Below, in pieces: positions 1 to 64,000 of a stretch of DNA of 64,000 bases. This DNA is from Bacillota bacterium (GTDB lineage: Bacteria > Bacillota > Clostridia > Peptostreptococcales > Anaerovoracaceae). The notes below the pieces were generated by a model. That model saw only the letters and a list, made by a program, of their open reading frames with translations. It had not been told where the DNA came from and did no database searches. The stretch is taken from positions 761 to 64,760 of the forward strand of contig JAFRIQ010000036.1 of assembly GCA_017432725.1 (NCBI GenBank), read 5' to 3'. The translations under genes and the position numbers were made by a program. How positions within the stretch are numbered: position 1 is the first letter of the stretch; each line of letters begins with the position of its first letter.

Positions 1-74
1 GAACCTGCGTCAGGCAACTTACTTGACTTCCGCAGATCACAAGAGAATCAAGAGTGTACTGGTAGGAAAGTAGG
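1..74 (+). CDS. rpmI: 50S ribosomal protein L35, 3' fragment (5' end lies outside the window)
   Basis: The frame starting at nt 3 reads NLRQATYLTSADHKRIKSVLVGK*. This matches the conserved L35 C-terminus (..S.GD.KRIK..L). It lies directly upstream of rplT, as in the infC-rpmI-rplT operon. Confidence 0.75.
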
Positions 75-86
75 AGGTAGAAGACA

Positions 87-443
87 ATGGCAAGAGTAAA
101 AGGCGGAGTAAACGCTAAGAAAAGACATAAGAAGATTTTAAAGGCAGCCAAGGGATTCTACGGCGCAAAGCATCGTACATTCAGAGCAGCCAACCCTGCA
201 GTCATGAGAGCTATGAGAAGCGCTCAGATGGGCCGCAAGCTCAGAAAGAGAGAGTTCAGAAGACTCTGGATCACCAGGATCAATGCAGCAGCAAGACTCA
301 ACGGTCTTTCCTACAGCAAGCTGATGAACGGTCTCAAGAAGGCCGGAGTGGAAGTCAACAGAAAAATGCTTTCCGAGATCGCAGTATACGATGCAGCCGG
401 ATTCACATCTCTCTGCAACACTGCAAAAGACGCTCTCAAGTAG
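87..443 (+). CDS. rplT: 50S ribosomal protein L20
   Basis: The 118-aa ORF begins [45 protein letters not shown], the canonical L20 sequence. A GGAGG RBS lies upstream. Confidence 0.97.
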
Positions 444-458
444 TTCAAAATATTGCAT

Positions 459-492
459 AAAAAAACTCACCCGCAAGGGTGAGCTTTTTTTT
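459..492. terminator. Bidirectional intrinsic terminator between rplT and prfC
   Basis: Hairpin CTCACCC-GCAA-GGGTGAG (466-483), flanked by an A-run upstream and a T-run downstream. Confidence 0.7.
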
Positions 493-2092
493 ATACTTCA
501 GTGGCTTCTGCCAGCAATATATCCGGATGTCTGTCTCTGAAGAAGTTCAAGGTGAACTGGTTGGCCAGAAGCAGCACCGGTCTTTCGAAACGGTCGAATA
601 CCAGAGATGACCTGCTGTCGAGACATTTTTTCACAGTATCAAGATCGATATCGTTTGTTTTTCCTCCGTCGGAACTTGTTATCCACTTCGCCAGCTGGAA
701 ATCCTGTGGCTCGAAACGAACGGGGGCGTTGTATTCGTTTTCCAGTCTGTAAGTGAACACTTCGAACTGGAGCTGACCTACGGCACCTATTATCACTTCG
801 TTGTATTCGTTGTGATATACCTGAACGGCTCCTTCCTGAGCCAGCTGCTGTACGCCTTTCTGGAACTGCTTCGTCTTCATGGAATCCTTTGCCGAGACCC
901 TTGCGAAGAGTTCCGGAGGGAAGGTGGGAAGCGGTTCGAAGAATATGGGCTCCTTGGTGGTACAGAGCGTATCGCCTATCTGGAAGTTGCCCGTATCGTA
1001 TATACCTATGACATCTCCGGTTATGGCTGTTTCCACGTTCTCCCTTTCGTTTGCCATGAGCTGCGTGCTCTGGGCAAGCTTTATGGGTTTGCCTGTTCTC
1101 GAAAGGGTGACGGTCATACCTTTTTCAAAGGTACCCGAGCATATCCTCAGGAACGCAAGCCTGTCTCTGTGGGCAGGATTCATATTGGCTTGTATCTTGA
1201 AGATAAAGCCGGAGAAGGTATCGGCGAGAGGATCCACAAAGGAACCGTCTGCAAGTTTTCTCGGCCCGGGGGCAGGGGACATCTCCAGGAAGTAATTTAG
1301 GAAGGATGTGACACCGAAATCCGTAAGGGCGGATCCGAAGAAAACGGGCGTGAGCTCGCCTTTTGATATGTCGTCTTTGTCCACCGGATATCCGGCTCCT
1401 TCCAGGAGCTCCAGCTGTTCTCTGAGCGCTTTGAGGTTGAACTGCGTGATTATATCGTCGAGTTCATTCCCGAATACTCCGTCTTCTCCGAGTTTTACGG
1501 TCCTGTTTTCCTTATACAGCAGTACTTCGTTTTTCAGTATGTCGTATATGCCCTGGAAATTGAGTCCCGATCCGATGGGCCAGGTCACCGCGCATGCGGG
1601 CATGCCCAGGATGTCTTCAAGTTCAGAGAGGAGTTCTATGGGATCTTTCGCCTCTCTGTCCAGTTTGTTCATAAAGGTAAATACTGGGATACCTCTCATA
1701 CGGCAAACTGCAAAAAGCTTCCTCGTCTGTACCTCGATACCTTTTGCTGCGTCTATGACCATTACCGCACTGTCTACGGAGGTCAGTATACGGTAGGTAT
1801 CTTCTCCGAAATCGTTGTGGCCCGGCGTGTCCATGATGGATATTACCTTGCCTCCGAATTCGAACTGCATAACGGAGCTGGTGACGGAGATACCCCTCTG
1901 TTTCTCTATTTCCATCCAGTCGGAGGTCGCGAATTTAGCGTTTTTTCTTGCCTTGACGGTTCCCGCCTCTCTGATGGCTCCGCCGTGAAGCAGGAGCTTT
2001 TCAGTAAGGGTGGTCTTACCTGCGTCCGGGTGGGATATGATGCCGAATATACGGCGTTTTTCTATCTGTTTTTCTAATTCCTGTCTGTTCAT
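491..2092 (-). CDS. prfC: Peptide chain release factor 3 (translational GTPase)
   Basis: 533 aa. The N-terminus RRIFGIISHPDAGKTTLTEKLLL..DWMEIEKQRGISV..DTPGH..NKLD is typical of RF3. Confidence 0.95.
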   Translation of the reverse strand: MNRQELEKQIEKRRIFGIISHPDAGKTTLTEKLLLHGGAIREAGTVKARKNAKFATSDWMEIEKQRGISVTSSVMQFEFGGKVISIMDTPGHNDFGEDTYRILTSVDSAVMVIDAAKGIEVQTRKLFAVCRMRGIPVFTFMNKLDREAKDPIELLSELEDILGMPACAVTWPIGSGLNFQGIYDILKNEVLLYKENRTVKLGEDGVFGNELDDIITQFNLKALREQLELLEGAGYPVDKDDISKGELTPVFFGSALTDFGVTSFLNYFLEMSPAPGPRKLADGSFVDPLADTFSGFIFKIQANMNPAHRDRLAFLRICSGTFEKGMTVTLSRTGKPIKLAQSTQLMANERENVETAITGDVIGIYDTGNFQIGDTLCTTKEPIFFEPLPTFPPELFARVSAKDSMKTKQFQKGVQQLAQEGAVQVYHNEYNEVIIGAVGQLQFEVFTYRLENEYNAPVRFEPQDFQLAKWITSSDGGKTNDIDLDTVKKCLDSRSSLVFDRFERPVLLLANQFTLNFFRDRHPDILLAEATEV

Positions 2093-2223
2093 TTTTTCAC
2101 TGATCTGCTAAACAAAAATACGTTGTTGATATCTTCAGGAATGTAGTCTACATATTTGGTCTACCTCTTCTGCAACGGTATTTGCTGTCGAAAGATTATA
2201 TCACAACAATTAATCTTGTAAAA

Positions 2224-2239
2224 CCACAATATATAGCGT
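2224..2239 (+). promoter_or_regulatory. Candidate NrdR box inside the putative nrdR promoter (TTGTAA 2215-2220 / TAGAAT 2238-2243)
   Basis: CCACAATATATAGCGT matches the published 16-bp NrdR-box palindrome (acaCwAtATaTwGtgt) at about 13-14 of 16 positions. I found no convincing second box at the usual ~31 bp spacing. Confidence 0.4.
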
Positions 2240-2290
2240 AGAATTGAAATGTTGTTAATAACTCTTGTAGACAGACAGGCAGGTAAAAGT

Positions 2291-2767
2291 ATGAAATGCC
2301 CATTTTGTGAGACTCCTGACACTAAAGTCATAGATTCAAGACCTACCGAAGACGGTCACGCCATAAGAAGGCGCAGAGAGTGTCCGTCATGCGGTAAGAG
2401 ATTCACGACCTACGAGAAGCTCGAGGAAATGCTTTTCCTCGTAGTGAAGCACGACGGGAGAAGAGAGAACTTCGATCGCAACAAGGTCCTGAACGGTATC
2501 ATGAGAGCGTGCGAGAAAAGACCGGTCTCCATGGCACAGATGGAAGCCATCGTGGACGACGTGGAACGCGGTCTCAACAATATGATGGAAAAGGAAGTAT
2601 CAAGCACCTTCATAGGGGAGATCGTCATGGATAAACTCAAAGATCTCGATGAGGTGGCATATGTCCGTTTCGCTTCCGTATACCGCGATTTCAAAGACGT
2701 GAACACCTTTGTCGCAGAAGTTGAGAAACTGCTCGGCAACAGCGGGAAGAAAGGCAAAAAAGAATAG
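2291..2767 (+). CDS. nrdR: Transcriptional repressor NrdR (Zn-ribbon + ATP-cone)
   Basis: [46 protein letters not shown] is the canonical NrdR N-terminus. The track ORF (2249) carries a 14-aa extension, so I chose the internal ATG. Confidence 0.93.
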
Positions 2768-2768
2768 C

Positions 2769-3431
2769 ATGGATAAGATATACAGGATAGCTATAGACGG
2801 TCCGGCGGGAGCCGGGAAGAGCACCATGGCAAAACTTCTCGCCGAAAAGCTTGGTATCGACTACATAGATACGGGAGCTATGTACAGAGCCATCGCTCTC
2901 AAACTCCTGAGGACCGGGACCGATTACCACGATGAGAAAGCCCTCGGGAAACTTCTTGATACCACCGACGTAGACTACTACGGCGGAAAAGTCTATTTAG
3001 ACGGAGAAGACGTCAGCAGCCTTATCAGAACTCCGGAAGTATCTTCCATGGCATCTGAAAGCTCTGCAGTACCGGCTGTCAGAGACAAACTTGGAGAACT
3101 CCAGATGGCCATTGCGAAGAAAAGGAGCCTTCTTATGGACGGAAGGGATATAGGGACGGTAATAATCCCGGATGCCGAGTTCAAATTCTTCCTTACCGCC
3201 AGCAGCCGAATCCGCGCATACAGAAGGATATGCGAGATGAGGGAAAAGGGGATAGAATGCGACCTGGATCAGGTGGAGCAGGAAATTCAGGAGAGAGACT
3301 ACAGGGATTCCCACAGAGATTATCATCCTCTGAAAAAAGCAGATGATGCAATAGAAATAGATACATCGGATCTCAAGATATCCGACGTAGTCGATAAGAT
3401 GATGGAGATCATAAATGAAAAAATCAACTAA
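2769..3431 (+). CDS. cmk: Cytidylate kinase
   Basis: MDKIYRIAIDGPAGAGKSTMAKLLAEKLGIDYIDTGAMYRA is the Cmk P-loop signature. The ATG lies 2 nt after the nrdR stop. The track ORF starts further upstream (2709). Confidence 0.93.
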   Translation: MDKIYRIAIDGPAGAGKSTMAKLLAEKLGIDYIDTGAMYRAIALKLLRTGTDYHDEKALGKLLDTTDVDYYGGKVYLDGEDVSSLIRTPEVSSMASESSAVPAVRDKLGELQMAIAKKRSLLMDGRDIGTVIIPDAEFKFFLTASSRIRAYRRICEMREKGIECDLDQVEQEIQERDYRDSHRDYHPLKKADDAIEIDTSDLKISDVVDKMMEIINEKIN

Positions 3432-4074
3432 GAGATATATAGAATCGGCACTGTTTTTCGTTGTCTTTGCCGTATTCACGGTGCTCGTGAAGAAAATAGA
3501 CGTGCAGGCTATAGGACCGGAAGGCTCTTCGGTGGGATTCGCTTCCCTGAACGCGAAGTTCCATGAGATGTTCGGGTACAACGAGTTCTGGTACAATTTT
3601 TCCGAGAGGCTCGGGTATGCGGCGCTTGCCGTATGCGCTGCCTTTGCAATCACGGGTCTTATACAGTTCATAAAGGGAAAGGGCCTTAAAGCCGTTGACA
3701 GGAAAATAATCTTCCTCGGCATATTCTACGTAGTAGTCATAGCTTTCTACGCGGCATTCGAAAAGATAATCATCAACTACAGGCCCATACTTGAAGCGGA
3801 CGGAAGCCTGGAAGCTTCCTATCCCAGTTCCCACACGGTGCTGGCCCTCTGCGTGTTCATAACCATGTTCAGCCAGAGAGTATTCAACAGGAAGGGCACA
3901 ACTTCCGAAAAAGCCGAGAACGTCATTGCGGGAACGATACTGGTCGCCCTCATGGTACTGAGCAGACTCTTCTCAGGAGTGCACTGGTTCACGGACATAG
4001 TGGGCGGAATCCTTCTCTCGACAGCCCTGGTGCTCCTCTACAAAGCCGTGGCGAACAGGATAGACGGAGACTGA
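3415..4074 (+). CDS. PAP2-family membrane phosphatase
   Basis: Multi-pass membrane protein with the PAP2 motifs SYPSSHT and SRLFSGVHWFTDIVGG. It overlaps the cmk 3' end. Confidence 0.8.
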   Translation: MKKSTKRYIESALFFVVFAVFTVLVKKIDVQAIGPEGSSVGFASLNAKFHEMFGYNEFWYNFSERLGYAALAVCAAFAITGLIQFIKGKGLKAVDRKIIFLGIFYVVVIAFYAAFEKIIINYRPILEADGSLEASYPSSHTVLALCVFITMFSQRVFNRKGTTSEKAENVIAGTILVALMVLSRLFSGVHWFTDIVGGILLSTALVLLYKAVANRIDGD

Positions 4075-4088
4075 ATAATAAGATAAAG

Positions 4089-4119
4089 AAAGGGATCCTC
4101 TTTGCGGAGGATCCCTTTT
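4089..4119. terminator. Bidirectional intrinsic terminator
   Basis: Hairpin AAAGGGATCCTC..GAGGATCCCTTT followed by T residues, between convergent genes. Confidence 0.6.
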
Positions 4120-4381
4120 AAATTTTGTAAAGCTGCCATTTGCAGCTCGGGATGAAATATTTGAGCTGATAGCGGGTATCCGCGTCGTCCACGGTGCTCT
4201 GGCATTCGTAGACCAGCATATCGACTCCGGCCAGTCGCCTTTCATCTATGTACAGTATCTTTCCCACATAGATCTCGCGGCTTTCTCCGTACTGGTCGGT
4301 ATATTTGAATTTATACGGAAGCGGATGCCCCGTGCTCTTGAATACAACGATGGCGTCTATAGGCCTCGCTACAACTTTCAT
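4118..4381 (-). CDS. Hypothetical small protein (87 aa)
   Basis: I chose the internal start MKVVARPIDAIVV.. because a GGGGAGGGG RBS lies about 7 nt upstream. I recognise no family. Confidence 0.55.
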   Translation of the reverse strand: MKVVARPIDAIVVFKSTGHPLPYKFKYTDQYGESREIYVGKILYIDERRLAGVDMLVYECQSTVDDADTRYQLKYFIPSCKWQLYKI

Positions 4382-4507
4382 CCCAATGCCCCTCCCCTTG
4401 CGATGTAATTGTATTATAAGAACAAATGTTCTTTTTGTCAATACGGACATTGCCGGAATTCCGGAATATTTGCATATCAAAACAGGGCATAAAACAAATC
4501 TTTTTTC

Positions 4508-4536
4508 TTGACATTGGGCCTTGTAGATGTTAACAT
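4508..4536 (+). promoter_or_regulatory. Putative sigma-A promoter of the tRNA cluster
   Basis: TTGACA (4508-4513), 17-nt spacer, TAACAT (4531-4536), about 35 nt upstream of the first tRNA. Confidence 0.5.
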
Positions 4537-4571
4537 TTTCGTTGCAGTCTTTGAAAAAAAGAGATGTACGT

Positions 4572-4648
4572 GGCGGTGTAGCTTAGTTGGCTAGAGCGTC
4601 CGGTTCATACCCGGAAGGTCGGCGGTTCGAATCCACCCGCCGCTACCA
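4572..4648 (+). tRNA. tRNA with CAT anticodon (elongator Met, or Ile2 if lysidine-modified)
   Basis: Hand-folded cloverleaf: anticodon arm TCCGG-TTCATAC-CCGGA, T-loop TTCGAAT, encoded CCA. It lacks the initiator features (no three G-C pairs at the base of the anticodon stem). Confidence 0.85.
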
Positions 4649-4674
4649 TTATCTTTGAAGCTGCTTGTTGATGC

Positions 4675-4752
4675 GGTGGGTATAGTCAAGCGGCCTAAGA
4701 CGCCGGGTTGTGGCTCCGGTATTCGTGGGTTCGATTCCCACTACCCACCCCA
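4675..4752 (+). tRNA. tRNA-His (GTG)
   Basis: Acceptor GTGGGTA/TACCCAC with an extra 5' G(-1). Anticodon loop TTGTGGC, T-arm GTGGG-TTCGATT-CCCAC, encoded CCA. Confidence 0.9.
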
Positions 4753-4769
4753 CAATTCAATATTTTTCG

Positions 4770-4844
4770 CAGGGGTATCGCCAAGCGGTAAGGCAACGGA
4801 TTCTGATTCCGTCATGCGAAGGTTCGAATCCTTCTACCCCCGCC
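4770..4844 (+). tRNA. tRNA-Gln (CTG)
   Basis: Anticodon arm ACGGA-TTCTGAT-TCCGT, T-arm GAAGG-TTCGAAT-CCTTC, encoded CCA. The body GGGGTATCGCCAAGCGGTAAGGC is typical of Gln. Confidence 0.88.
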
Positions 4845-4854
4845 ATTTTTTTAA

Positions 4855-4929
4855 GGCGGCATAGCCAAGTGGTAAGGCGCAGGTCTGCAAAACCTTTACT
4901 CCCAGGTTCGAATCCAGGTGCCGCCTCCA
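4855..4929 (+). tRNA. tRNA-Cys (GCA)
   Basis: Acceptor GGCGGCA/TGCCGCC, anticodon loop CTGCAAA, discriminator T, encoded CCA. Confidence 0.88.
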
Positions 4930-4935
4930 GTAACA

Positions 4936-4967
4936 AACGGATCCTTTCAGGATCCGTTATTTTTTTG
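4936..4967 (+). terminator. Intrinsic terminator of the tRNA cluster
   Basis: AACGGATCC-TTTCA-GGATCCGTT followed by ATTTTTTT. Confidence 0.75.
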
Positions 4968-5053
4968 TTTCTGTTTTACCCGTTATTTTGTCCGTTAAAA
5001 TTGTGAAAAATAACGGGAAGGTATATACTGAAAAAACAAGGAGGCATTAGTCC

Positions 5054-5647
5054 ATGGGAAATACCAATCAGCAGGGAAAGGAAAAACTTTGCAGAGCACT
5101 GCTCGTGCTTCTTGAAACGAAAAAGCTCAAGGAGATCACGGTCAAGGACCTTGTTGCCGTCGCCGGAGTGAACAGATCCACGTACAACTATCATTTCTAC
5201 AGTATGGAAGACGTTCTGGAGGAGACCATGGCGGAATTCTCCCAGGGTCTTAGGAATTCCTTTACTCTGAGCAGTTCCTACGGTCATACTTCGAAGATCA
5301 AAGGTTTTGAAGTTGAGAACGCCATCATAGCCTACATGGAGAGCAGAAAGAGAGATATATCCACTCTCTATAATGCCGGCTACGGCCTGGTGTTCATGGA
5401 CAGGATAGAGAAAGATCTTGAGAGCATATTCAGACGGTATTCCATGATATTCATAAGTGAAACAGGTGAGAAAGAAGAGCTGTCCGAAGGCCTGGCCTAC
5501 GAGCTCAGGATAAAGGAGTTCTGCTATTCCATAATAGCGGACCTTCAGTTCTGGATGGAATACAAGGCCATAATTTCCCTGGAGGAGGTAATGACGGTGG
5601 TGCGCCACGTAAAGCACGTTCACCTTATCTCCGCGAGACTCAAATAA
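5054..5647 (+). CDS. TetR/AcrR-family transcriptional regulator
   Basis: N-terminal HTH pattern ITVKDLVAVAGVNRSTYNYHF, about 200 aa, all-helical C-terminal part. Confidence 0.8.
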   Translation: MGNTNQQGKEKLCRALLVLLETKKLKEITVKDLVAVAGVNRSTYNYHFYSMEDVLEETMAEFSQGLRNSFTLSSSYGHTSKIKGFEVENAIIAYMESRKRDISTLYNAGYGLVFMDRIEKDLESIFRRYSMIFISETGEKEELSEGLAYELRIKEFCYSIIADLQFWMEYKAIISLEEVMTVVRHVKHVHLISARLK

Positions 5648-5667
5648 ATAGCTAAGTATTTAGGACA

Positions 5668-5759
5668 ATAATAGGGGGCTAAATCACGGAATTTGTTTGT
5701 GGAAGATAATTCTTAAAGAATCGATAATATACGCAGGGGACGTCCCTGCGTATTTTTTT
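5668..5759 (+). repeat. Copy 1 of a ~93-nt intergenic element (35-nt conserved core + intrinsic terminator)
   Basis: The core ATAATAGGGGGCTAAATCACGGAATTTGTTTGTGG (5668-5702) differs from copy 2 at only 2 positions. It is followed by ATAATA..CGCAGGGGAC/GTCCCTGCG and a T-run (5732-5759). Confidence 0.6.
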
Positions 5760-5795
5760 GCAAAATCTAAAATTTGATTCTAGGAGGAATTATCA

Positions 5796-6443
5796 ATGAA
5801 CGAAGGATTTTCTATTTGGCTTGGACTTATGGATTTTCTGAATCCCATCATCTACACGCTGTTCTTTGTGGCTCTTCTCAAAGGTCTTAAAGCGAAAAAT
5901 GCCGATCCCGGCATGCTCAAGGTCCTGAAGGCAGGCGCCATCATTTCCATGACTGCCGGCTACATCATCGCGTTCGGAAAGACTCTTGTGGGGCTCAACA
6001 TCATCCACTTCACGCTTCCCGTACCGCTGTTCTATGCGACCGACATAGGGTTCCTCATTTCCGGAGTGACCCTTCTTCTCATCCACAAAAAGAAGACCTA
6101 TAAGGGACTCAAGACCTGGGTCAAGATCGTCGTTCCTGTAGTATTCGTCGCGCTTTCCGTATTCGTATGCGTGTCCCAGGGAGCGAACTCCGGAGCGCAG
6201 CTCACCGCCGCCATCGGTACTTTCCTCATATACGGGACCATGATAGCCATGGCCGCCAAGGAAAAGAACCGCCTTGCGATGATACTCGCCATCGTTCCTA
6301 TCATTACCACGGCTGCTCTCATTCCCTACAGCGCAAGCGTAGACCTGACGGATCCTAAGACCCACTGGGTGATAGAGCCTACAAATATTCTCGGACAGCT
6401 GGCACTGTGGCTCAGCGCAGTACGTCTTTTCGGAAAAAAGTAG
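5796..6443 (+). CDS. Hypothetical polytopic membrane protein (215 aa)
   Basis: Strong RBS (AGGAGG) and about 6 hydrophobic segments. I recognise no family. Confidence 0.65.
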   Translation: MNEGFSIWLGLMDFLNPIIYTLFFVALLKGLKAKNADPGMLKVLKAGAIISMTAGYIIAFGKTLVGLNIIHFTLPVPLFYATDIGFLISGVTLLLIHKKKTYKGLKTWVKIVVPVVFVALSVFVCVSQGANSGAQLTAAIGTFLIYGTMIAMAAKEKNRLAMILAIVPIITTAALIPYSASVDLTDPKTHWVIEPTNILGQLALWLSAVRLFGKK

Positions 6444-6474
6444 AAATACGGCCGATAGACCGTTAAAATGCCCG

Positions 6475-6568
6475 ATAATAGTGGGCTAAATCACGGTATT
6501 TGTTTGTGGCAAAAGCTCAAAAAAACATAAATAATAAGCGTAGGAGCACAGTTTCCTGCGCTCTTTTT
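6475..6568 (+). repeat. Copy 2 of the ~93-nt intergenic element
   Basis: Core ATAATAGTGGGCTAAATCACGGTATTTGTTTGTGG (6475-6509). It is followed by ATAATA..AGCGTAGGAG/TTCCTGCGCT and a T-run (6537-6568). Confidence 0.6.
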
Positions 6569-6584
6569 AGAGAAAGGAGAACCT

Positions 6585-7751
6585 ATGAACAATAAGGAAC
6601 TGGTCGCATACAGGACTAAGCTGTTCCGTGACGCTGCGACATTCAAAAAACCCGACAGAATTCCCCATATGTCCTTCTTCGTAACGTGGAAGATACTGGG
6701 CGGAGGATATACCCTCAATGAGGGCTTAAGAAACTACGATATAATGACCAAGGTCATAAGGGAGCATCAGGAGAAGTACAATTTCGACGTGATCTTTGAA
6801 CTGGGAGTCAGAAATATCGTCCGTCTTGTGGATCACCTCGGAGGAGGGACCTACATCATAAGAGACGATGGTATCGAATACAAGGACAATGCTCTTGTAG
6901 AACTGGAAGAACTCGACGAATATACCGCTGATCCCACCAAATTCATTTGGGAAAAGGGTATGTGTAAGAAGTATCCGATGTGGGCGGACGGCACCATAAC
7001 CGTTGCGGACCTTCAGAAGTGCTTCGACGAACAGAAGGCATTCCTTGGATACTATAAAAAGATACAGAAGATACTGAAAGAAGAATACGGAGTTGCATCC
7101 TTCAATGGGCAGGTGGTGCCCTGCTATCCGGGAGTGGACTTCCTATTCAACTCCATACTGGGAATAAAGAATCTGTCTCTTGCAATGAGACGTATGCCTG
7201 AGAAGGTCGACGCCGCGGTCAAAGCGACCAACGAACTGTTCCAGGTCCCCGGTATAGCGGCTCTTAAGAGGACTAAAGGTCCGAACCCGAAAGTGTGCTA
7301 CGACTACGATATCACTCTTCTCGTACATACCATACTCAACGGAAAGCAGTTCGACCGCTGGCTGTGGCCGGATCTTAAGGACGAACTCGACATACTCAAT
7401 GAAAAGAATCTCACCACAAGACTTTTCATGGAAGGCAGCAGCAAACCCTTCTGGGATCATTTCGCCGATTACAAAAAAGGCGTCATAACCATGCACCCGG
7501 AAGCGGACGATCCCTTCGAAATGAGGAAGGCTCTTCCGAACTGCGCCATCCTGGGAGGCATGCCTGTTGAACTGCTCGGCAGAGGCACTCCTCAGGAGTG
7601 CGTAGAGAGAGCTAAAGCTCTGGTAGACGGACTTGGCGGACTGGACGGAGGTCTCGTACTGTCTCAGGACAAGATGGGCACCTTCAAGACCGATGCCGAT
7701 CCCGAGAACCTTAAAGCTGTTTCGGAGTTCATAGTGAACTACAGGGGATAG
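6585..7751 (+). CDS. Uroporphyrinogen-decarboxylase-family (URO-D / MtaA-like) protein, paralogue 1
   Basis: 388 aa with a good RBS (AAAGGAGA). The overall pattern (FVTWK.., LVHTIL, GGM..LGRGT..EC) resembles URO-D/MtaA-like TIM-barrel proteins. It is clearly paralogous to 24152-25324. Confidence 0.75.
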   Translation: MNNKELVAYRTKLFRDAATFKKPDRIPHMSFFVTWKILGGGYTLNEGLRNYDIMTKVIREHQEKYNFDVIFELGVRNIVRLVDHLGGGTYIIRDDGIEYKDNALVELEELDEYTADPTKFIWEKGMCKKYPMWADGTITVADLQKCFDEQKAFLGYYKKIQKILKEEYGVASFNGQVVPCYPGVDFLFNSILGIKNLSLAMRRMPEKVDAAVKATNELFQVPGIAALKRTKGPNPKVCYDYDITLLVHTILNGKQFDRWLWPDLKDELDILNEKNLTTRLFMEGSSKPFWDHFADYKKGVITMHPEADDPFEMRKALPNCAILGGMPVELLGRGTPQECVERAKALVDGLGGLDGGLVLSQDKMGTFKTDADPENLKAVSEFIVNYRG

Positions 7752-7762
7752 GAGGAAGCAAA

Positions 7763-7912
7763 ATGGAAGATAATAAAAACGTGATAACAAAGTATCCGGA
7801 AGGACTTGAGTATCTCAATAAACATTTAAACGTCCTGGGACTTCCTAAATTTTTAGGCGGACTGAGGAAAAGACTGATCAAAAGTCTCATTTTAACACTC
7901 GCGAGACAATAG
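7763..7912 (+). CDS. Conserved microprotein (49 aa) coupled to URO-D-like paralogue 1; absent from the ORF track
   Basis: The ATG lies 7 nt after an AGGAGG that overlaps the upstream stop (GATAGGAGGAAGCAAAATG). It encodes MEDNKNVITKYPEGLEYLNKHLNVLGLPKFLGGLRKRLIKSLILTLARQ. It shares YPEG.E.L.K.L with the microprotein at 24006-24140. Confidence 0.55.
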   Translation: MEDNKNVITKYPEGLEYLNKHLNVLGLPKFLGGLRKRLIKSLILTLARQ

Positions 7913-7967
7913 GATATTATGATATATTGTACATATGTAGGAAATTATTAAACAGGAGGAATTATTC

Positions 7968-9320
7968 ATGGCAAAAGAAAAAGTCAAAAGAGAAAGGAAG
8001 GGTACGCTGAAGGTTTCGCAGATCATTTTGTACGGCGTATTCGGAATGTTCGTGAATACGTTCTATCTGATGTATCTCACGTATAACAGGATATACTATT
8101 TGACAAACGTCCTTCAGCTCAATGAGACGCTTTCCGCAGTCGTGGCGAGCGCATCCGCGTGGATCAACGTCCTCACGATGATACTCGCAGGACCGCTGAT
8201 CGATAAAGTAAAGTTCAAGAACGGAAAATACCGCAGCTGGACCCTCATCGGAGGTATCCTCATGGTCGTCGCTCTGCCTATGCTCTATACCAACTGGCAC
8301 CTGAGCGGCACTGCAGCGGCGGTGGTATACGTAGTGATGTTTGCGATCCAGTCTATTTCATACAATACTCTGTGGGTCGCTGAAAGAGCTCTCCTCGGAC
8401 CCATGTCCAAGACATCCGAAGACGCGTCGTCCCTCGCTCTTGCATCTCAGCTCGCATCAGTTTTCGGTCTCATAGGATACAGCGTTGTCGATATGATACT
8501 CCAGAAAGTCACAAGCAACACCACTGTTATGGGATTCGTCTACGGCGCTCTCATATGCCTCGGCACGCTGGGTATGTTCAGCATGACCAAGAAATACGAT
8601 GTCAATCTTGAAGCTGCTCCGGTGGCAGACCTGGAAGGCGGCAAGGCTCCGTCCTTCTTTAAAGTCGCTTCCGGCCCGATGATCCCGTTCTGCATCGCAA
8701 TGATAGCTGCGAACTGCCATAACGGATTCTTCACAGCCATCGTAAAATTCTTCTGCGAGTACAGGCTCGGTGACGTGAGCGTGGCTTCCATGGTCGCGAC
8801 TATAACAGGCGTTACCGGACTGATCGGTTCCATAATGGCAAAGATACTTATCGCAAAGATAGGAAAGAAACCGTCGATGTACATATTCACTGCGCTCACC
8901 GCTCTTTGCTACATAGCGATATATTTCGTAAAGGCAAAACCGCTGTTCCTGGCTCTCGTGGCAGGAGTTGGTATATTCAGCGTAGTAGGATCCTTCCTGC
9001 TGGTCATCTTCTCCAACGATATAGCCGACTATGCGGAAATGACTACGGGTATCGACGGAAGAGCCATGATACAGGCGTTCTCAGGCTCCACCATCCGTAT
9101 AGGAGCGGCTCTTGCGACGACGATCGCGTCCTTCTCCCTGGCGGCTCTCGGAAACGGAGAACAGTCCGTATCCCTTCTGACATCTTTCGGACCTGCAGTA
9201 TTCTGCATACTCTCAGTGCTGGCTATGTTCTTCTACAAGCTCGATGACAGCAAGATCGAAGAATTCAGAAAAGAAAAAGCCGAAAGGATAGAGGCGGCCA
9301 ACGCGGCTAAAAACGAATAG
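7968..9320 (+). CDS. MFS transporter, glycoside-pentoside-hexuronide (GPH)-like
   Basis: 450 aa with about 12 TM segments, AGGAGG RBS and GPH-like organisation. Confidence 0.78.
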   Translation: MAKEKVKRERKGTLKVSQIILYGVFGMFVNTFYLMYLTYNRIYYLTNVLQLNETLSAVVASASAWINVLTMILAGPLIDKVKFKNGKYRSWTLIGGILMVVALPMLYTNWHLSGTAAAVVYVVMFAIQSISYNTLWVAERALLGPMSKTSEDASSLALASQLASVFGLIGYSVVDMILQKVTSNTTVMGFVYGALICLGTLGMFSMTKKYDVNLEAAPVADLEGGKAPSFFKVASGPMIPFCIAMIAANCHNGFFTAIVKFFCEYRLGDVSVASMVATITGVTGLIGSIMAKILIAKIGKKPSMYIFTALTALCYIAIYFVKAKPLFLALVAGVGIFSVVGSFLLVIFSNDIADYAEMTTGIDGRAMIQAFSGSTIRIGAALATTIASFSLAALGNGEQSVSLLTSFGPAVFCILSVLAMFFYKLDDSKIEEFRKEKAERIEAANAAKNE

Positions 9321-9373
9321 GGTATTCAGACGTAGAAATATGATCTTCCAAAGATCATCGCGATACCTCTTTA

Positions 9374-9412
9374 AAGAAACGCGGGTTTTTCCTAAGACCC
9401 GCGTTTCTTATT
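9374..9412 (+). terminator. Intrinsic terminator
   Basis: AAGAAACGCGGGT..ACCCGCGTTTCTT followed by a T-rich tail. Confidence 0.6.
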
Positions 9413-9448
9413 GTGTCAAAACATAAAATGTCGTAAAATGCATATATT

Positions 9449-10879
9449 ATGAAGAACATCACGACTTACTATTCCAGCCGCAAAAACGTATTCGTTTGGT
9501 TGGCCGTCCTCTCGAGCCTTGTCTCGTTTGTGACACGTTTTATCGCTTTCGGTGGCGCTGGCTCCGAAGGCTTCTGGGTGATGGTCGTCCGTATGATATT
9601 CCCGCTAGCAGCAAATCTTTTCATCGCAATACGGCTGCCCTGGCGATGCGGAGAAATGTATTACGTGACCGTAGGACCTGCAGTTCTTCTTGCGATCTAT
9701 TTCTTTGCCCGCGTATGCGTGCTCGGCATCAGCGTCGCAATGACCATTACCTGTCTGCTTCTTTGCGTCCTCCAGCTGGGATCCTTTTACTGGACCTACA
9801 CAGGAAGGCTCAATTCCCAAGTCCCGGCATTTATCGTCTGGGCTCTTCCGGCGCTGTTCGTTATGGACCCCGCGTTCATCAGGTATTTTCTCTGGTACTG
9901 GAGGAAAGCCCCCTCGATGATACTTACGGATCTTTGCGCATGGTTTTCGGTGCTTTGCATCATACTTGCATCAAAGCGCATGGCGCCATGGCAGGAAGGG
10001 GATCCATACAGGCGCAGATACGGAGACCGTATGGAAGGAAGAAGGGTCTACGATATAGTGCCCATGTCCAAACTTACGGCGTATTTCATGCCTACAAGGA
10101 TTGGTTCGTCCAACTACGTAAAGGACAGCATCGAGATCAGCAACGTGGAAAGATATATCCACGAAAAGCGCCGTCAGGGACTCAAGCACTTCGGTCTGAC
10201 CCATCTGTTCCTCGCGTCCTATGTCAGGTGCCTTACGGAATATCCGGCTCTCAACCGTTTTATCGCCGGGCAGAAGATATATCACAGATTCGAGATAGTC
10301 TGCAGCATGGTAATAAAGAAGGAGATGAATTCGGCAAGCCCGGATACGACCATCAAGGTTAAATTCGCTCCGACGGACACCGCTGCCGACGTTTATGAAA
10401 AGTTCAACGCGAAGGTGCAGGCCGTCAAGGAGACCCAGGCACTGGATACGGGCTTCGACAAGATAACGGCTCTTTTCGACAAGATCCCGAGCCTCGTGCT
10501 TTCCCTCGTCATATGGCTCCTCAGGATGATGGACTATTTCGGCCTCCTGCCCGTGGAGATACAGGAGCTTTCTCCTTTCCACGCTTCCATGTTCATCACG
10601 TCCATGGGGTCTTTGGGCATACCTCCTATCTATCACCATCTTTATGATTTCGGGACCATGCCCGGTTTCTGCTCTTTCGGCGCAAAGCGTACCGAAAAAC
10701 AATACAATGCGCAGGGAGACCTGGTATCCAGGAAATACATCGATTTCACCTGGGTGACCGATGAAAGGATATGCGACGGATTCTACTATGCGGCGGCTCT
10801 TAAGAAGATCAAGAGCTATCTGCTCCATCCCGAGCTTCTGGACGTTCCTCCCGAAACCGTCAAGGCGGACGTAGATTAA
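9449..10879 (+). CDS. Membrane-anchored protein with a C-terminal 2-oxoacid dehydrogenase acyltransferase (E2/CAT-fold)-like domain
   Basis: The N-terminal ~170 aa are hydrophobic. The C-terminal ~290 aa resemble the stand-alone E2 catalytic-domain proteins of Clostridia. The motif reads DERICDG where E2 enzymes have DHRxxDG. I saw no clear RBS, so the start is uncertain. Confidence 0.6.
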   Translation: MKNITTYYSSRKNVFVWLAVLSSLVSFVTRFIAFGGAGSEGFWVMVVRMIFPLAANLFIAIRLPWRCGEMYYVTVGPAVLLAIYFFARVCVLGISVAMTITCLLLCVLQLGSFYWTYTGRLNSQVPAFIVWALPALFVMDPAFIRYFLWYWRKAPSMILTDLCAWFSVLCIILASKRMAPWQEGDPYRRRYGDRMEGRRVYDIVPMSKLTAYFMPTRIGSSNYVKDSIEISNVERYIHEKRRQGLKHFGLTHLFLASYVRCLTEYPALNRFIAGQKIYHRFEIVCSMVIKKEMNSASPDTTIKVKFAPTDTAADVYEKFNAKVQAVKETQALDTGFDKITALFDKIPSLVLSLVIWLLRMMDYFGLLPVEIQELSPFHASMFITSMGSLGIPPIYHHLYDFGTMPGFCSFGAKRTEKQYNAQGDLVSRKYIDFTWVTDERICDGFYYAAALKKIKSYLLHPELLDVPPETVKADVD

Positions 10880-10934
10880 GAATATAATGCCGGCATTTCC
10901 TGTGCCGGCTTTTGAAAGTATAAAAGGAGACAAG

Positions 10935-12242
10935 ATGAGCATACTGTTCAAAAACGCGGATATCCTTGTAAGAAGGGAAGGAAAGATAGATTTCCTCAGG
11001 AGCGCATACCTCGGTGTTGAAGGCGCGTACATAGACTACGTGTCGGAAAAGGCGCCGGAAAAGAAATATTCCGAGACAAAGGACATGTCCGGGAAACTTC
11101 TCATACCGGGGCTGGTCAACGCCCATACCCATACTCCCATGACGCTTCTTAGGGGAGTGGGTTCAGGGCTTCCTCTCCAGAGATGGCTTTTCGAGAAGGT
11201 CTTTCCCATAGAAGACAAGATGACGGAATCAGACGTTATCATAGGAGCTCAGTTCGCCATATTGGAAATGCTCGCAGGCGGCACCGTATGTTACCAGGAT
11301 ATGTACTGGGACTACAGCGCACTGGCTCCGATGGTCTTGGAAAGCGGGATCAAGGTGAATGCCGGAGCAGTGCTTCAGATGAACGACCCCGGCGCCCAGT
11401 GGGCAAAGGACTTCTTTGAAAGAAGATTCGCAGCAACGGAGAGATTTTTCAAAAATTACAACGATGCCGGAGACGGCCGTATCCATGCGAATATGCAGAT
11501 ACATTCCGAATATCTTACTGTGGACGAAAGCCTCGAGAGATGCTCTGACCTTGCGCACAGATACGGTATGGAAGTCCATACTCATATTTCGGAAACGAGA
11601 CTTGAACACGAGGAATGCATACAGCGCCATAATGAAACGCCCATCGCTCATTTCGAAAGGATGGGGCTGCTCGATACGGGAGCGGTGTGCGCCCACTGCG
11701 TGTGGGTCACAGACGACGACCTGGAAATAATGGCAAGGAAGGGAGCGGCTTTCGTTCATAATCCGACCAGCAATCTGAAACTGGGATCCGGAATAGCTCC
11801 TGTAAAGAGGGCCTTCGAAAAAGGCGTTAACGTGGCTCTTGGTACCGACGGTACTGCAAGCAACAACAACCTCAACATGTTCGAAGAGATGCATATAGCT
11901 TCGCTTCTTCAGAACGGCGCCAACTGTGACGCTCTGGCTCTCAGCCCACAGCAGGCCTTCGATATGGCTACCATAAACGGATACAGAGCTCTTCACAGGG
12001 AAGACTCCGGAGAACTGGCTGAAGGAAAAAGGGCGGATATAGCGGCTCTCGATATGGACAAGCCTCATCTTCTCCCCGATGCAGATACGCTTGCTCTTCT
12101 CGTATACAGCGCTCAGAGTTCGGACGTGTGCATGAGCATGGCAGACGGCAGGATACTTTATGAGAACGGTGAATACAAGACCATCGACGCAGAAAAGTGC
12201 AAAGCTGAATATCTTGCCGCGGCAAAGGTCCTCCTCGCTTAG
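10935..12242 (+). CDS. mtaD: Amidohydrolase, 5-methylthioadenosine/S-adenosylhomocysteine deaminase-like
   Basis: LIPGLVNAHTHTPMTLLRGVGSGLPLQRWL.., HISET.., GTDG matches the MtaD/TRZ-ATZ amidohydrolase pattern. The internal ATG with an AAAGGAGA RBS is preferred over the track start (10887). Confidence 0.8.
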   Translation: MSILFKNADILVRREGKIDFLRSAYLGVEGAYIDYVSEKAPEKKYSETKDMSGKLLIPGLVNAHTHTPMTLLRGVGSGLPLQRWLFEKVFPIEDKMTESDVIIGAQFAILEMLAGGTVCYQDMYWDYSALAPMVLESGIKVNAGAVLQMNDPGAQWAKDFFERRFAATERFFKNYNDAGDGRIHANMQIHSEYLTVDESLERCSDLAHRYGMEVHTHISETRLEHEECIQRHNETPIAHFERMGLLDTGAVCAHCVWVTDDDLEIMARKGAAFVHNPTSNLKLGSGIAPVKRAFEKGVNVALGTDGTASNNNLNMFEEMHIASLLQNGANCDALALSPQQAFDMATINGYRALHREDSGELAEGKRADIAALDMDKPHLLPDADTLALLVYSAQSSDVCMSMADGRILYENGEYKTIDAEKCKAEYLAAAKVLLA

Positions 12243-12368
12243 GTACACATAAGGTGTTGTATATCAGTCCCGCAGATAATATAATAGCGGTGTCGGATGA
12301 TGCCCGCCGCATACCGCGGCCGGATGATTTATGATCATAATACTGTTGAATGTATCAGGAGGTACACT

Positions 12369-12623
12369 ATGGGTTTACTGGACAATGTAAAAGATCTCGG
12401 AAGCAAGGCTCTGGAAAAAGGCAAAGAGGCTGCGGATACAGCTAAGACAAAGCTCCAGATCACGGAAGCGGAAGGAAAGATTAAGGAGATCCTTCTCACA
12501 GTCGCAAGAGACATCCTTGCCAACAAGCCGGAAATACTCGAGGAGAACTATGCTGAACAGTTCGGAAAGATCAAGGAATTCCAGACCAAGATCGAAGAGC
12601 TCAAGGCCACTTTAGTAAAGTAA
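12369..12623 (+). CDS. Hypothetical small coiled-coil protein (84 aa)
   Basis: AGGAGG RBS 6 nt upstream of the ATG. The sequence is Lys/Glu-rich and helical. Confidence 0.55.
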   Translation: MGLLDNVKDLGSKALEKGKEAADTAKTKLQITEAEGKIKEILLTVARDILANKPEILEENYAEQFGKIKEFQTKIEELKATLVK

Positions 12624-12639
12624 AGATTTTTAATGCTAA

Positions 12640-12677
12640 ATATCGGTGCCGACATATATCGGTGCCGATATTTTTTG
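12640..12677 (+). terminator. Intrinsic terminator (long hairpin)
   Basis: ATATCGGTGCCGA-CATATA-TCGGTGCCGATAT followed by TTTTTT. Confidence 0.7.
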
Positions 12678-12737
12678 TTGTATAATATATAAAGTAGTAA
12701 AAAACCACAGCTTTGGCAGCAGGCCGGAGAGAAGGAA

Positions 12738-14393
12738 ATGGAAAGAACTCACTGGTACAGGGACAGAGTGTTTTATCAGATCTGGCCCAGAAGCTTCAAG
12801 GACGGCAACGGCGACGGGATGGGAGATCTCTACGGCGTTCTTGAAAAGCTCGATTATCTTAAATCATTGGGTATCGGGGGCATCTGGTTCTCGCCTCTTT
12901 ACGTAAGTCCGGGAGTGGACTGCGGCTACGATATAGCCGACTATTATCATATAGCTCCCGAGTTCGGAGGAGACGAAGCTTTCGATGAGGTCCTTAAGGC
13001 AGCCCACGAAAGAGATATCAAAGTCATCATGGATCTGGTGGTCAACCACACCAGCACCGAGTGCGAGTGGTTCCAGAAATCCAGGAAACGCATAGAACCC
13101 TATACTGATTACTATATCTGGAGACCCGCAAGACCGGACGGCAAACTCCCGAACAACTGGGATTCCGAATTCGAGGGAGACAGCGCATGGGAATGGGATG
13201 AGGAGAGAGGAGAATATTATCTCCATATCTTCGCCATCAAACAGGCCGATCTCAATATGGACAATCCACTTGTCAGGGAAGAAGTTAAAAAGATCCTGAG
13301 GTACTGGCTGGATAAAGGCGTCGACGGGTTCAGGGAAGACGTCATAACCTACATATCGAAGCCCGAAGGCCTTCCCAACGAGCGACTGCTTCCCGTTCAC
13401 AAGGGCGTCACCCAGTACAATATGGGACCCCATCTTCACGAGTATCTCGAAGAGTTCAAGACGGAGGTCCTGGACGATTACGATCAGGTAACCCTTGCCG
13501 AGGCCACACTCATAAAGCCGAAGAAAGCTCTTTCTCTCATCGGCTACGGTCCTGACAAAGTCATAGATATGGTCATCCAGTTCGAATGCCAGTGCGCGGA
13601 CTGTCTGCTGACCGACTATATACCTCTTCCTTTCTCGCTCAGAAAGATGAAGAGAGCATTCCGGAACTGGCAGGTAAAACTCTACGGAAAAGGCTGGAAC
13701 ATGCTTTACATAGAGAATCACGATCATCCGAGGATGGTCTCCAGATACGGTTCGGAGAAATTCCACGACGAAAGCGCAAAGACTCTCTGCGCCATGTATA
13801 TGTTCCTTCAGGGAACGCCCTTCGTTTATCAGGGCCAGGAAATAGGCATGATAAACTGGCATCCTGAAAACGAGGATATGTACGAAGACGTTCAGACAAG
13901 GAACCACAGGACTCATCTGCCGACAAAAAGAAGGCTCAGACTTCTCTGGAGAGCGTCGAGGGATTCGGCGAGGACTCCCGTGCAGTGGACTTCCGGGAAG
14001 AACGCGGGTTTCTCCGAGGTTGAACCCTGGTTTTACGTCAATGACAGGGCAAAGGATATAAACGTGGAGGATCAGGAGAAAGATCCCGCATCCGTTCTTA
14101 ATTTTTACAGGAAAGCCATAGAACTGAGGAAATCCATACCTGTCGTGAAAGACGGGATGTATACGGAATATATGAAGGGTTCCGGAAGCTTTTACGTGTA
14201 TTCGAGAGACGATGAAAAGCAGAGCCTTCTCGTGATGTGTTCCTTCAAGGGGCACAGCAGAAATCTGAAGGTGCCGGCTAAGTTCGACCTTGGGAAAGGC
14301 AAACTCATTCTCAGCAATTACGATGTACAGGACTCGGGGCGCGTCATAAAGATGCGGCCGTATGAGGTTAGGGTATATCTTTTTGATCTATAG
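12738..14393 (+). CDS. GH13 alpha-glucosidase / oligo-1,6-glucosidase-like
   Basis: WYRDRVFYQIWPRSFKDGNGDGMGDL..GIWFSPLY..DLVVNHTS..GFREDV is the canonical GH13 subfamily-31-type signature. Confidence 0.9.
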   Translation: MERTHWYRDRVFYQIWPRSFKDGNGDGMGDLYGVLEKLDYLKSLGIGGIWFSPLYVSPGVDCGYDIADYYHIAPEFGGDEAFDEVLKAAHERDIKVIMDLVVNHTSTECEWFQKSRKRIEPYTDYYIWRPARPDGKLPNNWDSEFEGDSAWEWDEERGEYYLHIFAIKQADLNMDNPLVREEVKKILRYWLDKGVDGFREDVITYISKPEGLPNERLLPVHKGVTQYNMGPHLHEYLEEFKTEVLDDYDQVTLAEATLIKPKKALSLIGYGPDKVIDMVIQFECQCADCLLTDYIPLPFSLRKMKRAFRNWQVKLYGKGWNMLYIENHDHPRMVSRYGSEKFHDESAKTLCAMYMFLQGTPFVYQGQEIGMINWHPENEDMYEDVQTRNHRTHLPTKRRLRLLWRASRDSARTPVQWTSGKNAGFSEVEPWFYVNDRAKDINVEDQEKDPASVLNFYRKAIELRKSIPVVKDGMYTEYMKGSGSFYVYSRDDEKQSLLVMCSFKGHSRNLKVPAKFDLGKGKLILSNYDVQDSGRVIKMRPYEVRVYLFDL

Positions 14394-14427
14394 ACGGAAT
14401 ATACAGCGCAGGCGGAAAGGGCATATT

Positions 14428-15825
14428 ATGGAAGTCAATAAGCTTGAGACAGTATCATTTGGCGGAGGCCACAGTTTCCCCGAAGACTACGGTGTGAAAA
14501 TGGAATACAAACTGCCGGAGGGTTTCCTTCTGGGAGTGTCCTATTCGGCTGATCAGACCGAAGGCGGAGACGTAGACAGCAGCTGGAACGACTGGTACAG
14601 AAAAGGGTATATAAAGGACGGGAGCGATCCTGCAAAGGCAACGGATCACTGGAACCGCTGGAAAGAAGACGCTGACCTTATGAAGGAACTGGGCGTGAAA
14701 GTATGCCGTATGGGGCTTCAGTGGGCCAGGATAGAGCCGAAAGAAGGGGAATTCGATGAAAAGGTCATAGACCGCTACAGAGAGGAGATAGAATATATCA
14801 AGTCTCTGGGTATCAGACCCCTGGTCACCCTTCATCATTTCGGAAATCCAATGTGGTTCGAGGAAAAGGGAGGATTCCTTAAAGATGAGAACCTGGATCT
14901 TTTCCTGGACTACGGAAAATATATGGCGGAGCGGCTCGGCGATATAGTGTCAGAATGGCTGACTATAAACGAACCCAGCGTATACGCTTTCAGAGGATAC
15001 TTGGGATATGACTGTCCGCCCGGACACAATTCGAAAGAAGAGTATCTTACGGTCCTTTCGAATCTCTGTTACTGTCACGTGGTCCTTTACCAGGCAATAC
15101 ATATCCAGAGAGAAGAACTTGGCTACACGGACACCATGGTCAGCGTGCCGAATCATCTCAGAGTGTTCGAACCCAAGAATCCTTCCAACCCTTATCACAG
15201 ACTGTGCTGCAATATCGTGGAGAAGACCTTCCAGACCGCAGCTCAGAAAGCCCTTCTGAGAGGAGAGTATACATGGCCGCTTAAAAACCGCCACAAGGTG
15301 CAGAGAGGCGAATTCGCCGACTTCATTGCGGTCAACTACTATGCGCGTTCCGAGATATCTTCCATGGGCGACGGGGTAAAGGAAGACTGCTATAAAAACG
15401 ACCTGGGCTGGGAGATATATCCCAAAGGCATAGTGGAGGTCTCCAGGGAGGCCTATGAAATACTTAAAAGGCCGATCTGGATAACAGAGAACGGGACCTG
15501 CGACAACGCGGGCATATTCAGGAACAGATATATAGCGGAGCATCTCGAGGAGATAGCCAAGAGCGATCTACCCATCGAAAGATATTATCACTGGTGCTTC
15601 TGCGATAATTTCGAGTGGCTCGAGGGTATGAGCGCAAAGTTCGGTCTCGTGAAAGTGGATCCCGTCACCATGGAGAGGACTCCCAAAGCGGCATTCGACT
15701 TCTACAAGATGCTCATAGAGAAGCACGGCGTAGATAAAGACGTTTACAACATGTATATAAAGAATCAGCATTATTTAAAGAGAAAGGTCATATTCGGCGC
15801 AGAGAATGGTACAGATAAGCAGTAA
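14428..15825 (+). CDS. GH1 beta-glucosidase/beta-galactosidase-family enzyme
   Basis: Both GH1 catalytic motifs are present (LTINEP and ITENG). I chose the internal ATG; the track ORF starts at 14362, inside the GH13 gene. Confidence 0.87.
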   Translation: MEVNKLETVSFGGGHSFPEDYGVKMEYKLPEGFLLGVSYSADQTEGGDVDSSWNDWYRKGYIKDGSDPAKATDHWNRWKEDADLMKELGVKVCRMGLQWARIEPKEGEFDEKVIDRYREEIEYIKSLGIRPLVTLHHFGNPMWFEEKGGFLKDENLDLFLDYGKYMAERLGDIVSEWLTINEPSVYAFRGYLGYDCPPGHNSKEEYLTVLSNLCYCHVVLYQAIHIQREELGYTDTMVSVPNHLRVFEPKNPSNPYHRLCCNIVEKTFQTAAQKALLRGEYTWPLKNRHKVQRGEFADFIAVNYYARSEISSMGDGVKEDCYKNDLGWEIYPKGIVEVSREAYEILKRPIWITENGTCDNAGIFRNRYIAEHLEEIAKSDLPIERYYHWCFCDNFEWLEGMSAKFGLVKVDPVTMERTPKAAFDFYKMLIEKHGVDKDVYNMYIKNQHYLKRKVIFGAENGTDKQ

Positions 15826-18082
15826 CAGAATATTCATATCGAATGAAGTTTTTTCCCTCATACTGAAAGTAGACGCTTACGGGAAAGTAGAAGTGACCCA
15901 CTTCGGGCGCGTTGTAGATCCTAATGATGCGGAAGCCCTTATGGTGGATCCCGTCCTGGGATGGGGAAACAGCATACTTTATGAGGAAGGAGATACGGCA
16001 TCCTGCCTTGAAAGGCTTCCCCTTTTCTACAGCGAACAGGGAAGGGGCGATTTCAGGGAAAGTCCTTTGGAACTGCTCAAAGATGGAAAACCGTTCACAG
16101 CTGATTTCATATTTGCAGGGGCAGAAGAACTGGAAGGAGAACAGAAGAGCCTCTCCGGACTTCCTTTTGCAAAAGATCCGCTGACTACGGTCAGGATAGA
16201 TATGAAGAGCATCGCCGGTGAACTTAAACTCAGCCACTATATCTCGGTCTTCGAGACAGCAGTAGCCATAAGGACCGTGCTAGAAAACGAAGGGGGAGAC
16301 GTGACGGTCACCAAGATAGGAAGTTTTTCCGTCGACGTATTCGGAACCTATGACATGCATTCTTTCGGCGGAGGCTGGATAGCGGAAGGCCACAGGAGCG
16401 TAGCCAGGATAGATCAGGCCAGGGTGGTCAATGAGAGCACCTACGGTTTTTCCAGCGCCGTGAGGAATCCGGGGGTCATGATAGCGGAGACAGGCTCTAC
16501 TGAAGACTCCGGCTGCGTCTACGGAGTTAACTACGTATATTCCGGAAACCATTACACCTCCGCCCAGAGAAGTCCCCAGGGCTTCACAAGGATAGTGGGA
16601 GGGATCAGCCCCGACAGTTTCAGGAAAGTGCTTTCCACCGGTGAATACTTTGAAACGCCCCAGGCGGTACTGACGTTCTCAGATTGCGGTTTCAACGGGA
16701 TGTCTGCGAACATGCACCGTTTCGTAATAGACCATATAGTGCCGAAGTACTGGGCAAACAGGAGCAGACCCATAGTGTACAACAGTTGGGAAGGCAGCGG
16801 CTTTGACTTTACGGAAGGAAAGCTCGTTTCTCTGGCAAAGAAAGCTGCAGCTCTTGGATGCGAGACCTTCGTTCTCGACGACGGATGGTTCGGAAAGAGG
16901 AACGACGACCATGCGGGCCTGGGAGATTACAATGTGAACAGGAAGAAGCTTCCGGGAGGGGTAAAGCGCCTTGCTCAGAAGGTGAGGGCTGCAGGCCTTG
17001 ATTTCGGTCTCTGGTTCGAACCTGAAGGAGTCAATCCGGATTCCGATCTTTACAGAAAACATCCGGAATGGGCTATGCACCAGGAGGGTCTCAAGGATCT
17101 GTACGGAAGGAATCAGCTGCTTCTGGATCTCCGTATTCCCGAAGTAAGAGACTATATCGTGGAAAACGTCGGCGAGATCATAGACAGTGCGGAGGTGTCC
17201 TTCGTCAAATGGGATATGAACAGGCAGAGCAGCCTGAGAGGACTGGAAGCCCACGAATATATACTCGGTCTTTACGACGTTTTAAGGCGCATATTCAAAG
17301 TTCGTCCCCACGTGCTTCTTGAAAGTTGCAGTTCCGGAGGAAACAGGTTCGATCTGGGAATGTTCTCCTTCGGACCCCAGGCATGGACCAGCGACGATAC
17401 GGATCCCGTGGAAAGGCTGGATATACAGGAAGGTATGTCCTATATGTATCCTCAGAGCTGCATAAGCGCACACGTTTCGGCAAGTCCCCATGCGCAGACT
17501 CTGAGATCGACCCCCATAAATATGAGGTTCAACGTATCGGCTTTCGGGCTCCTGGGCTACGAACTCAATCTCAATTACATAGTCCCGACGGAGGACAAGG
17601 CTATCAAGGAACAGATGGATTTCTACAAGGCTCACAGACGGACTCTTCAGTTCGGAACTTTCAGAAGGATAAAGTCTGATGAATGCACGGTGATGTGGCA
17701 GGTGAGTGGAAAAGGCGAATATATACTGGGCCTTTTCCACAGACTCATCCATGCGGCTCCCGGATACGAATATATAAAGGCATACGTACCGGAAGGACGT
17801 TATTCAGTGAAGAGCAGGCTGCAGACCCTCAGAGTGGGTTCCTTCGGGCCTCTTCTCAAGCACGTTACTCCCGTGGAATTCAATCCCAACGGAAGGGTAG
17901 TAGATATAGCGGACAAGAATTACAGGATGGAGGATGCTGTTTTCAAGGCGGAATGCTCTTCGGATGCGCTCAGGTCAGGAATACCCATCATGAATCTGTT
18001 CACAGGTACAGGTTATTCCGACAAGATACGTGCTCAGAAGGATTTCGGTTCTAATTTATTCGTTATCAAGGAAAAGAAATAG
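15806..18082 (+). CDS. GH36 alpha-galactosidase
   Basis: 758 aa. NSWEG..FVLDDGWFGKRNDD..GLWFEPE..KWDMNR are GH36 (AgaA/RafA-type) motifs. It overlaps the GH1 3' end by 20 nt. Confidence 0.9.
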   Translation: MVQISSNRIFISNEVFSLILKVDAYGKVEVTHFGRVVDPNDAEALMVDPVLGWGNSILYEEGDTASCLERLPLFYSEQGRGDFRESPLELLKDGKPFTADFIFAGAEELEGEQKSLSGLPFAKDPLTTVRIDMKSIAGELKLSHYISVFETAVAIRTVLENEGGDVTVTKIGSFSVDVFGTYDMHSFGGGWIAEGHRSVARIDQARVVNESTYGFSSAVRNPGVMIAETGSTEDSGCVYGVNYVYSGNHYTSAQRSPQGFTRIVGGISPDSFRKVLSTGEYFETPQAVLTFSDCGFNGMSANMHRFVIDHIVPKYWANRSRPIVYNSWEGSGFDFTEGKLVSLAKKAAALGCETFVLDDGWFGKRNDDHAGLGDYNVNRKKLPGGVKRLAQKVRAAGLDFGLWFEPEGVNPDSDLYRKHPEWAMHQEGLKDLYGRNQLLLDLRIPEVRDYIVENVGEIIDSAEVSFVKWDMNRQSSLRGLEAHEYILGLYDVLRRIFKVRPHVLLESCSSGGNRFDLGMFSFGPQAWTSDDTDPVERLDIQEGMSYMYPQSCISAHVSASPHAQTLRSTPINMRFNVSAFGLLGYELNLNYIVPTEDKAIKEQMDFYKAHRRTLQFGTFRRIKSDECTVMWQVSGKGEYILGLFHRLIHAAPGYEYIKAYVPEGRYSVKSRLQTLRVGSFGPLLKHVTPVEFNPNGRVVDIADKNYRMEDAVFKAECSSDALRSGIPIMNLFTGTGYSDKIRAQKDFGSNLFVIKEKK

Positions 18083-18092
18083 AGGATAGTTT

Positions 18093-25417: not shown

Positions 25418-26377
25418 CTATTCTATTGCGGTATATCCTTCGAGAGGAGTGATTCCGAGCTGTCCGCAGACCTTCTGGTTGAAGAACTTTGTGGGGTTCG
25501 GGTCGAATTCTACCGGCATCTTGCTGACGTCTTCGCCGTCTTTCAAGATCCTTGCGGCCATCTTTCCGGTTGTCACACCGAGGTTGTAGTAATCGATGGA
25601 AAGGGAGGCTACACCGAATGCCGCGCAGGGATCCTTCTCACCGGTGAATACCGGTTTGTTTGCCGGAAGCACTACGTTGGCTATAGCCTCTGCGTTGGAA
25701 GCTGCAACGTTGTCCGTGGGTACGTAGATCACATCTGCGAATTCGCAGGCTTGGGTCGTCACGCTGCCTACGTCGTTGCTGTCTGTGAAAGTGAAGAACT
25801 TGACTTCAAGTCCCAGGGCTGTCAGATGCTTGGATACTTCTTCAGCCTGGAAAACGGAGTTCGCTTCGGCGTTGCAGAAAAGTATCGCTGCTTTCTTTGC
25901 TTCAGGGAACCATTCTGTGATCATCTTTGCCTGTACTTCAAGATCAGCCAGGTCGGAAGTTCCGGAAATGTTGTTTCCGACTGTCCCGTTCCACTCATCG
26001 AGATCAAGTGCCGGTGCATAGTGGGTGATGGAAGTTCCGAGGATGGGGATAGTGTCCGTTGCCGCAGCCGCTGCCTGAAGGGCCGGCGTGGCGTTTGCCA
26101 TGATAAGGTCTACGTTTCTCGATACGAAGTCGTTTACTATGGTAGTGCAGTTTGCAGGTTCACCGGAACCGTCCTGTACGATTATTTCGACCTTGTCTTT
26201 TCCAAGTTCTTCTGTGAGGGCGTCCACGAATCCCTGAGTCGCTTTATCGAGGGCAGGATGCTGGACCAGCTGGCATACGCCTACAGTCCAGGAATCTTTT
26301 TCTTTGGATCCGGCGCCGCATGCGGCCAGGCCGAGGATCATGCATACTGCAAGTATCAGTGCTAATAACTTTTTCAT
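25418..26377 (-). CDS. ABC transporter substrate-binding lipoprotein (PF04392/COG2984-like), paralogue 2 (orphan; no adjacent permease or ATPase)
   Basis: MKKLLALILAVCMILGLAACGAGS is a signal peptide with a lipobox. Long identical blocks are shared with paralogue 1 (KDSWTVGVCQLVQHPALDKAT, NVDLIMANATPALQAAAAATD, ..). Confidence 0.85.
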   Translation of the reverse strand: MKKLLALILAVCMILGLAACGAGSKEKDSWTVGVCQLVQHPALDKATQGFVDALTEELGKDKVEIIVQDGSGEPANCTTIVNDFVSRNVDLIMANATPALQAAAAATDTIPILGTSITHYAPALDLDEWNGTVGNNISGTSDLADLEVQAKMITEWFPEAKKAAILFCNAEANSVFQAEEVSKHLTALGLEVKFFTFTDSNDVGSVTTQACEFADVIYVPTDNVAASNAEAIANVVLPANKPVFTGEKDPCAAFGVASLSIDYYNLGVTTGKMAARILKDGEDVSKMPVEFDPNPTKFFNQKVCGQLGITPLEGYTAIE

Positions 26378-26393
26378 TTTCTCTCTCCTTTTG

Positions 26394-26429
26394 CAAAAAA
26401 AGGACTTCTGCTTTCAAAAACAGAAGTCC
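26394..26429 (-). terminator. Intrinsic terminator inside the 5' leader of SBP paralogue 2 (candidate attenuator B)
   Basis: On the minus strand: GGACTTCTG-(loop)-CAGAAGTCC followed by TTTTTTT, 16 nt upstream of the start codon region (the RBS AAAGGAGAG follows). Confidence 0.65.
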
Positions 26430-26487
26430 ACATTATGAACGAATCTTTGTGTGTTTACGAAAATCTGTTTAAGCTTCTTATCATACT

Positions 26488-26562
26488 TTAAACTCCGCTA
26501 TAGCTTCTGCTATAACGGTAGGAATAAGCATAATAAAGTTTGCTGAGGTTTTCGTTTTTCAT
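26488..26562 (-). CDS. 24-codon Tyr-rich upstream ORF (candidate leader peptide B)
   Basis: It encodes MKNENLSKLYYAYSYRYSRSYSGV* with 6 Tyr in 24 codons. It has the same length and the same stop position relative to the hairpin as uORF A. The ATG lies 9 nt after the putative -10. Confidence 0.5.
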   Translation of the reverse strand: MKNENLSKLYYAYSYRYSRSYSGV

Positions 26563-26571
26563 ATTACGGAT

Positions 26572-26599
26572 ATATTACACCATATTTCGTGCTTGTCAA
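26572..26599 (-). promoter_or_regulatory. Putative promoter B
   Basis: On the minus strand: TTGACA (26599-26594), 16-nt spacer, TAATAT (26577-26572). Confidence 0.5.
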
Positions 26600-26623
26600 C
26601 AAAAAAAACAATATTTTTTTGTA

Positions 26624-27097
26624 TTACGCATCCAAAAGATCTTTTTTGTCCATCCAAAGCTGCAGGGAATCCACTGCAAGAGATATCTTATCGAGCTGCT
26701 CTTTGATATATCCGAAATCTCTTTCTTCATCTTCGGATACTTCGCCGTCGGCGGATATCTCTATGAGCCTTTCCTTGTCCTTTTCGAGGCTGTTGAGTGT
26801 CGCCAGAACTTCAAGAACTATCTGAGTGAGCTCTTTTGCCTGTACCTGAGGCACGTATTTCTTGCCTATGGGGCATTCGTTGGAGCAGTAATAGTTGCAA
26901 AGATCGGGCGTCTTGTAACATTCGGCCATAGCCATTATCTCATCGGGATAGGGAACGGTCTTGTCGCTCTCTATTTTTTCTATCCTTGTTTCGGATACTA
27001 TCCCCATGGCTTCGCTGGCCTTTTCCCTGGTATATCCGGCATTTTCTCTGTACTGCTGGTATATATTCTTGTTTTCTTTAACAGATTTTCTTCCCAT
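26624..27097 (-). CDS. XRE-family HTH protein with a Cys-rich segment
   Basis: IYQQYRENAGYTREKASEAMGIVSETRIEKIE is an XRE-like HTH, followed by CNYYCSNECPIG. I chose the internal ATG preceded by CAGGAGGA. Confidence 0.72.
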   Translation of the reverse strand: MGRKSVKENKNIYQQYRENAGYTREKASEAMGIVSETRIEKIESDKTVPYPDEIMAMAECYKTPDLCNYYCSNECPIGKKYVPQVQAKELTQIVLEVLATLNSLEKDKERLIEISADGEVSEDEERDFGYIKEQLDKISLAVDSLQLWMDKKDLLDA

Positions 27098-27224
27098 GTG
27101 GATATCCTCCTGATGTCTGTATAGAAGCATTGTACTACAAATCGGAAGATAATCAAGACAATGGAAAAGGATGGCCTATCTGATGTATAATAGATAAGAT
27201 AAATGTACAAAGGGAGTTATTGGT

Positions 27225-27962
27225 TTGAACAGGACGGATATCTTCGTACAATTCGATAATGTGGAAGCGTTTTTCTCCCTGAAACCAGACAGGAGCCTGG
27301 ACCTCATACCCTCTCTCAGCCGGAACCTGAAAGCAGGGGAGTATCTCATAAAACCCCATATGGTCCACGGAAAACACGTTCAGGTGATAGACCGCGCTTT
27401 TCTTGAGGGAGAGCACATAGATGCGGTGGGTTATCCGGAGCTTGCAGATATCCCGGGATATATAGAAGTTCCCGAGACCGACGGTCTGGTCACGGATATA
27501 CCGGGAGTCGCCCTGGTGACCACTCACGGAGACTGCATACCTGTATTTGCCTGCAATCCTGTGAAAAATGTAGTCGGCGTTGCCCATGCCGGCTGGAAGG
27601 GCACGCTGCTCGGTATAGCAGCACAGCTCGTCAGGACCATGAAGACCCGTTACGGCTGCAGTGCGGAAGATATCAGTGCGTATATAGGTGCCGGGATAGA
27701 CAAATGCTGTTTCGAAGTAAGGGAAGACGTCAGGAACAAGTTCCTCGCGGATGCTCCATGGACTGAAAAGTACATATCGGTCAAAGATGATGAACATTAT
27801 CTCATAGACCTTAAGGGTATAAACGAAGCGTATCTTAAGTCGGAAGGTATAGAAATAATCGAGATCGATCCCGACTGTACCTGCTGCCTTGAGAATAAAT
27901 ACTGGTCATACCGCCGCTGCGGAGACAAAGACCGCATGCTGGCGTATATAAAACTTGTATAG
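27225..27962 (+). CDS. pgeF: Peptidoglycan editing factor PgeF (YfiH/DUF152 family)
   Basis: The conserved pattern HG..V..V, TDGLVT, L.V.T.DC.P.., HAGW.GT, ..CC.EV.., C(T)CC and Y.S.RR is present. The apparent start is TTG, preceded by AAGGGAG. Confidence 0.83.
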   Translation: MNRTDIFVQFDNVEAFFSLKPDRSLDLIPSLSRNLKAGEYLIKPHMVHGKHVQVIDRAFLEGEHIDAVGYPELADIPGYIEVPETDGLVTDIPGVALVTTHGDCIPVFACNPVKNVVGVAHAGWKGTLLGIAAQLVRTMKTRYGCSAEDISAYIGAGIDKCCFEVREDVRNKFLADAPWTEKYISVKDDEHYLIDLKGINEAYLKSEGIEIIEIDPDCTCCLENKYWSYRRCGDKDRMLAYIKLV

Positions 27963-27972
27963 GAGATCAAAA

Positions 27973-29358
27973 ATGAAAACACCCGAAGAAAAGCTTATCA
28001 GGAGAAACAAATACTGTTTCGGTCTGGGAACGGTCGGCCGCGATATGTTCTATGCGTTCGAGGCCAACGCGCTTCTTTATTTCCTCGCACACATCCTGTC
28101 ACTGCCGATAAAACAGTTCGCCGCAGTCAGCCTTGTCCTGTCCGTCATGAGGATATTCGACGCACTCAACGACCCCATAACCGGACTCATCGTAGAGAAC
28201 GTCAATACCAGATGGGGTAAATACAAGCCCTGTATAGTATTGGGAGGCCTGATTTCAATGGTCTTCTTCCTGGTCCTTTATGGAAACGTTGGGACGGGCT
28301 GGACGTTCGTGATCGTTTTCGGAGTAGCGTATTTCTTCTGGGATGTATCCTATGGTCTCAACGATATAGCTTACTGGACTCTGCTTCCTTCACTTACGAC
28401 TGACCAGAAGCAAAGAGAAAGCTACGGCGCTTTCGCAAGGATATGCGCCAACATAGGTATGTATATCGTAATGGTAGGCTGGCAGCCGATAACGTCTGCT
28501 ATGGGCAACACTCCCAAGGCATGGTTCACGGTGGCTCTGGTCATTTCCGGTCTGTATATGCTCTTCCTCCTCTTCCCTATACTGGGCGTGAAGGAACACA
28601 AGAATTTCGTGGAGAAAAAAGAGAGAACTTCCCTGAAGGATATGTGGAATGCTCTTACGGGCAACGATCAGCTCATGTGGACTACTCTTTCCATGGCGCT
28701 CTTCATGATCGGTTACTGCACCACTACCGGGTTTGCACCTGACTACATGAAGTATATCTACGGTGACATCAACATGTACGCGGTTTTGGCAGGAGTCTGC
28801 GGAGTGGCTCAGCTTTCAGCTCTCCTGATATTCCCGGCAGTATCTAAGAACAGAAGCAGAAGACAGCTTTACAGTTTCTCGACGATACTCGTCATCGTAG
28901 GCTACGGGGTTTTCTTCTTTGCGGATCATTCCATAGCCCTTATTGCTGCTGCGGCTGTAATCATATTCGTAGGGCAGGCCTTCATACAGCTTTTGATGCT
29001 GATGTTCCTGGCCGATACCATAGAATACGGACAGTGGAAGATGGGAAGGAGAACGGAATCCATAACCTTCTCCATCCAGCCTCTCATCAACAAGATAGGC
29101 GGAGCCCTTTCCACGGCTCTCATCTCCGGTTCCATCATCATAGCGGGAATCAAATCCGCCGATTCTGATGTAGCTGCCGAGAGCATAGACGCAAGCGGCC
29201 AATTGATAATAAAGATAGCCATGTTCGCCGTACCTCTTGTGTTCATAGTGGCGGGATATATCATTTATCTTAAGAAATACAGGATCTCCGAGGAGTTCTA
29301 TTCGCAGATACTTCAGGATCTTAAGGACCGCGGAGAGATGAAGGAAGACGCGATCTGA
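27973..29358 (+). CDS. MFS transporter, GPH (MelB-like) family
   Basis: About 12 TM segments. The DALNDPITG motif is typical of GPH symporters. An ATG with a TAGGAG RBS is preferred over the upstream TTG (27955). Confidence 0.8.
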   Translation: MKTPEEKLIRRNKYCFGLGTVGRDMFYAFEANALLYFLAHILSLPIKQFAAVSLVLSVMRIFDALNDPITGLIVENVNTRWGKYKPCIVLGGLISMVFFLVLYGNVGTGWTFVIVFGVAYFFWDVSYGLNDIAYWTLLPSLTTDQKQRESYGAFARICANIGMYIVMVGWQPITSAMGNTPKAWFTVALVISGLYMLFLLFPILGVKEHKNFVEKKERTSLKDMWNALTGNDQLMWTTLSMALFMIGYCTTTGFAPDYMKYIYGDINMYAVLAGVCGVAQLSALLIFPAVSKNRSRRQLYSFSTILVIVGYGVFFFADHSIALIAAAAVIIFVGQAFIQLLMLMFLADTIEYGQWKMGRRTESITFSIQPLINKIGGALSTALISGSIIIAGIKSADSDVAAESIDASGQLIIKIAMFAVPLVFIVAGYIIYLKKYRISEEFYSQILQDLKDRGEMKEDAI

Positions 29359-29900
29359 TGAGATATCTGATAGCGTCGGACATACACGGGTCGGACGAGT
29401 GCTGCAGAAAGATGCTGGAATGGTATGAGGAGTACGGATGCGAACGTATGATACTCCTGGGGGATTTCCTTTACCACGGGCATGGAGGCGCTGTTCCGGG
29501 ATACGATTCGAAAGCTGTGGCTGAGATGCTGAACAGATACGCTTCCGTCATATATGCCGTGAACGGCAACTGCGATCAGGATGACGACCAGATGCTCTTC
29601 GATTTTTCCATACAGGCGGATTACATTCTTATTCCTGAAGGCGGGAAAACATATTTCTGTACTCACGGTCATTACTATAACTGCGGACATCTTCCTCCCG
29701 TAATGGGGATAGACGTGCTTCTGACTGGCCATACCCACGTTCCGGCATGTGAGAATCATATAGATTACATATACTGCAATCCGGGGTCCGTATCTTTGCC
29801 CAGAGGGATGTCTAAAAAGAGCTTTATGATACTGGAGGGCAATCACCTGGAGTGGCACGCCCTTTCGGACGGACACATATTTATGCAGACCGATCTTTAG
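29358..29900 (+). CDS. YfcE-like metallophosphoesterase (MJ0936 family)
   Basis: Motifs SDIHG, GD..YHG, NGNCD, THGH and GHTHVP. Confidence 0.82.
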   Translation: MRYLIASDIHGSDECCRKMLEWYEEYGCERMILLGDFLYHGHGGAVPGYDSKAVAEMLNRYASVIYAVNGNCDQDDDQMLFDFSIQADYILIPEGGKTYFCTHGHYYNCGHLPPVMGIDVLLTGHTHVPACENHIDYIYCNPGSVSLPRGMSKKSFMILEGNHLEWHALSDGHIFMQTDL

Positions 29901-29920
29901 CGTTCTGCGGAGACAGCAAG

Positions 29921-30940
29921 ATGAAAAGCAAGATACTCATAATAAATACAGGCGGCACCATAGGCATGGTCAAGACCGAAAAAGGCTATGCCCCGGACGG
30001 AGAGTACTTCAGAAAACAGCTCGAGGAGATGGGAGCCCTTAAGGCGGATATCATGCCTGAGTGGGAAATGATCGAAACGAAGGATCTGCTCGATTCATCC
30101 AATATGACAGTAAGAGACTGGAACGAGATCGGCAGCCTTATAGCGGTCAATTACAGAAAGTACGACGGTTTCGTCATACTTCACGGGACCGACACCATGT
30201 CGTATACGGCATCCGCTCTTTCTTTTATGCTCGAAAATCTTGACAAGCCGGTCATACTGACCGGGTCGCAGATACCTCTTTGCGAGGTAAGGAGCGACGG
30301 AAGGGACAATATCATAAGTTCTCTTCTCATCGCCGGTTCCAAGAAGGTGAAGGAAGTCGCCATCTATTTCGGAGGCAGCCTCCTCCGGGGGAACCGCAGT
30401 ATGAAATATTCGGCAGACGGACTTACGGCCTTCGTGTCACCCAGCTATCCCGTCCTTGCGGAAGCGGGCATATCCATAAAATACGATGAGACGCATCTCA
30501 TGAAACAGGGCTCAGAAGATGACTTCGCTTTCGTTCCCTTCAAAAAGGTGCCCATAGGAGTCATCAAGGTTTTCCCCGGCATACAGTTCGATCTTTTCGA
30601 ATCGATAATGACGGAAAACCTCAAGGGCATAGTCATAGAAACTTTCGGCAGCGGCAATATACCGCAGAACGGCGAGGCGCTTCTGCCCATAATAGAGAAG
30701 GCATTCTCAAGCGGAGCAATAGTCACCGTGTGTACGCAGTGTCCGCAGGGAACCGTATCTCTGGGAACCTACGAAACGAGCCTGGCTTTGAAGGAAGCAG
30801 GCGCAGTAAGCGGCCTCGATATGACGACGGAAGCAGCCGTAGCCAAACTGTATTATCTCTTTTCCAAGGGATATGGCAGAGATCAGATAAAGAAACTCAT
30901 GGAAGTTTCCCTCAGAGGGGAAATGGGATCTATTCAGTAA
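29921..30940 (+). CDS. ansA: Type I L-asparaginase
   Basis: ILIINTGGTIGM.. and VILHGTDTM are the asparaginase signature motifs. I chose the internal ATG (track start 29852). Confidence 0.87.
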   Translation: MKSKILIINTGGTIGMVKTEKGYAPDGEYFRKQLEEMGALKADIMPEWEMIETKDLLDSSNMTVRDWNEIGSLIAVNYRKYDGFVILHGTDTMSYTASALSFMLENLDKPVILTGSQIPLCEVRSDGRDNIISSLLIAGSKKVKEVAIYFGGSLLRGNRSMKYSADGLTAFVSPSYPVLAEAGISIKYDETHLMKQGSEDDFAFVPFKKVPIGVIKVFPGIQFDLFESIMTENLKGIVIETFGSGNIPQNGEALLPIIEKAFSSGAIVTVCTQCPQGTVSLGTYETSLALKEAGAVSGLDMTTEAAVAKLYYLFSKGYGRDQIKKLMEVSLRGEMGSIQ

Positions 30941-30956
30941 GTAAAGGGGAAAACAA

Positions 30957-31556
30957 ATGATTTGCAGGAATTGCGGAAAGAACATACCGGCAGAGAGCGA
31001 ACTCTGCCCTGAATGCGGAGCAAAGGTAAAAAAGATCAGCGTATTCGAAACGCCTGCCTCTTCGTCTTCAGAGGCAAAACAAAGCAGCGTGTTCACTACG
31101 CCCAAGGATTTCAATAAAGGGAATAAGAAAAAGAGCGGTTGCCTCATAGCGGTCGTTATTCTTGTTATCGCCATCATAGTCGCTGCCGCTAGCATCTTTA
31201 TAGTCGCGAGAAAAAGAATAAAACAGCAGCAGGAGTACGTGCACCAGATGGAGGAAATGCTTCAGGACGAAGATCTTGATATGGATGAGATCTGGGGCCT
31301 CATGGAAGATATACAGGAGCACTTCCCACAGAGCGAAGAAAGCGAAGAGTACAAAGAGCTTTACGATAAGATCCAGGAATATGTGAAGAAGCATATGCAG
31401 GAGCAGGATATTCAGGTCCCTGAAGAATATAACGAATTCTTCGATATAATGAACGGGCTCGGCGAAGGCGAACATGACGGCGACGAGATGTACCAGGAAT
31501 TCATGGAGATGTTCGATCTCATCGTCCAGCAGCAGACGGAGAAGAAATCCGACTAA
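30957..31556 (+). CDS. Zinc-ribbon membrane protein with an acidic C-terminal tail
   Basis: MICRNCGKNIPAESELCPECGAKV (CxxC..CxxC), one TM segment (LIAVVILVIAIIVAAASIFIV) and a Glu/Asp-rich C-terminus. Its stop overlaps the next start (TAATG). Confidence 0.62.
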   Translation: MICRNCGKNIPAESELCPECGAKVKKISVFETPASSSSEAKQSSVFTTPKDFNKGNKKKSGCLIAVVILVIAIIVAAASIFIVARKRIKQQQEYVHQMEEMLQDEDLDMDEIWGLMEDIQEHFPQSEESEEYKELYDKIQEYVKKHMQEQDIQVPEEYNEFFDIMNGLGEGEHDGDEMYQEFMEMFDLIVQQQTEKKSD

Positions 31557-34108
31557 TGAGCTTGAGCCTTCCGCAAAAGAATATATGTATAGGAGTACTT
31601 GCCCACGTTGACGCGGGCAAGACTACTTTGAGCGAAGCGATCCTTTACAAGACCGGTCAGATCAAAACGCCCGGCCGTGTAGACAACGGGAACGCTTTTC
31701 TTGATACGGAAAGAATAGAAAAGAAACGCGGCATAACGGTATTTTCGAAGCAGGCTATTTTCCCGCTGGGAGACAAGACCGTTTTTCTTCAGGATACTCC
31801 CGGCCATGTGGATTTCTCAGCGGAGATGGAAAGGACTCTCAGCGTTCTGGATTACGCTGTTCTCGTGATCTCTGCTCCCGACGGGATACAGTCCCACACG
31901 GAGCTTCTTCTGGAACTGCTCGAAAAGCATTCCATCCCTACTTTCGTATTCATCAATAAGACCGACCTCGAGTATGAGGAGTTCAGAATGCCCGAGACCT
32001 GGGTGGATCTTTCATGCCCCGATCCTGAGGGCATAGCCCTTTGCAGCGAATATGCTATGGACGAGTACGAAAGAACGGGGTCAGTATCGGATATTACGGT
32101 AAAAAGACTTGTAAGAGAGCGGAAGCTCATGCCGGTATTCAGAGGCTCGGCCTTAAGGCTCGAGGGCATAGACGCCTTCCTTGAAGGACTCGACAGATAC
32201 ACCGAAGCCGCAGCTCATCCGGAAGAATTCGGCGCAAGATGCTTCAAGATAACAAGAGACGAAAAGGAAAACAGGCTTTCATGGCTCAAGATAACGGGCG
32301 GTTCTCTCAAACTGAGGGAAACCGTAGGCGATGAGAAGATAACGGGCATCAGGCTTTATTCGGGCGGAAAGTTCGATGCAGCTGAGGCAGTTTATCCGGG
32401 AAGCGTATGCGCAGTACTGGGCCTCGAAAACAGTTTTGCGGGGCAGGGCCTCGGGTTTGAGGAAGATCAGATAGAGACCAGTCTCGAGCCGGTCCTCACA
32501 TACAGGATAAAGGTGCTGGACGGCACCGACGATATAGAAGCGCTCAGAAAACTGTCCATACTGGCAGAGGAGGATCCCCTTCTCAAAATAGAGTGGGATG
32601 AAAACTTAAGAGAGATACACGCAAGGCTCATGGGCAGCGTTCAGATAGAGGTCCTGAGCCAGATCATCTCCGACAGATTGGGCATGGAAGTATCCATAGA
32701 AGAGGGAAAGGTCGTATACAAGGAGACCATAGGAAACAGCGTGGAAGGCGTCGGTCATTTCGAGCCTCTCAGGCATTATGCCGAAGTACACCTTCTCATG
32801 GAGCCTCTTTCCCCGGGTTCGGGCATAGTGCTCGAGACTGCGTGCAGCGAAGACCTTCTGGACAGGAACTGGCAGAGGCTGATACTTTACAATCTTGCGG
32901 AGTACAGGCATGTAGGGGTACTTACGGGATCCCCTCTTACGGACGTCAAAATGACGCTTATCGCCGGGAGGGCGCACCTTAAGCACACTGAAGGTGGAGA
33001 TTTCAGGCAGGCATCCTTAAGAGCGGTCAGACAGGGTCTCATGAAAGCGGAGAACGTGCTCCTCGAACCCTTTTACAGATTCCGCATTGAGATACCCTCC
33101 GAACAGATCGGAAGGCTCATTAGCGATCTGAAAGCCATGGGAGCCGATTTCGAAGCACCGGAGCAGGGGCCCGAGAGGACGGTTCTTTCAGGTATAGGAC
33201 CTGTGTCTGAACTTCAGAATTATCAGACCCAGCTTCTTTCGTATACAAGGGGGAAAGGGAAACTCTCCTGCAGATACGAGGGATATTTCCCGTGCCATGA
33301 TACGGAAAAGGTCATCGGGAATATAGGCTACGATCCCGACAGAGATACGGACAATCCTTCTTCGAGCGTTTTCTGTTCCCACGGAAGCGGTGTAAACGTA
33401 AGATGGGACAGCGTGGAAGAGTTCGAACACATAGACAGCGGACTGTCCTTTGGCGGCGAGGCTCCGGCGGCTGCGGATCCAAAACTCCGGCCTGGCAATT
33501 TCGATTTCGATGAGAAAGAGCTTGAGGAGATAATGGAAAGGGAATTCGGGAAGATAAAAAGGCCCAGGTATTCCACGGTCGTATATGAACCTCTTTCCGG
33601 TTACAAAGCCAAGATCAAAGATGCGAAAAAAGAATATCTCGTAGTGGACGGGTACAATATAGTCTTTGCGTGGGACAGCCTGAAAAAACTGGCGGCGGAC
33701 GATATTTCCGCAGCAAGGGAGAGCCTTATGGACATCCTTGCGGAATACAGGTCCGTCAAAGGATGCGAGATGGTCATAGTCTTCGACGGCTACAAACTTA
33801 AAGGAAACGAAGGGAGCCGCTTCGACCACAAAGGTATAAACATAGTCTACACGAAAGAAGGCCAGAGCGCCGACGCGTATATCGAAAGTCTGGTAAAAGA
33901 CCTGGGGCACAGTTACAGCATTTCCGTAGCGACATCAGATGCCCTGGTGCAGCTCTCCGCTCTCAGACAGGGTACCAGAAGGATCTCGGCAAGGGAACTG
34001 GAGATGGACGTAAAGGCGGAAAAGACGAGGATAGAGGAGATCATTGCAGGCTATTCTACAGGAAGCAGCAAACTGGGAGAAAGAGCGAAGATCACGAGTA
34101 TTCATTAG
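31556..34108 (+). CDS. TetM/EF-G-like translational GTPase fused to a C-terminal YacP/Rae1-like NYN ribonuclease domain
   Basis: The N-terminal ~620 aa carry IGVLAHVDAGKTTL, DTPGH and NKTD, and are collinear with domains II-V of TetM-type proteins. The C-terminal ~160 aa (from nt ~33632) read EYLVVDGYNIVFAW..VIVFDGYK..VYTKEGQSADAYIE..VATSD.., closely resembling B. subtilis YacP. Confidence 0.85.
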   Translation: MSLSLPQKNICIGVLAHVDAGKTTLSEAILYKTGQIKTPGRVDNGNAFLDTERIEKKRGITVFSKQAIFPLGDKTVFLQDTPGHVDFSAEMERTLSVLDYAVLVISAPDGIQSHTELLLELLEKHSIPTFVFINKTDLEYEEFRMPETWVDLSCPDPEGIALCSEYAMDEYERTGSVSDITVKRLVRERKLMPVFRGSALRLEGIDAFLEGLDRYTEAAAHPEEFGARCFKITRDEKENRLSWLKITGGSLKLRETVGDEKITGIRLYSGGKFDAAEAVYPGSVCAVLGLENSFAGQGLGFEEDQIETSLEPVLTYRIKVLDGTDDIEALRKLSILAEEDPLLKIEWDENLREIHARLMGSVQIEVLSQIISDRLGMEVSIEEGKVVYKETIGNSVEGVGHFEPLRHYAEVHLLMEPLSPGSGIVLETACSEDLLDRNWQRLILYNLAEYRHVGVLTGSPLTDVKMTLIAGRAHLKHTEGGDFRQASLRAVRQGLMKAENVLLEPFYRFRIEIPSEQIGRLISDLKAMGADFEAPEQGPERTVLSGIGPVSELQNYQTQLLSYTRGKGKLSCRYEGYFPCHDTEKVIGNIGYDPDRDTDNPSSSVFCSHGSGVNVRWDSVEEFEHIDSGLSFGGEAPAAADPKLRPGNFDFDEKELEEIMEREFGKIKRPRYSTVVYEPLSGYKAKIKDAKKEYLVVDGYNIVFAWDSLKKLAADDISAARESLMDILAEYRSVKGCEMVIVFDGYKLKGNEGSRFDHKGINIVYTKEGQSADAYIESLVKDLGHSYSISVATSDALVQLSALRQGTRRISARELEMDVKAEKTRIEEIIAGYSTGSSKLGERAKITSIH

Positions 34109-34206
34109 AGGAAACTACAACAAAGTGATGGAAAAATTTTGTTGCTTTTATGCCATTATATGATAAACTAAACAAGGTTAAGAAAAGTAATATCTGGGAG
34201 GAATCA

Positions 34207-34596
34207 ATGAAGAAGTTATCAGTAAAAAAAGGAATCGAATGCCAGGCATGTCTTGCATGCGTAAACGTCTGTTCTGCAACATACTACAAGGAAGAGAATC
34301 CCTTCAAGTCCTGTATTCAGATAGTTATGGGAAAGGACGGATCTCCTAAGCCTAACGTCTGCATTCAGTGCGGCAAGTGCGCAAAGGCATGTGAACATGA
34401 TGCTATCAAACAGCTCCCCAACGGAGTATATACAGTTGACAAGAAAAAGTGTGTCAAGTGCGGCAAGTGCGTAGAAGCATGCCCCTTCGGCGTCATGGTA
34501 CTCGATGAACAGGCAGCGGCTGCGAGCAAGTGCATAGCTTGCGCAAAGTGCGTAAAGGCCTGCCCAATGGAACTTCTCGAGATCGTAGAAAAGTGA
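34207..34596 (+). CDS. 4Fe-4S ferredoxin-type protein (multiple clusters)
   Basis: Repeated CxxCxxCxxxCP-type motifs (CIQCGKCAKACE, CVKCGKCVEACP, CIACAKCVKACP). GGGAGGA RBS before the internal ATG. Confidence 0.8.
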   Translation: MKKLSVKKGIECQACLACVNVCSATYYKEENPFKSCIQIVMGKDGSPKPNVCIQCGKCAKACEHDAIKQLPNGVYTVDKKKCVKCGKCVEACPFGVMVLDEQAAAASKCIACAKCVKACPMELLEIVEK

Positions 34597-34617
34597 TCCC
34601 TGCCTAATAGTATATAT

Positions 34618-34643
34618 ACCGGCCTTTTCAGGCCGGTTTTTTA
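34618..34643 (+). terminator. Intrinsic terminator
   Basis: ACCGGCC-TTTTCA-GGCCGGT followed by TTTTTT. Confidence 0.72.
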
Positions 34644-34677
34644 TTGTATAATTATGGAAAAATATACCTGGTAAATA

Positions 34678-34706
34678 TTGACATGTAAAAATATGGAAGA
34701 TATAAT
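34678..34706 (+). promoter_or_regulatory. Putative promoter of the Tad-like operon
   Basis: TTGACA, 17-nt spacer, TATAAT (consensus hexamers), about 20 nt upstream of the AAAGGAG RBS. Confidence 0.55.
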
Positions 34707-34727
34707 CAAGAGCAAAGGAGATGGGAA

Positions 34728-35282
34728 ATGAAACTGAAAAGCATCATAGGTATCCTGCTCATACTTCTCAGCATTGCAGGTATGTATTTCTGGGAGACAA
34801 AATACAGGAAAGAAATGATATTCACAAAGGTCCTTGCTGCGGCTGCGGACATACATGAGGGGGATATAGCGACGGAAGACAGTTTCAAGGAAATATCGGT
34901 ATCTCCTGAAAGCCTTGTCTCCGGATATCTGACCTCAGAGGATAAGGATATGCTTTTGGGCAAGGAATGCGTTTTTCCCATAAAGGAAAATGGGCAGATT
35001 TTTTACGGAAGTTTTGAGGACGCAAAGACAAAGGAAGACGACGGAATGTACGACCTTGTGCTGCCGGGTGAATGGATCTATCTGAAAGACCTGGGTCTTG
35101 ATAAGGGCGTTCCCGCGCTCATCTATTACGTTCCGTCCGGGGAATATATCGGGAGATATGAAGTAAGGTCTGTCAAGGCGGGGGAATACGTGGAGATCCG
35201 GTGTCCTCTTGACGATTATCTTTCCATGGTATCGTCCGCTTCAGGCGGAAGCTGCAGTCTGCTTCTTATCTCCGATAAATGA
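34728..35282 (+). CDS. CpaB/RcpC-like SAF-domain protein with an N-terminal TM anchor
   Basis: An N-terminal TM segment is followed by VLAAAADIHEGDIATEDSF.., the SAF-domain pattern seen in Flp pilus assembly protein CpaB. It is the first gene of a 5-gene overlapping operon. Confidence 0.5.
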   Translation: MKLKSIIGILLILLSIAGMYFWETKYRKEMIFTKVLAAAADIHEGDIATEDSFKEISVSPESLVSGYLTSEDKDMLLGKECVFPIKENGQIFYGSFEDAKTKEDDGMYDLVLPGEWIYLKDLGLDKGVPALIYYVPSGEYIGRYEVRSVKAGEYVEIRCPLDDYLSMVSSASGGSCSLLLISDK

Positions 35283-36019
35283 GTATGGGCCGTATCCTTT
35301 CTTTTTTCGGCTCGAGGAGCCGCTGCGGAACGAGCCAGACCGCGCTGTCTTTAGCTTTGAAACTGGCTGACATATACCCGGAAAAGAAGGTCCTGCTCAT
35401 CCATATGGAGGAAGCGCCGGGCGATGAATATACGGATGCCATACGTGAAAATATGGGAACGATCAGGCCTTTGCTTGAAAACGGACTCTGGGCTGCCGAT
35501 GAGATATTCGGCAGATCCCTTCTTAAAAAGAATCTTTACGCCATAGGCGGGGCTGGAAAACCTGCAAGCGCCGGCCTTTTTCATCCGGATGCTTCGGCGG
35601 CGTTCCTCACGGATATGGCGGCGCAATGCGGTTTTGTAATATGCGACTGCGGCTCCGATCTGAGTCACGGCCTTTGCATAGGCGCTTTGACTGCTTCCGA
35701 TAGCCGCTGCCTTGTGATCGATCAAAGCGAAAGCAGCTTGAGACGCTATGAGTGGATGAGAGAACTCATCCGGAAGATAGGTGCCGGTCCTGACGTTTAC
35801 GTGCTGAACGGATATATGAAAAACGATCCTTGTGATACGGCATATATTTCTGAGCGTCTTGGGTGTGAAACAAAGAAGATATTTACCCTGCCGTTTTCAA
35901 AGAACGGAAGGGAAGCAGAACTATGCGGCAGACCTTTAGCGGAATACAAAGACCGGAGATACGCGAAGGACCTTTGCAGATTGACGGAATATTTGACAAA
36001 CGATGAAATTCGACCTTAA
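35279..36019 (+). CDS. TadZ/CpaE-like (ParA/MinD-fold) protein with a degenerate P-loop
   Basis: The position and size fit TadZ. The P-loop region reads FFGSRSRCGTSQTA instead of KGGxGKT. Confidence 0.45.
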   Translation: MSMGRILSFFGSRSRCGTSQTALSLALKLADIYPEKKVLLIHMEEAPGDEYTDAIRENMGTIRPLLENGLWAADEIFGRSLLKKNLYAIGGAGKPASAGLFHPDASAAFLTDMAAQCGFVICDCGSDLSHGLCIGALTASDSRCLVIDQSESSLRRYEWMRELIRKIGAGPDVYVLNGYMKNDPCDTAYISERLGCETKKIFTLPFSKNGREAELCGRPLAEYKDRRYAKDLCRLTEYLTNDEIRP

Positions 36020-37364
36020 TGAATATATCAGCGAAGATAAGGCAGTGGAAGGATCCGGCGGAGAATATGACGGATTCTTTAGACTTTGCGCTGAGGTGAA
36101 AGAAGCTTTCTTCAGGGAGTGGGAAAGAGACGATAACTCTCCCGCCATGCTCGAAATACAGAAGAAAGCAATAATCGGATATGAAAAGGAAAGGAAGTAT
36201 TTCCTTGACCGCATCTTTTCGATACTCGAAGAAAAGGGCATGCTGGACGAAGCCTTCCCCGAATGGTATGAAGATCTCGCCGATGCCGTATACCAGGAAG
36301 ACTGGGGCCTTGCCGGAGTATCCGAATGGTTCGGCGAAAAATATGCGGAAAGCAGCAGTGCGAAAATAATAGGCAGCAGGATATATTTCATGGAAAACGG
36401 ACATATGGTCCTGAAAAAACAGACCGTGAGCGCTGACAGAAAAAATCAGATGATCAAGGCGTTTCTTCTGCTTACCCCGGGGAAGAGGATGGACAGCGAC
36501 TACTATGAAGTATATCTTCTGGACGGTACCAGAGTGACCGTGTACACGGAACCTATGACCAAAAGCGGCCAGGCTGCCATAGTATTCAGAAGATACTTCA
36601 TCCCGAGTCTCAGTTTCGAAGAACAGGCAAAAAGAAAGACTATACCCTTTGAGGCTATACCCCTGCTGAGCAATATGGCGGCGGTGGGATACAACGTGGT
36701 CTTCATGGGAGCCGTACGGACTGCCAAGACCACTTTCCTTGCTACGTGGCAGAGCTACGAGGATCCGAGCCTTGAGGGGGTTATGGTGGAGACCGACCCG
36801 GAGATACCCATGCACGAGATACTTCCGGATGCCCCGATCATTCAACTCATCGCCGACGGAGACAGGCTGCGAAAGCTGTCCAAGAACCTTTTAAGAAGCG
36901 ATGCGGACTATTTCATCATGGCAGAGGCCAGAGATGGTATCGCTCTAGACACGGCGGTAAAGCTGGCCACGAAAGGGACCAAAAGGATGAAACTGACCTT
37001 TCATTCCAGAGAACCTGGATCCGTGGCTTTGGAAATGGCAACAGAGATAGTCAAAAGTACAGGCGGTGACCTTCCACTGACCATGCAAATGGTTTCGTCC
37101 GCATTTGACTACCTGTTTCACTTTATCCAGCTTCCCGATAAAAGCCAGAAAAGGCTCAAAGGGATATATCAGATAGACTGCGGTGCGGACGGCACTTTCC
37201 GCACAGAGCAGATATGCCGGTACGATCCTGCATCGGAAAGCTGGACTTTCAGGAACTGCATAGGTGAAAGGCAGCGCAGTTTCGGGGAAGAATCGGACGG
37301 ATATCACTTCCGGCGTTTTGAGGAAGAACTTGTAAGACTGTCTGAAAAGGAATACGTGAAATGA
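36003..37364 (+). CDS. CpaF/TadA-like type II/IV secretion ATPase (T2SSE family)
   Basis: VVFMGAVRTAKTTFL (Walker-A-like, GxxxxAKT), DYFIMAEARDGIALD (compare IIVGEVRGGEALD) and LTFHSREPGSVALEM (compare TIHANSPRDALSRLE). Confidence 0.68.
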   Translation: MKFDLNEYISEDKAVEGSGGEYDGFFRLCAEVKEAFFREWERDDNSPAMLEIQKKAIIGYEKERKYFLDRIFSILEEKGMLDEAFPEWYEDLADAVYQEDWGLAGVSEWFGEKYAESSSAKIIGSRIYFMENGHMVLKKQTVSADRKNQMIKAFLLLTPGKRMDSDYYEVYLLDGTRVTVYTEPMTKSGQAAIVFRRYFIPSLSFEEQAKRKTIPFEAIPLLSNMAAVGYNVVFMGAVRTAKTTFLATWQSYEDPSLEGVMVETDPEIPMHEILPDAPIIQLIADGDRLRKLSKNLLRSDADYFIMAEARDGIALDTAVKLATKGTKRMKLTFHSREPGSVALEMATEIVKSTGGDLPLTMQMVSSAFDYLFHFIQLPDKSQKRLKGIYQIDCGADGTFRTEQICRYDPASESWTFRNCIGERQRSFGEESDGYHFRRFEEELVRLSEKEYVK

Positions 37365-38287
37365 CTGCATATTTTGTAAGCCTCGGCATATATATCGCTT
37401 ACTTCAGCGGACTTTTCCTGGTCCTCGGAAATGTGTTCTCTTACCTTAGGGGCAGGCTCACTCTGAGAAGACGCTTGAGAAGTGCTGTAAAAAGGGTCCC
37501 GGGTCCTCTGGAATCAAGGCTGTCGTCCATAGTGTTCCTTGCAAGCGGAAAGGAGGATAAAGGAAGGTCGCTCGCTATGATATGCGCGCTCCTTTTCGTC
37601 CTCAGTTTCGCCTATTCGTTTATCCATTTCGGCATCTTTTTCTCTTTGATTATCGCGCTTCTTGCGGCTTCTGTCCCGATCGTATCTCTTGTAAGCAAAA
37701 TCAAAAAACAAAGGGACAGAAGCAGCAGGGAGGGCCTTGGCTTCGTAAACGAACTCTACAGGCAGTACGTGATCGGGAGGAAAAATATATATACGGCTCT
37801 CGAAAAGACGTCGGGGAATTCATCTGAGTTTCCTGTGAGCGGGCACCATACGTACCTGTTGCTCTTAAGGCTCAGAGCCGCGGAGAGCAGACGGGCTTCC
37901 CGCAGGGCGTGTTCTGATTTCGCGTCAGCTTTGGGAAGTGCGTGGGCGAAAAGCGTATCGTTCGCGATTCTGTGCGCCTGCGACGGAGACGATGTTTCCG
38001 AAGCTTTTTTAGACATAATACGCAGGCTGAAAGACGGACTCGAAGAGGGTGAGGAACGAAAAAGGCTCAACGGGGAGTCCGTGAGGATGACGGTCTTTTT
38101 AGTGCCTGCTATGTATATTTTCACTGTCTTCCTTTCGCTGTCTTATCTGGGTATGGATATGAGGAAGCTCATGATGAATCAGTTCGGAAGCAGCACGGGC
38201 ATAAGGTTTTTCGCCCTGATAGTACTGCTGTTTCTGTTCAACGGCTCGCTTCTTTCCCTAATAAACGGAAGCCCGGCGGATATCTGA
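37361..38287 (+). CDS. TadB-like (T2SS-F family) membrane protein
   Basis: It has the topology and position expected for TadB (N-terminal TM pair, cytoplasmic helical domain, C-terminal TM pair). Sequence similarity was judged by eye only. Confidence 0.45.
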   Translation: MTAYFVSLGIYIAYFSGLFLVLGNVFSYLRGRLTLRRRLRSAVKRVPGPLESRLSSIVFLASGKEDKGRSLAMICALLFVLSFAYSFIHFGIFFSLIIALLAASVPIVSLVSKIKKQRDRSSREGLGFVNELYRQYVIGRKNIYTALEKTSGNSSEFPVSGHHTYLLLLRLRAAESRRASRRACSDFASALGSAWAKSVSFAILCACDGDDVSEAFLDIIRRLKDGLEEGEERKRLNGESVRMTVFLVPAMYIFTVFLSLSYLGMDMRKLMMNQFGSSTGIRFFALIVLLFLFNGSLLSLINGSPADI

Positions 38288-38931
38288 TGTATATGTTTCC
38301 ATATTTTTTGCTTATTGTGTTCTGGACGGGAGCGATGCTCCTCTGTTCCAAAGCCCCTTCGGAACTTAGAAAAAGGGCGGAAGCCGTATTTGGCGGGAAG
38401 CTCGAAAAAGGGGTGTTTAACAGGATAAAAAGAGCTGCTTCTGAATTCAGAGCAGGTCTTCAGAAGGAAGCTTTGGCCGGAGAGTGCTCCGACGTCCTTG
38501 GATACATTAAGAATATAGTTATACTGGGCCGGTCTGCGGATGTCAGCGCGCAGACACTGCTTACAGATCTTTCGGATATGTCTGACAGACTCAGGCCTGT
38601 GTTCGCGGATATGGCCCGGTATATGAGCACCAATGATAAGGAAGAAGCGGAGCAGCGATTCGTGTCAGCCACCATGCTCGGGATATCCCGGGGCATGGGA
38701 AGGCTGCTATCGGGCTGGGACGATTTGGATCCTTCTGAGATAAGGGATACTCTGGACGCATATCAGGCAGTCCTTAGCGAAGAACGCAGGACCTCCCGCA
38801 GGCGAAGAGACGAGATAGTTTCCGAGATAATGTACTTTCCGGTAGTGCTTAACTGCATGCTCGTACTGCTCAATTTCATATACGTTTCATATTTCATAGA
38901 ACAGCAGGAAAACCTCAGCGTGTTGTTTTGA
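38287..38931 (+). CDS. TadC-like (T2SS-F family) membrane protein
   Basis: Same architecture as above; the start overlaps the upstream stop (ATCTGATG). Confidence 0.42.
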   Translation: MYMFPYFLLIVFWTGAMLLCSKAPSELRKRAEAVFGGKLEKGVFNRIKRAASEFRAGLQKEALAGECSDVLGYIKNIVILGRSADVSAQTLLTDLSDMSDRLRPVFADMARYMSTNDKEEAEQRFVSATMLGISRGMGRLLSGWDDLDPSEIRDTLDAYQAVLSEERRTSRRRRDEIVSEIMYFPVVLNCMLVLLNFIYVSYFIEQQENLSVLF

Positions 38932-38957
38932 AAGACGGCGTCCTCATGCCGTCTTTT
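38931..38957 (+). terminator. Intrinsic terminator of the Tad-like operon
   Basis: AAGACGGC-GTCCTCAT-GCCGTCTT followed by TTTG. Confidence 0.65.
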
Positions 38958-38977
38958 TGTGATATAATAGGCAGGCT

Positions 38978-40426
38978 ATGGATAATGATTTGAACGTTTG
39001 TCTAATTAATGACTCTTTTCCGCCTCTCATAGACGGAGTCTCGAACGCCGTAATGAATTACGCGCACATCATAAACAGCGAACTTGGAAAAGCTGCCGTT
39101 GCCACACCATATTATCCGGATTCCGATGACAGCAGATTCGATTTTCCGGTGATAAGATTCCCAAGTATAAATACCACACCCTTAGTCGGATACAGGGCGG
39201 GAGTTCCTTTCTCAGCGGATACCATCGCGCAGCTGACGAATATGGATTTCGATATAATCCATTCTCACTGCCCCATCGCTTCTTCCATGCTTGGCAGGGT
39301 CTTAAGAGATGCTGCCGACGTTCCCCTGGTATTCACATACCATACGAAATTCGATATAGATATCCAGCGCTCCCTGCGAGGCAGGATACTTCAGGAAGGC
39401 GCGACGAAAATGCTTGTGGACAACGTTGCCGCCAGCGATGAAGTATGGGCTGTAAGCGAAGGCGCGGGAAAAAATCTTCAGTCGCTCGGATATGAAGGAG
39501 ATTTCATCGTCATGCACAACGGAGTGGACTTTCCGAAAGGCAGAGTGGACGATGCGCTCATAAAGGAAGTGACTGAAGACGTAGACCTTCCGGAAGGCGT
39601 ACCTCTTTATCTTTTCGTCGGCCGCATGATGTGGTACAAAGGCATACGCATCATACTCGACGCTCTTAATATGCTGAAAGCTTCCGGCCGTGATTTCCGC
39701 ATGGTGTTCATAGGCGGAGGCGGAGATAAAAACGAGATAATGCTGTATTCCGACAGCCTGAAACTTGGAGATAAAGTCTTTTTCCAGGATCCCATCGGCG
39801 ACAGGAACGCTCTCCGCGCGTGGTACTGCAGGGCCGATCTTTTCCTTTTCCCGTCCACCTTCGATACTAACGGACTGGTGGTCAGAGAAGCGGCGGCCTG
39901 TGCTCTTCCCAGCGTACTCGTAAAGGGCAGCTGCGCATCGGAGGATACGGCAGATCTCCGGAACGCATTCTGGATAGATGAGAATGCCAAGTCTCTTTGC
40001 GCCTTTTTGCTCAGGTTCGGCGATGATTTCGACGTGATGGAAAGGGTCGGCAGGAATGCCCAAAACGAACTTTATCTGTCCTGGGAGGATTCGGTGAAGA
40101 CGGCTTATGACAGGTATCAAGTGGTGATAGATAACTACAGGTCAGGCGGATACAAGAAAAGAGACAGGATCTCGGATCAGTTCTTCATGGCGTCTGCCGG
40201 AGCTATCAATAACCTGCTTGAAATAGAAAATACCAGAGCGAGGGTCATCGATCAGGCGAAGGCGAACATAAAAGAGATACAGGCTTCCATCGCCGGATTC
40301 GAAGGGACCATAGCCAAGTCCTTCGAAAAGATAAAGTACATCAATTCTCAGCTCGGCTCCGAAATGAAGGAGAAATACAGGGAGAACAGAGAAGCAATAC
40401 TTAAAGAAATCGACAGATACAAGTGA
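38978..40426 (+). CDS. GT4-family glycosyltransferase with a C-terminal coiled-coil extension
   Basis: The N-terminus is GT4 N-domain-like (INDSFPPLIDGVSNAV). The C-terminal E..(7)E region reads FLFPSTFDTNGLVVREAAA. An extra ~100 aa of helical tail follows. Confidence 0.78.
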   Translation: MDNDLNVCLINDSFPPLIDGVSNAVMNYAHIINSELGKAAVATPYYPDSDDSRFDFPVIRFPSINTTPLVGYRAGVPFSADTIAQLTNMDFDIIHSHCPIASSMLGRVLRDAADVPLVFTYHTKFDIDIQRSLRGRILQEGATKMLVDNVAASDEVWAVSEGAGKNLQSLGYEGDFIVMHNGVDFPKGRVDDALIKEVTEDVDLPEGVPLYLFVGRMMWYKGIRIILDALNMLKASGRDFRMVFIGGGGDKNEIMLYSDSLKLGDKVFFQDPIGDRNALRAWYCRADLFLFPSTFDTNGLVVREAAACALPSVLVKGSCASEDTADLRNAFWIDENAKSLCAFLLRFGDDFDVMERVGRNAQNELYLSWEDSVKTAYDRYQVVIDNYRSGGYKKRDRISDQFFMASAGAINNLLEIENTRARVIDQAKANIKEIQASIAGFEGTIAKSFEKIKYINSQLGSEMKEKYRENREAILKEIDRYK

Positions 40427-40548
40427 TCCCCTGCTTTGCCGTATAGATATATAGGTATTTATGTGATATAATTATTTTTCGGCAAACAGCAGAAAGACCT
40501 GCCTGAAAAGACAGGGCAGAATATAAGAGTACAGGAAGGTAGAACAAA

Positions 40549-42129
40549 TTGATTATTCTTTCACCGGAAGTATATAACAAGATCGGAAGCGGCATAGATT
40601 ATGCTGCCAACGCTGTAAAGGTGACCATCGGACCCCTCGGAAGAAACATAGCATTCGATCCGAAGATGGACGTTCCGTATATCATCAACAGCGGACGCGA
40701 GATAGTAAAACACGTCAATTTTAAAGACAAGGCCGTGATGGTCGGCGTAGACGTTGTTAAGCAGGCTATGGAGAAGGCTTTCTGGACAGGCGGAGACGGT
40801 TCCGTCGCAACGGCCGTACTCGTACAGAGCATGTGGAACGACGCAGTACATATGGACGCGGCAGGAGCAGACTCAATGGCGATCATGAGAGGCATAAGGA
40901 AGGCTTCCGAAGTCGCTCTTGAAGCCATGAAGAAGCAGGCAGACAGAGTCGAGGGAGACGAAGATATCAGAGCCCTGGCAAAATGCGCTGCAGGCGGAAG
41001 AGAAGACGTAGCTGATATAGTATCGGAAATATACGAGCACATAGGTCCCGACGGTTACGTTACCGTCGAGGATTCCCAGATGGCGGAGACCCACATTTCA
41101 TACTTCAAGGGCATGCGCTGGGAAAAGGGTTTCCTCGGACATTTCGAAGAGGAGAGCATCGTGCTCGAGGATCCGTACATTCTTCTCATAAACAGGATAG
41201 TCAACAAGTTCGAAGATCTGGCTCCCATCCTTCAGCAGGTCAGGGACAAGAACAGATCCATGCTCATTATAGTCAGAGAACTGAAAGACGACGTGGCCAA
41301 TACTCTCCACTATATAAGAGATAAGGCCGGAGTCGACGTCCTTGCGGTCAACGCGCCCGGATACGGAGACGTCAGGAATTCCAATATGAAATATTTCGGG
41401 ATCATGTTCGGCGCTACAGTGTTCGACGAAATGATGCAGGATATACAGACTGATATAACTCTCGACGACTGCGGTCATGCAGGCAAAGTAGTTATGAACA
41501 AAAAGAACGTGGTCATACAGGGTATCCCAAATCCGGACGATCCCATAGTCGAGGCGAGAAGAAGAGAACTCTACGAAGATCTTAACCACATAAAGAATGA
41601 AGACGAGCGTTACCGCATCGAGCAGATGCTCACGCCTCTCGCTGCGGATACCGCTGAAGTAAAGGTCGGCGGCATCATGGAGATGGAGATGTTCGAAAGG
41701 AAATACCTCGTCGACAATGCAGTGCACAACACCTACAGCGCCATAAAGGCAGGTTTCCTCCCCGGAGGCGGCAAAGCTTTCATTCTCGCCGTTCCGGCAG
41801 TCAAGAAATTTGCGGAGACGTTGGAAGGCGATGAAAAGATAGGCGCGAACATCCTTGCGGATGCCCTCACAAGACCGGCCTTCCAGATAGCTGAAAACGC
41901 GGGTCTTGATGGGAAGAGCGCCGTTGAAAAGATCCTGACTGCAGAAGACAAGTACACGGGGCTCAACGTTCTGAACGAAAAATACGAGGATCTTCGCAAG
42001 GCAGGAGTTATCGACTCCCTTGCAGTCGTAGAATCCGCTCTCATCACGGCGGTCTCCAGCGTGTCTACTGCCATATCCGTTGCAGCCTGCGTGGTAGCAG
42101 TGGATCCTGAAGAAGAAGAGTATATATAG
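40549..42129 (+). CDS. Divergent group-I chaperonin (GroEL/Cpn60)-like protein, no adjacent GroES
   Basis: AANAVKVTIGPLGRNIAFD (compare LADAVKVTLGPKGRNVVL), TVEDS..(compare ITVEDG), GMRWEKGFLG (compare GMQFDRGYLS), VGG..E.EM.E.K (compare VGAATEVEMKEKK). The nucleotide loop reads GGDGSVATAVL where GroEL has AGDGTTTATVL. There is no C-terminal GGM repeat. The apparent start is TTG. Confidence 0.78.
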   Translation: MIILSPEVYNKIGSGIDYAANAVKVTIGPLGRNIAFDPKMDVPYIINSGREIVKHVNFKDKAVMVGVDVVKQAMEKAFWTGGDGSVATAVLVQSMWNDAVHMDAAGADSMAIMRGIRKASEVALEAMKKQADRVEGDEDIRALAKCAAGGREDVADIVSEIYEHIGPDGYVTVEDSQMAETHISYFKGMRWEKGFLGHFEEESIVLEDPYILLINRIVNKFEDLAPILQQVRDKNRSMLIIVRELKDDVANTLHYIRDKAGVDVLAVNAPGYGDVRNSNMKYFGIMFGATVFDEMMQDIQTDITLDDCGHAGKVVMNKKNVVIQGIPNPDDPIVEARRRELYEDLNHIKNEDERYRIEQMLTPLAADTAEVKVGGIMEMEMFERKYLVDNAVHNTYSAIKAGFLPGGGKAFILAVPAVKKFAETLEGDEKIGANILADALTRPAFQIAENAGLDGKSAVEKILTAEDKYTGLNVLNEKYEDLRKAGVIDSLAVVESALITAVSSVSTAISVAACVVAVDPEEEEYI

Positions 42130-42179
42130 TTTTTTGATCTTGATTTCCGGGCGGAGCAATACTCCGCCCATTTTAAACG

Positions 42180-42776
42180 ATGATACACGAATATATCTGG
42201 GGGACTGAAGACTGGCTCTTCCAGGATGAAGAATTGCTGATAAAGCGTATAGACGCACGGGACATGCTTTCGGTCCAGGTGCATCCTGACGACGTATATG
42301 CAAGGGACCACGGTCTTGACAGAGGCAAGACCGAATGCTGGTATGTAGTCAGCAGCAGGCCGGGAGCCTTTTTGTATTGCGGATTCGGGGATGAAAAAAA
42401 CGTGGGGAAAACGGAACTGAAGGAAGCCATAGAAGACGGCAGTATAGAGAAATATCTCAGCAAGATCTTTGTGGAGCCGGGAGATTTCATATATATCCCC
42501 GCAGGAACTGTCCATGCCATAGGCGCAGGGATACAGCTCCTGGAAGTGCAGCAAAACAGCACCACTACCTACAGACTTTACGATTACAAGAGAAAAGACG
42601 CTTCCGGGAACGAAAGGGAGCTTCATGTTAAAGAGGGCCTTGAATGTCTTCGCATGCATACGCCTTGCGGAAAATACGAACTGCCTTTTGAATGCTCATA
42701 TTTCACAGTGGACAGAAGCGGCGATTTCCTAATCGTCACATGCGGAGAAAAAAGGCTGAGCATACCTGTAGAATAA
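42180..42776 (+). CDS. Compact class-I phosphomannose-isomerase-like cupin (198 aa)
   Basis: SVQVHPDD.YA, GKTECWYV, PGDFIYIPAGTVHA and LEVQQNSTTTYRLYDY match Bacillus-type ManA. The protein is about 115 aa shorter than ManA. I saw no SD sequence before the ATG. Confidence 0.65.
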   Translation: MIHEYIWGTEDWLFQDEELLIKRIDARDMLSVQVHPDDVYARDHGLDRGKTECWYVVSSRPGAFLYCGFGDEKNVGKTELKEAIEDGSIEKYLSKIFVEPGDFIYIPAGTVHAIGAGIQLLEVQQNSTTTYRLYDYKRKDASGNERELHVKEGLECLRMHTPCGKYELPFECSYFTVDRSGDFLIVTCGEKRLSIPVE

Positions 42777-42793
42777 AAATCATGGAGATATAA

Positions 42794-43798
42794 ATGGATA
42801 TAGAAACACTTAAACAGAAGATGGATGAGGCTCATTACGTTTACGATGACAACCTCATAACGACATTATTCGTTGCGATCAATTTAGACAGGCCTCTGCT
42901 CATAGAGGGCGAAGCCGGAGTGGGAAAGACCGAAGTTGCAAAGGTAGTAGCTGCGGCTCTTGGAAGAAAACTCATCAGGATGCAGTGCTATGAAGGCCTT
43001 GACGAGAGCAAGACCCTTTATGAGTGGAATTACCAGAAGCAGCTTCTTTCCATACAGGTCAATATGGGAAAGACCGACGACGATACACTTACCAAGTCTC
43101 TTTTCAGCGACGAGTATCTTCTCGAGAGACCGCTTCTTCAGTCTATCAGGTCTGAAGAACCGGTAGTGCTTCTCATCGATGAGATAGACAAGGCCGACGA
43201 AGAATTCGAGGCATTCCTTCTGGAACTGCTTTCGGACTTTCAGGTATCCGTTCCCGAGGTGGGAACTATAAAGGCAAAGACTAAACCTTTTATCGTGCTC
43301 ACATCAAACAGGGCAAGACCCATTTCGGATGCTCTCAGAAGACGCTGTGCCTACCTTTACATAGAATATCCCGATATGGAAAAGGAACTGGCTATTTTGA
43401 GGAGCCGCGTTCCTCACGTGGACGAAAGACTTTGCGTGCAGATCGCACAGGCCGTTCACGACCTGAGAGAAAACGAGGCTATACTTAAGAAACCCTCTGT
43501 AGCGGAATCCCTCGACTGGGCGGAGGCCCTTCACGCCCTCGGAGTGAGAGAACTTACCCCTGAACTCATGAAGAGCACCGTGGGTTTCGTTCTCAAGAAC
43601 AACGAAGACATAGCAACGCTGAGCGAGGCTCTCGACGCTGCCGAAGCCGAGCCTGAAGAAACGGAAGAATACCGCCGCCGCCACGAAGAGGGCGAGCACT
43701 GTCATGACCATCATGACCATGCCGACGGACATCTCCACGACGAAGACTGCGAATTCGAGAAGACCGGAAAACACTGCGGCCGTCACAGCCATGCTTGA
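42794..43798 (+). CDS. MoxR/CoxD-like AAA+ ATPase with a His/Cys-rich C-terminal tail
   Basis: Walker A GEAGVGKT, Walker B VLLIDEIDKA. The block MQCYEGLDESKTLYEWNY is typical of the CoxD-like MoxR subgroup. The tail reads HEEGEHCHDHHDHADGHLHDEDCEFEKTGKHCGRHSHA. Confidence 0.83.
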   Translation: MDIETLKQKMDEAHYVYDDNLITTLFVAINLDRPLLIEGEAGVGKTEVAKVVAAALGRKLIRMQCYEGLDESKTLYEWNYQKQLLSIQVNMGKTDDDTLTKSLFSDEYLLERPLLQSIRSEEPVVLLIDEIDKADEEFEAFLLELLSDFQVSVPEVGTIKAKTKPFIVLTSNRARPISDALRRRCAYLYIEYPDMEKELAILRSRVPHVDERLCVQIAQAVHDLRENEAILKKPSVAESLDWAEALHALGVRELTPELMKSTVGFVLKNNEDIATLSEALDAAEAEPEETEEYRRRHEEGEHCHDHHDHADGHLHDEDCEFEKTGKHCGRHSHA

Positions 43799-45068
43799 TA
43801 CGGAAGTTTACCTTGAAAAACTTGCGCTTTTCGGAAGGCTTTTAAGGCAGCAGGGCATGGAGGTCAGTCCTAAAGAGAATTCCGATGCCTGCAGTATACT
43901 TCTGTCTCTTGATATGAGCGACAGGGAGACCGTGAAGACTGCGCTTCGGACCGTATATGCGAAGTCCAGAGACGAGCAACTCAAGTTCGACAGGGTCTTC
44001 GACAGCTTTTTCCTGAGCGAAGAGGCTATACGTGCTATAGACAAAAGACATCAGAAGGAAGAACTGGAGCGCAGGAAGGCTATGGAAGAAGCTGAGCAGG
44101 CTCTTTCGGAGCAGACTCCTAACGTGCTCTATTCCGAAGCCCAGAAAGAAGCGTATTCCCAGCTGTCCGAAGAGGAAAAAAGACGTCTGGAAGAACTCAA
44201 GAAGAGAATGAAGGGAACTACGGACAGGAGCGTTCCCCTCTATACCGACTTCATACGTTCCGTCTTCATGAAATATATCCTGGAACAGCAGATAAAGATG
44301 GAAGATGCGGCTATCGGAGCCCAGGCCATTGATCCCGAGATAGGGATACTGTTCAAGGATATTTCGGATTTTCATGACAACGAGATACCAAAGGCCGTAA
44401 AATATATGCAGGACCTTTCTTCCAGGATCACCGGAGAACTGGCAAAAAGGAGGAAGGGCGCAAAGAAGAGCGGCAGCCTCGATTTCAGAAGGACCATCAG
44501 AAAAAGTCTTGAAACCGGCGGCAGCCTTCATAAACTTGCGTATAAACCATCCAGGAAGAGAAAAAAACAGCTGGTGATACTTTGCGACGTGTCCGCGTCC
44601 ATGGTACAGTTCTCTGAGTTTGCTCTCAGATTCATACAGGCCCTCAACGAGGCGTCGGAGAGCTCGAGGGTATTCCTTTTTTCCGAGGAACTTAAAGAAG
44701 CCGACCCCTTCCATCTACAGAATATGGATGCTTTCAGGGATTACGTAAGAGAGTCCGGGGTATACGGCAAAGGAACGGATCTCGGAGCTGCCCTGAAAAG
44801 GATAAATGACGAACGACCGTCGGTTCTCTCGCCTGCTTCGGTGCTCATCATAGTATCAGACTGCAAGAGCATAGATATAGGCGGAGCATGCAGGGAGATG
44901 GACAGGTCCAGAGGCAGAGCGGGCAAGGTGTATTGCCTCAATCCTCTGCCGGAATCCAAATGGAAGTATTCTTCCTCAGTCATGGCTCTTTCACAGAAAT
45001 GCACTATGCTTTCGTGCAGTACGCTGAGGGACCTTGGGGAGGCATGCAGGAGGCTTACGCTCAGCTGA
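43791..45068 (+). CDS. CoxE-like VWA-domain protein
   Basis: The start overlaps the MoxR stop (ATGCTTGA). The MIDAS motif CDVSASM sits in the C-terminal VWA domain. The N-terminal region is CoxE-like (FGRLLRQQGMEVSP..). Confidence 0.78.
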   Translation: MLDTEVYLEKLALFGRLLRQQGMEVSPKENSDACSILLSLDMSDRETVKTALRTVYAKSRDEQLKFDRVFDSFFLSEEAIRAIDKRHQKEELERRKAMEEAEQALSEQTPNVLYSEAQKEAYSQLSEEEKRRLEELKKRMKGTTDRSVPLYTDFIRSVFMKYILEQQIKMEDAAIGAQAIDPEIGILFKDISDFHDNEIPKAVKYMQDLSSRITGELAKRRKGAKKSGSLDFRRTIRKSLETGGSLHKLAYKPSRKRKKQLVILCDVSASMVQFSEFALRFIQALNEASESSRVFLFSEELKEADPFHLQNMDAFRDYVRESGVYGKGTDLGAALKRINDERPSVLSPASVLIIVSDCKSIDIGGACREMDRSRGRAGKVYCLNPLPESKWKYSSSVMALSQKCTMLSCSTLRDLGEACRRLTLS

Positions 45069-45128
45069 CGCTTCAAGCTGAGATGAAATACATACCGCTG
45101 GAAATGCGGAGAATTGGAGTATGCACTT

Positions 45129-46535
45129 ATGAATAATTCTGAAAAAGAAATGCGCGAGATCGCAAGGCTCGAAAAGGCCAGCGCATTCCACAAACACAAG
45201 AACTATTTCGCCATTCTGGTCGTGGTACTGACTGTCGTATATATAGTCGACGAGCTCACGTCCAGTGTCAGAGGCGCCGTGGATTCGTTCACTATCTGCG
45301 ACCTGTTCAACACTACCTTCGGAACTCCCGAATACGACAGAGCGGCAGGCACTTTCGGACTGGTGACCACCGGATGCTACCTTATCTACCTTATCTCGCC
45401 TTTCTATAAATCCCTGGCGGACAAGATAGGAAGAAAACCCTTCCTTGTCATCAATACCATCGGCATGGGCGTAGGTATGCTGGTCGCCATAATTTCAAGC
45501 AGTCCCGCTGTATACCTCCTGGGCGTAGTCATCATGACTTTCTTCACACCCAACGACGTTCAGGTCATATATATAATGGAGTGCGCCCCGAAAGAACACA
45601 GGGCCAAGCTCTGCTCCATTACCAAAGGTATAGCTCTTATTTCAGTTTCTCTGCTTGGTCTTTTCGTTAAACTTTTCGTAAACAGAGAGAACCCCGCTAC
45701 CTGGAGAAACGTATATATCATTCCTATCATCCTTGCTTTCGTAATAGGCGCAGGGGCGATATTCTTCGTTAAAGAAACTCCCATATACACACAGAAGAGA
45801 CTTCAGTATCTCAGGGCAAGCGAAGAAGAGAGAAAAGCTCAGGAAGCTAAGGAAAAAGCCGATCAGGAAGCGGAAAAGAAAAAGAACGTTTCCGTATTCG
45901 GAGCATTCAAATTCATATTCAAGAATCCTCAGACAAGGGCGGTAGCCATCGTTGCCATGCTCTTCTCATTCGCAACGGGATATACAGGAAAATATCAGAA
46001 CATGATAGAAGCCGGCGTTGCAAGAGGCGCTATTACCGCGGCAGGTTCCGACCTTATCCTCATGTTCTATCCGGTCATCAACGGACTTTTGACATTGGTT
46101 GCCGGTTTCCTTATCGATGCTCTAGGCAGAAAGAAAGCGGCCCTCATACTCGGTCTGTGGACAGCCGTCGGCCTCGGAGTATTCGCTTACGGATGTATGA
46201 ACCCACTCAACCCGTACGTGACGGGATTTGCATACGGATTCTCCATAGCAGGTCTTTGGTCCATCTCGGACATGATCTTCTTCGTCATCACGTCTGAATC
46301 CACGCCAACCGAAATGAGAAGCACCGTCGTAGGTTCCATGCAGCTCCTCGGCATGGTGGGTATGGGCTTCAATATGGTATTCAATAACGTAGTAACGATG
46401 ATAGCTGGTTCCATGAACCTTCCCTTCGTCCTCACGCTCACCTATCTGCCTATAGTAGCCATAGCGCTCACTATAATGATGCTGAAGGTCAAAGAAACGA
46501 AAGACGTAGATCTTAACAATATTACCATCGACTGA
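45129..46535 (+). CDS. MFS transporter
   Basis: About 12 TM segments with a charged central loop. The motif DKIGRKP lies after TM2. I preferred the ATG at 45129 over the upstream TTG (45114). Confidence 0.78.
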   Translation: MNNSEKEMREIARLEKASAFHKHKNYFAILVVVLTVVYIVDELTSSVRGAVDSFTICDLFNTTFGTPEYDRAAGTFGLVTTGCYLIYLISPFYKSLADKIGRKPFLVINTIGMGVGMLVAIISSSPAVYLLGVVIMTFFTPNDVQVIYIMECAPKEHRAKLCSITKGIALISVSLLGLFVKLFVNRENPATWRNVYIIPIILAFVIGAGAIFFVKETPIYTQKRLQYLRASEEERKAQEAKEKADQEAEKKKNVSVFGAFKFIFKNPQTRAVAIVAMLFSFATGYTGKYQNMIEAGVARGAITAAGSDLILMFYPVINGLLTLVAGFLIDALGRKKAALILGLWTAVGLGVFAYGCMNPLNPYVTGFAYGFSIAGLWSISDMIFFVITSESTPTEMRSTVVGSMQLLGMVGMGFNMVFNNVVTMIAGSMNLPFVLTLTYLPIVAIALTIMMLKVKETKDVDLNNITID

Positions 46536-46537
46536 TC

Positions 46538-47623
46538 ATGATACTTAATCCGAACAGTTTATCGACAAATCTTCTCGTCACGGCTCTGGTCGTGGTGATG
46601 GTGTGGCTTCTCCCCTGGATAGACCGGAAGGTCTGCACGAAAATAGGGGTCAGCCTGAGCGACGGCGTCAGCTCCAACCCGAATGCCGACAGGATACATC
46701 ATACCAGAAAGTTCCTGCTCATCTGCATGTTCGGTGTTTATCTGCTGCTTATTGCTTATGTCGCGTTCTTTTCGCGCAGCGCAGCGGAAGAGTACACCGT
46801 TCACGTGAATCTTTACGAAAACCTCGCGAGTTCGATACATATCGACTTCGGTATCCTGGGACTCATACATTCCATATTTACCGAAGGGTTTCGCGCGGCT
46901 ATGTCGCATGTGCAGATCACAAGGCTCAGCAACATAGCGCAGGTATATATGAACATCTGTATGTTCATACCCATGGGTTATCTGCTCCCTTACATTTTCG
47001 ACTGGTTCAGGATCCATCCTAGACGCCGTACGGTCATTGCATGCCTTCTTGCGTCCCTTGCGGTCGAAAATATCCAGCTCATCACGAAACTGGGTTTCTA
47101 TGACGTGGATGATCTTTTCTCAAACGTCATCGGGGGATACATCGGAGTGCTTCTGTACATGTCGGTAGCCTACGTCCTGACCCACAACGAGTGGAGAGAA
47201 GAACTCAAGGCGCTGCATATCTGGAGAAGAAGCGCAAAAAAGAAAGCGCTGTATGTGTTCTCCAAAAAAATACACTTCCCGCGTACTACCATCTACGGAG
47301 AAGAGGGTGAACCTCTCCTTGATTTTTACGCAAGCAAGCTTGGCATGAGACTTGCAAGCGTCATTGAAAACAAGGATGCCGGGGAGACTGATTATCTGTT
47401 CCAGTTCGGGAAGAACCAGCTGGAGATACGGTGCATAGAGGGTACGCCGATCCCGGCAACACAAGACCTTACCATCGCCTGCAACAATTCTGAGTACATG
47501 AAAAAGAGACTGGCAAGGCAGGGTATAGAGACTTCGGAGTATAAGGCGGATCCTTACACGGGTCTGAGGACCTTCGAAATAGCAGGACCTGATAACGTGA
47601 CGGTCACGATAATAGAAGAATAG
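46538..47623 (+). CDS. VanZ-like membrane domain fused to a C-terminal glyoxalase/VOC-like domain
   Basis: The VanZ pattern is present (N..MF.P.G.L.P... and NV.GG.IG). The C-terminal ~125 aa (DFYASKLGMRL..LEIRC..LTIAC..) looks like a VOC beta-alpha-beta-beta-beta repeat. Confidence 0.62.
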   Translation: MILNPNSLSTNLLVTALVVVMVWLLPWIDRKVCTKIGVSLSDGVSSNPNADRIHHTRKFLLICMFGVYLLLIAYVAFFSRSAAEEYTVHVNLYENLASSIHIDFGILGLIHSIFTEGFRAAMSHVQITRLSNIAQVYMNICMFIPMGYLLPYIFDWFRIHPRRRTVIACLLASLAVENIQLITKLGFYDVDDLFSNVIGGYIGVLLYMSVAYVLTHNEWREELKALHIWRRSAKKKALYVFSKKIHFPRTTIYGEEGEPLLDFYASKLGMRLASVIENKDAGETDYLFQFGKNQLEIRCIEGTPIPATQDLTIACNNSEYMKKRLARQGIETSEYKADPYTGLRTFEIAGPDNVTVTIIEE

Positions 47624-47671
47624 AAAAAGCAGCGGCTTTGATGTGAGGTGACCCCCAAAAGTTAGACTTTT

Positions 47672-47698
47672 ATCCCAGTGAGAAATCACTGGGATTTT
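47672..47698 (+). terminator. Intrinsic terminator
   Basis: ATCCCAGTG-AGAAA-TCACTGGGAT followed by TTT. Confidence 0.65.
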
Positions 47699-47731
47699 GT
47701 CCTATAAGCCTGAAAACCCGTGCAGTTACAA

Positions 47732-47756
47732 GAAAAAAACCGCATTGCTGCGGTTT
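47732..47756 (-). terminator. Intrinsic terminator of tRNA-Ala
   Basis: On the minus strand: AACCGCA-GCAA-TGCGGTT followed by TTTTTTT. Confidence 0.62.
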
Positions 47757-47760
47757 TGGT

Positions 47761-47836
47761 TGGTGGAGCATAGGGGGATCGAACCCCTGGCCTCAAGATT
47801 GCGAACCTTGCGCTCTCCCAGCTGAGCTAATGCCCC
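47761..47836 (-). tRNA. tRNA-Ala (CGC)
   Basis: The reverse complement is GGGGCATTAGCTCAGCTGGGAGAGCGCAAGGTTCGCAATCTTGAGGCCAGGGGTTCGATCCCCCTATGCTCCACCA. It has the G3:U70 Ala identity pair, anticodon loop TTCGCAA and an encoded CCA. Confidence 0.92.
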
Positions 47837-47983
47837 GTCTTTTTAAAAGCCTTATTATATTATCCCAAAGCATATTTTTTTTCAATCGATAATTCAAAAA
47901 AACTGAATTCTTTGATATAATTAACGAATACTGGGAAGAAAGGTTTTTGCCGGATCCAGGGGGATCCGGATGATGGTGATTAA

Positions 47984-49723
47984 ATGCTAAAGCGACTTCT
48001 TAAATGTGTCAAGGGTTACTGGTTCTATACCCTTGTCACCCCGCTTCTGGTCCTTGCCGAGGTCCTGATGTCGGTACTCATACCGTACAGGATGGCGGAC
48101 CTTATCGACAAAGGCGTCGATGCGGGCAATATGGACGTTATAAAAAGCATAGGGTCGGTGCTTCTTGTATACGCATTCATCTCTATGGCTTTCGGGATCC
48201 TTTCAGGGATCTTTTCAGCGATCGCATCCTGCGGTTTTGCCACCAACGTACGTCATGACATGTATTACAAAATACAGACGTTCTCATTCTCAAATGTTGA
48301 CAAGTTTTCCACCGCCGGTCTGGTGACCAGGATGACTTCGGACGTTACCAGGCTTCAGTTCGCATTCAATATGTCTATGCGTATGGCGGCGAGAGCACCC
48401 GCGAATATGGTGTTCGCTCTCATCATGTCATTCAGGATAAACAAAAAACTCCCGCTTGTTTTCCTCGCGGTTCTTCCTTTCCTTGGATTCGCGCTGGGCT
48501 TCATAATGAAAAAAGCAATGCCTCTTTTCAAGAAAGTCTTCGAATCCTACGATGACGTTAACAGAGTCGTTCAGGAAAACGTCAGAGGTATCAGGGTAGT
48601 GAAATCCTTCGTCAGGGAGGAGCACGAAATAGAAAAATTCGGAGCTGTAACGGGAATGCTCAAAGCTCTGTCCATGAAGGCCGAGCGTATAGTCGCAATC
48701 AACTTCCCGGTCATGAACATCTCCATGTATACATGCTCTTTAGGCGTATGCTGGCTTGGAGCAAAGCTGATCGTCGGCGGAGAGATGACCACGGGTCAGC
48801 TTATGAGCGTCATGAACTACATACTTCAGATACTGATGAGCCTTATGATGCTCTCTATGATCTTCCTTAACCTGACTCAGGCGAAAGCCGCAGGAGACCG
48901 TGTTGTAGAGGTGCTCAACGAAGAACCTGATATCAAGAACTGCGACGATCCTGTAATGGAACTCAAGGACGGATCCATAAGATTCGAGCATGTCGACTTC
49001 GCTTATGCGGGAGGCAAGAACTGTCTCAGAGATCTCGATTTCGAAATTAAGTCCGGAGAGACCATAGGTATCATAGGCGGTACCGGAACCGGAAAAACGA
49101 GCATGGTGCAGCTGATACCCAGACTTTACGACGTAAGATCCGGAGCCGTATACGTGGGCGGAGACAACGTAAAAGATATCGACCTCAAGACACTCAGAAG
49201 CGGAGTGGCCATGGTGCTCCAGAAGAACCTTCTTTTCTCGGGTACCATAAGAGCCAATATGCAGTGGGGCAAGGAAGATGCGACGGATGGAGAGATCTGG
49301 AGCGCATTGAGACTCGCTCAGGCTGATGGCTTCGTAAGAGCTCTTCCGGGCGGCCTCGATTATGTCATAGAACAGGGAGGGTCCAACGTATCCGGAGGCC
49401 AGAAGCAGAGGCTTTGTATCGCAAGAGCACTTCTGACCAGTCCAAAGATACTGATACTGGACGATTCCACCAGCGCTGTCGATACAGCCACTGAAGCCAG
49501 CATCAGAAAAGGCTTCAGAGAATTCATGCCTTCAGTGACGAAACTGATAATCGCTCAGCGTATTTCATCAGTCAAGGACGCTGACAGGATCATCGTCATA
49601 GACGACGGTGAGATCAGCGGTATAGGAACTCACGAGGAACTCATGGCATCCAACAGGATATACCAGGAAGTATATGAATCCCAGACGAAGGGAGGTGACT
49701 TTGATGAGCCGCAAGCAGACTAA
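47984..49723 (+). CDS. ABC exporter, fused permease/ATPase (heterodimer subunit 1)
   Basis: A six-helix TMD followed by an NBD (GGTGTGKTS, LSGGQKQR, ILILDDSTS). Confidence 0.88.
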   Translation: MLKRLLKCVKGYWFYTLVTPLLVLAEVLMSVLIPYRMADLIDKGVDAGNMDVIKSIGSVLLVYAFISMAFGILSGIFSAIASCGFATNVRHDMYYKIQTFSFSNVDKFSTAGLVTRMTSDVTRLQFAFNMSMRMAARAPANMVFALIMSFRINKKLPLVFLAVLPFLGFALGFIMKKAMPLFKKVFESYDDVNRVVQENVRGIRVVKSFVREEHEIEKFGAVTGMLKALSMKAERIVAINFPVMNISMYTCSLGVCWLGAKLIVGGEMTTGQLMSVMNYILQILMSLMMLSMIFLNLTQAKAAGDRVVEVLNEEPDIKNCDDPVMELKDGSIRFEHVDFAYAGGKNCLRDLDFEIKSGETIGIIGGTGTGKTSMVQLIPRLYDVRSGAVYVGGDNVKDIDLKTLRSGVAMVLQKNLLFSGTIRANMQWGKEDATDGEIWSALRLAQADGFVRALPGGLDYVIEQGGSNVSGGQKQRLCIARALLTSPKILILDDSTSAVDTATEASIRKGFREFMPSVTKLIIAQRISSVKDADRIIVIDDGEISGIGTHEELMASNRIYQEVYESQTKGGDFDEPQAD

Positions 49724-51668
49724 AGCTGATATCGAAAAAGAAAAACAGCAGGATAAAGGTCCACAGACCGGAGGCGCTATAAGAGGAGCCGCCGGAGGAA
49801 AGATCCGTTTCGACAGCGACACAGGAAAACTTCTCGTAAGACTGTTCTCGTTCTTTGAGAGAAAGTACGTCATCAGGCTTTGCATCGTTGCCCTTTGCGT
49901 CATAGCAGCAGCTCTGATAAGCGTAAGATCCTCCATGTTCCTGGGGGAAGTCATCGACAACTGCATCAAGCCCATGCTGATCCAATCCGTTCCGGATTTC
50001 GGACCCCTTAAGACTGCAATGGTAAAAATGGCCGGTCTCTACGCTCTCAGCGTCGTCGCCATACTTACCCGTCAGCTTCTTATGGTCGGAGTCAGCAACG
50101 GTCTTCTTTACAAGATCAGAATGACGCTGTTTGGGCATCTTCAGACTCTTCCTATAGGATATTTCGATACCCATCCTTACGGAGACACCATGTCCCGTTT
50201 CACCAATGATATCGATAATATCAGGCAGCTGGTATCACAGTCCCTCACAGAGGTCTTTTCTTCGACCATATCGATAATAACCGTATTCGCGGCTATGCTT
50301 TCTCTTTCGTGGAGACTGACTCTTGTCGTCATACTCACTATCGTGGTGATATATTTCGTAAGCATCGGAGTCGGGGGAGCCTCATCGAAGAACTTCACCT
50401 TAAGACAGACTTCTCTCGGACTCATAAACGCGTTCATTGAAGAAAATCTCAACGGACAGAAGGTCGTTCAGGTGTTCTGCCACGAAGACAAGATCAAAAA
50501 AGAATTCGATGAGAAAAATGAAGACCTCAGAAGAAAGTCCGTAACAGCAAACTCTCTTGCAGGCATACTGATGCCTATAAACGCAAGTCTTGGAAATATA
50601 CAGTACGTCATACTGGCGGTAGTAGGCGGATATTTCGCTATAAACGGGAACGGATCTCTTACCCTTGGTATGCTCGCTTCCTTCCTTACTCTGTCCAGGA
50701 ACTTCACAAGGCCGGTAACGATGATCTCCCAGCAGGTCAATTCTCTGGTCATGGCTCTTGCAGGCGCCAGAAGGATATTCAGAGTCCTCGACGAAAAGCC
50801 TGAAGAAGATGAAGGATACGTCACTTTGGTCCCTGCCGAAGAAAAGGAAGACGGAAGCCTGACAGAGACAGATCACGTGACCGGTACCTGGGCATGGAAG
50901 TATCCTCACAAGACCAGCGGAGTCCTCGAATACATCAAGGTACGCGGAGACGTGAGGTTCTTCGACGTCGATTTCAGCTACACTCCCGAGAAGCAGATAC
51001 TGTACGACGTGTCTCTGTTCGCCAAACCGGGCCAGAAGATCGCCTTCGTAGGTTCCACGGGAGCGGGCAAAACCACTATCACCAACCTGATAAACCGTTT
51101 CTACGATATAGAGGACGGCAAGATAAGGTTCGACGGGATCAACATAAACAAGATAAAAAAGTCGGATCTCAGGCATGCTATGGGCATAGTGCTTCAGGAT
51201 ACTAATCTGTTCACCGGTACGGTAGCCGAAAACATCAAGTACGGTAAACTGGACGCCACCTATGACGAAGTAGTGCAGGCTGCGAAGATAGCCAACGCAC
51301 ATAACTTCATAATGAAACTGCCTCAGGGATACGACACTGTGATCTCCGGAACGGGGAGCCAGCTCTCCCAGGGTCAGTGCCAGCTTCTTGCCATAGCAAG
51401 AGCTGCCATAGAAGACGCGCCCGTAATGATACTTGACGAGGCAACGTCTAGCATCGATACGAGAACGGAAACTCTTATCCAGCAGGGTATGGACAGGCTC
51501 ATGTCGGGCAGGACAACTTTCGTCATTGCACACAGACTGTCCACGGTTCAGAACGCAAATGCGATCATGGTCGTAGAAGGCGGACGCATCATAGAACGCG
51601 GTACCCACGAGGAACTTCTCGAACTGAAGGGAAGATACTATCAGCTCTACACGGGCAATACGAATTAA
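49701..51668 (+). CDS. ABC exporter, fused permease/ATPase (heterodimer subunit 2)
   Basis: A TMD followed by an NBD (GSTGAGKTT, LSQGQCQ, MILDEATS). A GGAGG RBS precedes the internal ATG, which overlaps the subunit 1 3' end. Confidence 0.88.
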   Translation: MMSRKQTKADIEKEKQQDKGPQTGGAIRGAAGGKIRFDSDTGKLLVRLFSFFERKYVIRLCIVALCVIAAALISVRSSMFLGEVIDNCIKPMLIQSVPDFGPLKTAMVKMAGLYALSVVAILTRQLLMVGVSNGLLYKIRMTLFGHLQTLPIGYFDTHPYGDTMSRFTNDIDNIRQLVSQSLTEVFSSTISIITVFAAMLSLSWRLTLVVILTIVVIYFVSIGVGGASSKNFTLRQTSLGLINAFIEENLNGQKVVQVFCHEDKIKKEFDEKNEDLRRKSVTANSLAGILMPINASLGNIQYVILAVVGGYFAINGNGSLTLGMLASFLTLSRNFTRPVTMISQQVNSLVMALAGARRIFRVLDEKPEEDEGYVTLVPAEEKEDGSLTETDHVTGTWAWKYPHKTSGVLEYIKVRGDVRFFDVDFSYTPEKQILYDVSLFAKPGQKIAFVGSTGAGKTTITNLINRFYDIEDGKIRFDGININKIKKSDLRHAMGIVLQDTNLFTGTVAENIKYGKLDATYDEVVQAAKIANAHNFIMKLPQGYDTVISGTGSQLSQGQCQLLAIARAAIEDAPVMILDEATSSIDTRTETLIQQGMDRLMSGRTTFVIAHRLSTVQNANAIMVVEGGRIIERGTHEELLELKGRYYQLYTGNTN

Positions 51669-51678
51669 GCTTTATGCG

Positions 51679-51707
51679 GGCCTCACTTAAAATGAGTGGG
51701 GTCTTTT
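51679..51707 (+). terminator. Intrinsic terminator (moderate)
   Basis: GGCCTCACT-TAAAA-TGAGTGGGGTC followed by TTTTT. Confidence 0.55.
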
Positions 51708-51719
51708 TGAAAAAGGAAA

Positions 51720-52577
51720 ATGCTTATGTCTAACAAAGGAGTAACGGCCGAAAGGCTTGATAAAATAGCTGAAAAAATGCAAAGCACGGGCGATATATCT
51801 ACTGAAAGCCGGTATATAGGGCTTGGAGATATAGTCGAAGATTTTATAGAGCATTCTCTCGTGGCTCTTTTCCCTTACCATTTCGGCAGCAACAGAGGCC
51901 GCTTCGTTCCTCAGGAAAAGAGGACATGGGAACTCATGAGAGCTTTCGATGCGCTTACGAGAGCTCTGGGATTCATCATAAACGACGCTGAAGAAGCTGA
52001 GGAAACTGCGGTAAAGGTCATAGACGAGTATCCTGAACTCTTAAGGATAATAGAGACTGACGTAAGAGCAGGCTATGAAGGGGATCCGGCCGCCAAGAGC
52101 ACGGACGAGATAGTTCTCACCTATCCGGCGTTCAGGGCCATTTCCATATACAGGATCGCCCATATCATGTATGAGATGAAGATAGAGATCATTCCCCGCA
52201 TGATGACGGAATACGCCCATAAAATCACGGGCATAGATATTCATCCGGGAGCAAAGATCGGGGAATCTTTCTTCATAGACCACGGAACCGGCGTTGTAAT
52301 AGGGGAAACGACGACCATAGGAGATCACGTCAAACTGTATCAGCATGTGACTCTCGGCGCAAAAAGTTTTGCGGTCAATCCCGACGGAAGCCTTGTGAAG
52401 AACATCAAGAGGCATCCTGATATAGGGAACAACGTCGTGATCTATTCCGGCACCGCAGTGCTGGGCGGCGATACCAAGATAGGCAGCAACTCAGTTATAG
52501 GGAGCAACCTCTGGATCACTAAGTCTGTTCCTTCCGATACGGTGGTGAAAACGCAGGCTCAGGCTGACAGTTACTAA
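51720..52577 (+). CDS. cysE: Serine O-acetyltransferase
   Basis: GIDIHPGAKIGESFFIDHGTGVVIGETTTIGDHV is the left-handed beta-helix SAT signature. The start could equally be ATG 51726. Confidence 0.85.
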   Translation: MLMSNKGVTAERLDKIAEKMQSTGDISTESRYIGLGDIVEDFIEHSLVALFPYHFGSNRGRFVPQEKRTWELMRAFDALTRALGFIINDAEEAEETAVKVIDEYPELLRIIETDVRAGYEGDPAAKSTDEIVLTYPAFRAISIYRIAHIMYEMKIEIIPRMMTEYAHKITGIDIHPGAKIGESFFIDHGTGVVIGETTTIGDHVKLYQHVTLGAKSFAVNPDGSLVKNIKRHPDIGNNVVIYSGTAVLGGDTKIGSNSVIGSNLWITKSVPSDTVVKTQAQADSY

Positions 52578-52738
52578 AAAGCAGTCATACAGTAAAATCG
52601 ATAGCAGAAACAGGGCTTAATTACATCAAGCCTTGTTTCTTTTTTTTGCTCAAAATGGTAAAATGACTATGTCTGTGTGTTTCACGGATATTGACATCGA
52701 TTCATTAATATTTTCATATCATTCTGGAGGAAAACATA

Positions 52739-55700
52739 ATGGCAAAAAAGACAAAAACCATGGATGGTAACAGCGCTGCCGCATATGTGTCATACGCATT
52801 CACAGACGTCGCTGCTATCTATCCTATCACGCCGTCTTCGCCTATGGCAGAGTCCGTAGATGAGATGGCAGCTCATGGAGAGAAAAATATCTTCGGGCAG
52901 AAGGTAAAAGTCGTGGAAATGCAGTCAGAGGCAGGCGCAGCCGGAGCCGTTCACGGATCCCTGGCAGCCGGAGCTCTCACGACTACATACACCGCATCTC
53001 AGGGTCTGCTTCTTATGATCCCGAATATGTACAAGATCGCAGGAGAACTTCTCCCTGCAGTTTTCCACGTGAGCGCAAGAACTCTCGCCACCCATGCTCT
53101 TAGTATTTTCGGAGATCATTCCGACGTCATGGCATGCAGGCAGACCGGCTTTGCTCTTCTGTGCTCCAACTCCGTACAGGAAGCTGAAGATCTGGCGGCA
53201 GTCGCACATCTTTCCGCTATAAAGGGACAGGTCCCTTTCCTTCATTTCTTCGACGGATTCAGGACTTCTCATGAGATCCAGAAGATCGAACTCATAGACT
53301 ACGACGATCTTAAAGGCCTCATCGACATGGGCATGGTAAAGAAGTTCAAGGACAACGCTCTCAATCCTGAGCATCCTGTCATCCGCGGAACCGCTCAGAA
53401 CCCGGATATATTCTTCCAGGCAAGAGAAGCTTCACAGCACTATTACAACGCTCTTCCCGAGATCGTGAGTGAATACATGAAAGAGATCGGAAAGATAACG
53501 GGAAGAAAATATAAACTGTTCGACTACGTAGGCGCAAAGGATGCCGAAAGAGTCATCATAGCCATGGGATCCGTCTGCGAAACAGCAGAAGAGCTCATCG
53601 ACGTTCTTGTCAAGAAGGGCGAAAAGGTCGGACTCGTAAAAGTCCATCTCTACAGACCCTGGGCTCCTAAGTATCTCAAAGCCGTACTTCCCAAGACGGT
53701 CAAAAAGATCGCAGTCCTCGACAGGACCAAGGAACCGGGCGCTTCCGGAGATCCTCTCTATCTCGACGTATGCTCCATGTACAACGGAGTCCAGGACGCT
53801 CCTGTCATAGTGGGCGGAAGATACGGACTCGGTTCCAAGGATACGACTCCCGGACAGATCAAGGCAGTGTTCGATAACCTCAAGAAGGCGAATCCGAAGG
53901 ATAAGTTCACCATCGGTATAGAAGACGACGTATACGGTTCTTCCCTTAAGACCGTCGACATCACCACAGAACCGGCGGGAACAGTACGCTGCAAGTTCTG
54001 GGGCTTCGGTTCCGACGGAACGGTAGGCGCCAACAAACAGGCTATCAAGATCATCGGAGACAACACCAAGCTCTATGCTCAGGGATATTTCTCCTATGAC
54101 TCCAAGAAGAGCGGCGGAGTTACCATTTCCCATCTGCGCTTCGGAAAGAACAAGATCAAATCCACTTACCTTATAACGACAGCCGACTATATCGCATGTC
54201 ACAACCAGGCGTACGTACATCAGTACAACGTCATAGACGGACTCAAGAAAGGCGGAAACTTCGTTCTCAACTGCAACTGGAACGATCAGGAACTGGAAGA
54301 TAACCTTACGGCATATCTGAAGCAGTACATCGCGAAGAACGATATCAACTTCTACACCATCGACGCCGTCGCCATCGCGAAGGAAATAGGTCTGGGCAAC
54401 CATATCAACATGATAATGCAGTCGGCGTTCTTCAAACTCGCCAACGTCATCCCCATGAAGGATGCGGTGAGATACCTGAAAGAATCCATCGAGCATACTT
54501 ACGGACGCAAGGGAAAGGATATAGTAGAGCAGAATTATCAGGCTGTTGACAGAGGTGTAACGGGACTCCACAAGGTCGCTGTACCCGCCAACTGGAAGAC
54601 GGCCGAAGACAAGAAGACAAAGGCTGCAAAGAGCCCCAAGTTCATAAATGAGATACTCGTTCCCATGAACCGCCAGGAAGGAGACAAACTCCCTGTAAGC
54701 AAATTCATAGGAATGGAAGACGGACACTTCCCAAGCGGTACAGCTGCGTATGAAAAGCGAGGCGTAGCCATAAGCGTTCCCAAGTGGGATCCGTCGAAGT
54801 GTATACAGTGCAACCAGTGCTCCTTCGTGTGCCCCCACGCCACCATCAGACCGGTGCTGCTGGATGAAAAAGAAAAGGCAGCGGCTCCTAAGGGATTCGA
54901 GACCATCAAGGCTGTCGGCAAGGATCTCGAGGGCCTGGTATACAGGATGCAGGTATCCCCGCTCGACTGTCTCGGGTGCGGTAACTGCGTAGATATCTGC
55001 CCGGCAAAGGAAAAGGCGATCACCATGGTGCCCCTGGAAGAAGCTCTTCCGGAAGCAAAGAACTGGGAATACTCCAGAAAGGTCACAGAAAAGCCTCAGG
55101 CAATAAAGGCCACAGTAAAGGAAAGCCAGTTCAGGAATCCGTACTTCGAATTCTCAGGCGCATGCGCAGGCTGCGGAGAAACTCCGTATATAAAGGTAGT
55201 GACACAGCTCTTCGGAGACAGGATGATGATAGCCAATGCAACGGGCTGCTCCTCCATCTGGGGAGGTTCCGCACCTTCTATGCCGTACACCAAAGATGCA
55301 AACGGCAGAGGACCTTCATGGGCCAATTCCCTCTTCGAAGACAATGCGGAATACGGCCTCGGTATGGCTACAGGCGTACGTCAGAGAAGAGAAGAACTCA
55401 AGGACTGCATAGAAGCTCTGTGCAAGGAAACTGACAGCAGGAAGATACGTTCTGCTGCAAAGGAATGGGTAGAAGGCATGAATGACGGCGAAGGTTCAAG
55501 AGACCGTTCAGAAACCCTCGTCAAAGCTATAGAAGAAGCCAAACTCACCGGAAAAGCAGGCAAACTTGCAAAAGCGGTTCTCGCAAAGAAGGACGACCTC
55601 GTAAAGAAATCCATCTGGTGCCTTGGCGGTGACGGATGGTCCTACGATATAGGCTTCGGCGGACTGGATCACGTGCTTGCATCAGGCGAGGATATCAACG

Positions 55701-56254
55701 TTCTGGTATTCGATACGGAAGTATATTCCAATACCGGAGGACAGGCCTCCAAGGCAACGCCGACAGCTGCTATAGCGAAATTCGCTGCATCCGGAAAGAA
55801 GATCAAGAAAAAGGATCTTGGCATGATAGCCGCAAGCTACGGATATATCTACGTAGCACAGTGCGCGATGGGCGCAGACAAGAACCAGTTCATGAAGGCT
55901 GTAAAGGAAGCCGAAAGCTATCACGGACCTTCACTCATCATCTGCTATGCTCCTTGCATCAACCACGGTATAAAGGGCGGTATGACAAGAACTCAGACGA
56001 ACGAGAAAGATGCTGTGGCATGCGGATACTGGCAGCTTTACAGGTACAATCCTCTTGCTAAGGAGGAAGGCCTCAACCCGTTCACTCTGGATTCCAAGGA
56101 TCCGACAGGAAACTTCAGAGAATATATAATGAACCAGGTTCGTTACAGCAGTCTCGTAAAGGAATTCCCGGAGACTGCCGAGGAACTTCTCTCCATGACG
56201 GAAGCCGACGCTATGAAGCGTATCGCCGGCTACAAGAAGATGGCCTCAGAATAG
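52739..56254 (+). CDS. nifJ: Pyruvate:ferredoxin (flavodoxin) oxidoreductase
   Basis: 1171-aa single-chain PFOR. The N-terminus is MDGNSAAAYVSYAFTDVAAIYPITPSS. It has two CxxCxxCxxxCP motifs and the TPP motif GGDGW.YDIG. GGAGGA RBS. Confidence 0.96.
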   Translation: MAKKTKTMDGNSAAAYVSYAFTDVAAIYPITPSSPMAESVDEMAAHGEKNIFGQKVKVVEMQSEAGAAGAVHGSLAAGALTTTYTASQGLLLMIPNMYKIAGELLPAVFHVSARTLATHALSIFGDHSDVMACRQTGFALLCSNSVQEAEDLAAVAHLSAIKGQVPFLHFFDGFRTSHEIQKIELIDYDDLKGLIDMGMVKKFKDNALNPEHPVIRGTAQNPDIFFQAREASQHYYNALPEIVSEYMKEIGKITGRKYKLFDYVGAKDAERVIIAMGSVCETAEELIDVLVKKGEKVGLVKVHLYRPWAPKYLKAVLPKTVKKIAVLDRTKEPGASGDPLYLDVCSMYNGVQDAPVIVGGRYGLGSKDTTPGQIKAVFDNLKKANPKDKFTIGIEDDVYGSSLKTVDITTEPAGTVRCKFWGFGSDGTVGANKQAIKIIGDNTKLYAQGYFSYDSKKSGGVTISHLRFGKNKIKSTYLITTADYIACHNQAYVHQYNVIDGLKKGGNFVLNCNWNDQELEDNLTAYLKQYIAKNDINFYTIDAVAIAKEIGLGNHINMIMQSAFFKLANVIPMKDAVRYLKESIEHTYGRKGKDIVEQNYQAVDRGVTGLHKVAVPANWKTAEDKKTKAAKSPKFINEILVPMNRQEGDKLPVSKFIGMEDGHFPSGTAAYEKRGVAISVPKWDPSKCIQCNQCSFVCPHATIRPVLLDEKEKAAAPKGFETIKAVGKDLEGLVYRMQVSPLDCLGCGNCVDICPAKEKAITMVPLEEALPEAKNWEYSRKVTEKPQAIKATVKESQFRNPYFEFSGACAGCGETPYIKVVTQLFGDRMMIANATGCSSIWGGSAPSMPYTKDANGRGPSWANSLFEDNAEYGLGMATGVRQRREELKDCIEALCKETDSRKIRSAAKEWVEGMNDGEGSRDRSETLVKAIEEAKLTGKAGKLAKAVLAKKDDLVKKSIWCLGGDGWSYDIGFGGLDHVLASGEDINVLVFDTEVYSNTGGQASKATPTAAIAKFAASGKKIKKKDLGMIAASYGYIYVAQCAMGADKNQFMKAVKEAESYHGPSLIICYAPCINHGIKGGMTRTQTNEKDAVACGYWQLYRYNPLAKEEGLNPFTLDSKDPTGNFREYIMNQVRYSSLVKEFPETAEELLSMTEADAMKRIAGYKKMASE

Positions 56255-56271
56255 GACATAAAAGACAAATG

Positions 56272-56305
56272 AAAAAGGGGAGCTGCGCTGCTGCTCCCCT
56301 TTTTG
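56272..56305. terminator. Bidirectional intrinsic terminator
   Basis: AAAAAGGGGAGC-(loop)-GCTCCCCTTTTT between convergent genes. Confidence 0.72.
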
Positions 56306-56315
56306 TATCTATATA

Positions 56316-56957
56316 TCATCTATCTTTTTCGGATTCATCCAGAAGCGCTATTGCTCTGGCGTATTTCGACCTGTTCTCAGCTTCAAGTCCGTATTTGTCG
56401 GCTATGGTCTGGGTAAGTTTGATCACGTCGCTAAGTTCCCCGGCATAGAGTTCTATCTCCATTTCAGAGATTGCTTCCTGCTTGTCTCCTGCTTCGACGA
56501 AACCTCTGTCTATGGCTATCTCCACCACGCTTTGCCCGTAGCGGAGTTTCGCTCTTCTCCTGTTCACTTTACTGACGAATAGGAGTTCCAGTTCTTCGTC
56601 TCCTACCAGGTCGCTCATCTTGCGTCCGTCTATGCTGTCTTCGAATATCTCAGCTGACGGTGCTATGAGGCAGCTGTCCGTTTCTATGGGGATATTTACT
56701 TCCTGGTGCTCATGAAGGCCCATCACGGTCTCGCTTCCTCCCCATTTAAGAGTGGCAAAGCATATTGAACCTTCGCAGCGTACCCTGAGGGCTATGTTGT
56801 TGTTTCTCAGTATGCGGCTCGGCGTGTCGAAATAAGCGCCTTCCATATCTACGGATTCAGCCCCTTTAGGGTCTCCGTACTTTCCGGAGAGTATTGCATC
56901 CCATATACGGTCGGCAGTATCGCTGTCTTTGATTGTATATTTCGTTTCCTGTTCCAT
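56316..56957 (-). CDS. CYTH-domain protein (triphosphate tunnel metalloenzyme-like)
   Basis: The beta-strand pattern ETKYTI.., YFDT.., LRVR.., EIE.Y is typical of CYTH. I chose the start at Met16 of the track ORF because a TTGCAA-17-TAATAT promoter (56996-56968) lies inside the extension. No SD sequence is present. Confidence 0.65.
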   Translation of the reverse strand: MEQETKYTIKDSDTADRIWDAILSGKYGDPKGAESVDMEGAYFDTPSRILRNNNIALRVRCEGSICFATLKWGGSETVMGLHEHQEVNIPIETDSCLIAPSAEIFEDSIDGRKMSDLVGDEELELLFVSKVNRRRAKLRYGQSVVEIAIDRGFVEAGDKQEAISEMEIELYAGELSDVIKLTQTIADKYGLEAENRSKYARAIALLDESEKDR

Positions 56958-57063
56958 AAGTGGAGAGATATTAACATTATTAACTAATCTTTGCAAGTGC
57001 ATTTTTCTTGTGATATAATCTTAACTTGTCCCATTATGGGATTTTATAAGGAGGAAAAGATTA

Positions 57064-58377
57064 ATGAAAACACAATTTGTCGGTAGAGAAGGTAATAACG
57101 CGAAGTTTACGATCGAGTTCACTGCAGAGGAATTCGAGGATGCTCTTCAGAAAGCATATCTCGAGGAAAGAGGCAAGATCACCGTAGACGGATTCAGAAA
57201 AGGCAAGGCTCCCCGCAGCATCATCGAAAAGAGATACGGCTCTTCGGTGTTCTTTGAAACAGCTATAAACAATATGGTAGAAGAAGCCTATCCGAAGGCT
57301 ATAGACGAGCACAAGCTGGATCCTGTGGACAGACCGTCTCTTGAATTCGGAGATGAGAAGCTCGAAAAAGGAAAGGGATTTACAGTTACCATTTCCGTGA
57401 CCGTTTCTCCGGAAGTCGAACTTAAGAAATACAAGGGCATCAAAGTTGAATTCAAGCCCCTTATGATCACCGATGAAGACGTTGATATAGAAATAGACAA
57501 CTTAAGGTCCAGGAACGCAAGGCTCGTAAGCGTTGACAGAGCAGCAGAACTTGGAGATACGGTAGTTCTCGATTACGCAGGTTTCGTAGGCGACGATCAG
57601 TTCGAAGGCGGTACAGCGGAAAAATTCTCGCTTAAGCTCGGCTCCGGAATGTTCATCCCCGGATTCGAAGAACAGCTCGTAGGTACAAAATCGGGCGAGG
57701 AGAAAGACGTCAACGTCACGTTCCCGGAAGATTATCAGGCTGAAGAACTTGCCGGCAAGGACGCCGTGTTCAAGTGCAAGGTCCATGAAGTACAGTTTGA
57801 AGAATTCCCCGAACTCGACGACGAATTCGCAAAGGACGTATCGGAATTCGATACTCTGGAAGAGCTCAGAACCGACGTCAAGGAAAAACTTCAGAAACAG
57901 ACCGATGAAAAGAACGCATACGACGGAAAGAACAAAGCATTGCTCGCTCTGTGCGATGCCAACGAGATAGATATCCCGGAAGTTATGATCGAAGATGAGA
58001 TCAATCAGATGAAGAACGATTATCTCCAGAGACTGATAAACCAGGGAGTATCAGCCGATGCGGTGAAGAAATATCTCGAGTCCGCAGACGCAACTCTCAA
58101 CGAGAACTTCAGGCCGGATGCCGAGGCAAGAGTGAAGACTACTCTGCTCGTACAGGCAGTAGCAGCCAAGGAAGGTATTGAAGCAAGCGAAGAAGATCTT
58201 GAAAAAGAATACGAGACCTATGCAGATCTTTACAAGACGGATCTCGAAAAGGTCAAGGAATCCCTCAAGGGCAGCGAAAACTACCTCAAGGAAGATATAG
58301 TCTACAGAAAGACAGTGGACTTTATCTATGACAACGCAAAAATAGTCGAACCTAAAGAAAAAAAGGCGAAAGAGTAG
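57064..58377 (+). CDS. tig: Trigger factor
   Basis: 437 aa. GFRKGKAPRSIIEKRYG is the ribosome-binding signature; a central FKBP-like domain is present. AAGGAGGA RBS. Confidence 0.95.
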   Translation: MKTQFVGREGNNAKFTIEFTAEEFEDALQKAYLEERGKITVDGFRKGKAPRSIIEKRYGSSVFFETAINNMVEEAYPKAIDEHKLDPVDRPSLEFGDEKLEKGKGFTVTISVTVSPEVELKKYKGIKVEFKPLMITDEDVDIEIDNLRSRNARLVSVDRAAELGDTVVLDYAGFVGDDQFEGGTAEKFSLKLGSGMFIPGFEEQLVGTKSGEEKDVNVTFPEDYQAEELAGKDAVFKCKVHEVQFEEFPELDDEFAKDVSEFDTLEELRTDVKEKLQKQTDEKNAYDGKNKALLALCDANEIDIPEVMIEDEINQMKNDYLQRLINQGVSADAVKKYLESADATLNENFRPDAEARVKTTLLVQAVAAKEGIEASEEDLEKEYETYADLYKTDLEKVKESLKGSENYLKEDIVYRKTVDFIYDNAKIVEPKEKKAKE

Positions 58378-58380
58378 ATC

Positions 58381-58965
58381 ATGAGCAATTTAGTACCCAT
58401 AGTCGTTGAACAGACCTCCAGAGGCGAGCGTTCATACGACATATATTCCAGGCTCCTCAAGGACAGGATCATCTTCATAGACGATGAGATTACCGATGCC
58501 ACGGCAAGTCTCGTGGTAGCTCAGCTCCTTTTCCTCGAATCCGAGGATCCTGACAAGGATATAAACCTGTATATAAACAGCCCGGGCGGAGTGATCACTG
58601 CCGGTATGGCAATTTACGATACCATGCAGTACATCAGACCTGACGTTTCCACCATCTGTGTCGGAATGGCAGCTTCCATGGCCGCATTCCTCCTTAGTGC
58701 AGGCGCAAAAGGAAAGAGATATGTCCTTCCCAACGCAGAGGTGATGATACATCAGCCTTCCGGCGGCACGCAGGGCCAGGCGGAGGATATCAAGATCGCC
58801 GCCGAGCATATCCTTAAGATACGCAAAAAAATGAACAGTATACTTGCTTCCAATACGGGACAGCCTCTGGAAAAGATAGAAGCGGATACTGACAGAGATA
58901 ATTATCTTGACGCAGCCGAGGCGGTAGCCTACGGTCTTGCCGATAAAGTAGTAGAGAAAAGATAA
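58381..58965 (+). CDS. clpP: ATP-dependent Clp protease proteolytic subunit
   Basis: [28 protein letters not shown].., [11 protein letters not shown].., MIHQP is canonical ClpP. Confidence 0.97.
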
Positions 58966-60222
58966 ATGCCTAAATACGATAGTTCAAAAGAATTGATTTG
59001 CAGTTTCTGCGGCAAACCTCAGAGCATGGTGAAAAGGCTCCTTGCAGGGCAGGGAGTATATATCTGCGATGAGTGCGTTGCAATGTGCCAGGAGATACTC
59101 GACGAAGAATTCGGAAAACTCAAAGAGGAAGCACAGGTCGATTTCAGCGGTCCTCTTCCTACGCCTTCCGAGATACACGAGGCTCTTAACGATTATGTGA
59201 TAGATCAGGACAGAGCCAAAAAGATCCTTGCCGTAGCCGTATACAATCATTACAAGAGAGTCAAGGGTTTCAGAGAGGATAAAGCATCCGAAGCTCCTGA
59301 GGAAGAATCTTTGAAGGACGTCGAGGTCCAGAAATCCAACATCATAATGATCGGACCCACAGGTTCCGGTAAGACTTTGCTTGCCCAGACTCTTGCGAAA
59401 CTTCTCGACGTTCCTTTCGCCATCGCAGACGCTACGGCGCTTACGGAAGCGGGTTACGTCGGAGAAGACGTAGAGAACATACTGCTCAAGCTCATACAGG
59501 CAGCTGACTGGGATATCGAAAAAGCCCAGAGAGGCATAGTTTACGTAGATGAGATAGACAAGCTTGCCAGAAAGACGGACAACCCCTCGATCACGAGAGA
59601 CGTTTCAGGCGAAGGCGTACAGCAAGCTCTTCTGAAGATACTCGAAGGAACAGAAGCCAACGTTCCTCCTCAGGGCGGAAGAAAGCATCCTCAGCAGGAG
59701 TTCATAAAATTCGACACCACCAACGTCCTCTTCATATGCGGAGGAGCCTTCGACGGACTGGACAAGATAATCCAGAGACGCCTCGGAGACAAGACCATAG
59801 GCTTCAACTCTGAGATAGTCTCGGTCAAAAAAGACGATCCTCACATTCTCGAGCAGGTCCAGGGAGAAGATCTTCTCCACTACGGCCTGATCCCCGAGTT
59901 CATAGGAAGAGTCCCGGTTATAGCCACGCTGGACGAACTCAGCACCGATGCTCTTATGCGCATCATAACCGAGCCCAAGAATGCACTCATTAAACAGTAC
60001 AAAAAACTCCTGTCCTATGACGGAGTGGATCTTCAGGTGGAACCCGGCGCCGTAAGGGCGATAGCCGAGAAAGCTGCCGCCAAGAAGATCGGGGCAAGAG
60101 GATTAAGGTCCATAATCGAAGAAGTTATGACGGACGTCATGTATGAAGTCCCGTCAAAGAAAAATGTAAAAAGGGTCGTCGTTACCAAGGAAGACATAGA
60201 AAAAGGAAAGATTGCGATATGA
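58966..60222 (+). CDS. clpX: ATP-dependent Clp protease ATP-binding subunit ClpX
   Basis: N-terminal Zn finger CSFCGK..CDEC, Walker [18 protein letters not shown]. Confidence 0.97.
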
Positions 60223-62525
60223 GCGAACTTATGCCCATGATTGCCCTTAGGGGAGTCAACGTATATCCGAATATGGTGATACATTTCGATCTGGGAAGAG
60301 AGAAATCCATCATTGCTCTGGAAAGAGCCATGATGATGAACCAGACCGTGTTTTTGAGTGCCCAGAAGGATATCAATACCGATCTTCCCACGTCCAAGGA
60401 CGTTTATCCCATTGGAACTGTAGCTAAGATAAAGCAGATGCTCAAGCTTCCGGGAGACAGCGTCAGAGTACTGGTGGACGGTCAGTACAGAGCCAGGATA
60501 GACGAAGTCAGCCAGGAAGTGCCGTATTTCCTCGTGTCGGTTTCCGAAATAGAGGAAGACGATCCCGAGAACCCGGGCGCCGACGTCATCGCGCTCATGA
60601 GGACCGCGCTGGATCTTTACTATGAATATGCTGAAAAGCATCCGAAACACGGCGGAGACAATACCGTTCCCATCGACACCATAAAGCAGGGCGGAAGACT
60701 GGCGGATACCATAGCCTCTCTCATGCAGCTTTCAGGGGAAGATGCCCAGAAGGTACTGTCTACCATAGATATAAAGAAAAGACTCAAACTCGTAATAGAG
60801 ATACTGAGAAGAGAGAACGAGATCCTCAAAATCGAAGATAAGATCCACTCCAAGGTCCGCAGTTCGATGAACAAGAACCAGAGAGAGTATTATCTCAGGG
60901 AAAGGATAAGAGCCATCCAGGAAGAACTGGGCGACGGAGAAAGTACAGAAGACGAAGCGGAAGAGATGAGAAAAAAGCTCTACGATCTTGCGCTTTCTGA
61001 AGAAGTCACGAAGAAGATCGAAAAGGAGATAGATAAGTTCTCCAAGATGCCTTCCAATTCGCCTGACGTTTCAGTGTACAGGAACTATATAGAAAGCGTC
61101 CTCACACTTCCGTGGAATGATTCCGCCAACGAAGAGCTTGATCTTCTCGCTGCGGAAAAAATACTCGATGAAGATCACTACGGAATGGAAAAGGTCAAGG
61201 ACCGTATAGTCGAGTTCCTTGCGGTACGCCATCTTTCCGAAGACAACAAGGCTCCCATACTCTGCCTTGTGGGTCCTCCGGGAGTAGGAAAAACTTCCAT
61301 AGCAAAGTCTGTGGCAAGAGCTACGGGCAGGAAGTTCGTCCACATGTCTCTCGGCGGGGTCAGGGACGAAGCTGAGATAAGGGGCCACAGAAGGACCTAC
61401 GTAGGCGCGATCCCCGGCAGGGTCATGACACTCATCAAGGAATGCGGAAACAACAATCCCGTCTTCCTCTTCGATGAAGTCGACAAGATAGGCATGGATT
61501 TCAGAGGAGATCCTGCATCGGCTCTTTTAGAGGTCCTGGATCCTGAACAGAACAAGGAATTCGTCGATCATTATCTGGAAGTTCCTTTCGATCTGTCAAA
61601 AGTCCTTTTCATAACCACAGCCAACGATACGGATACTATACCCAGGCCACTCCTCGACAGGATGGAGGTCCTGGACCTTTCAGGATATACACTCGAAGAG
61701 AAAACGCAGATAGCGCTCAAGTATCTCGTGCCCAAGCAGATGAAGGCCAACGGTATAAGCTCGAAGCAGATCAGCATCAGCAAGACTGCGATCACTGCCA
61801 TCATCAACAACTACACGAGAGAATCCGGTGTCAGGAGCCTCGAAAAGAATATAGGTACCCTTTGCCGCAAGGTGGCAAGGAAAGTGGTCGAAGGAGACGA
61901 CAGCAAACACAGCATCACGGGTAAGAATATAGAAGATTACCTCGGAAAGAAGAAGGTCTTCTATGACAAGATACTCGGCAAGAACGAGGTAGGCGTTGCC
62001 ACAGGTCTTGCATGGACCGTAGTCGGAGGAGAAACGCTGTTCATAGAAACGGCAGTTCTTCCCGGACAGGGGCATATACTTCTCACGGGTCAGCTTGGCG
62101 ACGTTATGCAGGAATCGGCTAAAGCCGCCATCAGTTATATCAGAGCCCATCAGAAGAAACTGGGCGTAGACCCCGACTTCTATAAAGATAAGGATATACA
62201 TATCCATATTCCCGAAGGCGCCGTTCCCAAAGACGGCCCGAGCGCCGGAGTGACCATGTGCACTTCCGTGGTGTCCGCTCTTACGGGAAGACCCGTAAGA
62301 AAAGACGTCGCCATGACGGGTGAGATCACCTTAAGAGGAAAGGTGCTCGCCATAGGCGGATTCAAAGAAAAGGCTCTTGCAGCACACAGGATGGGCATCA
62401 AGAAAGTGCTTCTTCCCGCGGATAACAAGAGGGATATAGACGATCTTCCGGAAAGCGTAAGAAACGATATGCAGTTCGTACTGCTCAATACCATAGACGA
62501 TGCGCTGAAAGAGGCATTGGTATGA
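60219..62525 (+). CDS. lon: Lon protease (LonA)
   Basis: LON N-domain, AAA+ module (GPPGVGKTS) and protease domain with DGPSAG (catalytic Ser). It overlaps the clpX stop (ATGA). Confidence 0.95.
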
Positions 62526-63136
62526 TCATAAAATCAGCGGAGTTCCTTACCTCTGCGGTCAAGCCGTCGCAGTATCCGGAAGAAGGTCTTCCGGAGATAG
62601 CGTTCGCGGGGAGATCCAATGTGGGGAAGTCTTCCCTGATCAACCTTTTGCTCGGAAGAAAATCTCTCGCCAAGGTTAGTTCTTCCCCCGGAAAGACCAG
62701 GACTATCAATTTCTTCCTCATAAACAACGGGGAATTCAGACTTGTGGATCTGCCCGGATACGGATACGCAAAGGTATCTAAGTCGGTAAGTGAAGACTGG
62801 GGAAAAATGATGGAAACTTTCCTGACAAAAAGGAAAGGACTCATTAAGGTCATACAGCTTGTGGATGCAAGGCATGAGCCAAGCGCTCAGGACAGACAGA
62901 TGTACGACTTCCTTCAGTATTACGGTCTGGACGGATTGGTGGTAGCCACCAAGGCGGATAAACTTTCCAAAAACGAGCTCAGCCGCAATCTGGCAGCGAT
63001 AAGGAAGAGCCTGGATATGGAGAAGGACGATATACTCATCGCTACATCGTCTCTAAGCAAGACCGGGATACAGGAATTGCTTGATAATATAGAGAAAATA
63101 CTCGAAGGATATCAGGAGAATCTAGAAAATGACTGA
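62522..63136 (+). CDS. engB: Ribosome-biogenesis GTPase YsxC/EngB
   Basis: EIAFAGRSNVGKSSLIN..SSSPGKT..DLPGYGYA is the EngB signature. Confidence 0.9.
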   Translation: MIIKSAEFLTSAVKPSQYPEEGLPEIAFAGRSNVGKSSLINLLLGRKSLAKVSSSPGKTRTINFFLINNGEFRLVDLPGYGYAKVSKSVSEDWGKMMETFLTKRKGLIKVIQLVDARHEPSAQDRQMYDFLQYYGLDGLVVATKADKLSKNELSRNLAAIRKSLDMEKDDILIATSSLSKTGIQELLDNIEKILEGYQENLEND

Positions 63137-63644
63137 AGAAGTATTGATCACAGAAGAGCAGATAAGAAAAAGAGTCGATGAACTCGGTGCTCAGATCACA
63201 AAGGATTACGAAGGTAAGAGTTTACTTCTAATAGGTATACTCAAAGGATCCGTTCCTTTCATGGCAGACCTTATGAGAAGGATAGATACAGACGTCGAGA
63301 TAGACTTTATGTCCGTATCGTCTTACGGAAGCACTACTACGAGCAGCGGAGTCGTTAGGATACTCAAAGATCTTGATCACAGCATAGAAGGAAAGAACGT
63401 GCTTATCGTGGAAGACATAGTTGATTCAGGCCTTACGCTTTCCTATCTCAAGGAGCATCTGCTCAGAAGAAAACCGGCTTCTCTCAAGGTCTGTACCTTC
63501 CTTGACAAACCATCAAGAAGGAAGGTGGATTTCACTCCCGACTACTGCGGTTTCGAAGTAGAAGACAAGTTTATAGTTGGCTACGGTCTCGATTTCGATC
63601 AGAAGTACCGTCAGCTTCCATATATATCATGGATAAAAGAATAA
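63129..63644 (+). CDS. hpt: Hypoxanthine phosphoribosyltransferase
   Basis: GILKGSVPFMADL.. and VLIVEDIVDSGLTL (PRPP-binding motif), ..VGYGLD. Confidence 0.92.
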   Translation: MTEEVLITEEQIRKRVDELGAQITKDYEGKSLLLIGILKGSVPFMADLMRRIDTDVEIDFMSVSSYGSTTTSSGVVRILKDLDHSIEGKNVLIVEDIVDSGLTLSYLKEHLLRRKPASLKVCTFLDKPSRRKVDFTPDYCGFEVEDKFIVGYGLDFDQKYRQLPYISWIKE

Positions 63645-63659
63645 GGAGGATTTAAAAAA

Positions 63660-64000
63660 ATGGCTTATCAGGTTCCGGCAGGAATATCCAACAAGCACAT
63701 CCACCTTTCCAGAAAAGACATGGACGTTCTTTTCGGCGAAGGCTCAGAACTTACAAAGAAGGGAGACCTCAAACAGCCTGGTCAGTTCGCGGCTGAAGAA
63801 CAGGTAGTTATCGAAGGCCCTAAGGGAAGCGCAAAACTCCGCGTACTCGGACCTTTCAGAAAAGAGACTCAGGTAGAGCTCGCTATGACCGATTGCAGAA
63901 CACTCGGTGTTTCCGCTCCTATCAGACAGAGCGGAGATCTTGAGGGAACGCCTGGGATCAAGATCACTGGACCTTGCGGCAGCGTAGAGATCGACCACGG
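63660..64000 (+). CDS. pduL: Phosphate propanoyltransferase PduL-like, 5' fragment (runs off the window)
   Basis: The ATG lies after AAGGAGGA. MAYQVPAGISNKHIHLSRKDMDVLFG..QPGQFAAEE.. matches the PduL repeat motif (ISNRHVHLS). It is not in the ORF track because no stop falls inside the window. Confidence 0.8.
   Translation, partial: MAYQVPAGISNKHIHLSRKDMDVLFGEGSELTKKGDLKQPGQFAAEEQVVIEGPKGSAKLRVLGPFRKETQVELAMTDCRTLGVSAPIRQSGDLEGTPGIKITGPCGSVEIDH

Follow-up and report, generated by a model that had tools for sequence, protein, structure and literature searches.

Could a short, tyrosine-rich upstream open reading frame (uORF), placed between a promoter and an intrinsic terminator, control the uptake gene that follows it? 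This question is raised by a locus from an Anaerovoracaceae bacterium (Clostridia), of which a window of 64,000 nucleotides, i.e., the whole stretch of DNA presented here, was analyzed. Leader-peptide attenuation is textbook knowledge for Trp, Phe, His, Leu, Thr, and Ile/Val. Our literature search found neither an earlier tyrosine leader peptide nor uORF control of the transporter family concerned, nor such a switch in these gut bacteria. A preliminary description of the window had read the locus, here termed leader B, as a Tyr-specific leader-peptide attenuator located 5' of a binding-protein gene. This reading agrees with the related loci that we analyzed: orthologous leaders carry Tyr but no Phe codons, the paralogous A leaders carry Phe and Tyr codons, the encoded protein bears the signature of the tyrosine-binding protein CD0873, and in one ortholog a T-box with a UAC specifier takes the place of the uORF. 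We consider it likely that leader B is a ribosome-mediated transcription attenuator sensing the charging of Tyr-tRNA, a mechanism inferred from sequence comparison.

Architecture of leader B and of the gene downstream

Leader B lies on the minus strand, as do all features described below. Its sigma-70-type promoter (26572..26599, scan score 10/12) consists of TTGACA (26599-26594) and TAATAT (26577-26572) separated by 16 nt. Nine nucleotides past the -10 box, at 26562, an ATG opens a uORF of 24 codons (MKNENLSKLYYAYSYRYSRSYSGV, 26488..26562, TAA stop) that has no Shine-Dalgarno sequence at its start and in which six codons specify Tyr (positions 10, 11, 13, 15, 17, and 21, at 26535-26530, 26526-26524, 26520-26518, 26514-26512, and 26502-26500) and none Phe. 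Between the uORF and the RBS AAAGGAGAG (26391-26383) of the binding-protein gene, whose ATG is located at 26377, lies an intrinsic terminator, GGACTTCTG…CAGAAGTCC, with a 12-pair stem (26429-26402) followed by T7 (26401-26395). The whole element, in which the stem GGACUUCUGUUU/AAAGCAGAAGUCC runs into U7, occupies 26395..26429. The promoter, the ATG spacing, the Tyr-rich and Phe-free uORF, the terminator, and the RBS had all been located correctly in the preliminary description.

The "perfect 10-bp hairpin" reported there within the uORF does have 10 pairs at that site but is not perfect. This apical hairpin, termed P3 (26495..26518), is formed by CCGTTATAGC (26518-26509) and GCTATAGCGG (26504-26495) around the loop AGAA, and one of the pairs in CCGUUAUAGC-AGAA-GCUAUAGCGG is a G·U wobble. 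P3 forms only the apex of a far longer conserved structure spanning most of the uORF: single-sequence and consensus folds give a long irregular hairpin, P1-P2-P3 (26457..26555), with a 5' strand made up of uORF codons 3-18 (26555-26509) and a 3' strand that takes in codons 20-24 with the stop and some 30 nt of what follows (26504-26457). The GATAAGAA box that follows the uORF stop (26482-26475) occurs in leader A as well, as had been claimed, but the leader-B orthologs differ at this site and read GAUAAAAGG and similar.

The regulated gene, which together with its RBS spans 25418..26391, encodes a lipoprotein substrate-binding protein (PF04392, E = 1.2e-52), and a terminator with a 13-pair stem (25372..25400) closes the single-gene unit. 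Among solved structures, the best relatives of this binding protein B are tyrosine-bound CD0873, 3LKV (Phe), and 3LFT (Trp). CD0873 from Clostridioides difficile (PDB 6HNI; PMC6816091), likewise a lipoprotein, is the closest (E = 1.4e-40), and alignments to 6HNI and 3LFT place Glu247 and Tyr263 of binding protein B at Glu-263 and Tyr-279 of CD0873, the residues selecting tyrosine (PMC6816091). The Glu and Tyr pocket residues recur in all 85 homologs, both paralogs of the window included. Judged by these residues, binding protein B is predicted to be of the CD0873-like tyrosine type.

Binding protein B is 71% identical to binding protein A, which is encoded with a permease and an ATPase in the leader A operon (21038..23677); binding protein B presumably relies on the same translocator. 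The binding-protein B gene had been called an orphan, a label at odds with its surroundings in other loci: in L082, L084, and L086, leader A and the second binding protein follow directly, with the permease following as well in close relatives, and in the window one extra gene has been inserted between the binding-protein B gene and leader A. The arrangement resembles that in C. difficile, where CD0873 has a 70%-identical paralog, CD0876, in a neighboring ABC transporter (PMC6816091).

Conservation in orthologous, paralogous, and family-wide leaders

On its own, a Tyr-rich uORF proves nothing, since A/T-rich sequence can be expected to yield such ORFs by chance: small ORFs carrying five or more Tyr codons occur about 2.2 times per shuffled window, compared to one observed. 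The region has no excess of promoter-like sites (17 against an expected 14.3), and a search for further leader-like uORFs in the window yielded none that was convincing, with matches falling inside coding regions. The whole leader folds far better than its shuffled counterparts (z = -5.3, with 0/200 shuffles as good). The significance of leader B comes from its conservation and not from the single sequence.

Orthologous leaders were collected by a metagenome scan for close relatives, which gave three loci, and by exact-protein look-ups, which gave the others, with one look-up returning no locus. Six distinct orthologous B leaders, each located 3' of one and the same HTH gene, preserve the frame of the uORF. 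Their uORFs hold six to eight Tyr codons and no Phe codon, and codons 4-9, 18-20, and 24 are variable, as seen in the peptides MKNANLNNLYYAYSYRYGYGYSGY (L082), ...GYGYSGL (L084/L086), MKNVNLAQVYYAYSYRYSRSYSGLEHE (L085), MKNAVLNNLYYAYSYRYGYSYNGC (L087), and MKNANLNKYYYAYSYRYGRGYSGY (L096); a core of Y-Y-A-Y-S-Y-R-Y is common to all B-type leaders. The syntenic upstream gene is of the XRE type, a DNA-binding fold.

Leader A of the window (23760..23954; promoter 23954-23927, terminator 23789-23760) shows the same design as leader B, but behind a different upstream gene. Its uORF, MKNVSFNNFYFAFSYRYGFGFSGR (23915-23841), contains six Phe and three Tyr codons, and the eight paralogous A-type leaders have four to six Phe plus three to five Tyr codons at the same codon positions as the B type. 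In 17/17 type I leaders the uORF retains its start, frame, and stop, and all 17 lack a Shine-Dalgarno sequence. TTGACA-16-TAnnAT, with an ATG 9-11 nt further on, is found in 16 of the 17, the seventeenth being cut at a contig end. This promoter geometry suggests a nearly leaderless start of the uORF.

These counts bear on the most skeptical reading of the locus, namely that there is no regulation, that the terminator is leaky or left over (e.g., from the HTH gene), and that the uORF arose by chance or encodes a separate small protein. Tyr-rich small ORFs do arise by chance here, and promoter-like hexamers are not enriched. The reading is nevertheless very unlikely in view of a promoter-uORF-terminator layout conserved in 17 leaders and two genomic contexts, with a promoter that sits between the upstream HTH gene and the leader B terminator, a leader A that repeats the design behind another gene, and the at least ~10-fold enrichment across the family described below.

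A consensus fold of six leaders contains 29 pairs of the long hairpin, four of which show changes on both sides. P3 is kept in 6/6 leader-B type sequences, with one both-sided and several one-sided changes, and L085 keeps P1 through CGUGA:UCACG, as read by hand. The stem of the terminator between uORF and RBS is conserved with compensatory changes; within it, CUGUUUU at the junction of 5' arm and loop is invariant in 14/14 type I leaders, while the remaining stem changed several times. The conservation of the Tyr codons is entangled with the conservation of the hairpin that contains them.

A conserved hairpin of this kind might also act as a structured RNA sensor for a protein or small molecule that controls the terminator, with the ORF being incidental to its U/A-rich sequence. 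Constraint at the RNA level would fit the Tyr-codon stretch, which is nearly invariant in its nucleotides, third codon positions included; the uORF has no Shine-Dalgarno sequence, the antiterminator is weak (see below), and the syntenic XRE-type HTH gene could be invoked, albeit with its DNA-binding fold. An RNA sensor is rendered unlikely, however, by the maintenance of start, frame, and stop in 17/17 leaders, by Phe/Tyr swaps at fixed codon positions, and by non-homologous leaders of homologous genes that share just a Tyr/Phe-rich uORF, many with a clear Shine-Dalgarno sequence, and a terminator. The hairpin itself is plain and long, has no obvious ligand pocket, and gave no Rfam match at E = 10. 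Across the window, Rfam, including T-box RF00230 and the amino-acid leader families, returned no match at gathering scores, and at E values of up to 10 on 23600-26700 it returned only four chance-level matches to unrelated families and no T-box.

The wider family was surveyed at 76 loci encoding binding-protein homologs across Clostridia, picked regardless of their leaders, with a threshold of at least 6 aromatic residues in 10. Tyr/Phe-rich uORFs were present at 21 of the 76 loci, compared to 2 in the reverse complement and 0.35 in shuffled sequence, which corresponds to an enrichment of at least ~10-fold; Trp is nearly absent from these uORFs. They are otherwise unrelated, with Tyr/Phe-richness and the terminator as their only common features, and many of the other leader types have GGAGG Shine-Dalgarno sequences. 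In the ortholog L066, a T-box replaces the uORF and carries a specifier loop, GAA-UAC-A, that corresponds to Tyr. T-box scans of 58 homologous loci found no second T-box immediately 5' of a binding-protein gene; all further matches belong to other genes.

The same comparison addresses the possibility that the nascent peptide YYAYSYRY is an arrest peptide that senses free tyrosine or another signal and stalls the ribosome, much like tryptophan-responsive TnaC, with induction by abundance. The core is indeed conserved across all B-type leaders, and the hosts are probably amino-acid fermenters (Anaerovoracaceae), in which substrate induction would make sense. Yet the peptides of the family are unrelated save for their Tyr/Phe richness, as is typical of codon-sensing leaders, the A-type paralog has Phe in place of Tyr at matching positions, and the T-box of L066, with its Tyr specifier, responds to uncharged tRNA, i.e., to starvation. 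We regard an arrest peptide as very unlikely and favor codon sensing by a translating ribosome. The preliminary description had further suggested that the two paralogous binding proteins respond to different aromatic amino acids. Different regulation is supported by the two leader types, but different ligand specificity is not, as both proteins have the same Glu/Tyr pocket.

Candidate antiterminators and a proposed mechanism

An 8-bp pairing between AGCAGAAG (26504..26511) and CUUCUGUU (26426-26419) had been put forward as the antiterminator of leader B. The pairing exists in the window and extends to ~13 bp (-13.7 to -14.0 kcal/mol), but AGCAGAAG is lineage-specific: the pairing is intact in just 3/6 leaders (window, L085, and L096), and in L082a, L084a, and L091 the three pairs at its center are disrupted. 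This lack of conservation in homologous leaders counts against the 8-bp pairing, not against attenuation.

A conserved block, GCUUAAACAGA (26464..26474), is a candidate for the antiterminator 5' strand. It is identical in five leader-B sequences and one base off in L091, with variable flanks, and its AGA also belongs to the P1 3' strand at the base of the long hairpin. The candidate pairing joins GCUU-AAACAGA with UCUGUUU…AAGC in 7-11 A/U-rich pairs; in the B type, the pairing of GCUUAAACAGA with 26424-26418 and 26413-26410 holds in 97% of cells, without covariation because both strands are invariant. Leader A has the candidate strand GAAAAUAG, and the candidate strands of the A type pair in 100% of cells. 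In both types, the candidate strands overlap the basal helix on its 3' side. The conserved candidate is the sole one present in all six leaders (~-10 kcal/mol). It is no better than shuffles (z -0.2 to -1.0), nor does the best antiterminator duplex of the window-type leaders reach significance (z -0.2 to -1.5), and we treat GCUU-AAACAGA:UCUGUUU…AAGC as an unproven candidate for the leader B antiterminator. Among the other leader types, strong classical antiterminators were found beside the uORF stop in L007, L010, L034, L045, L058, L059, and L074 (z -2.1 to -3.7).

Further pairings were considered and set aside. The window-specific GGAGUUUA:UGGACUUC (-11.8 kcal/mol) and GUUCAU:GUGGAC are missing from the orthologs, and another possible partner of the conserved AUUCGUUCA block, the uORF start, is not kept as such in L082, L084, and L096.

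Equilibrium folds in which the footprints of stalled ribosomes were masked retained the terminator in every state and predicted no thermodynamic switch. Since the full-length leader prefers the terminator in every state, any antiterminator must act kinetically. In folds of transcripts that end short of the terminator 3' arm, the 5' arm is engaged. As for geometry, only when stalled at Tyr10 or Tyr11 would a ribosome directly cover the P1 5' strand (codons 3-6).

A mechanism can be built on what the sequences show: the individual elements and how well they are conserved, the bias in codons, the association across the family, and the Tyr-type pocket. That the uORF is translated, that ribosomes stall on it, which pairing acts as antiterminator, and in which direction regulation runs are what we infer. 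Transcription would start 0-4 nt 5' of the AUG of the 24-codon uORF, and the uORF with the following 30 nt would be able to fold as one long hairpin, P1-P2-P3, for which we propose the role of an anti-antiterminator ("1:2" element). With Tyr-tRNA plentiful, the ribosome would reach the stop codon and depart; in this case, or without translation, the hairpin would close and sequester GCUUAAACAGA, and the terminator (26429-26402 plus U7) would form and end transcription before the binding-protein gene. With Tyr-tRNA scarce, the ribosome would stall on Tyr codons 10-17 in the 5' half of the hairpin and block its formation, leaving the 3' half free to pair with the terminator's loop and 5' arm and permitting read-through into the binding-protein gene. 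The terminator-blocking pairing would consist of AAACAGA:UCUGUUU, possibly extended by GCUU:AAGC, and in this lineage might also include AGCAGAAGCUAUA:UGUGGACUUCUGUU. Leader A would work alike with Phe and Tyr codons and control the second binding protein, the permease, and the ATPase. Because Tyr codons are shared between the leaders and Phe codons occur only in A, both units would open under Tyr starvation, but A alone under Phe starvation.

Relation to known leaders and possible significance

The type of mechanism proposed for leader B is familiar; for tyrosine, this transporter family, and these gut bacteria, our literature search gave no earlier account of it. With the proteobacterial leaders trpL, pheL-pheA, pheST, and hisL leader B shares clustered codons in a short ORF, a terminator before the gene, a location of the codons in the 5' strand of a hairpin, and a length of ~165 nt; the 1:2/2:3/3:4 logic, in which the 3' strand of that hairpin would alternatively pair with the terminator, is a putative further similarity. 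It differs from them in its predicted sensing of tyrosine, its Clostridia host, and its target, an uptake protein in place of biosynthesis or a synthetase, as well as in the absence of a Shine-Dalgarno sequence, the ATG 9 nt past the -10 box, the short candidate antiterminator, and the absence of an Rfam match. Leaderless polycysteine uORFs of mycobacteria reportedly attenuate operonic expression of genes for the metabolism of that amino acid. They are similar to leader B in being ORFs at the 5' end that lack a Shine-Dalgarno sequence and are rich in one amino acid, and they differ in phylum and amino acid, a leaderless start being a prediction in the case of leader B.

The only Tyr-containing aromatic leader that our literature search brought up is the AroR leader peptide of aroF in Corynebacterium glutamicum, which contains Phe-Tyr-Phe codons and acts through ribosome stalling (Neshat et al. 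2014, as described in PMC11802643); Phe, but not Tyr, is reported to elicit its response (PMC11802643). AroR as described there has three regulatory codons and serves a biosynthetic gene in Actinobacteria, whereas the leader-B type has six to eight Tyr codons, no Phe codon, and a transporter target. In Firmicutes, His leaders are known from the Bacillus cereus group, Peptostreptococcaceae, and Erysipelotrichales (PMC2965389, PMC9413887) and a Leu-rich attenuator peptide from ilv-leu of Staphylococcus aureus (PMC5794164). As proposed for leader B, these uORFs mediate attenuation specific to one amino acid in Gram-positive bacteria, a task that there usually falls to T-boxes; unlike leader B, they concern another amino acid, have biosynthetic or synthetase targets, and are unrelated in sequence.

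A T-box precedes trpXYZ of Streptococcus suis (PMC9382623), which includes a member of the same PF04392 "tryptophan/tyrosine transport system" binding-protein family. In the T-boxes of trpXYZ and L066, as proposed for leader B, the signal is the charging of one tRNA and the output is a choice between terminator and antiterminator. A T-box senses the tRNA directly, whereas the leader of the window has no T-box and would use a uORF. The occurrence of a uORF and a T-box on homologous genes is a sensor swap of the kind noted in PMC2965389.

A tentative but plausible extension is that Tyr/Phe leader attenuators make up a large class, so far undescribed, among the Clostridia of gut and rumen and are the main regulators of CD0873-type tyrosine importers, with a uORF translated from a leaderless or nearly leaderless transcript in the lineage of the window and paralogous leaders, distinguished only by Tyr versus Phe codons, that provide two separately tuned inputs. 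If true, one ABC importer would have two inputs, with the Tyr-only leader serving an accessory binding protein and the Phe+Tyr leader the core transporter. The uORF would also mark a poorly characterized, gut- and rumen-abundant Clostridia family as importers of tyrosine (and phenylalanine), at about a quarter of the sampled loci; the pocket residues and the Tyr T-box agree with this labeling independently. Within one structural scaffold, the pair of Tyr-only and Phe+Tyr leaders would allow codon specificity to be studied. That ribosomes keep pace with RNA polymerase closely enough for classical attenuation has been doubted for Firmicutes since "runaway transcription" was described in Bacillus subtilis, reportedly by Johnson et al. 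2020. If Tyr/Phe leader attenuation is as widespread as suggested above, the ribosomes of these Firmicutes must do so. The Shine-Dalgarno-free geometry conserved in the type I leaders would make them a test case for leaderless translation and transcription-translation coupling in Clostridia. Tyrosine uptake is of consequence in these bacteria: in C. difficile it feeds p-cresol production and colonization (PMC6816091).

Upstream of the uORF, an A/T-rich inverted repeat, ACAAAAAAA-N6-TTTTTTTGT (26599..26622), with 9-nt arms that are 100% complementary, abuts and overlaps the -35 box of leader B. It may serve as operator, as UP element, or as weak terminator for the HTH gene that lies upstream, and is only tentatively counted as a component of the switch. 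Comparable A/T-rich inverted repeats are visible 5' of the -35 box in the leader-B orthologs.

Anatomy of leader B and its proposed switch

Read along the minus strand, leader B contains every element that the preliminary description had listed, in the order given there. A promoter (TTGACA, 26599-26594; 16 nt; TAATAT, 26577-26572) is followed, 9 nt past TAATAT, by the ATG (26562) of a uORF encoding MKNENLSKLYYAYSYRYSRSYSGV, which ends in a TAA stop (26490-26488) and contains the hairpin CCGUUAUAGC-AGAA-GCUAUAGCGG (26518-26495). Downstream lie the box GATAAGAA (26482-26475), the terminator GGACUUCUG…CAGAAGUCC with seven U (26429-26402), and AAAGGAGAG ahead of the ATG (26377) of the 319-aa gene for binding protein B, a lipoprotein substrate-binding protein (Pfam PF04392, E = 1.2e-52). 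The hairpin, previously described as a perfect 10-bp helix, includes one U·G wobble and, according to folding, is the mere tip of a far longer fold termed P1-P2-P3, in which uORF codons 3-18 form one strand and codons 20-24, the stop codon and ~30 nt further form the other.

The best reading of this arrangement is classical ribosome-mediated attenuation, the design of trpL, pheL and hisL. Without stalling, the ribosome predicted to translate the uORF would complete it and depart, the long hairpin would close and sequester the antiterminator strand, and the terminator would form. A ribosome stalled on Tyr10-Tyr17 would keep the long hairpin open; its free 3' half could then capture the terminator 5' arm ahead of 3' arm synthesis, blocking the terminator and allowing transcription of the binding-protein gene.

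Taken alone, the leader B sequence is suggestive only, since chance estimates are mixed. Its fold is far more stable than those of shuffles (-53.9 vs -32.4 kcal/mol, z = -5.3), and a terminator scan places its stem among the three best in 10 kb. Promoter-like sites in the region showed no excess (17 observed, 14.3 expected), and small ORFs with at least five Tyr codons number ~2.2 per shuffled window vs 1 observed.

Related and unrelated leaders across the family

By exact-protein look-ups and collection scans we assembled 17 such leaders; they come from the window and from the homologous loci L001 and L081-L096. Those resembling leader B (B-type) all sit behind the same XRE-type HTH gene and encode peptides with 6-8 Tyr and zero Phe, such as MKNANLNNLYYAYSYRYGYGYSGY (L082), …GYGYSGL (L084/L086), MKNVNLAQVYYAYSYRYSRSYSGLEHE (L085), MKNAVLNNLYYAYSYRYGYSYNGC (L087) and MKNANLNKYYYAYSYRYGRGYSGY (L096); the L001 peptide, MKNVHCHNSYYAYSYRYCYSGSFRA, is more distant. 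Variation occurs at codons 4-9, 18-20 and 24, and even in the position of the stop codon. Leader A in the window (uORF MKNVSFNNFYFAFSYRYGFGFSGR, 23915-23841; terminator, 23789-23760; minus strand) is homologous to leader B and carries its aromatic residues at identical codon positions, where leader A has Phe or Tyr and leader B Tyr only. A-type uORFs contain 4-6 Phe and 3-5 Tyr and precede a binding-protein gene, with a permease gene next wherever the contig extends far enough. One leader, at ~492-656 of L087, is a chimera in which a Tyr-only uORF of B-type, located behind the HTH gene, is joined to an A-type antiterminator and terminator (GAAAAUGG…, AACGGUCCUGUUUUCGCAGGACCGUU); the two modules thus appear interchangeable, which suggests that they recombine.

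A Shine-Dalgarno sequence is absent from all 17 leaders. In 16, TTGACA-16-TAnnAT is followed 9-11 nt later by an ATG, usually after TAAT; in the 17th, L090, the contig end falls within the -35 box. If transcription starts ~7 nt past the -10 box, as is usual, the predicted 5' UTR measures 0-4 nt, and from this geometry we infer a leaderless or nearly leaderless uORF. The same promoter-to-ATG geometry occurs in L074, a different leader type, and mycobacteria are said to possess leaderless Cys uORF attenuators. Leader B has this unusual start and belongs to an informative pair of paralogous leaders.

The strongest argument for the window uORF as a real leader peptide is its family-wide recurrence. 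We surveyed 80 loci from species-representative genomes, picked solely by binding-protein similarity, of which 76 had sufficient upstream sequence. Of these 76 loci, 21 have a uORF in which 6 or more residues of a 10-residue stretch are aromatic; the same criterion gave 2 in reverse complements and 0.35 in dinucleotide shuffles. The peptides are mutually unrelated (e.g., MASKRHFSYYYYRYYSSVS, MDRYYYYSYFYFYLK…, MKNRRFYAAYYFYYYFTVS…, MTNSCRSFAYFYYFYFFAER and MKKTSNFVANAYYYYSYYIK) and comprise 13% Tyr, 11% Phe and 0.5% Trp. Many of the uORFs have a GGAGG ribosome-binding site and are followed by a terminator that lies 25-80 nt ahead of the binding-protein gene. Seven leaders have a strong alternative helix (-14.8 to -20.4 kcal/mol, z -2.1 to -3.7) between sequence at or just past the uORF stop and the terminator 5' arm, which is the textbook attenuator arrangement. 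That unrelated Tyr/Phe uORFs with Shine-Dalgarno sequences and strong antiterminators recur in this way, and that Phe and Tyr codons are swapped at fixed positions, argues against three alternatives: that the leader is an RNA sensor binding a protein or ligand, which we consider unlikely; that the uORF product is an arrest peptide sensing free tyrosine, which is more improbable still; and that there is no regulation at all, to which we assign an equally slim chance.

Unrelated Tyr/Phe leaders at nine loci (L007, L010, L018, L022, L051, L058, L059, L060 and L074) have promoter motifs in common, either TTTAAAG(C)G within the spacer or, immediately upstream, an inverted repeat resembling CTTTAGCGATTTTAAC. 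The motif may mark where a shared transcription factor of aromatic amino-acid genes binds in Oscillospiraceae and relatives.

Conserved helices and candidate antiterminators

Consensus folds, one from six B-type leaders and one from seven A-type leaders, recover P3, P2, a basal helix and the terminator, with some both-sided changes (e.g., 47/66 GC to UA). Read by hand, L085 retains P1 as CGUGA:UCACG where others have ACG…:…CGU, and L090 has CUGCAA:UUGCAG at the window's UCAA:UUGA. With a stalled ribosome masked in folding, no state of the full-length leader RNA gave up the terminator, so a switch, if there is one, has to be kinetic. In RNA folded only to the terminator loop, the 5' arm is taken up by upstream sequence.

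The antiterminator proposed in the preliminary description, AGCAGAAG:CUUCUGUU, is present in the window (13 bp, -14 kcal/mol) but loses three central pairs in leaders L082a, L084a and L091, in which a Tyr or Phe codon replaces the AGA Arg codon. The sole candidate strand common to all B-type leaders, at 26474-26464, is the block GCUUAAACAGA. Its AAACAGA pairs with the UCUGUUU located where the terminator 5' arm meets the loop, and its GCUU could bind the AAGC that opens the 3' arm. With 97% of cells paired and nothing varying, the count neither supports nor refutes this candidate. Because its AGA also belongs to the P1 3' strand, P1 and the candidate helix are mutually exclusive. The A-type equivalent, GAAAAUAG:CUGUUUUC plus UCG:CGG, has 100% of cells paired (slid controls, 32-58%) and three one-sided compatible changes; its antiterminator strand alternatively pairs with uORF codons 7-11, which is classical 'segment 2' behaviour. 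CUGUUUU is invariant in 14 of 14 aligned leaders, although the terminator stem has otherwise undergone repeated replacement. The attenuation model is weakest at its conserved antiterminator, which is short, at the placement of the P1 5' strand with respect to the stall sites, and at the putative uORF translation.

Rfam has no family matching leader B, and our literature search found neither a tyrosine-dedicated leader nor uORF control of this transporter family; in streptococci, the family is under T-box control (PMC9382623). In Firmicutes, leader peptides are established although infrequent; examples include His leaders (PMC2965389, PMC9413887) and a Leu-rich attenuator peptide in S. aureus (PMC5794164). 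For B. subtilis, published work describes ribosome-mediated attenuation that involves RNA polymerase pausing (PMC4191407, PMC6851288). In C. glutamicum, the leader AroR includes Phe-Tyr-Phe, yet is reportedly unresponsive to Tyr (PMC11802643).

Ligand, paired transcription units and neighbourhood

The solved structures nearest to binding protein B are CD0873 of C. difficile (6HNI, E = 1.4e-40), SP1069 (3LFT) and VC_1101 (3LKV), which bind tyrosine, tryptophan and phenylalanine, respectively (PMC6816091). In CD0873, Glu-263, an Ala in both other proteins, forms a hydrogen bond with the hydroxyl of tyrosine, and Tyr-279, Gln in the Trp binder, excludes tryptophan (PMC6816091). Mapping from alignments places Glu247 and Tyr263 of binding protein B at these selecting positions, and binding protein A and each of the 85 homologs inspected share the pair. 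The ortholog at L066 (Erysipelotrichaceae MAG) has no uORF; directly upstream lies a T-box (2740-2969) with specifier loop GAA-UAC-A, i.e., tyrosine, which also stands against the three alternatives to attenuation. Codons, pocket and T-box are three independent lines that therefore point to tyrosine. Between L066 and the leader-peptide loci, the sensor on homologous genes has been swapped from a T-box to a leader peptide.

In the second unit, leader A is followed by the genes of binding protein A (71% identity with B), of a permease and of an ATPase. Leader A would control the core transporter, and from its Phe and Tyr codons we infer that Tyr starvation would open both units and Phe starvation A only. 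The earlier suggestion that the paralogs respond to different amino acids is supported for their regulation; the two proteins may also bind different ligands, although the pocket residues are the same in both. Gene B had also been called an orphan; in L082, L084 and L086, leader A and binding protein A come straight after binding protein B, which is therefore accessory to the neighbouring transporter. Given this adjacency, the URO-D-like gene that separates the units in the window (24152-25324, minus strand; PF01208, E = 1.8e-10), which has its own promoter-like site, looks like an insertion particular to the window. Gene B is followed by a terminator of its own (25400-25372, minus strand).

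Directly upstream of leader B lies the gene of a 168-aa XRE-type HTH protein (26624-27130, minus strand), with a counterpart at this position in L082, L084, L085, L086, L087 and L096. An A/T-rich inverted repeat, ACAAAAAAA-N6-TTTTTTTGT (26599-26622), abuts the -35 box and may be bound by this protein; orthologs have comparable repeats upstream of the -35 box. A-type promoters carry a palindrome, CAAATATTTG (leader A, 23971-23986; ACAACAAATA-N10-TATTTGTTGT in L084). Such repeats could be an operator providing a second, DNA-level control layer, an UP element or a weak terminator of the upstream gene. Leader A has an additional stable hairpin, GGAUCCCGCG…GCGGGACCC (~23695-23735, minus strand), between its terminator and the ribosome-binding site of binding protein A; L083, L084b and L089 have similar hairpins, and leader B is without a counterpart. 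Rfam tRNA genes in the window, four clustered at 4572-4926 (plus strand) and one at 47764-47836 (minus strand), are unrelated to the leaders.

Follow-up and report, generated by a model that had tools for sequence, protein, structure and literature searches.

Bacillus subtilis Rae1 (YacP) is a stand-alone endoribonuclease of about 170 aa, whose binding to the ribosome is too transient to be captured (PMC13622287). Every characterised YacP/Rae1 activity is directed at mRNA and depends on translation (PMC10351889, PMC12407103, PMC13622287), and Rae1 provides substrates for trans-translation after ribosome collisions (PMC13622287). Fusions of a TetM-like GTPase with an NYN_YacP domain have been published for Clostridia, being briefly mentioned in one or two sentences each in PMC4342817 (Atkinson 2015) and PMC5499597 (Matelska et al. 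2017); this record comprises ten species, a role given as unclear and the suggestion of a resistance mechanism, and no experimental study of any member of the family was found in the literature. A functional analogy, and only that, exists with SmrB/Cue2 (SMR) and MutS2/RqcU (ATPase and SMR), by which a nuclease is brought to stalled or collided ribosomes. MutS2 resembles the fusions in carrying an NTPase and a nuclease on one polypeptide (PMC13622287), but the folds are unrelated (SMR and MutS-type ATPase versus NYN and translational GTPase), and these proteins bind the disome interface, whereas the fusions are predicted to act at the factor-binding site.

The window (the whole 64-kb stretch of DNA that was analysed) encodes a member of this clostridial family, with both domains on one polypeptide and with the architecture and taxonomic group of the published examples (Table 1). 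The initial annotation had described a ribosome-type GTPase fused to a Rae1/YacP-type nuclease in a single 850-aa ORF; the ORF is borne out, and the description, confirmed in part, is correct in essence. The identical sequence is already present in NCBI under the source names Firmicutes or Oscillospiraceae, and the same 850-aa protein is found on contigs of three different samples, assembled independently, which rules out an assembly or frameshift error as the origin of the fusion. The joining of two neighbouring genes through sequencing or assembly error is also contradicted by hundreds of full-length fused homologues, including those of complete genomes; no point supporting such an error was found, and it can be considered excluded.

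Table 1. Positions of the fusion gene, its domains and motifs, and the adjacent features within the window
Feature	Residues	Position	Strand	Basis or remark
Upstream Zn-ribbon membrane protein		30957..31556	+	1-nt overlap with fusion start; not a conserved partner
Whole ORF, 850 aa, EF-G/Tet-like translational GTPase and YacP/Rae1 NYN nuclease		31556..34108	+	Pfam, identical proteins
G domain	9-217	31580..32206	+	Pfam GTP_EFTU 1.6e-44
G1 AHVDAGKT	16-23	31601-31624	+	ORF translation
G3 DTPGH, catalytic His84 included	80-84	31793-31807	+	ORF translation
G4 NKTD	134-137	31955-31966	+	ORF translation
Domains II and III	228-296, 311-382	32237..32701	+	Pfam EF-G_D2 and EFG_III, both weak; AF2/Foldseek
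Domain IV	384-499	32705..33052	+	Pfam EFG_IV
Domain IV tip loop 1, VEGVGHFEPLRHYAEVH		32741-32791	+	Family-specific, nearly invariant
Domain IV tip loop 2, GRAHLKHTEGGDFRQA		32966-33013	+	Family-specific, nearly invariant
Domain V	501-582	33056..33301	+	Pfam EFG_C 3.7e-17
Conserved C-terminal extension of GTPase body	583-645	33302..33490	+	Invariant columns
Fusion-specific conserved helix, DEKELEEIMEREFG	about 651-665	33506..33550	+	Alignment, AF2 model
Predicted disordered tether	about 666-690	33551..33625	+	pLDDT <50 at 664-690; poorly conserved
NYN_YacP (Rae1-type) endoribonuclease domain	695-832	33638..34051	+	Pfam 5.8e-43
Downstream 4Fe-4S ferredoxin gene		34150-34596	+	Profile match
Terminator-like hairpin		34618-34637	+	3' of ferredoxin gene

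Profile searches matched GTP_EFTU and EFG domains in one half and NYN_YacP in the other, and all five domains of an EF-G body (G, II, III, IV and V) have a Pfam match. The G1, G3 and G4 motifs claimed earlier were all located, and the complete set comprises AHVDAGKT, switch I T61, DTPGH, NKTD and GSAL. Conservation was counted among 151 relatives, each from a different 50%-identity cluster: K22, T61, D80, K135 and D137 are present in all of them and the catalytic H84 in 150, while the G5 motif is looser (S198 in 135, A199 in 141 and L200 in 143). An AF2 model with a mean pLDDT of 79 adopts the EF-G fold; its best Foldseek matches in the PDB are EF-G structures (E 1e-49 to 1e-45, target-relative TM not above 0.75). 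As judged from sequence and model, the GTPase half is a translational GTPase of the EF-G/EF2 branch, with predicted ribosome-stimulated hydrolysis.

The nearest characterised GTPase family by sequence is TetM/TetO, with which the protein shares the five-domain body and the G motifs. Its best curated match is tet_protect NF012153, TetO and TetM are the nearest solved structures by sequence, the NCBI label is 'TetM/TetW/TetO/TetS family', and ribosomal protection against tetracycline or another antibiotic, with use of the added RNase activity, was proposed for the fusions in PMC4342817. Such a function is nevertheless very improbable. The match to NF012153 reaches 381.6 bits, about half of the curated cut-off of 775, and that to NF033148 scores 268 against a cut-off of 1100; overall identity to TetO is only 35%, and domains II-V reach 30%. 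A shortened G' insert is another difference, residues 137-206 of TetO (70 aa) aligning to just 42 aa, and the C-terminal extension differs as well. According to PMC8161019, Pro509 of TetM occupies the tetracycline site on C1054. In the alignment, Y506-Y507-S508-P509-V510 of TetM corresponds to A473-H474-L475-K476-H477, the YYSPV loop being fully replaced by AHLKH, and the position of Pro509 is a lysine in 139 of the 151 relatives. Since the score lies under the curated cut-off and the tetracycline-site residue is replaced, the GTPase half is, on its sequence, not a Tet-type protein. The TetM-type assignment of the initial annotation is not supported.

The genetic context also speaks against a resistance gene. 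TetM and TetO are carried by mobile elements, whereas the fusion gene is widespread on chromosomes; a search of 72,556 plasmid records yielded no more than two fused copies, and the records in question (252 and 518 kb) are very large and non-mobilisable. The start of the gene overlaps the upstream gene, so that a leader of the tet(M) type could not be accommodated.

The tip of domain IV carries its own family signature, GH[FY]EPL[RK]HY, which is nearly invariant among the 151 relatives: G400, H401, E403, P404 and L405 are present in all. Elsewhere in domain IV, D482 is present in 150. Such near-invariance of the tip would be expected for contact with universal features of rRNA, tRNA or mRNA.

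The initial annotation placed a linker of about 70 aa between the two halves, but the region comprises 112 aa (583-694) and is mostly conserved sequence. Its first part extends the GTPase body with the motif PCH...YDP.RD..N..DSVFCSHGAG..VKW....MH, and no Pfam family matched residues 583-645. The extension has a pLDDT of 64-84 in the full AF2 model versus 54 when folded alone, and this poor fold does not support an autonomous domain. An obligate zinc site formed by C580, C607, H609 and H625 was likewise rejected, since just 84 of the 151 relatives have all four residues and H609 is frequently replaced by N, Q, K or G.

Lactobacillaceae have an unfused form of this GTPase lineage, named 'translation factor GTPase family protein'; an example is L. 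salivarius pMP118 LSL_RS10690 (644 aa). Proteins of this type are 48% identical to the fusion over residues 8-627, share the GHFEPLRHY tip loop and the C-terminal extension, and also score below the Tet cut-off. They differ in the second tip loop (GRASNVHSVGGDF versus GRAHLKHTEGGDF in the fusion) and end 6-14 residues after the extension, having neither the conserved helix nor the tether and NYN domain. The existence of this unfused lineage suggests that the GTPase body is an autonomous ribosome factor to which the nuclease was added later. In three Lactobacillaceae genomes checked, no unfused GTPase gene adjoining yacP was found.

The C-terminal domain scores 147.2 bits with NYN_YacP (PF05991), against a gathering threshold of 24.6, and matches the structures of B. 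subtilis YacP/Rae1 (5MQ8/5MQ9) with an E value of 1.7e-24. Its earlier assignment to the YacP family stands, although identity to the B. subtilis protein, previously called very close, is 40% over 137 aa. The GYN motif, as defined in PMC5499597, occupies residues 699-701, directly after Asp698, and the four catalytic residues Asp698, Asp744, Asp773 and Asp795 correspond to D7, D53, D81 and D104 of Rae1, of which the D7N D81N mutant is described as dead in PMC10351889. These aspartates are retained in 147-149 of the 151 relatives, the remainder being gaps or fragments. By these residues the NYN half is a catalytically intact YacP/Rae1-type nuclease, predicted to cleave mRNA. Unlike Rae1, it is permanently tethered to a GTPase predicted to dock at the factor site. 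Neither the window nor the flanks of 80 loci from other genomes contain a second, stand-alone YacP gene, and only the fused copy is present in the large PLSDB records of Monoglobus and Agathobacter, which resemble chromosomes but are partial genomes.

Domain IV of an EF-G/TetM-type factor fills the ribosomal A site. The NYN domain of the fusion could not share that site, because the factor's own domain IV would occupy it. The initial annotation had relied on A-site cleavage by Rae1, a premise now outdated, as the group that proposed it withdrew it in 2025 (Deves et al.).

A different substrate has also to be considered. The first prediction for YacP, made from its operon with mrnC and rlmB, was a part in rRNA/tRNA maturation (PMC5499597). 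The fusion could then be an rRNA/tRNA processing, ribosome assembly or turnover factor, the body docking on a subunit or the 70S ribosome and the NYN domain trimming or cleaving rRNA, either in maturation or in the decommissioning of ribosomes under stress; the modelled tether would let the nuclease reach rRNA close to the factor site. This is an unlikely alternative, given that characterised YacP/Rae1 activity is all translation-dependent and on mRNA (PMC10351889, PMC12407103, PMC13622287) and that no recurrent rRNA-processing or assembly genes stand beside the fusion at the 80 loci.

No universally conserved neighbour of the fusion was found among these loci. The upstream Zn-ribbon gene had been taken as translationally coupled to the fusion and as its functional partner. 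The TAATG overlap is real (TAA 31554-31556, ATG 31556-31558), but the pairing does not hold: the gene adjoins the fusion at none of the 80 other loci, and in otherwise syntenic close relatives its slot contains an unrelated 187-aa protein (relative of 80% identity) or is empty (relative of 78% identity). Overlap of stop and start codons at the beginning of the fusion occurs with whichever gene lies upstream. The ferredoxin neighbour is kept only in close relatives and at 2 of 80 distant loci, and the hairpin that follows it probably ends the operon.

Among the neighbours, YlmH forms the largest cluster; in PMC13622287 it is counted as an RQC factor. A YlmH_RBD gene lies directly downstream of the fusion in 12 of the 80 genomes, often with overlapping stop and start codons, and the fusions at these loci are just 50-80% identical and their outer flanks differ. 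The link, found in 15% of the sampled genomes, may reflect one subclade.

A growth-arrest, toxin-like or anti-phage effector, stopping translation by bulk mRNA cleavage when triggered, is another conceivable function. In its favour, A-site nucleases such as RelE are toxins. Defence by Rae1 against invader mRNA has also been speculated upon (PMC13622287), but a PADLOC search gave no match to a defence system, and no conserved antitoxin-like or defence neighbour is present at the 80 loci. The housekeeping context and inheritance across whole families also count against an effector, which we regard as improbable.

As to how widespread the fusion is, which the initial annotation left to be established, the family signature occurs in species-representative genomes at no fewer than 597 stretches, the best 80 of which are all fused; the best 150 representatives of 50%-identity clusters are nearly all fused as well. 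The fusion is common in gut Clostridia, being encoded by hundreds of Oscillospiraceae, Ruminococcaceae and Lachnospiraceae genomes, and the gene is chromosomal, inherited across whole families and found in a housekeeping context. Beyond the record of PMC4342817 and PMC5499597, this analysis adds the size of the family, which runs to hundreds of species, the invariance of both active sites, the non-Tet loops of domain IV, the conserved extension and helix, the unfused sister lineage and the YlmH link.

The best reading, to which we would give an even chance, is that the protein is an mRNA nuclease of the Rae1 type that a GTPase docks on stalled or collided ribosomes. In gut Clostridia it would be a ribosome factor encoded on the chromosome and inherited vertically; its active EF-G-like body would dock at the ribosomal factor-binding site and place the family-specific domain IV tip in the A site of the decoding centre, from which the tip could sense the ribosome's state. 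The conserved helix and a flexible tether of roughly 27 aa would hold the active Rae1-type NYN endoribonuclease, which may cut mRNA outside the A site on the stalled or collided ribosome. The simplest place for the cut would be close to the side at which mRNA enters the factor-carrying ribosome, the side that in a collision would face the tail of the stalled leader. The cleaved complex would enter rescue through trans-translation or RQC, and GTP hydrolysis would then release the factor. The geometry of the NYN domain on the ribosome is a conjecture. Delivery of an RNase to the ribosome, as first suggested for this protein, stays most plausible in the form of a stalled-ribosome role, but without the A-site basis.

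Architecture and fold, selection on both activities, the biology of Rae1, the distribution, the YlmH link and the unfused lineage were counted for this reading. Counted against it were the otherwise unconserved neighbourhood, the small share of genomes with the YlmH link and the separation of unfused GTPase genes from yacP. A further point against it is that B. subtilis Rae1 is not known to work with a GTPase of this kind, so that Rae1 action in general does not depend on one.

A broader and doubtful possibility is that the GHFEPLRHY GTPase lineage is a hitherto unrecognised ribosome-state sensor dedicated to Rae1-type nucleases, forming a GTP-dependent bacterial no-go-decay or collision-rescue pathway, in which the fused form of Clostridia and the separate genes of Lactobacillaceae would represent a Rosetta-stone relationship. 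If this is true, nature would have provided in the fused form a means of trapping a ribosome-bound Rae1 nuclease for structural studies.

Rae1 was recast in 2025-2026 as a collision- or stall-associated mRNA nuclease of Gram-positive bacteria, and the fusion provides an evolutionary hint that Rae1-type nucleases may act together with the factor-binding site. Non-hydrolysable GTP can lock a GTPase on the ribosome, and with this practical handle the nuclease could be imaged on its substrate by cryo-EM. Members of the family are routinely annotated, wrongly, as tetracycline-resistance genes, and resistome counts are inflated as a result. The family is present in many dominant gut commensals, including Oscillospiraceae, Ruminococcus, Blautia, Dorea, Agathobacter and Flavonifractor.

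The GTPase-nuclease fusion is encoded by a single unbroken ORF of 850 amino acids. Its G motifs AHVDAGKT (residues 16-23), DTPGH (80-84) and NKTD (134-137) lie where the initial annotation had placed them, and Pfam assigned the remaining domains as listed in the table. The best PDB matches of its AlphaFold2 model (33 relatives as input, mean pLDDT 79) are EF-G structures (Foldseek E-values 1e-49 to 1e-45), and the last 172 amino acids match the crystal structures of B. subtilis YacP/Rae1, 5MQ8 and 5MQ9 (E-value 1.7e-24). The YacP type of the C-terminus is thus confirmed, but it had been called very close to the B. subtilis protein, and the identity is only 40% over 137 amino acids. Since the identical protein is found on contigs of three different samples and hundreds of full-length homologues exist, the fusion is not a product of a frameshift or of assembly, and an artefact has practically no probability. 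In this respect the initial annotation reads a real, rather elegant protein correctly.

Features of the fusion, its surroundings and related loci
Feature	Location	Strand	Remarks
Fusion ORF	window 31556-34108	+	850 aa
GTP_EFTU	residues 9-217	+	Pfam, E 1.6e-44
EF-G domain 2	residues 228-296	+	Pfam, weak
EFG_III	residues 311-382	+	Pfam
EFG_IV	residues 384-499	+	Pfam
EFG_C	residues 501-582	+	Pfam
NYN_YacP	residues 695-832	+	Pfam, E 5.8e-43, 147 bits vs threshold 24.6
Second EF2-family GTPase	window 491-2092	-	beside rplT/nrdR
Zn-ribbon slot	window 30957-31556	+	corresponds to L089:4429-4992 and to L090 in relatives
Terminator-like hairpin	window 34618-34637		operon end
Sigma-70-like promoter	window 34678-34706		perfect consensus TTGACA-17-TATAAT, just downstream
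Five-gene cluster	within window 34678-38931		SAF-domain protein 34728-35282, then 246-, 453-, 308- and 214-aa proteins
Unfused 644-aa GTPase	L084:5983-7917		L. salivarius pMP118, NC_007930.1 226540-228474; further copies L086-L088
YlmH_RBD gene, example	L019:8591-9337		right after fusion 5989-8601
YlmH-linked loci	L006, L007, L009, L010, L014, L018, L019, L023, L025, L028, L043, L079		12 loci
Stand-alone NYN domains	MT835563.1 (7596-8015), MT835514.1 (17358-17762)		phage collection records

All 120 best matches in a protein collection clustered at 90% share this architecture, at identities down to 51% and with lengths mostly of 838-913 amino acids (one is a 690-amino-acid fragment). Of the 150 top representatives from clusters at 50% identity, nearly all measure 830-1150 amino acids, and the NYN domain aligned in 149 of the 151 sequences comprising these and the query. 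Signature peptides of the family were found in at least 597 genomic stretches when one genome per species was scanned; the best 80 of them are all fused and belong to Oscillospiraceae, Ruminococcaceae, Lachnospiraceae (Blautia, Dorea, Mediterraneibacter, Marvinbryantia and Anaerobutyricum), Flavonifractor, Anaerotruncus, Herbinix and others. Two homologues, P0052 (898 amino acids) and P0054 (913 amino acids), carry a low-complexity Gly/Pro-rich insertion of about 40-50 residues that separates the first strand-helix unit of the NYN domain from the next helix, and in a third, P0092, the domain IV segment TDVKITLLAGRAHLKHTEG is exactly duplicated internally, probably through an assembly artefact. 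Stand-alone YacP-like NYN domains, with 41-43% identity to that of the fusion, occur on two unannotated 'Bacteriophage sp.' contigs from human faeces, and could be phage-borne Rae1 homologues or come from misclassified bacterial contigs.

This architecture has been published before, and its function is uncharacterised. Atkinson (PMC4342817) proposed a novel resistance mechanism for the fusion, and Matelska et al. (PMC5499597), where NYN_YacP is defined by a GYN motif, also deal with it; the motif is present in the NYN domain of the fusion. A full-text literature search brought up no experimental study of the fusion.

Residues K22, T61, D80, K135 and D137 of the GTPase are conserved in all 151 sequences, and its catalytic His84 in 150. 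The NYN residues Asp698, Asp744, Asp773 and Asp795, aligned with Rae1 D7, D53, D81 and D104, are retained in 147-149 of the 151, the rest being gaps in fragments; the double mutant D7N D81N served as catalytically dead Rae1 in vivo (PMC10351889). Both active sites are under selection. The most conserved stretch of the fusion is the domain IV tip (VEGVGHFEPLRHYAEVH and GRAHLKHTEGGDFRQA), where G400, H401, E403, P404 and L405 are invariant in the 151 sequences. With this tip, EF-G and TetM reach into the A site.

Domain V and the NYN domain are separated by a spacer of 112 amino acids, mostly conserved in sequence and previously described as a linker of about 70 amino acids. Its first part (residues ~583-645) is conserved, with the motif PCH...YDP.RD..N..DSVFCSHGAG..VKW....MH, and since its pLDDT is 64-84 in the full model and only 54 when folded alone, it behaves in the models as an extension packing against the GTPase body. 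An obligate metal site formed by the conserved Cys and His residues of this extension was considered and rejected, all four occurring together in only 84 of 151 sequences. A conserved helix follows (residues 651-664, DEKELEEIMEREFG), and residues ~664-690 are the sole stretch of the spacer predicted to be disordered.

The domain IV tip is distinctive and unlike that of TetM, whose loop Y506-Y507-S508-P509-V510 aligns with A473-H474-L475-K476-H477 of the fusion. TetM Pro509 sits in the tetracycline site, against C1054 (PMC8161019); in 139 of the 151 relatives the aligned residue is Lys. The fusion is 35% identical to TetO over all domains compared and 30% identical in domains II-V, and against the tetracycline-protection family the fused and unfused forms score 381.6 and 420 bits, about half of the curated cut-off of 775. 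On the grounds of this score and of the Lys residue, the TetM-type assignment of the GTPase was abandoned. Tetracycline protection, although in keeping with the NCBI label of the identical protein sequence (TetM/TetW/TetO/TetS family protein), has only a very slight chance of being the function.

The unfused form emerged when plasmid records were searched at the protein level: the megaplasmid pMP118 of Ligilactobacillus salivarius encodes a 644-amino-acid protein with 48% identity to fusion residues 8-627. It shares the GHFEPLRHY tip loop and the C-terminal extension with the fusion, but ends six residues past the extension. Unfused copies of 640-660 amino acids that lack PF05991 are also widespread on the chromosomes of Lactobacillaceae (Companilactobacillus, Levilactobacillus, Paucilactobacillus, Pediococcus, Limosilactobacillus and Lactiplantibacillus). 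The lineage has no curated model and its labels vary (EF-G, TetM, 'translation factor GTPase family protein'); on pMP118 the gene is the divergent neighbour of an rpsN (S14) paralogue and a 'putative metal homeostasis protein'. Because the fusion is closer to this lineage than to TetO, and both forms reach about half of the Tet cut-off, its GTPase half belongs to a distinct, unnamed subfamily of translational GTPases, which was extended in Clostridia by a helix, tether and Rae1 domain. The unfused lineage permits a testable Rosetta-stone hypothesis; no unfused GTPase gene adjoining yacP was found in the three genomes examined.

The chromosomal setting is ordinary, with rplT, prfC and nrdR at one end and tig, clpP, clpX and lon at the other. 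The fusion gene seems to occupy the penultimate position in a mixed operon, whose genes run Cu-oxidase_4/YlmD-like, MFS transporter, metallophosphoesterase, asparaginase, Zn-ribbon protein, fusion and ferredoxin. The gene for the upstream Zn-ribbon membrane protein, which has an acidic tail, does overlap the fusion by 1 nt (TAATG), but the proposed functional pair was not upheld: none of the 80 other genomes has this gene next to the fusion. At 80% identity, a relative with otherwise identical synteny carries in this slot an unrelated 187-amino-acid protein with a weak HD match; at 78% the slot is empty, with the asparaginase gene running into the fusion start, and at 66% a P-II-like gene lies upstream. 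The overlap reflects compact operon packing. Among the close relatives compared, the asparaginase-fusion slot forms a small hotspot where genes turn over, inside an operon that is otherwise conserved. No second NYN_YacP copy was found in the 64-kb window or in the flanks of the fusion loci retrieved. Another EF2-family GTPase, 29 kb upstream, looks by eye like RF3/prfC, from its N-terminal sequence only. In the five-gene cluster downstream, which keeps its synteny in relatives of as little as 66% identity, the four proteins after the SAF-domain protein have no significant Pfam match; the 453-amino-acid one resembles by eye a degenerate secretion ATPase of the CpaF/TadA type and has a Walker A-like GAVRTAKT, and the cluster is possibly a divergent pilus locus of Tad/Flp-like type.

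No neighbour of the fusion is conserved family-wide across the 80 loci. The only recurrent one, a protein of about 248 amino acids with a YlmH RNA-binding domain (PF17774, E 8e-13), is encoded directly downstream in 12 of the 80 genomes, often with overlapping stop and start codons; the fusions of these genomes share just 50-80% mutual identity and their outer flanks differ. The window itself contains no ylmH. PMC13622287 names YlmH as a processivity factor in bacterial ribosome quality control, and the link is a modest yet independent pointer to ribosome rescue. A factor for rRNA or tRNA processing or for ribosome turnover is an unlikely reading, and a growth-arrest or anti-phage effector, with no PADLOC defence match found, a decidedly improbable one.

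It had been supposed that Rae1 cleaves in the A site, where TetM and EF-G also dock. This premise is outdated, as Deves et al. explicitly retract the A-site model of Rae1, of which docking was the basis. After collisions, Rae1 makes trans-translation substrates, and there is no structure of ribosome-bound Rae1, its binding being transient (Tetreault et al. 2026, PMC13622287). The mechanistic framing by A-site delivery, a Zn-ribbon partner and TetM type does not hold. In an EF-G-type factor, domain IV itself fills the A site, which means that the NYN domain on its tether has to act at another place. The best-supported model, which we infer with about even confidence, is a GTPase-docked nuclease cutting mRNA outside the A site. 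The GTPase body would bind the factor site, the invariant, His/Lys/Arg-rich domain IV tip would probe the decoding centre, the NYN domain on its helix and ~27-amino-acid tether would reach the mRNA, and GTP hydrolysis would release the factor. The simplest target would be the mRNA entry side of the factor-carrying ribosome, which in a collided pair would face the tail of the stalled leader, the known place of Rae1 cutting.

The family is systematically mis-annotated as a tetracycline-resistance determinant. For the question of how Rae1 recognises the ribosome, the fusion family provides a timely, natural and trappable version.
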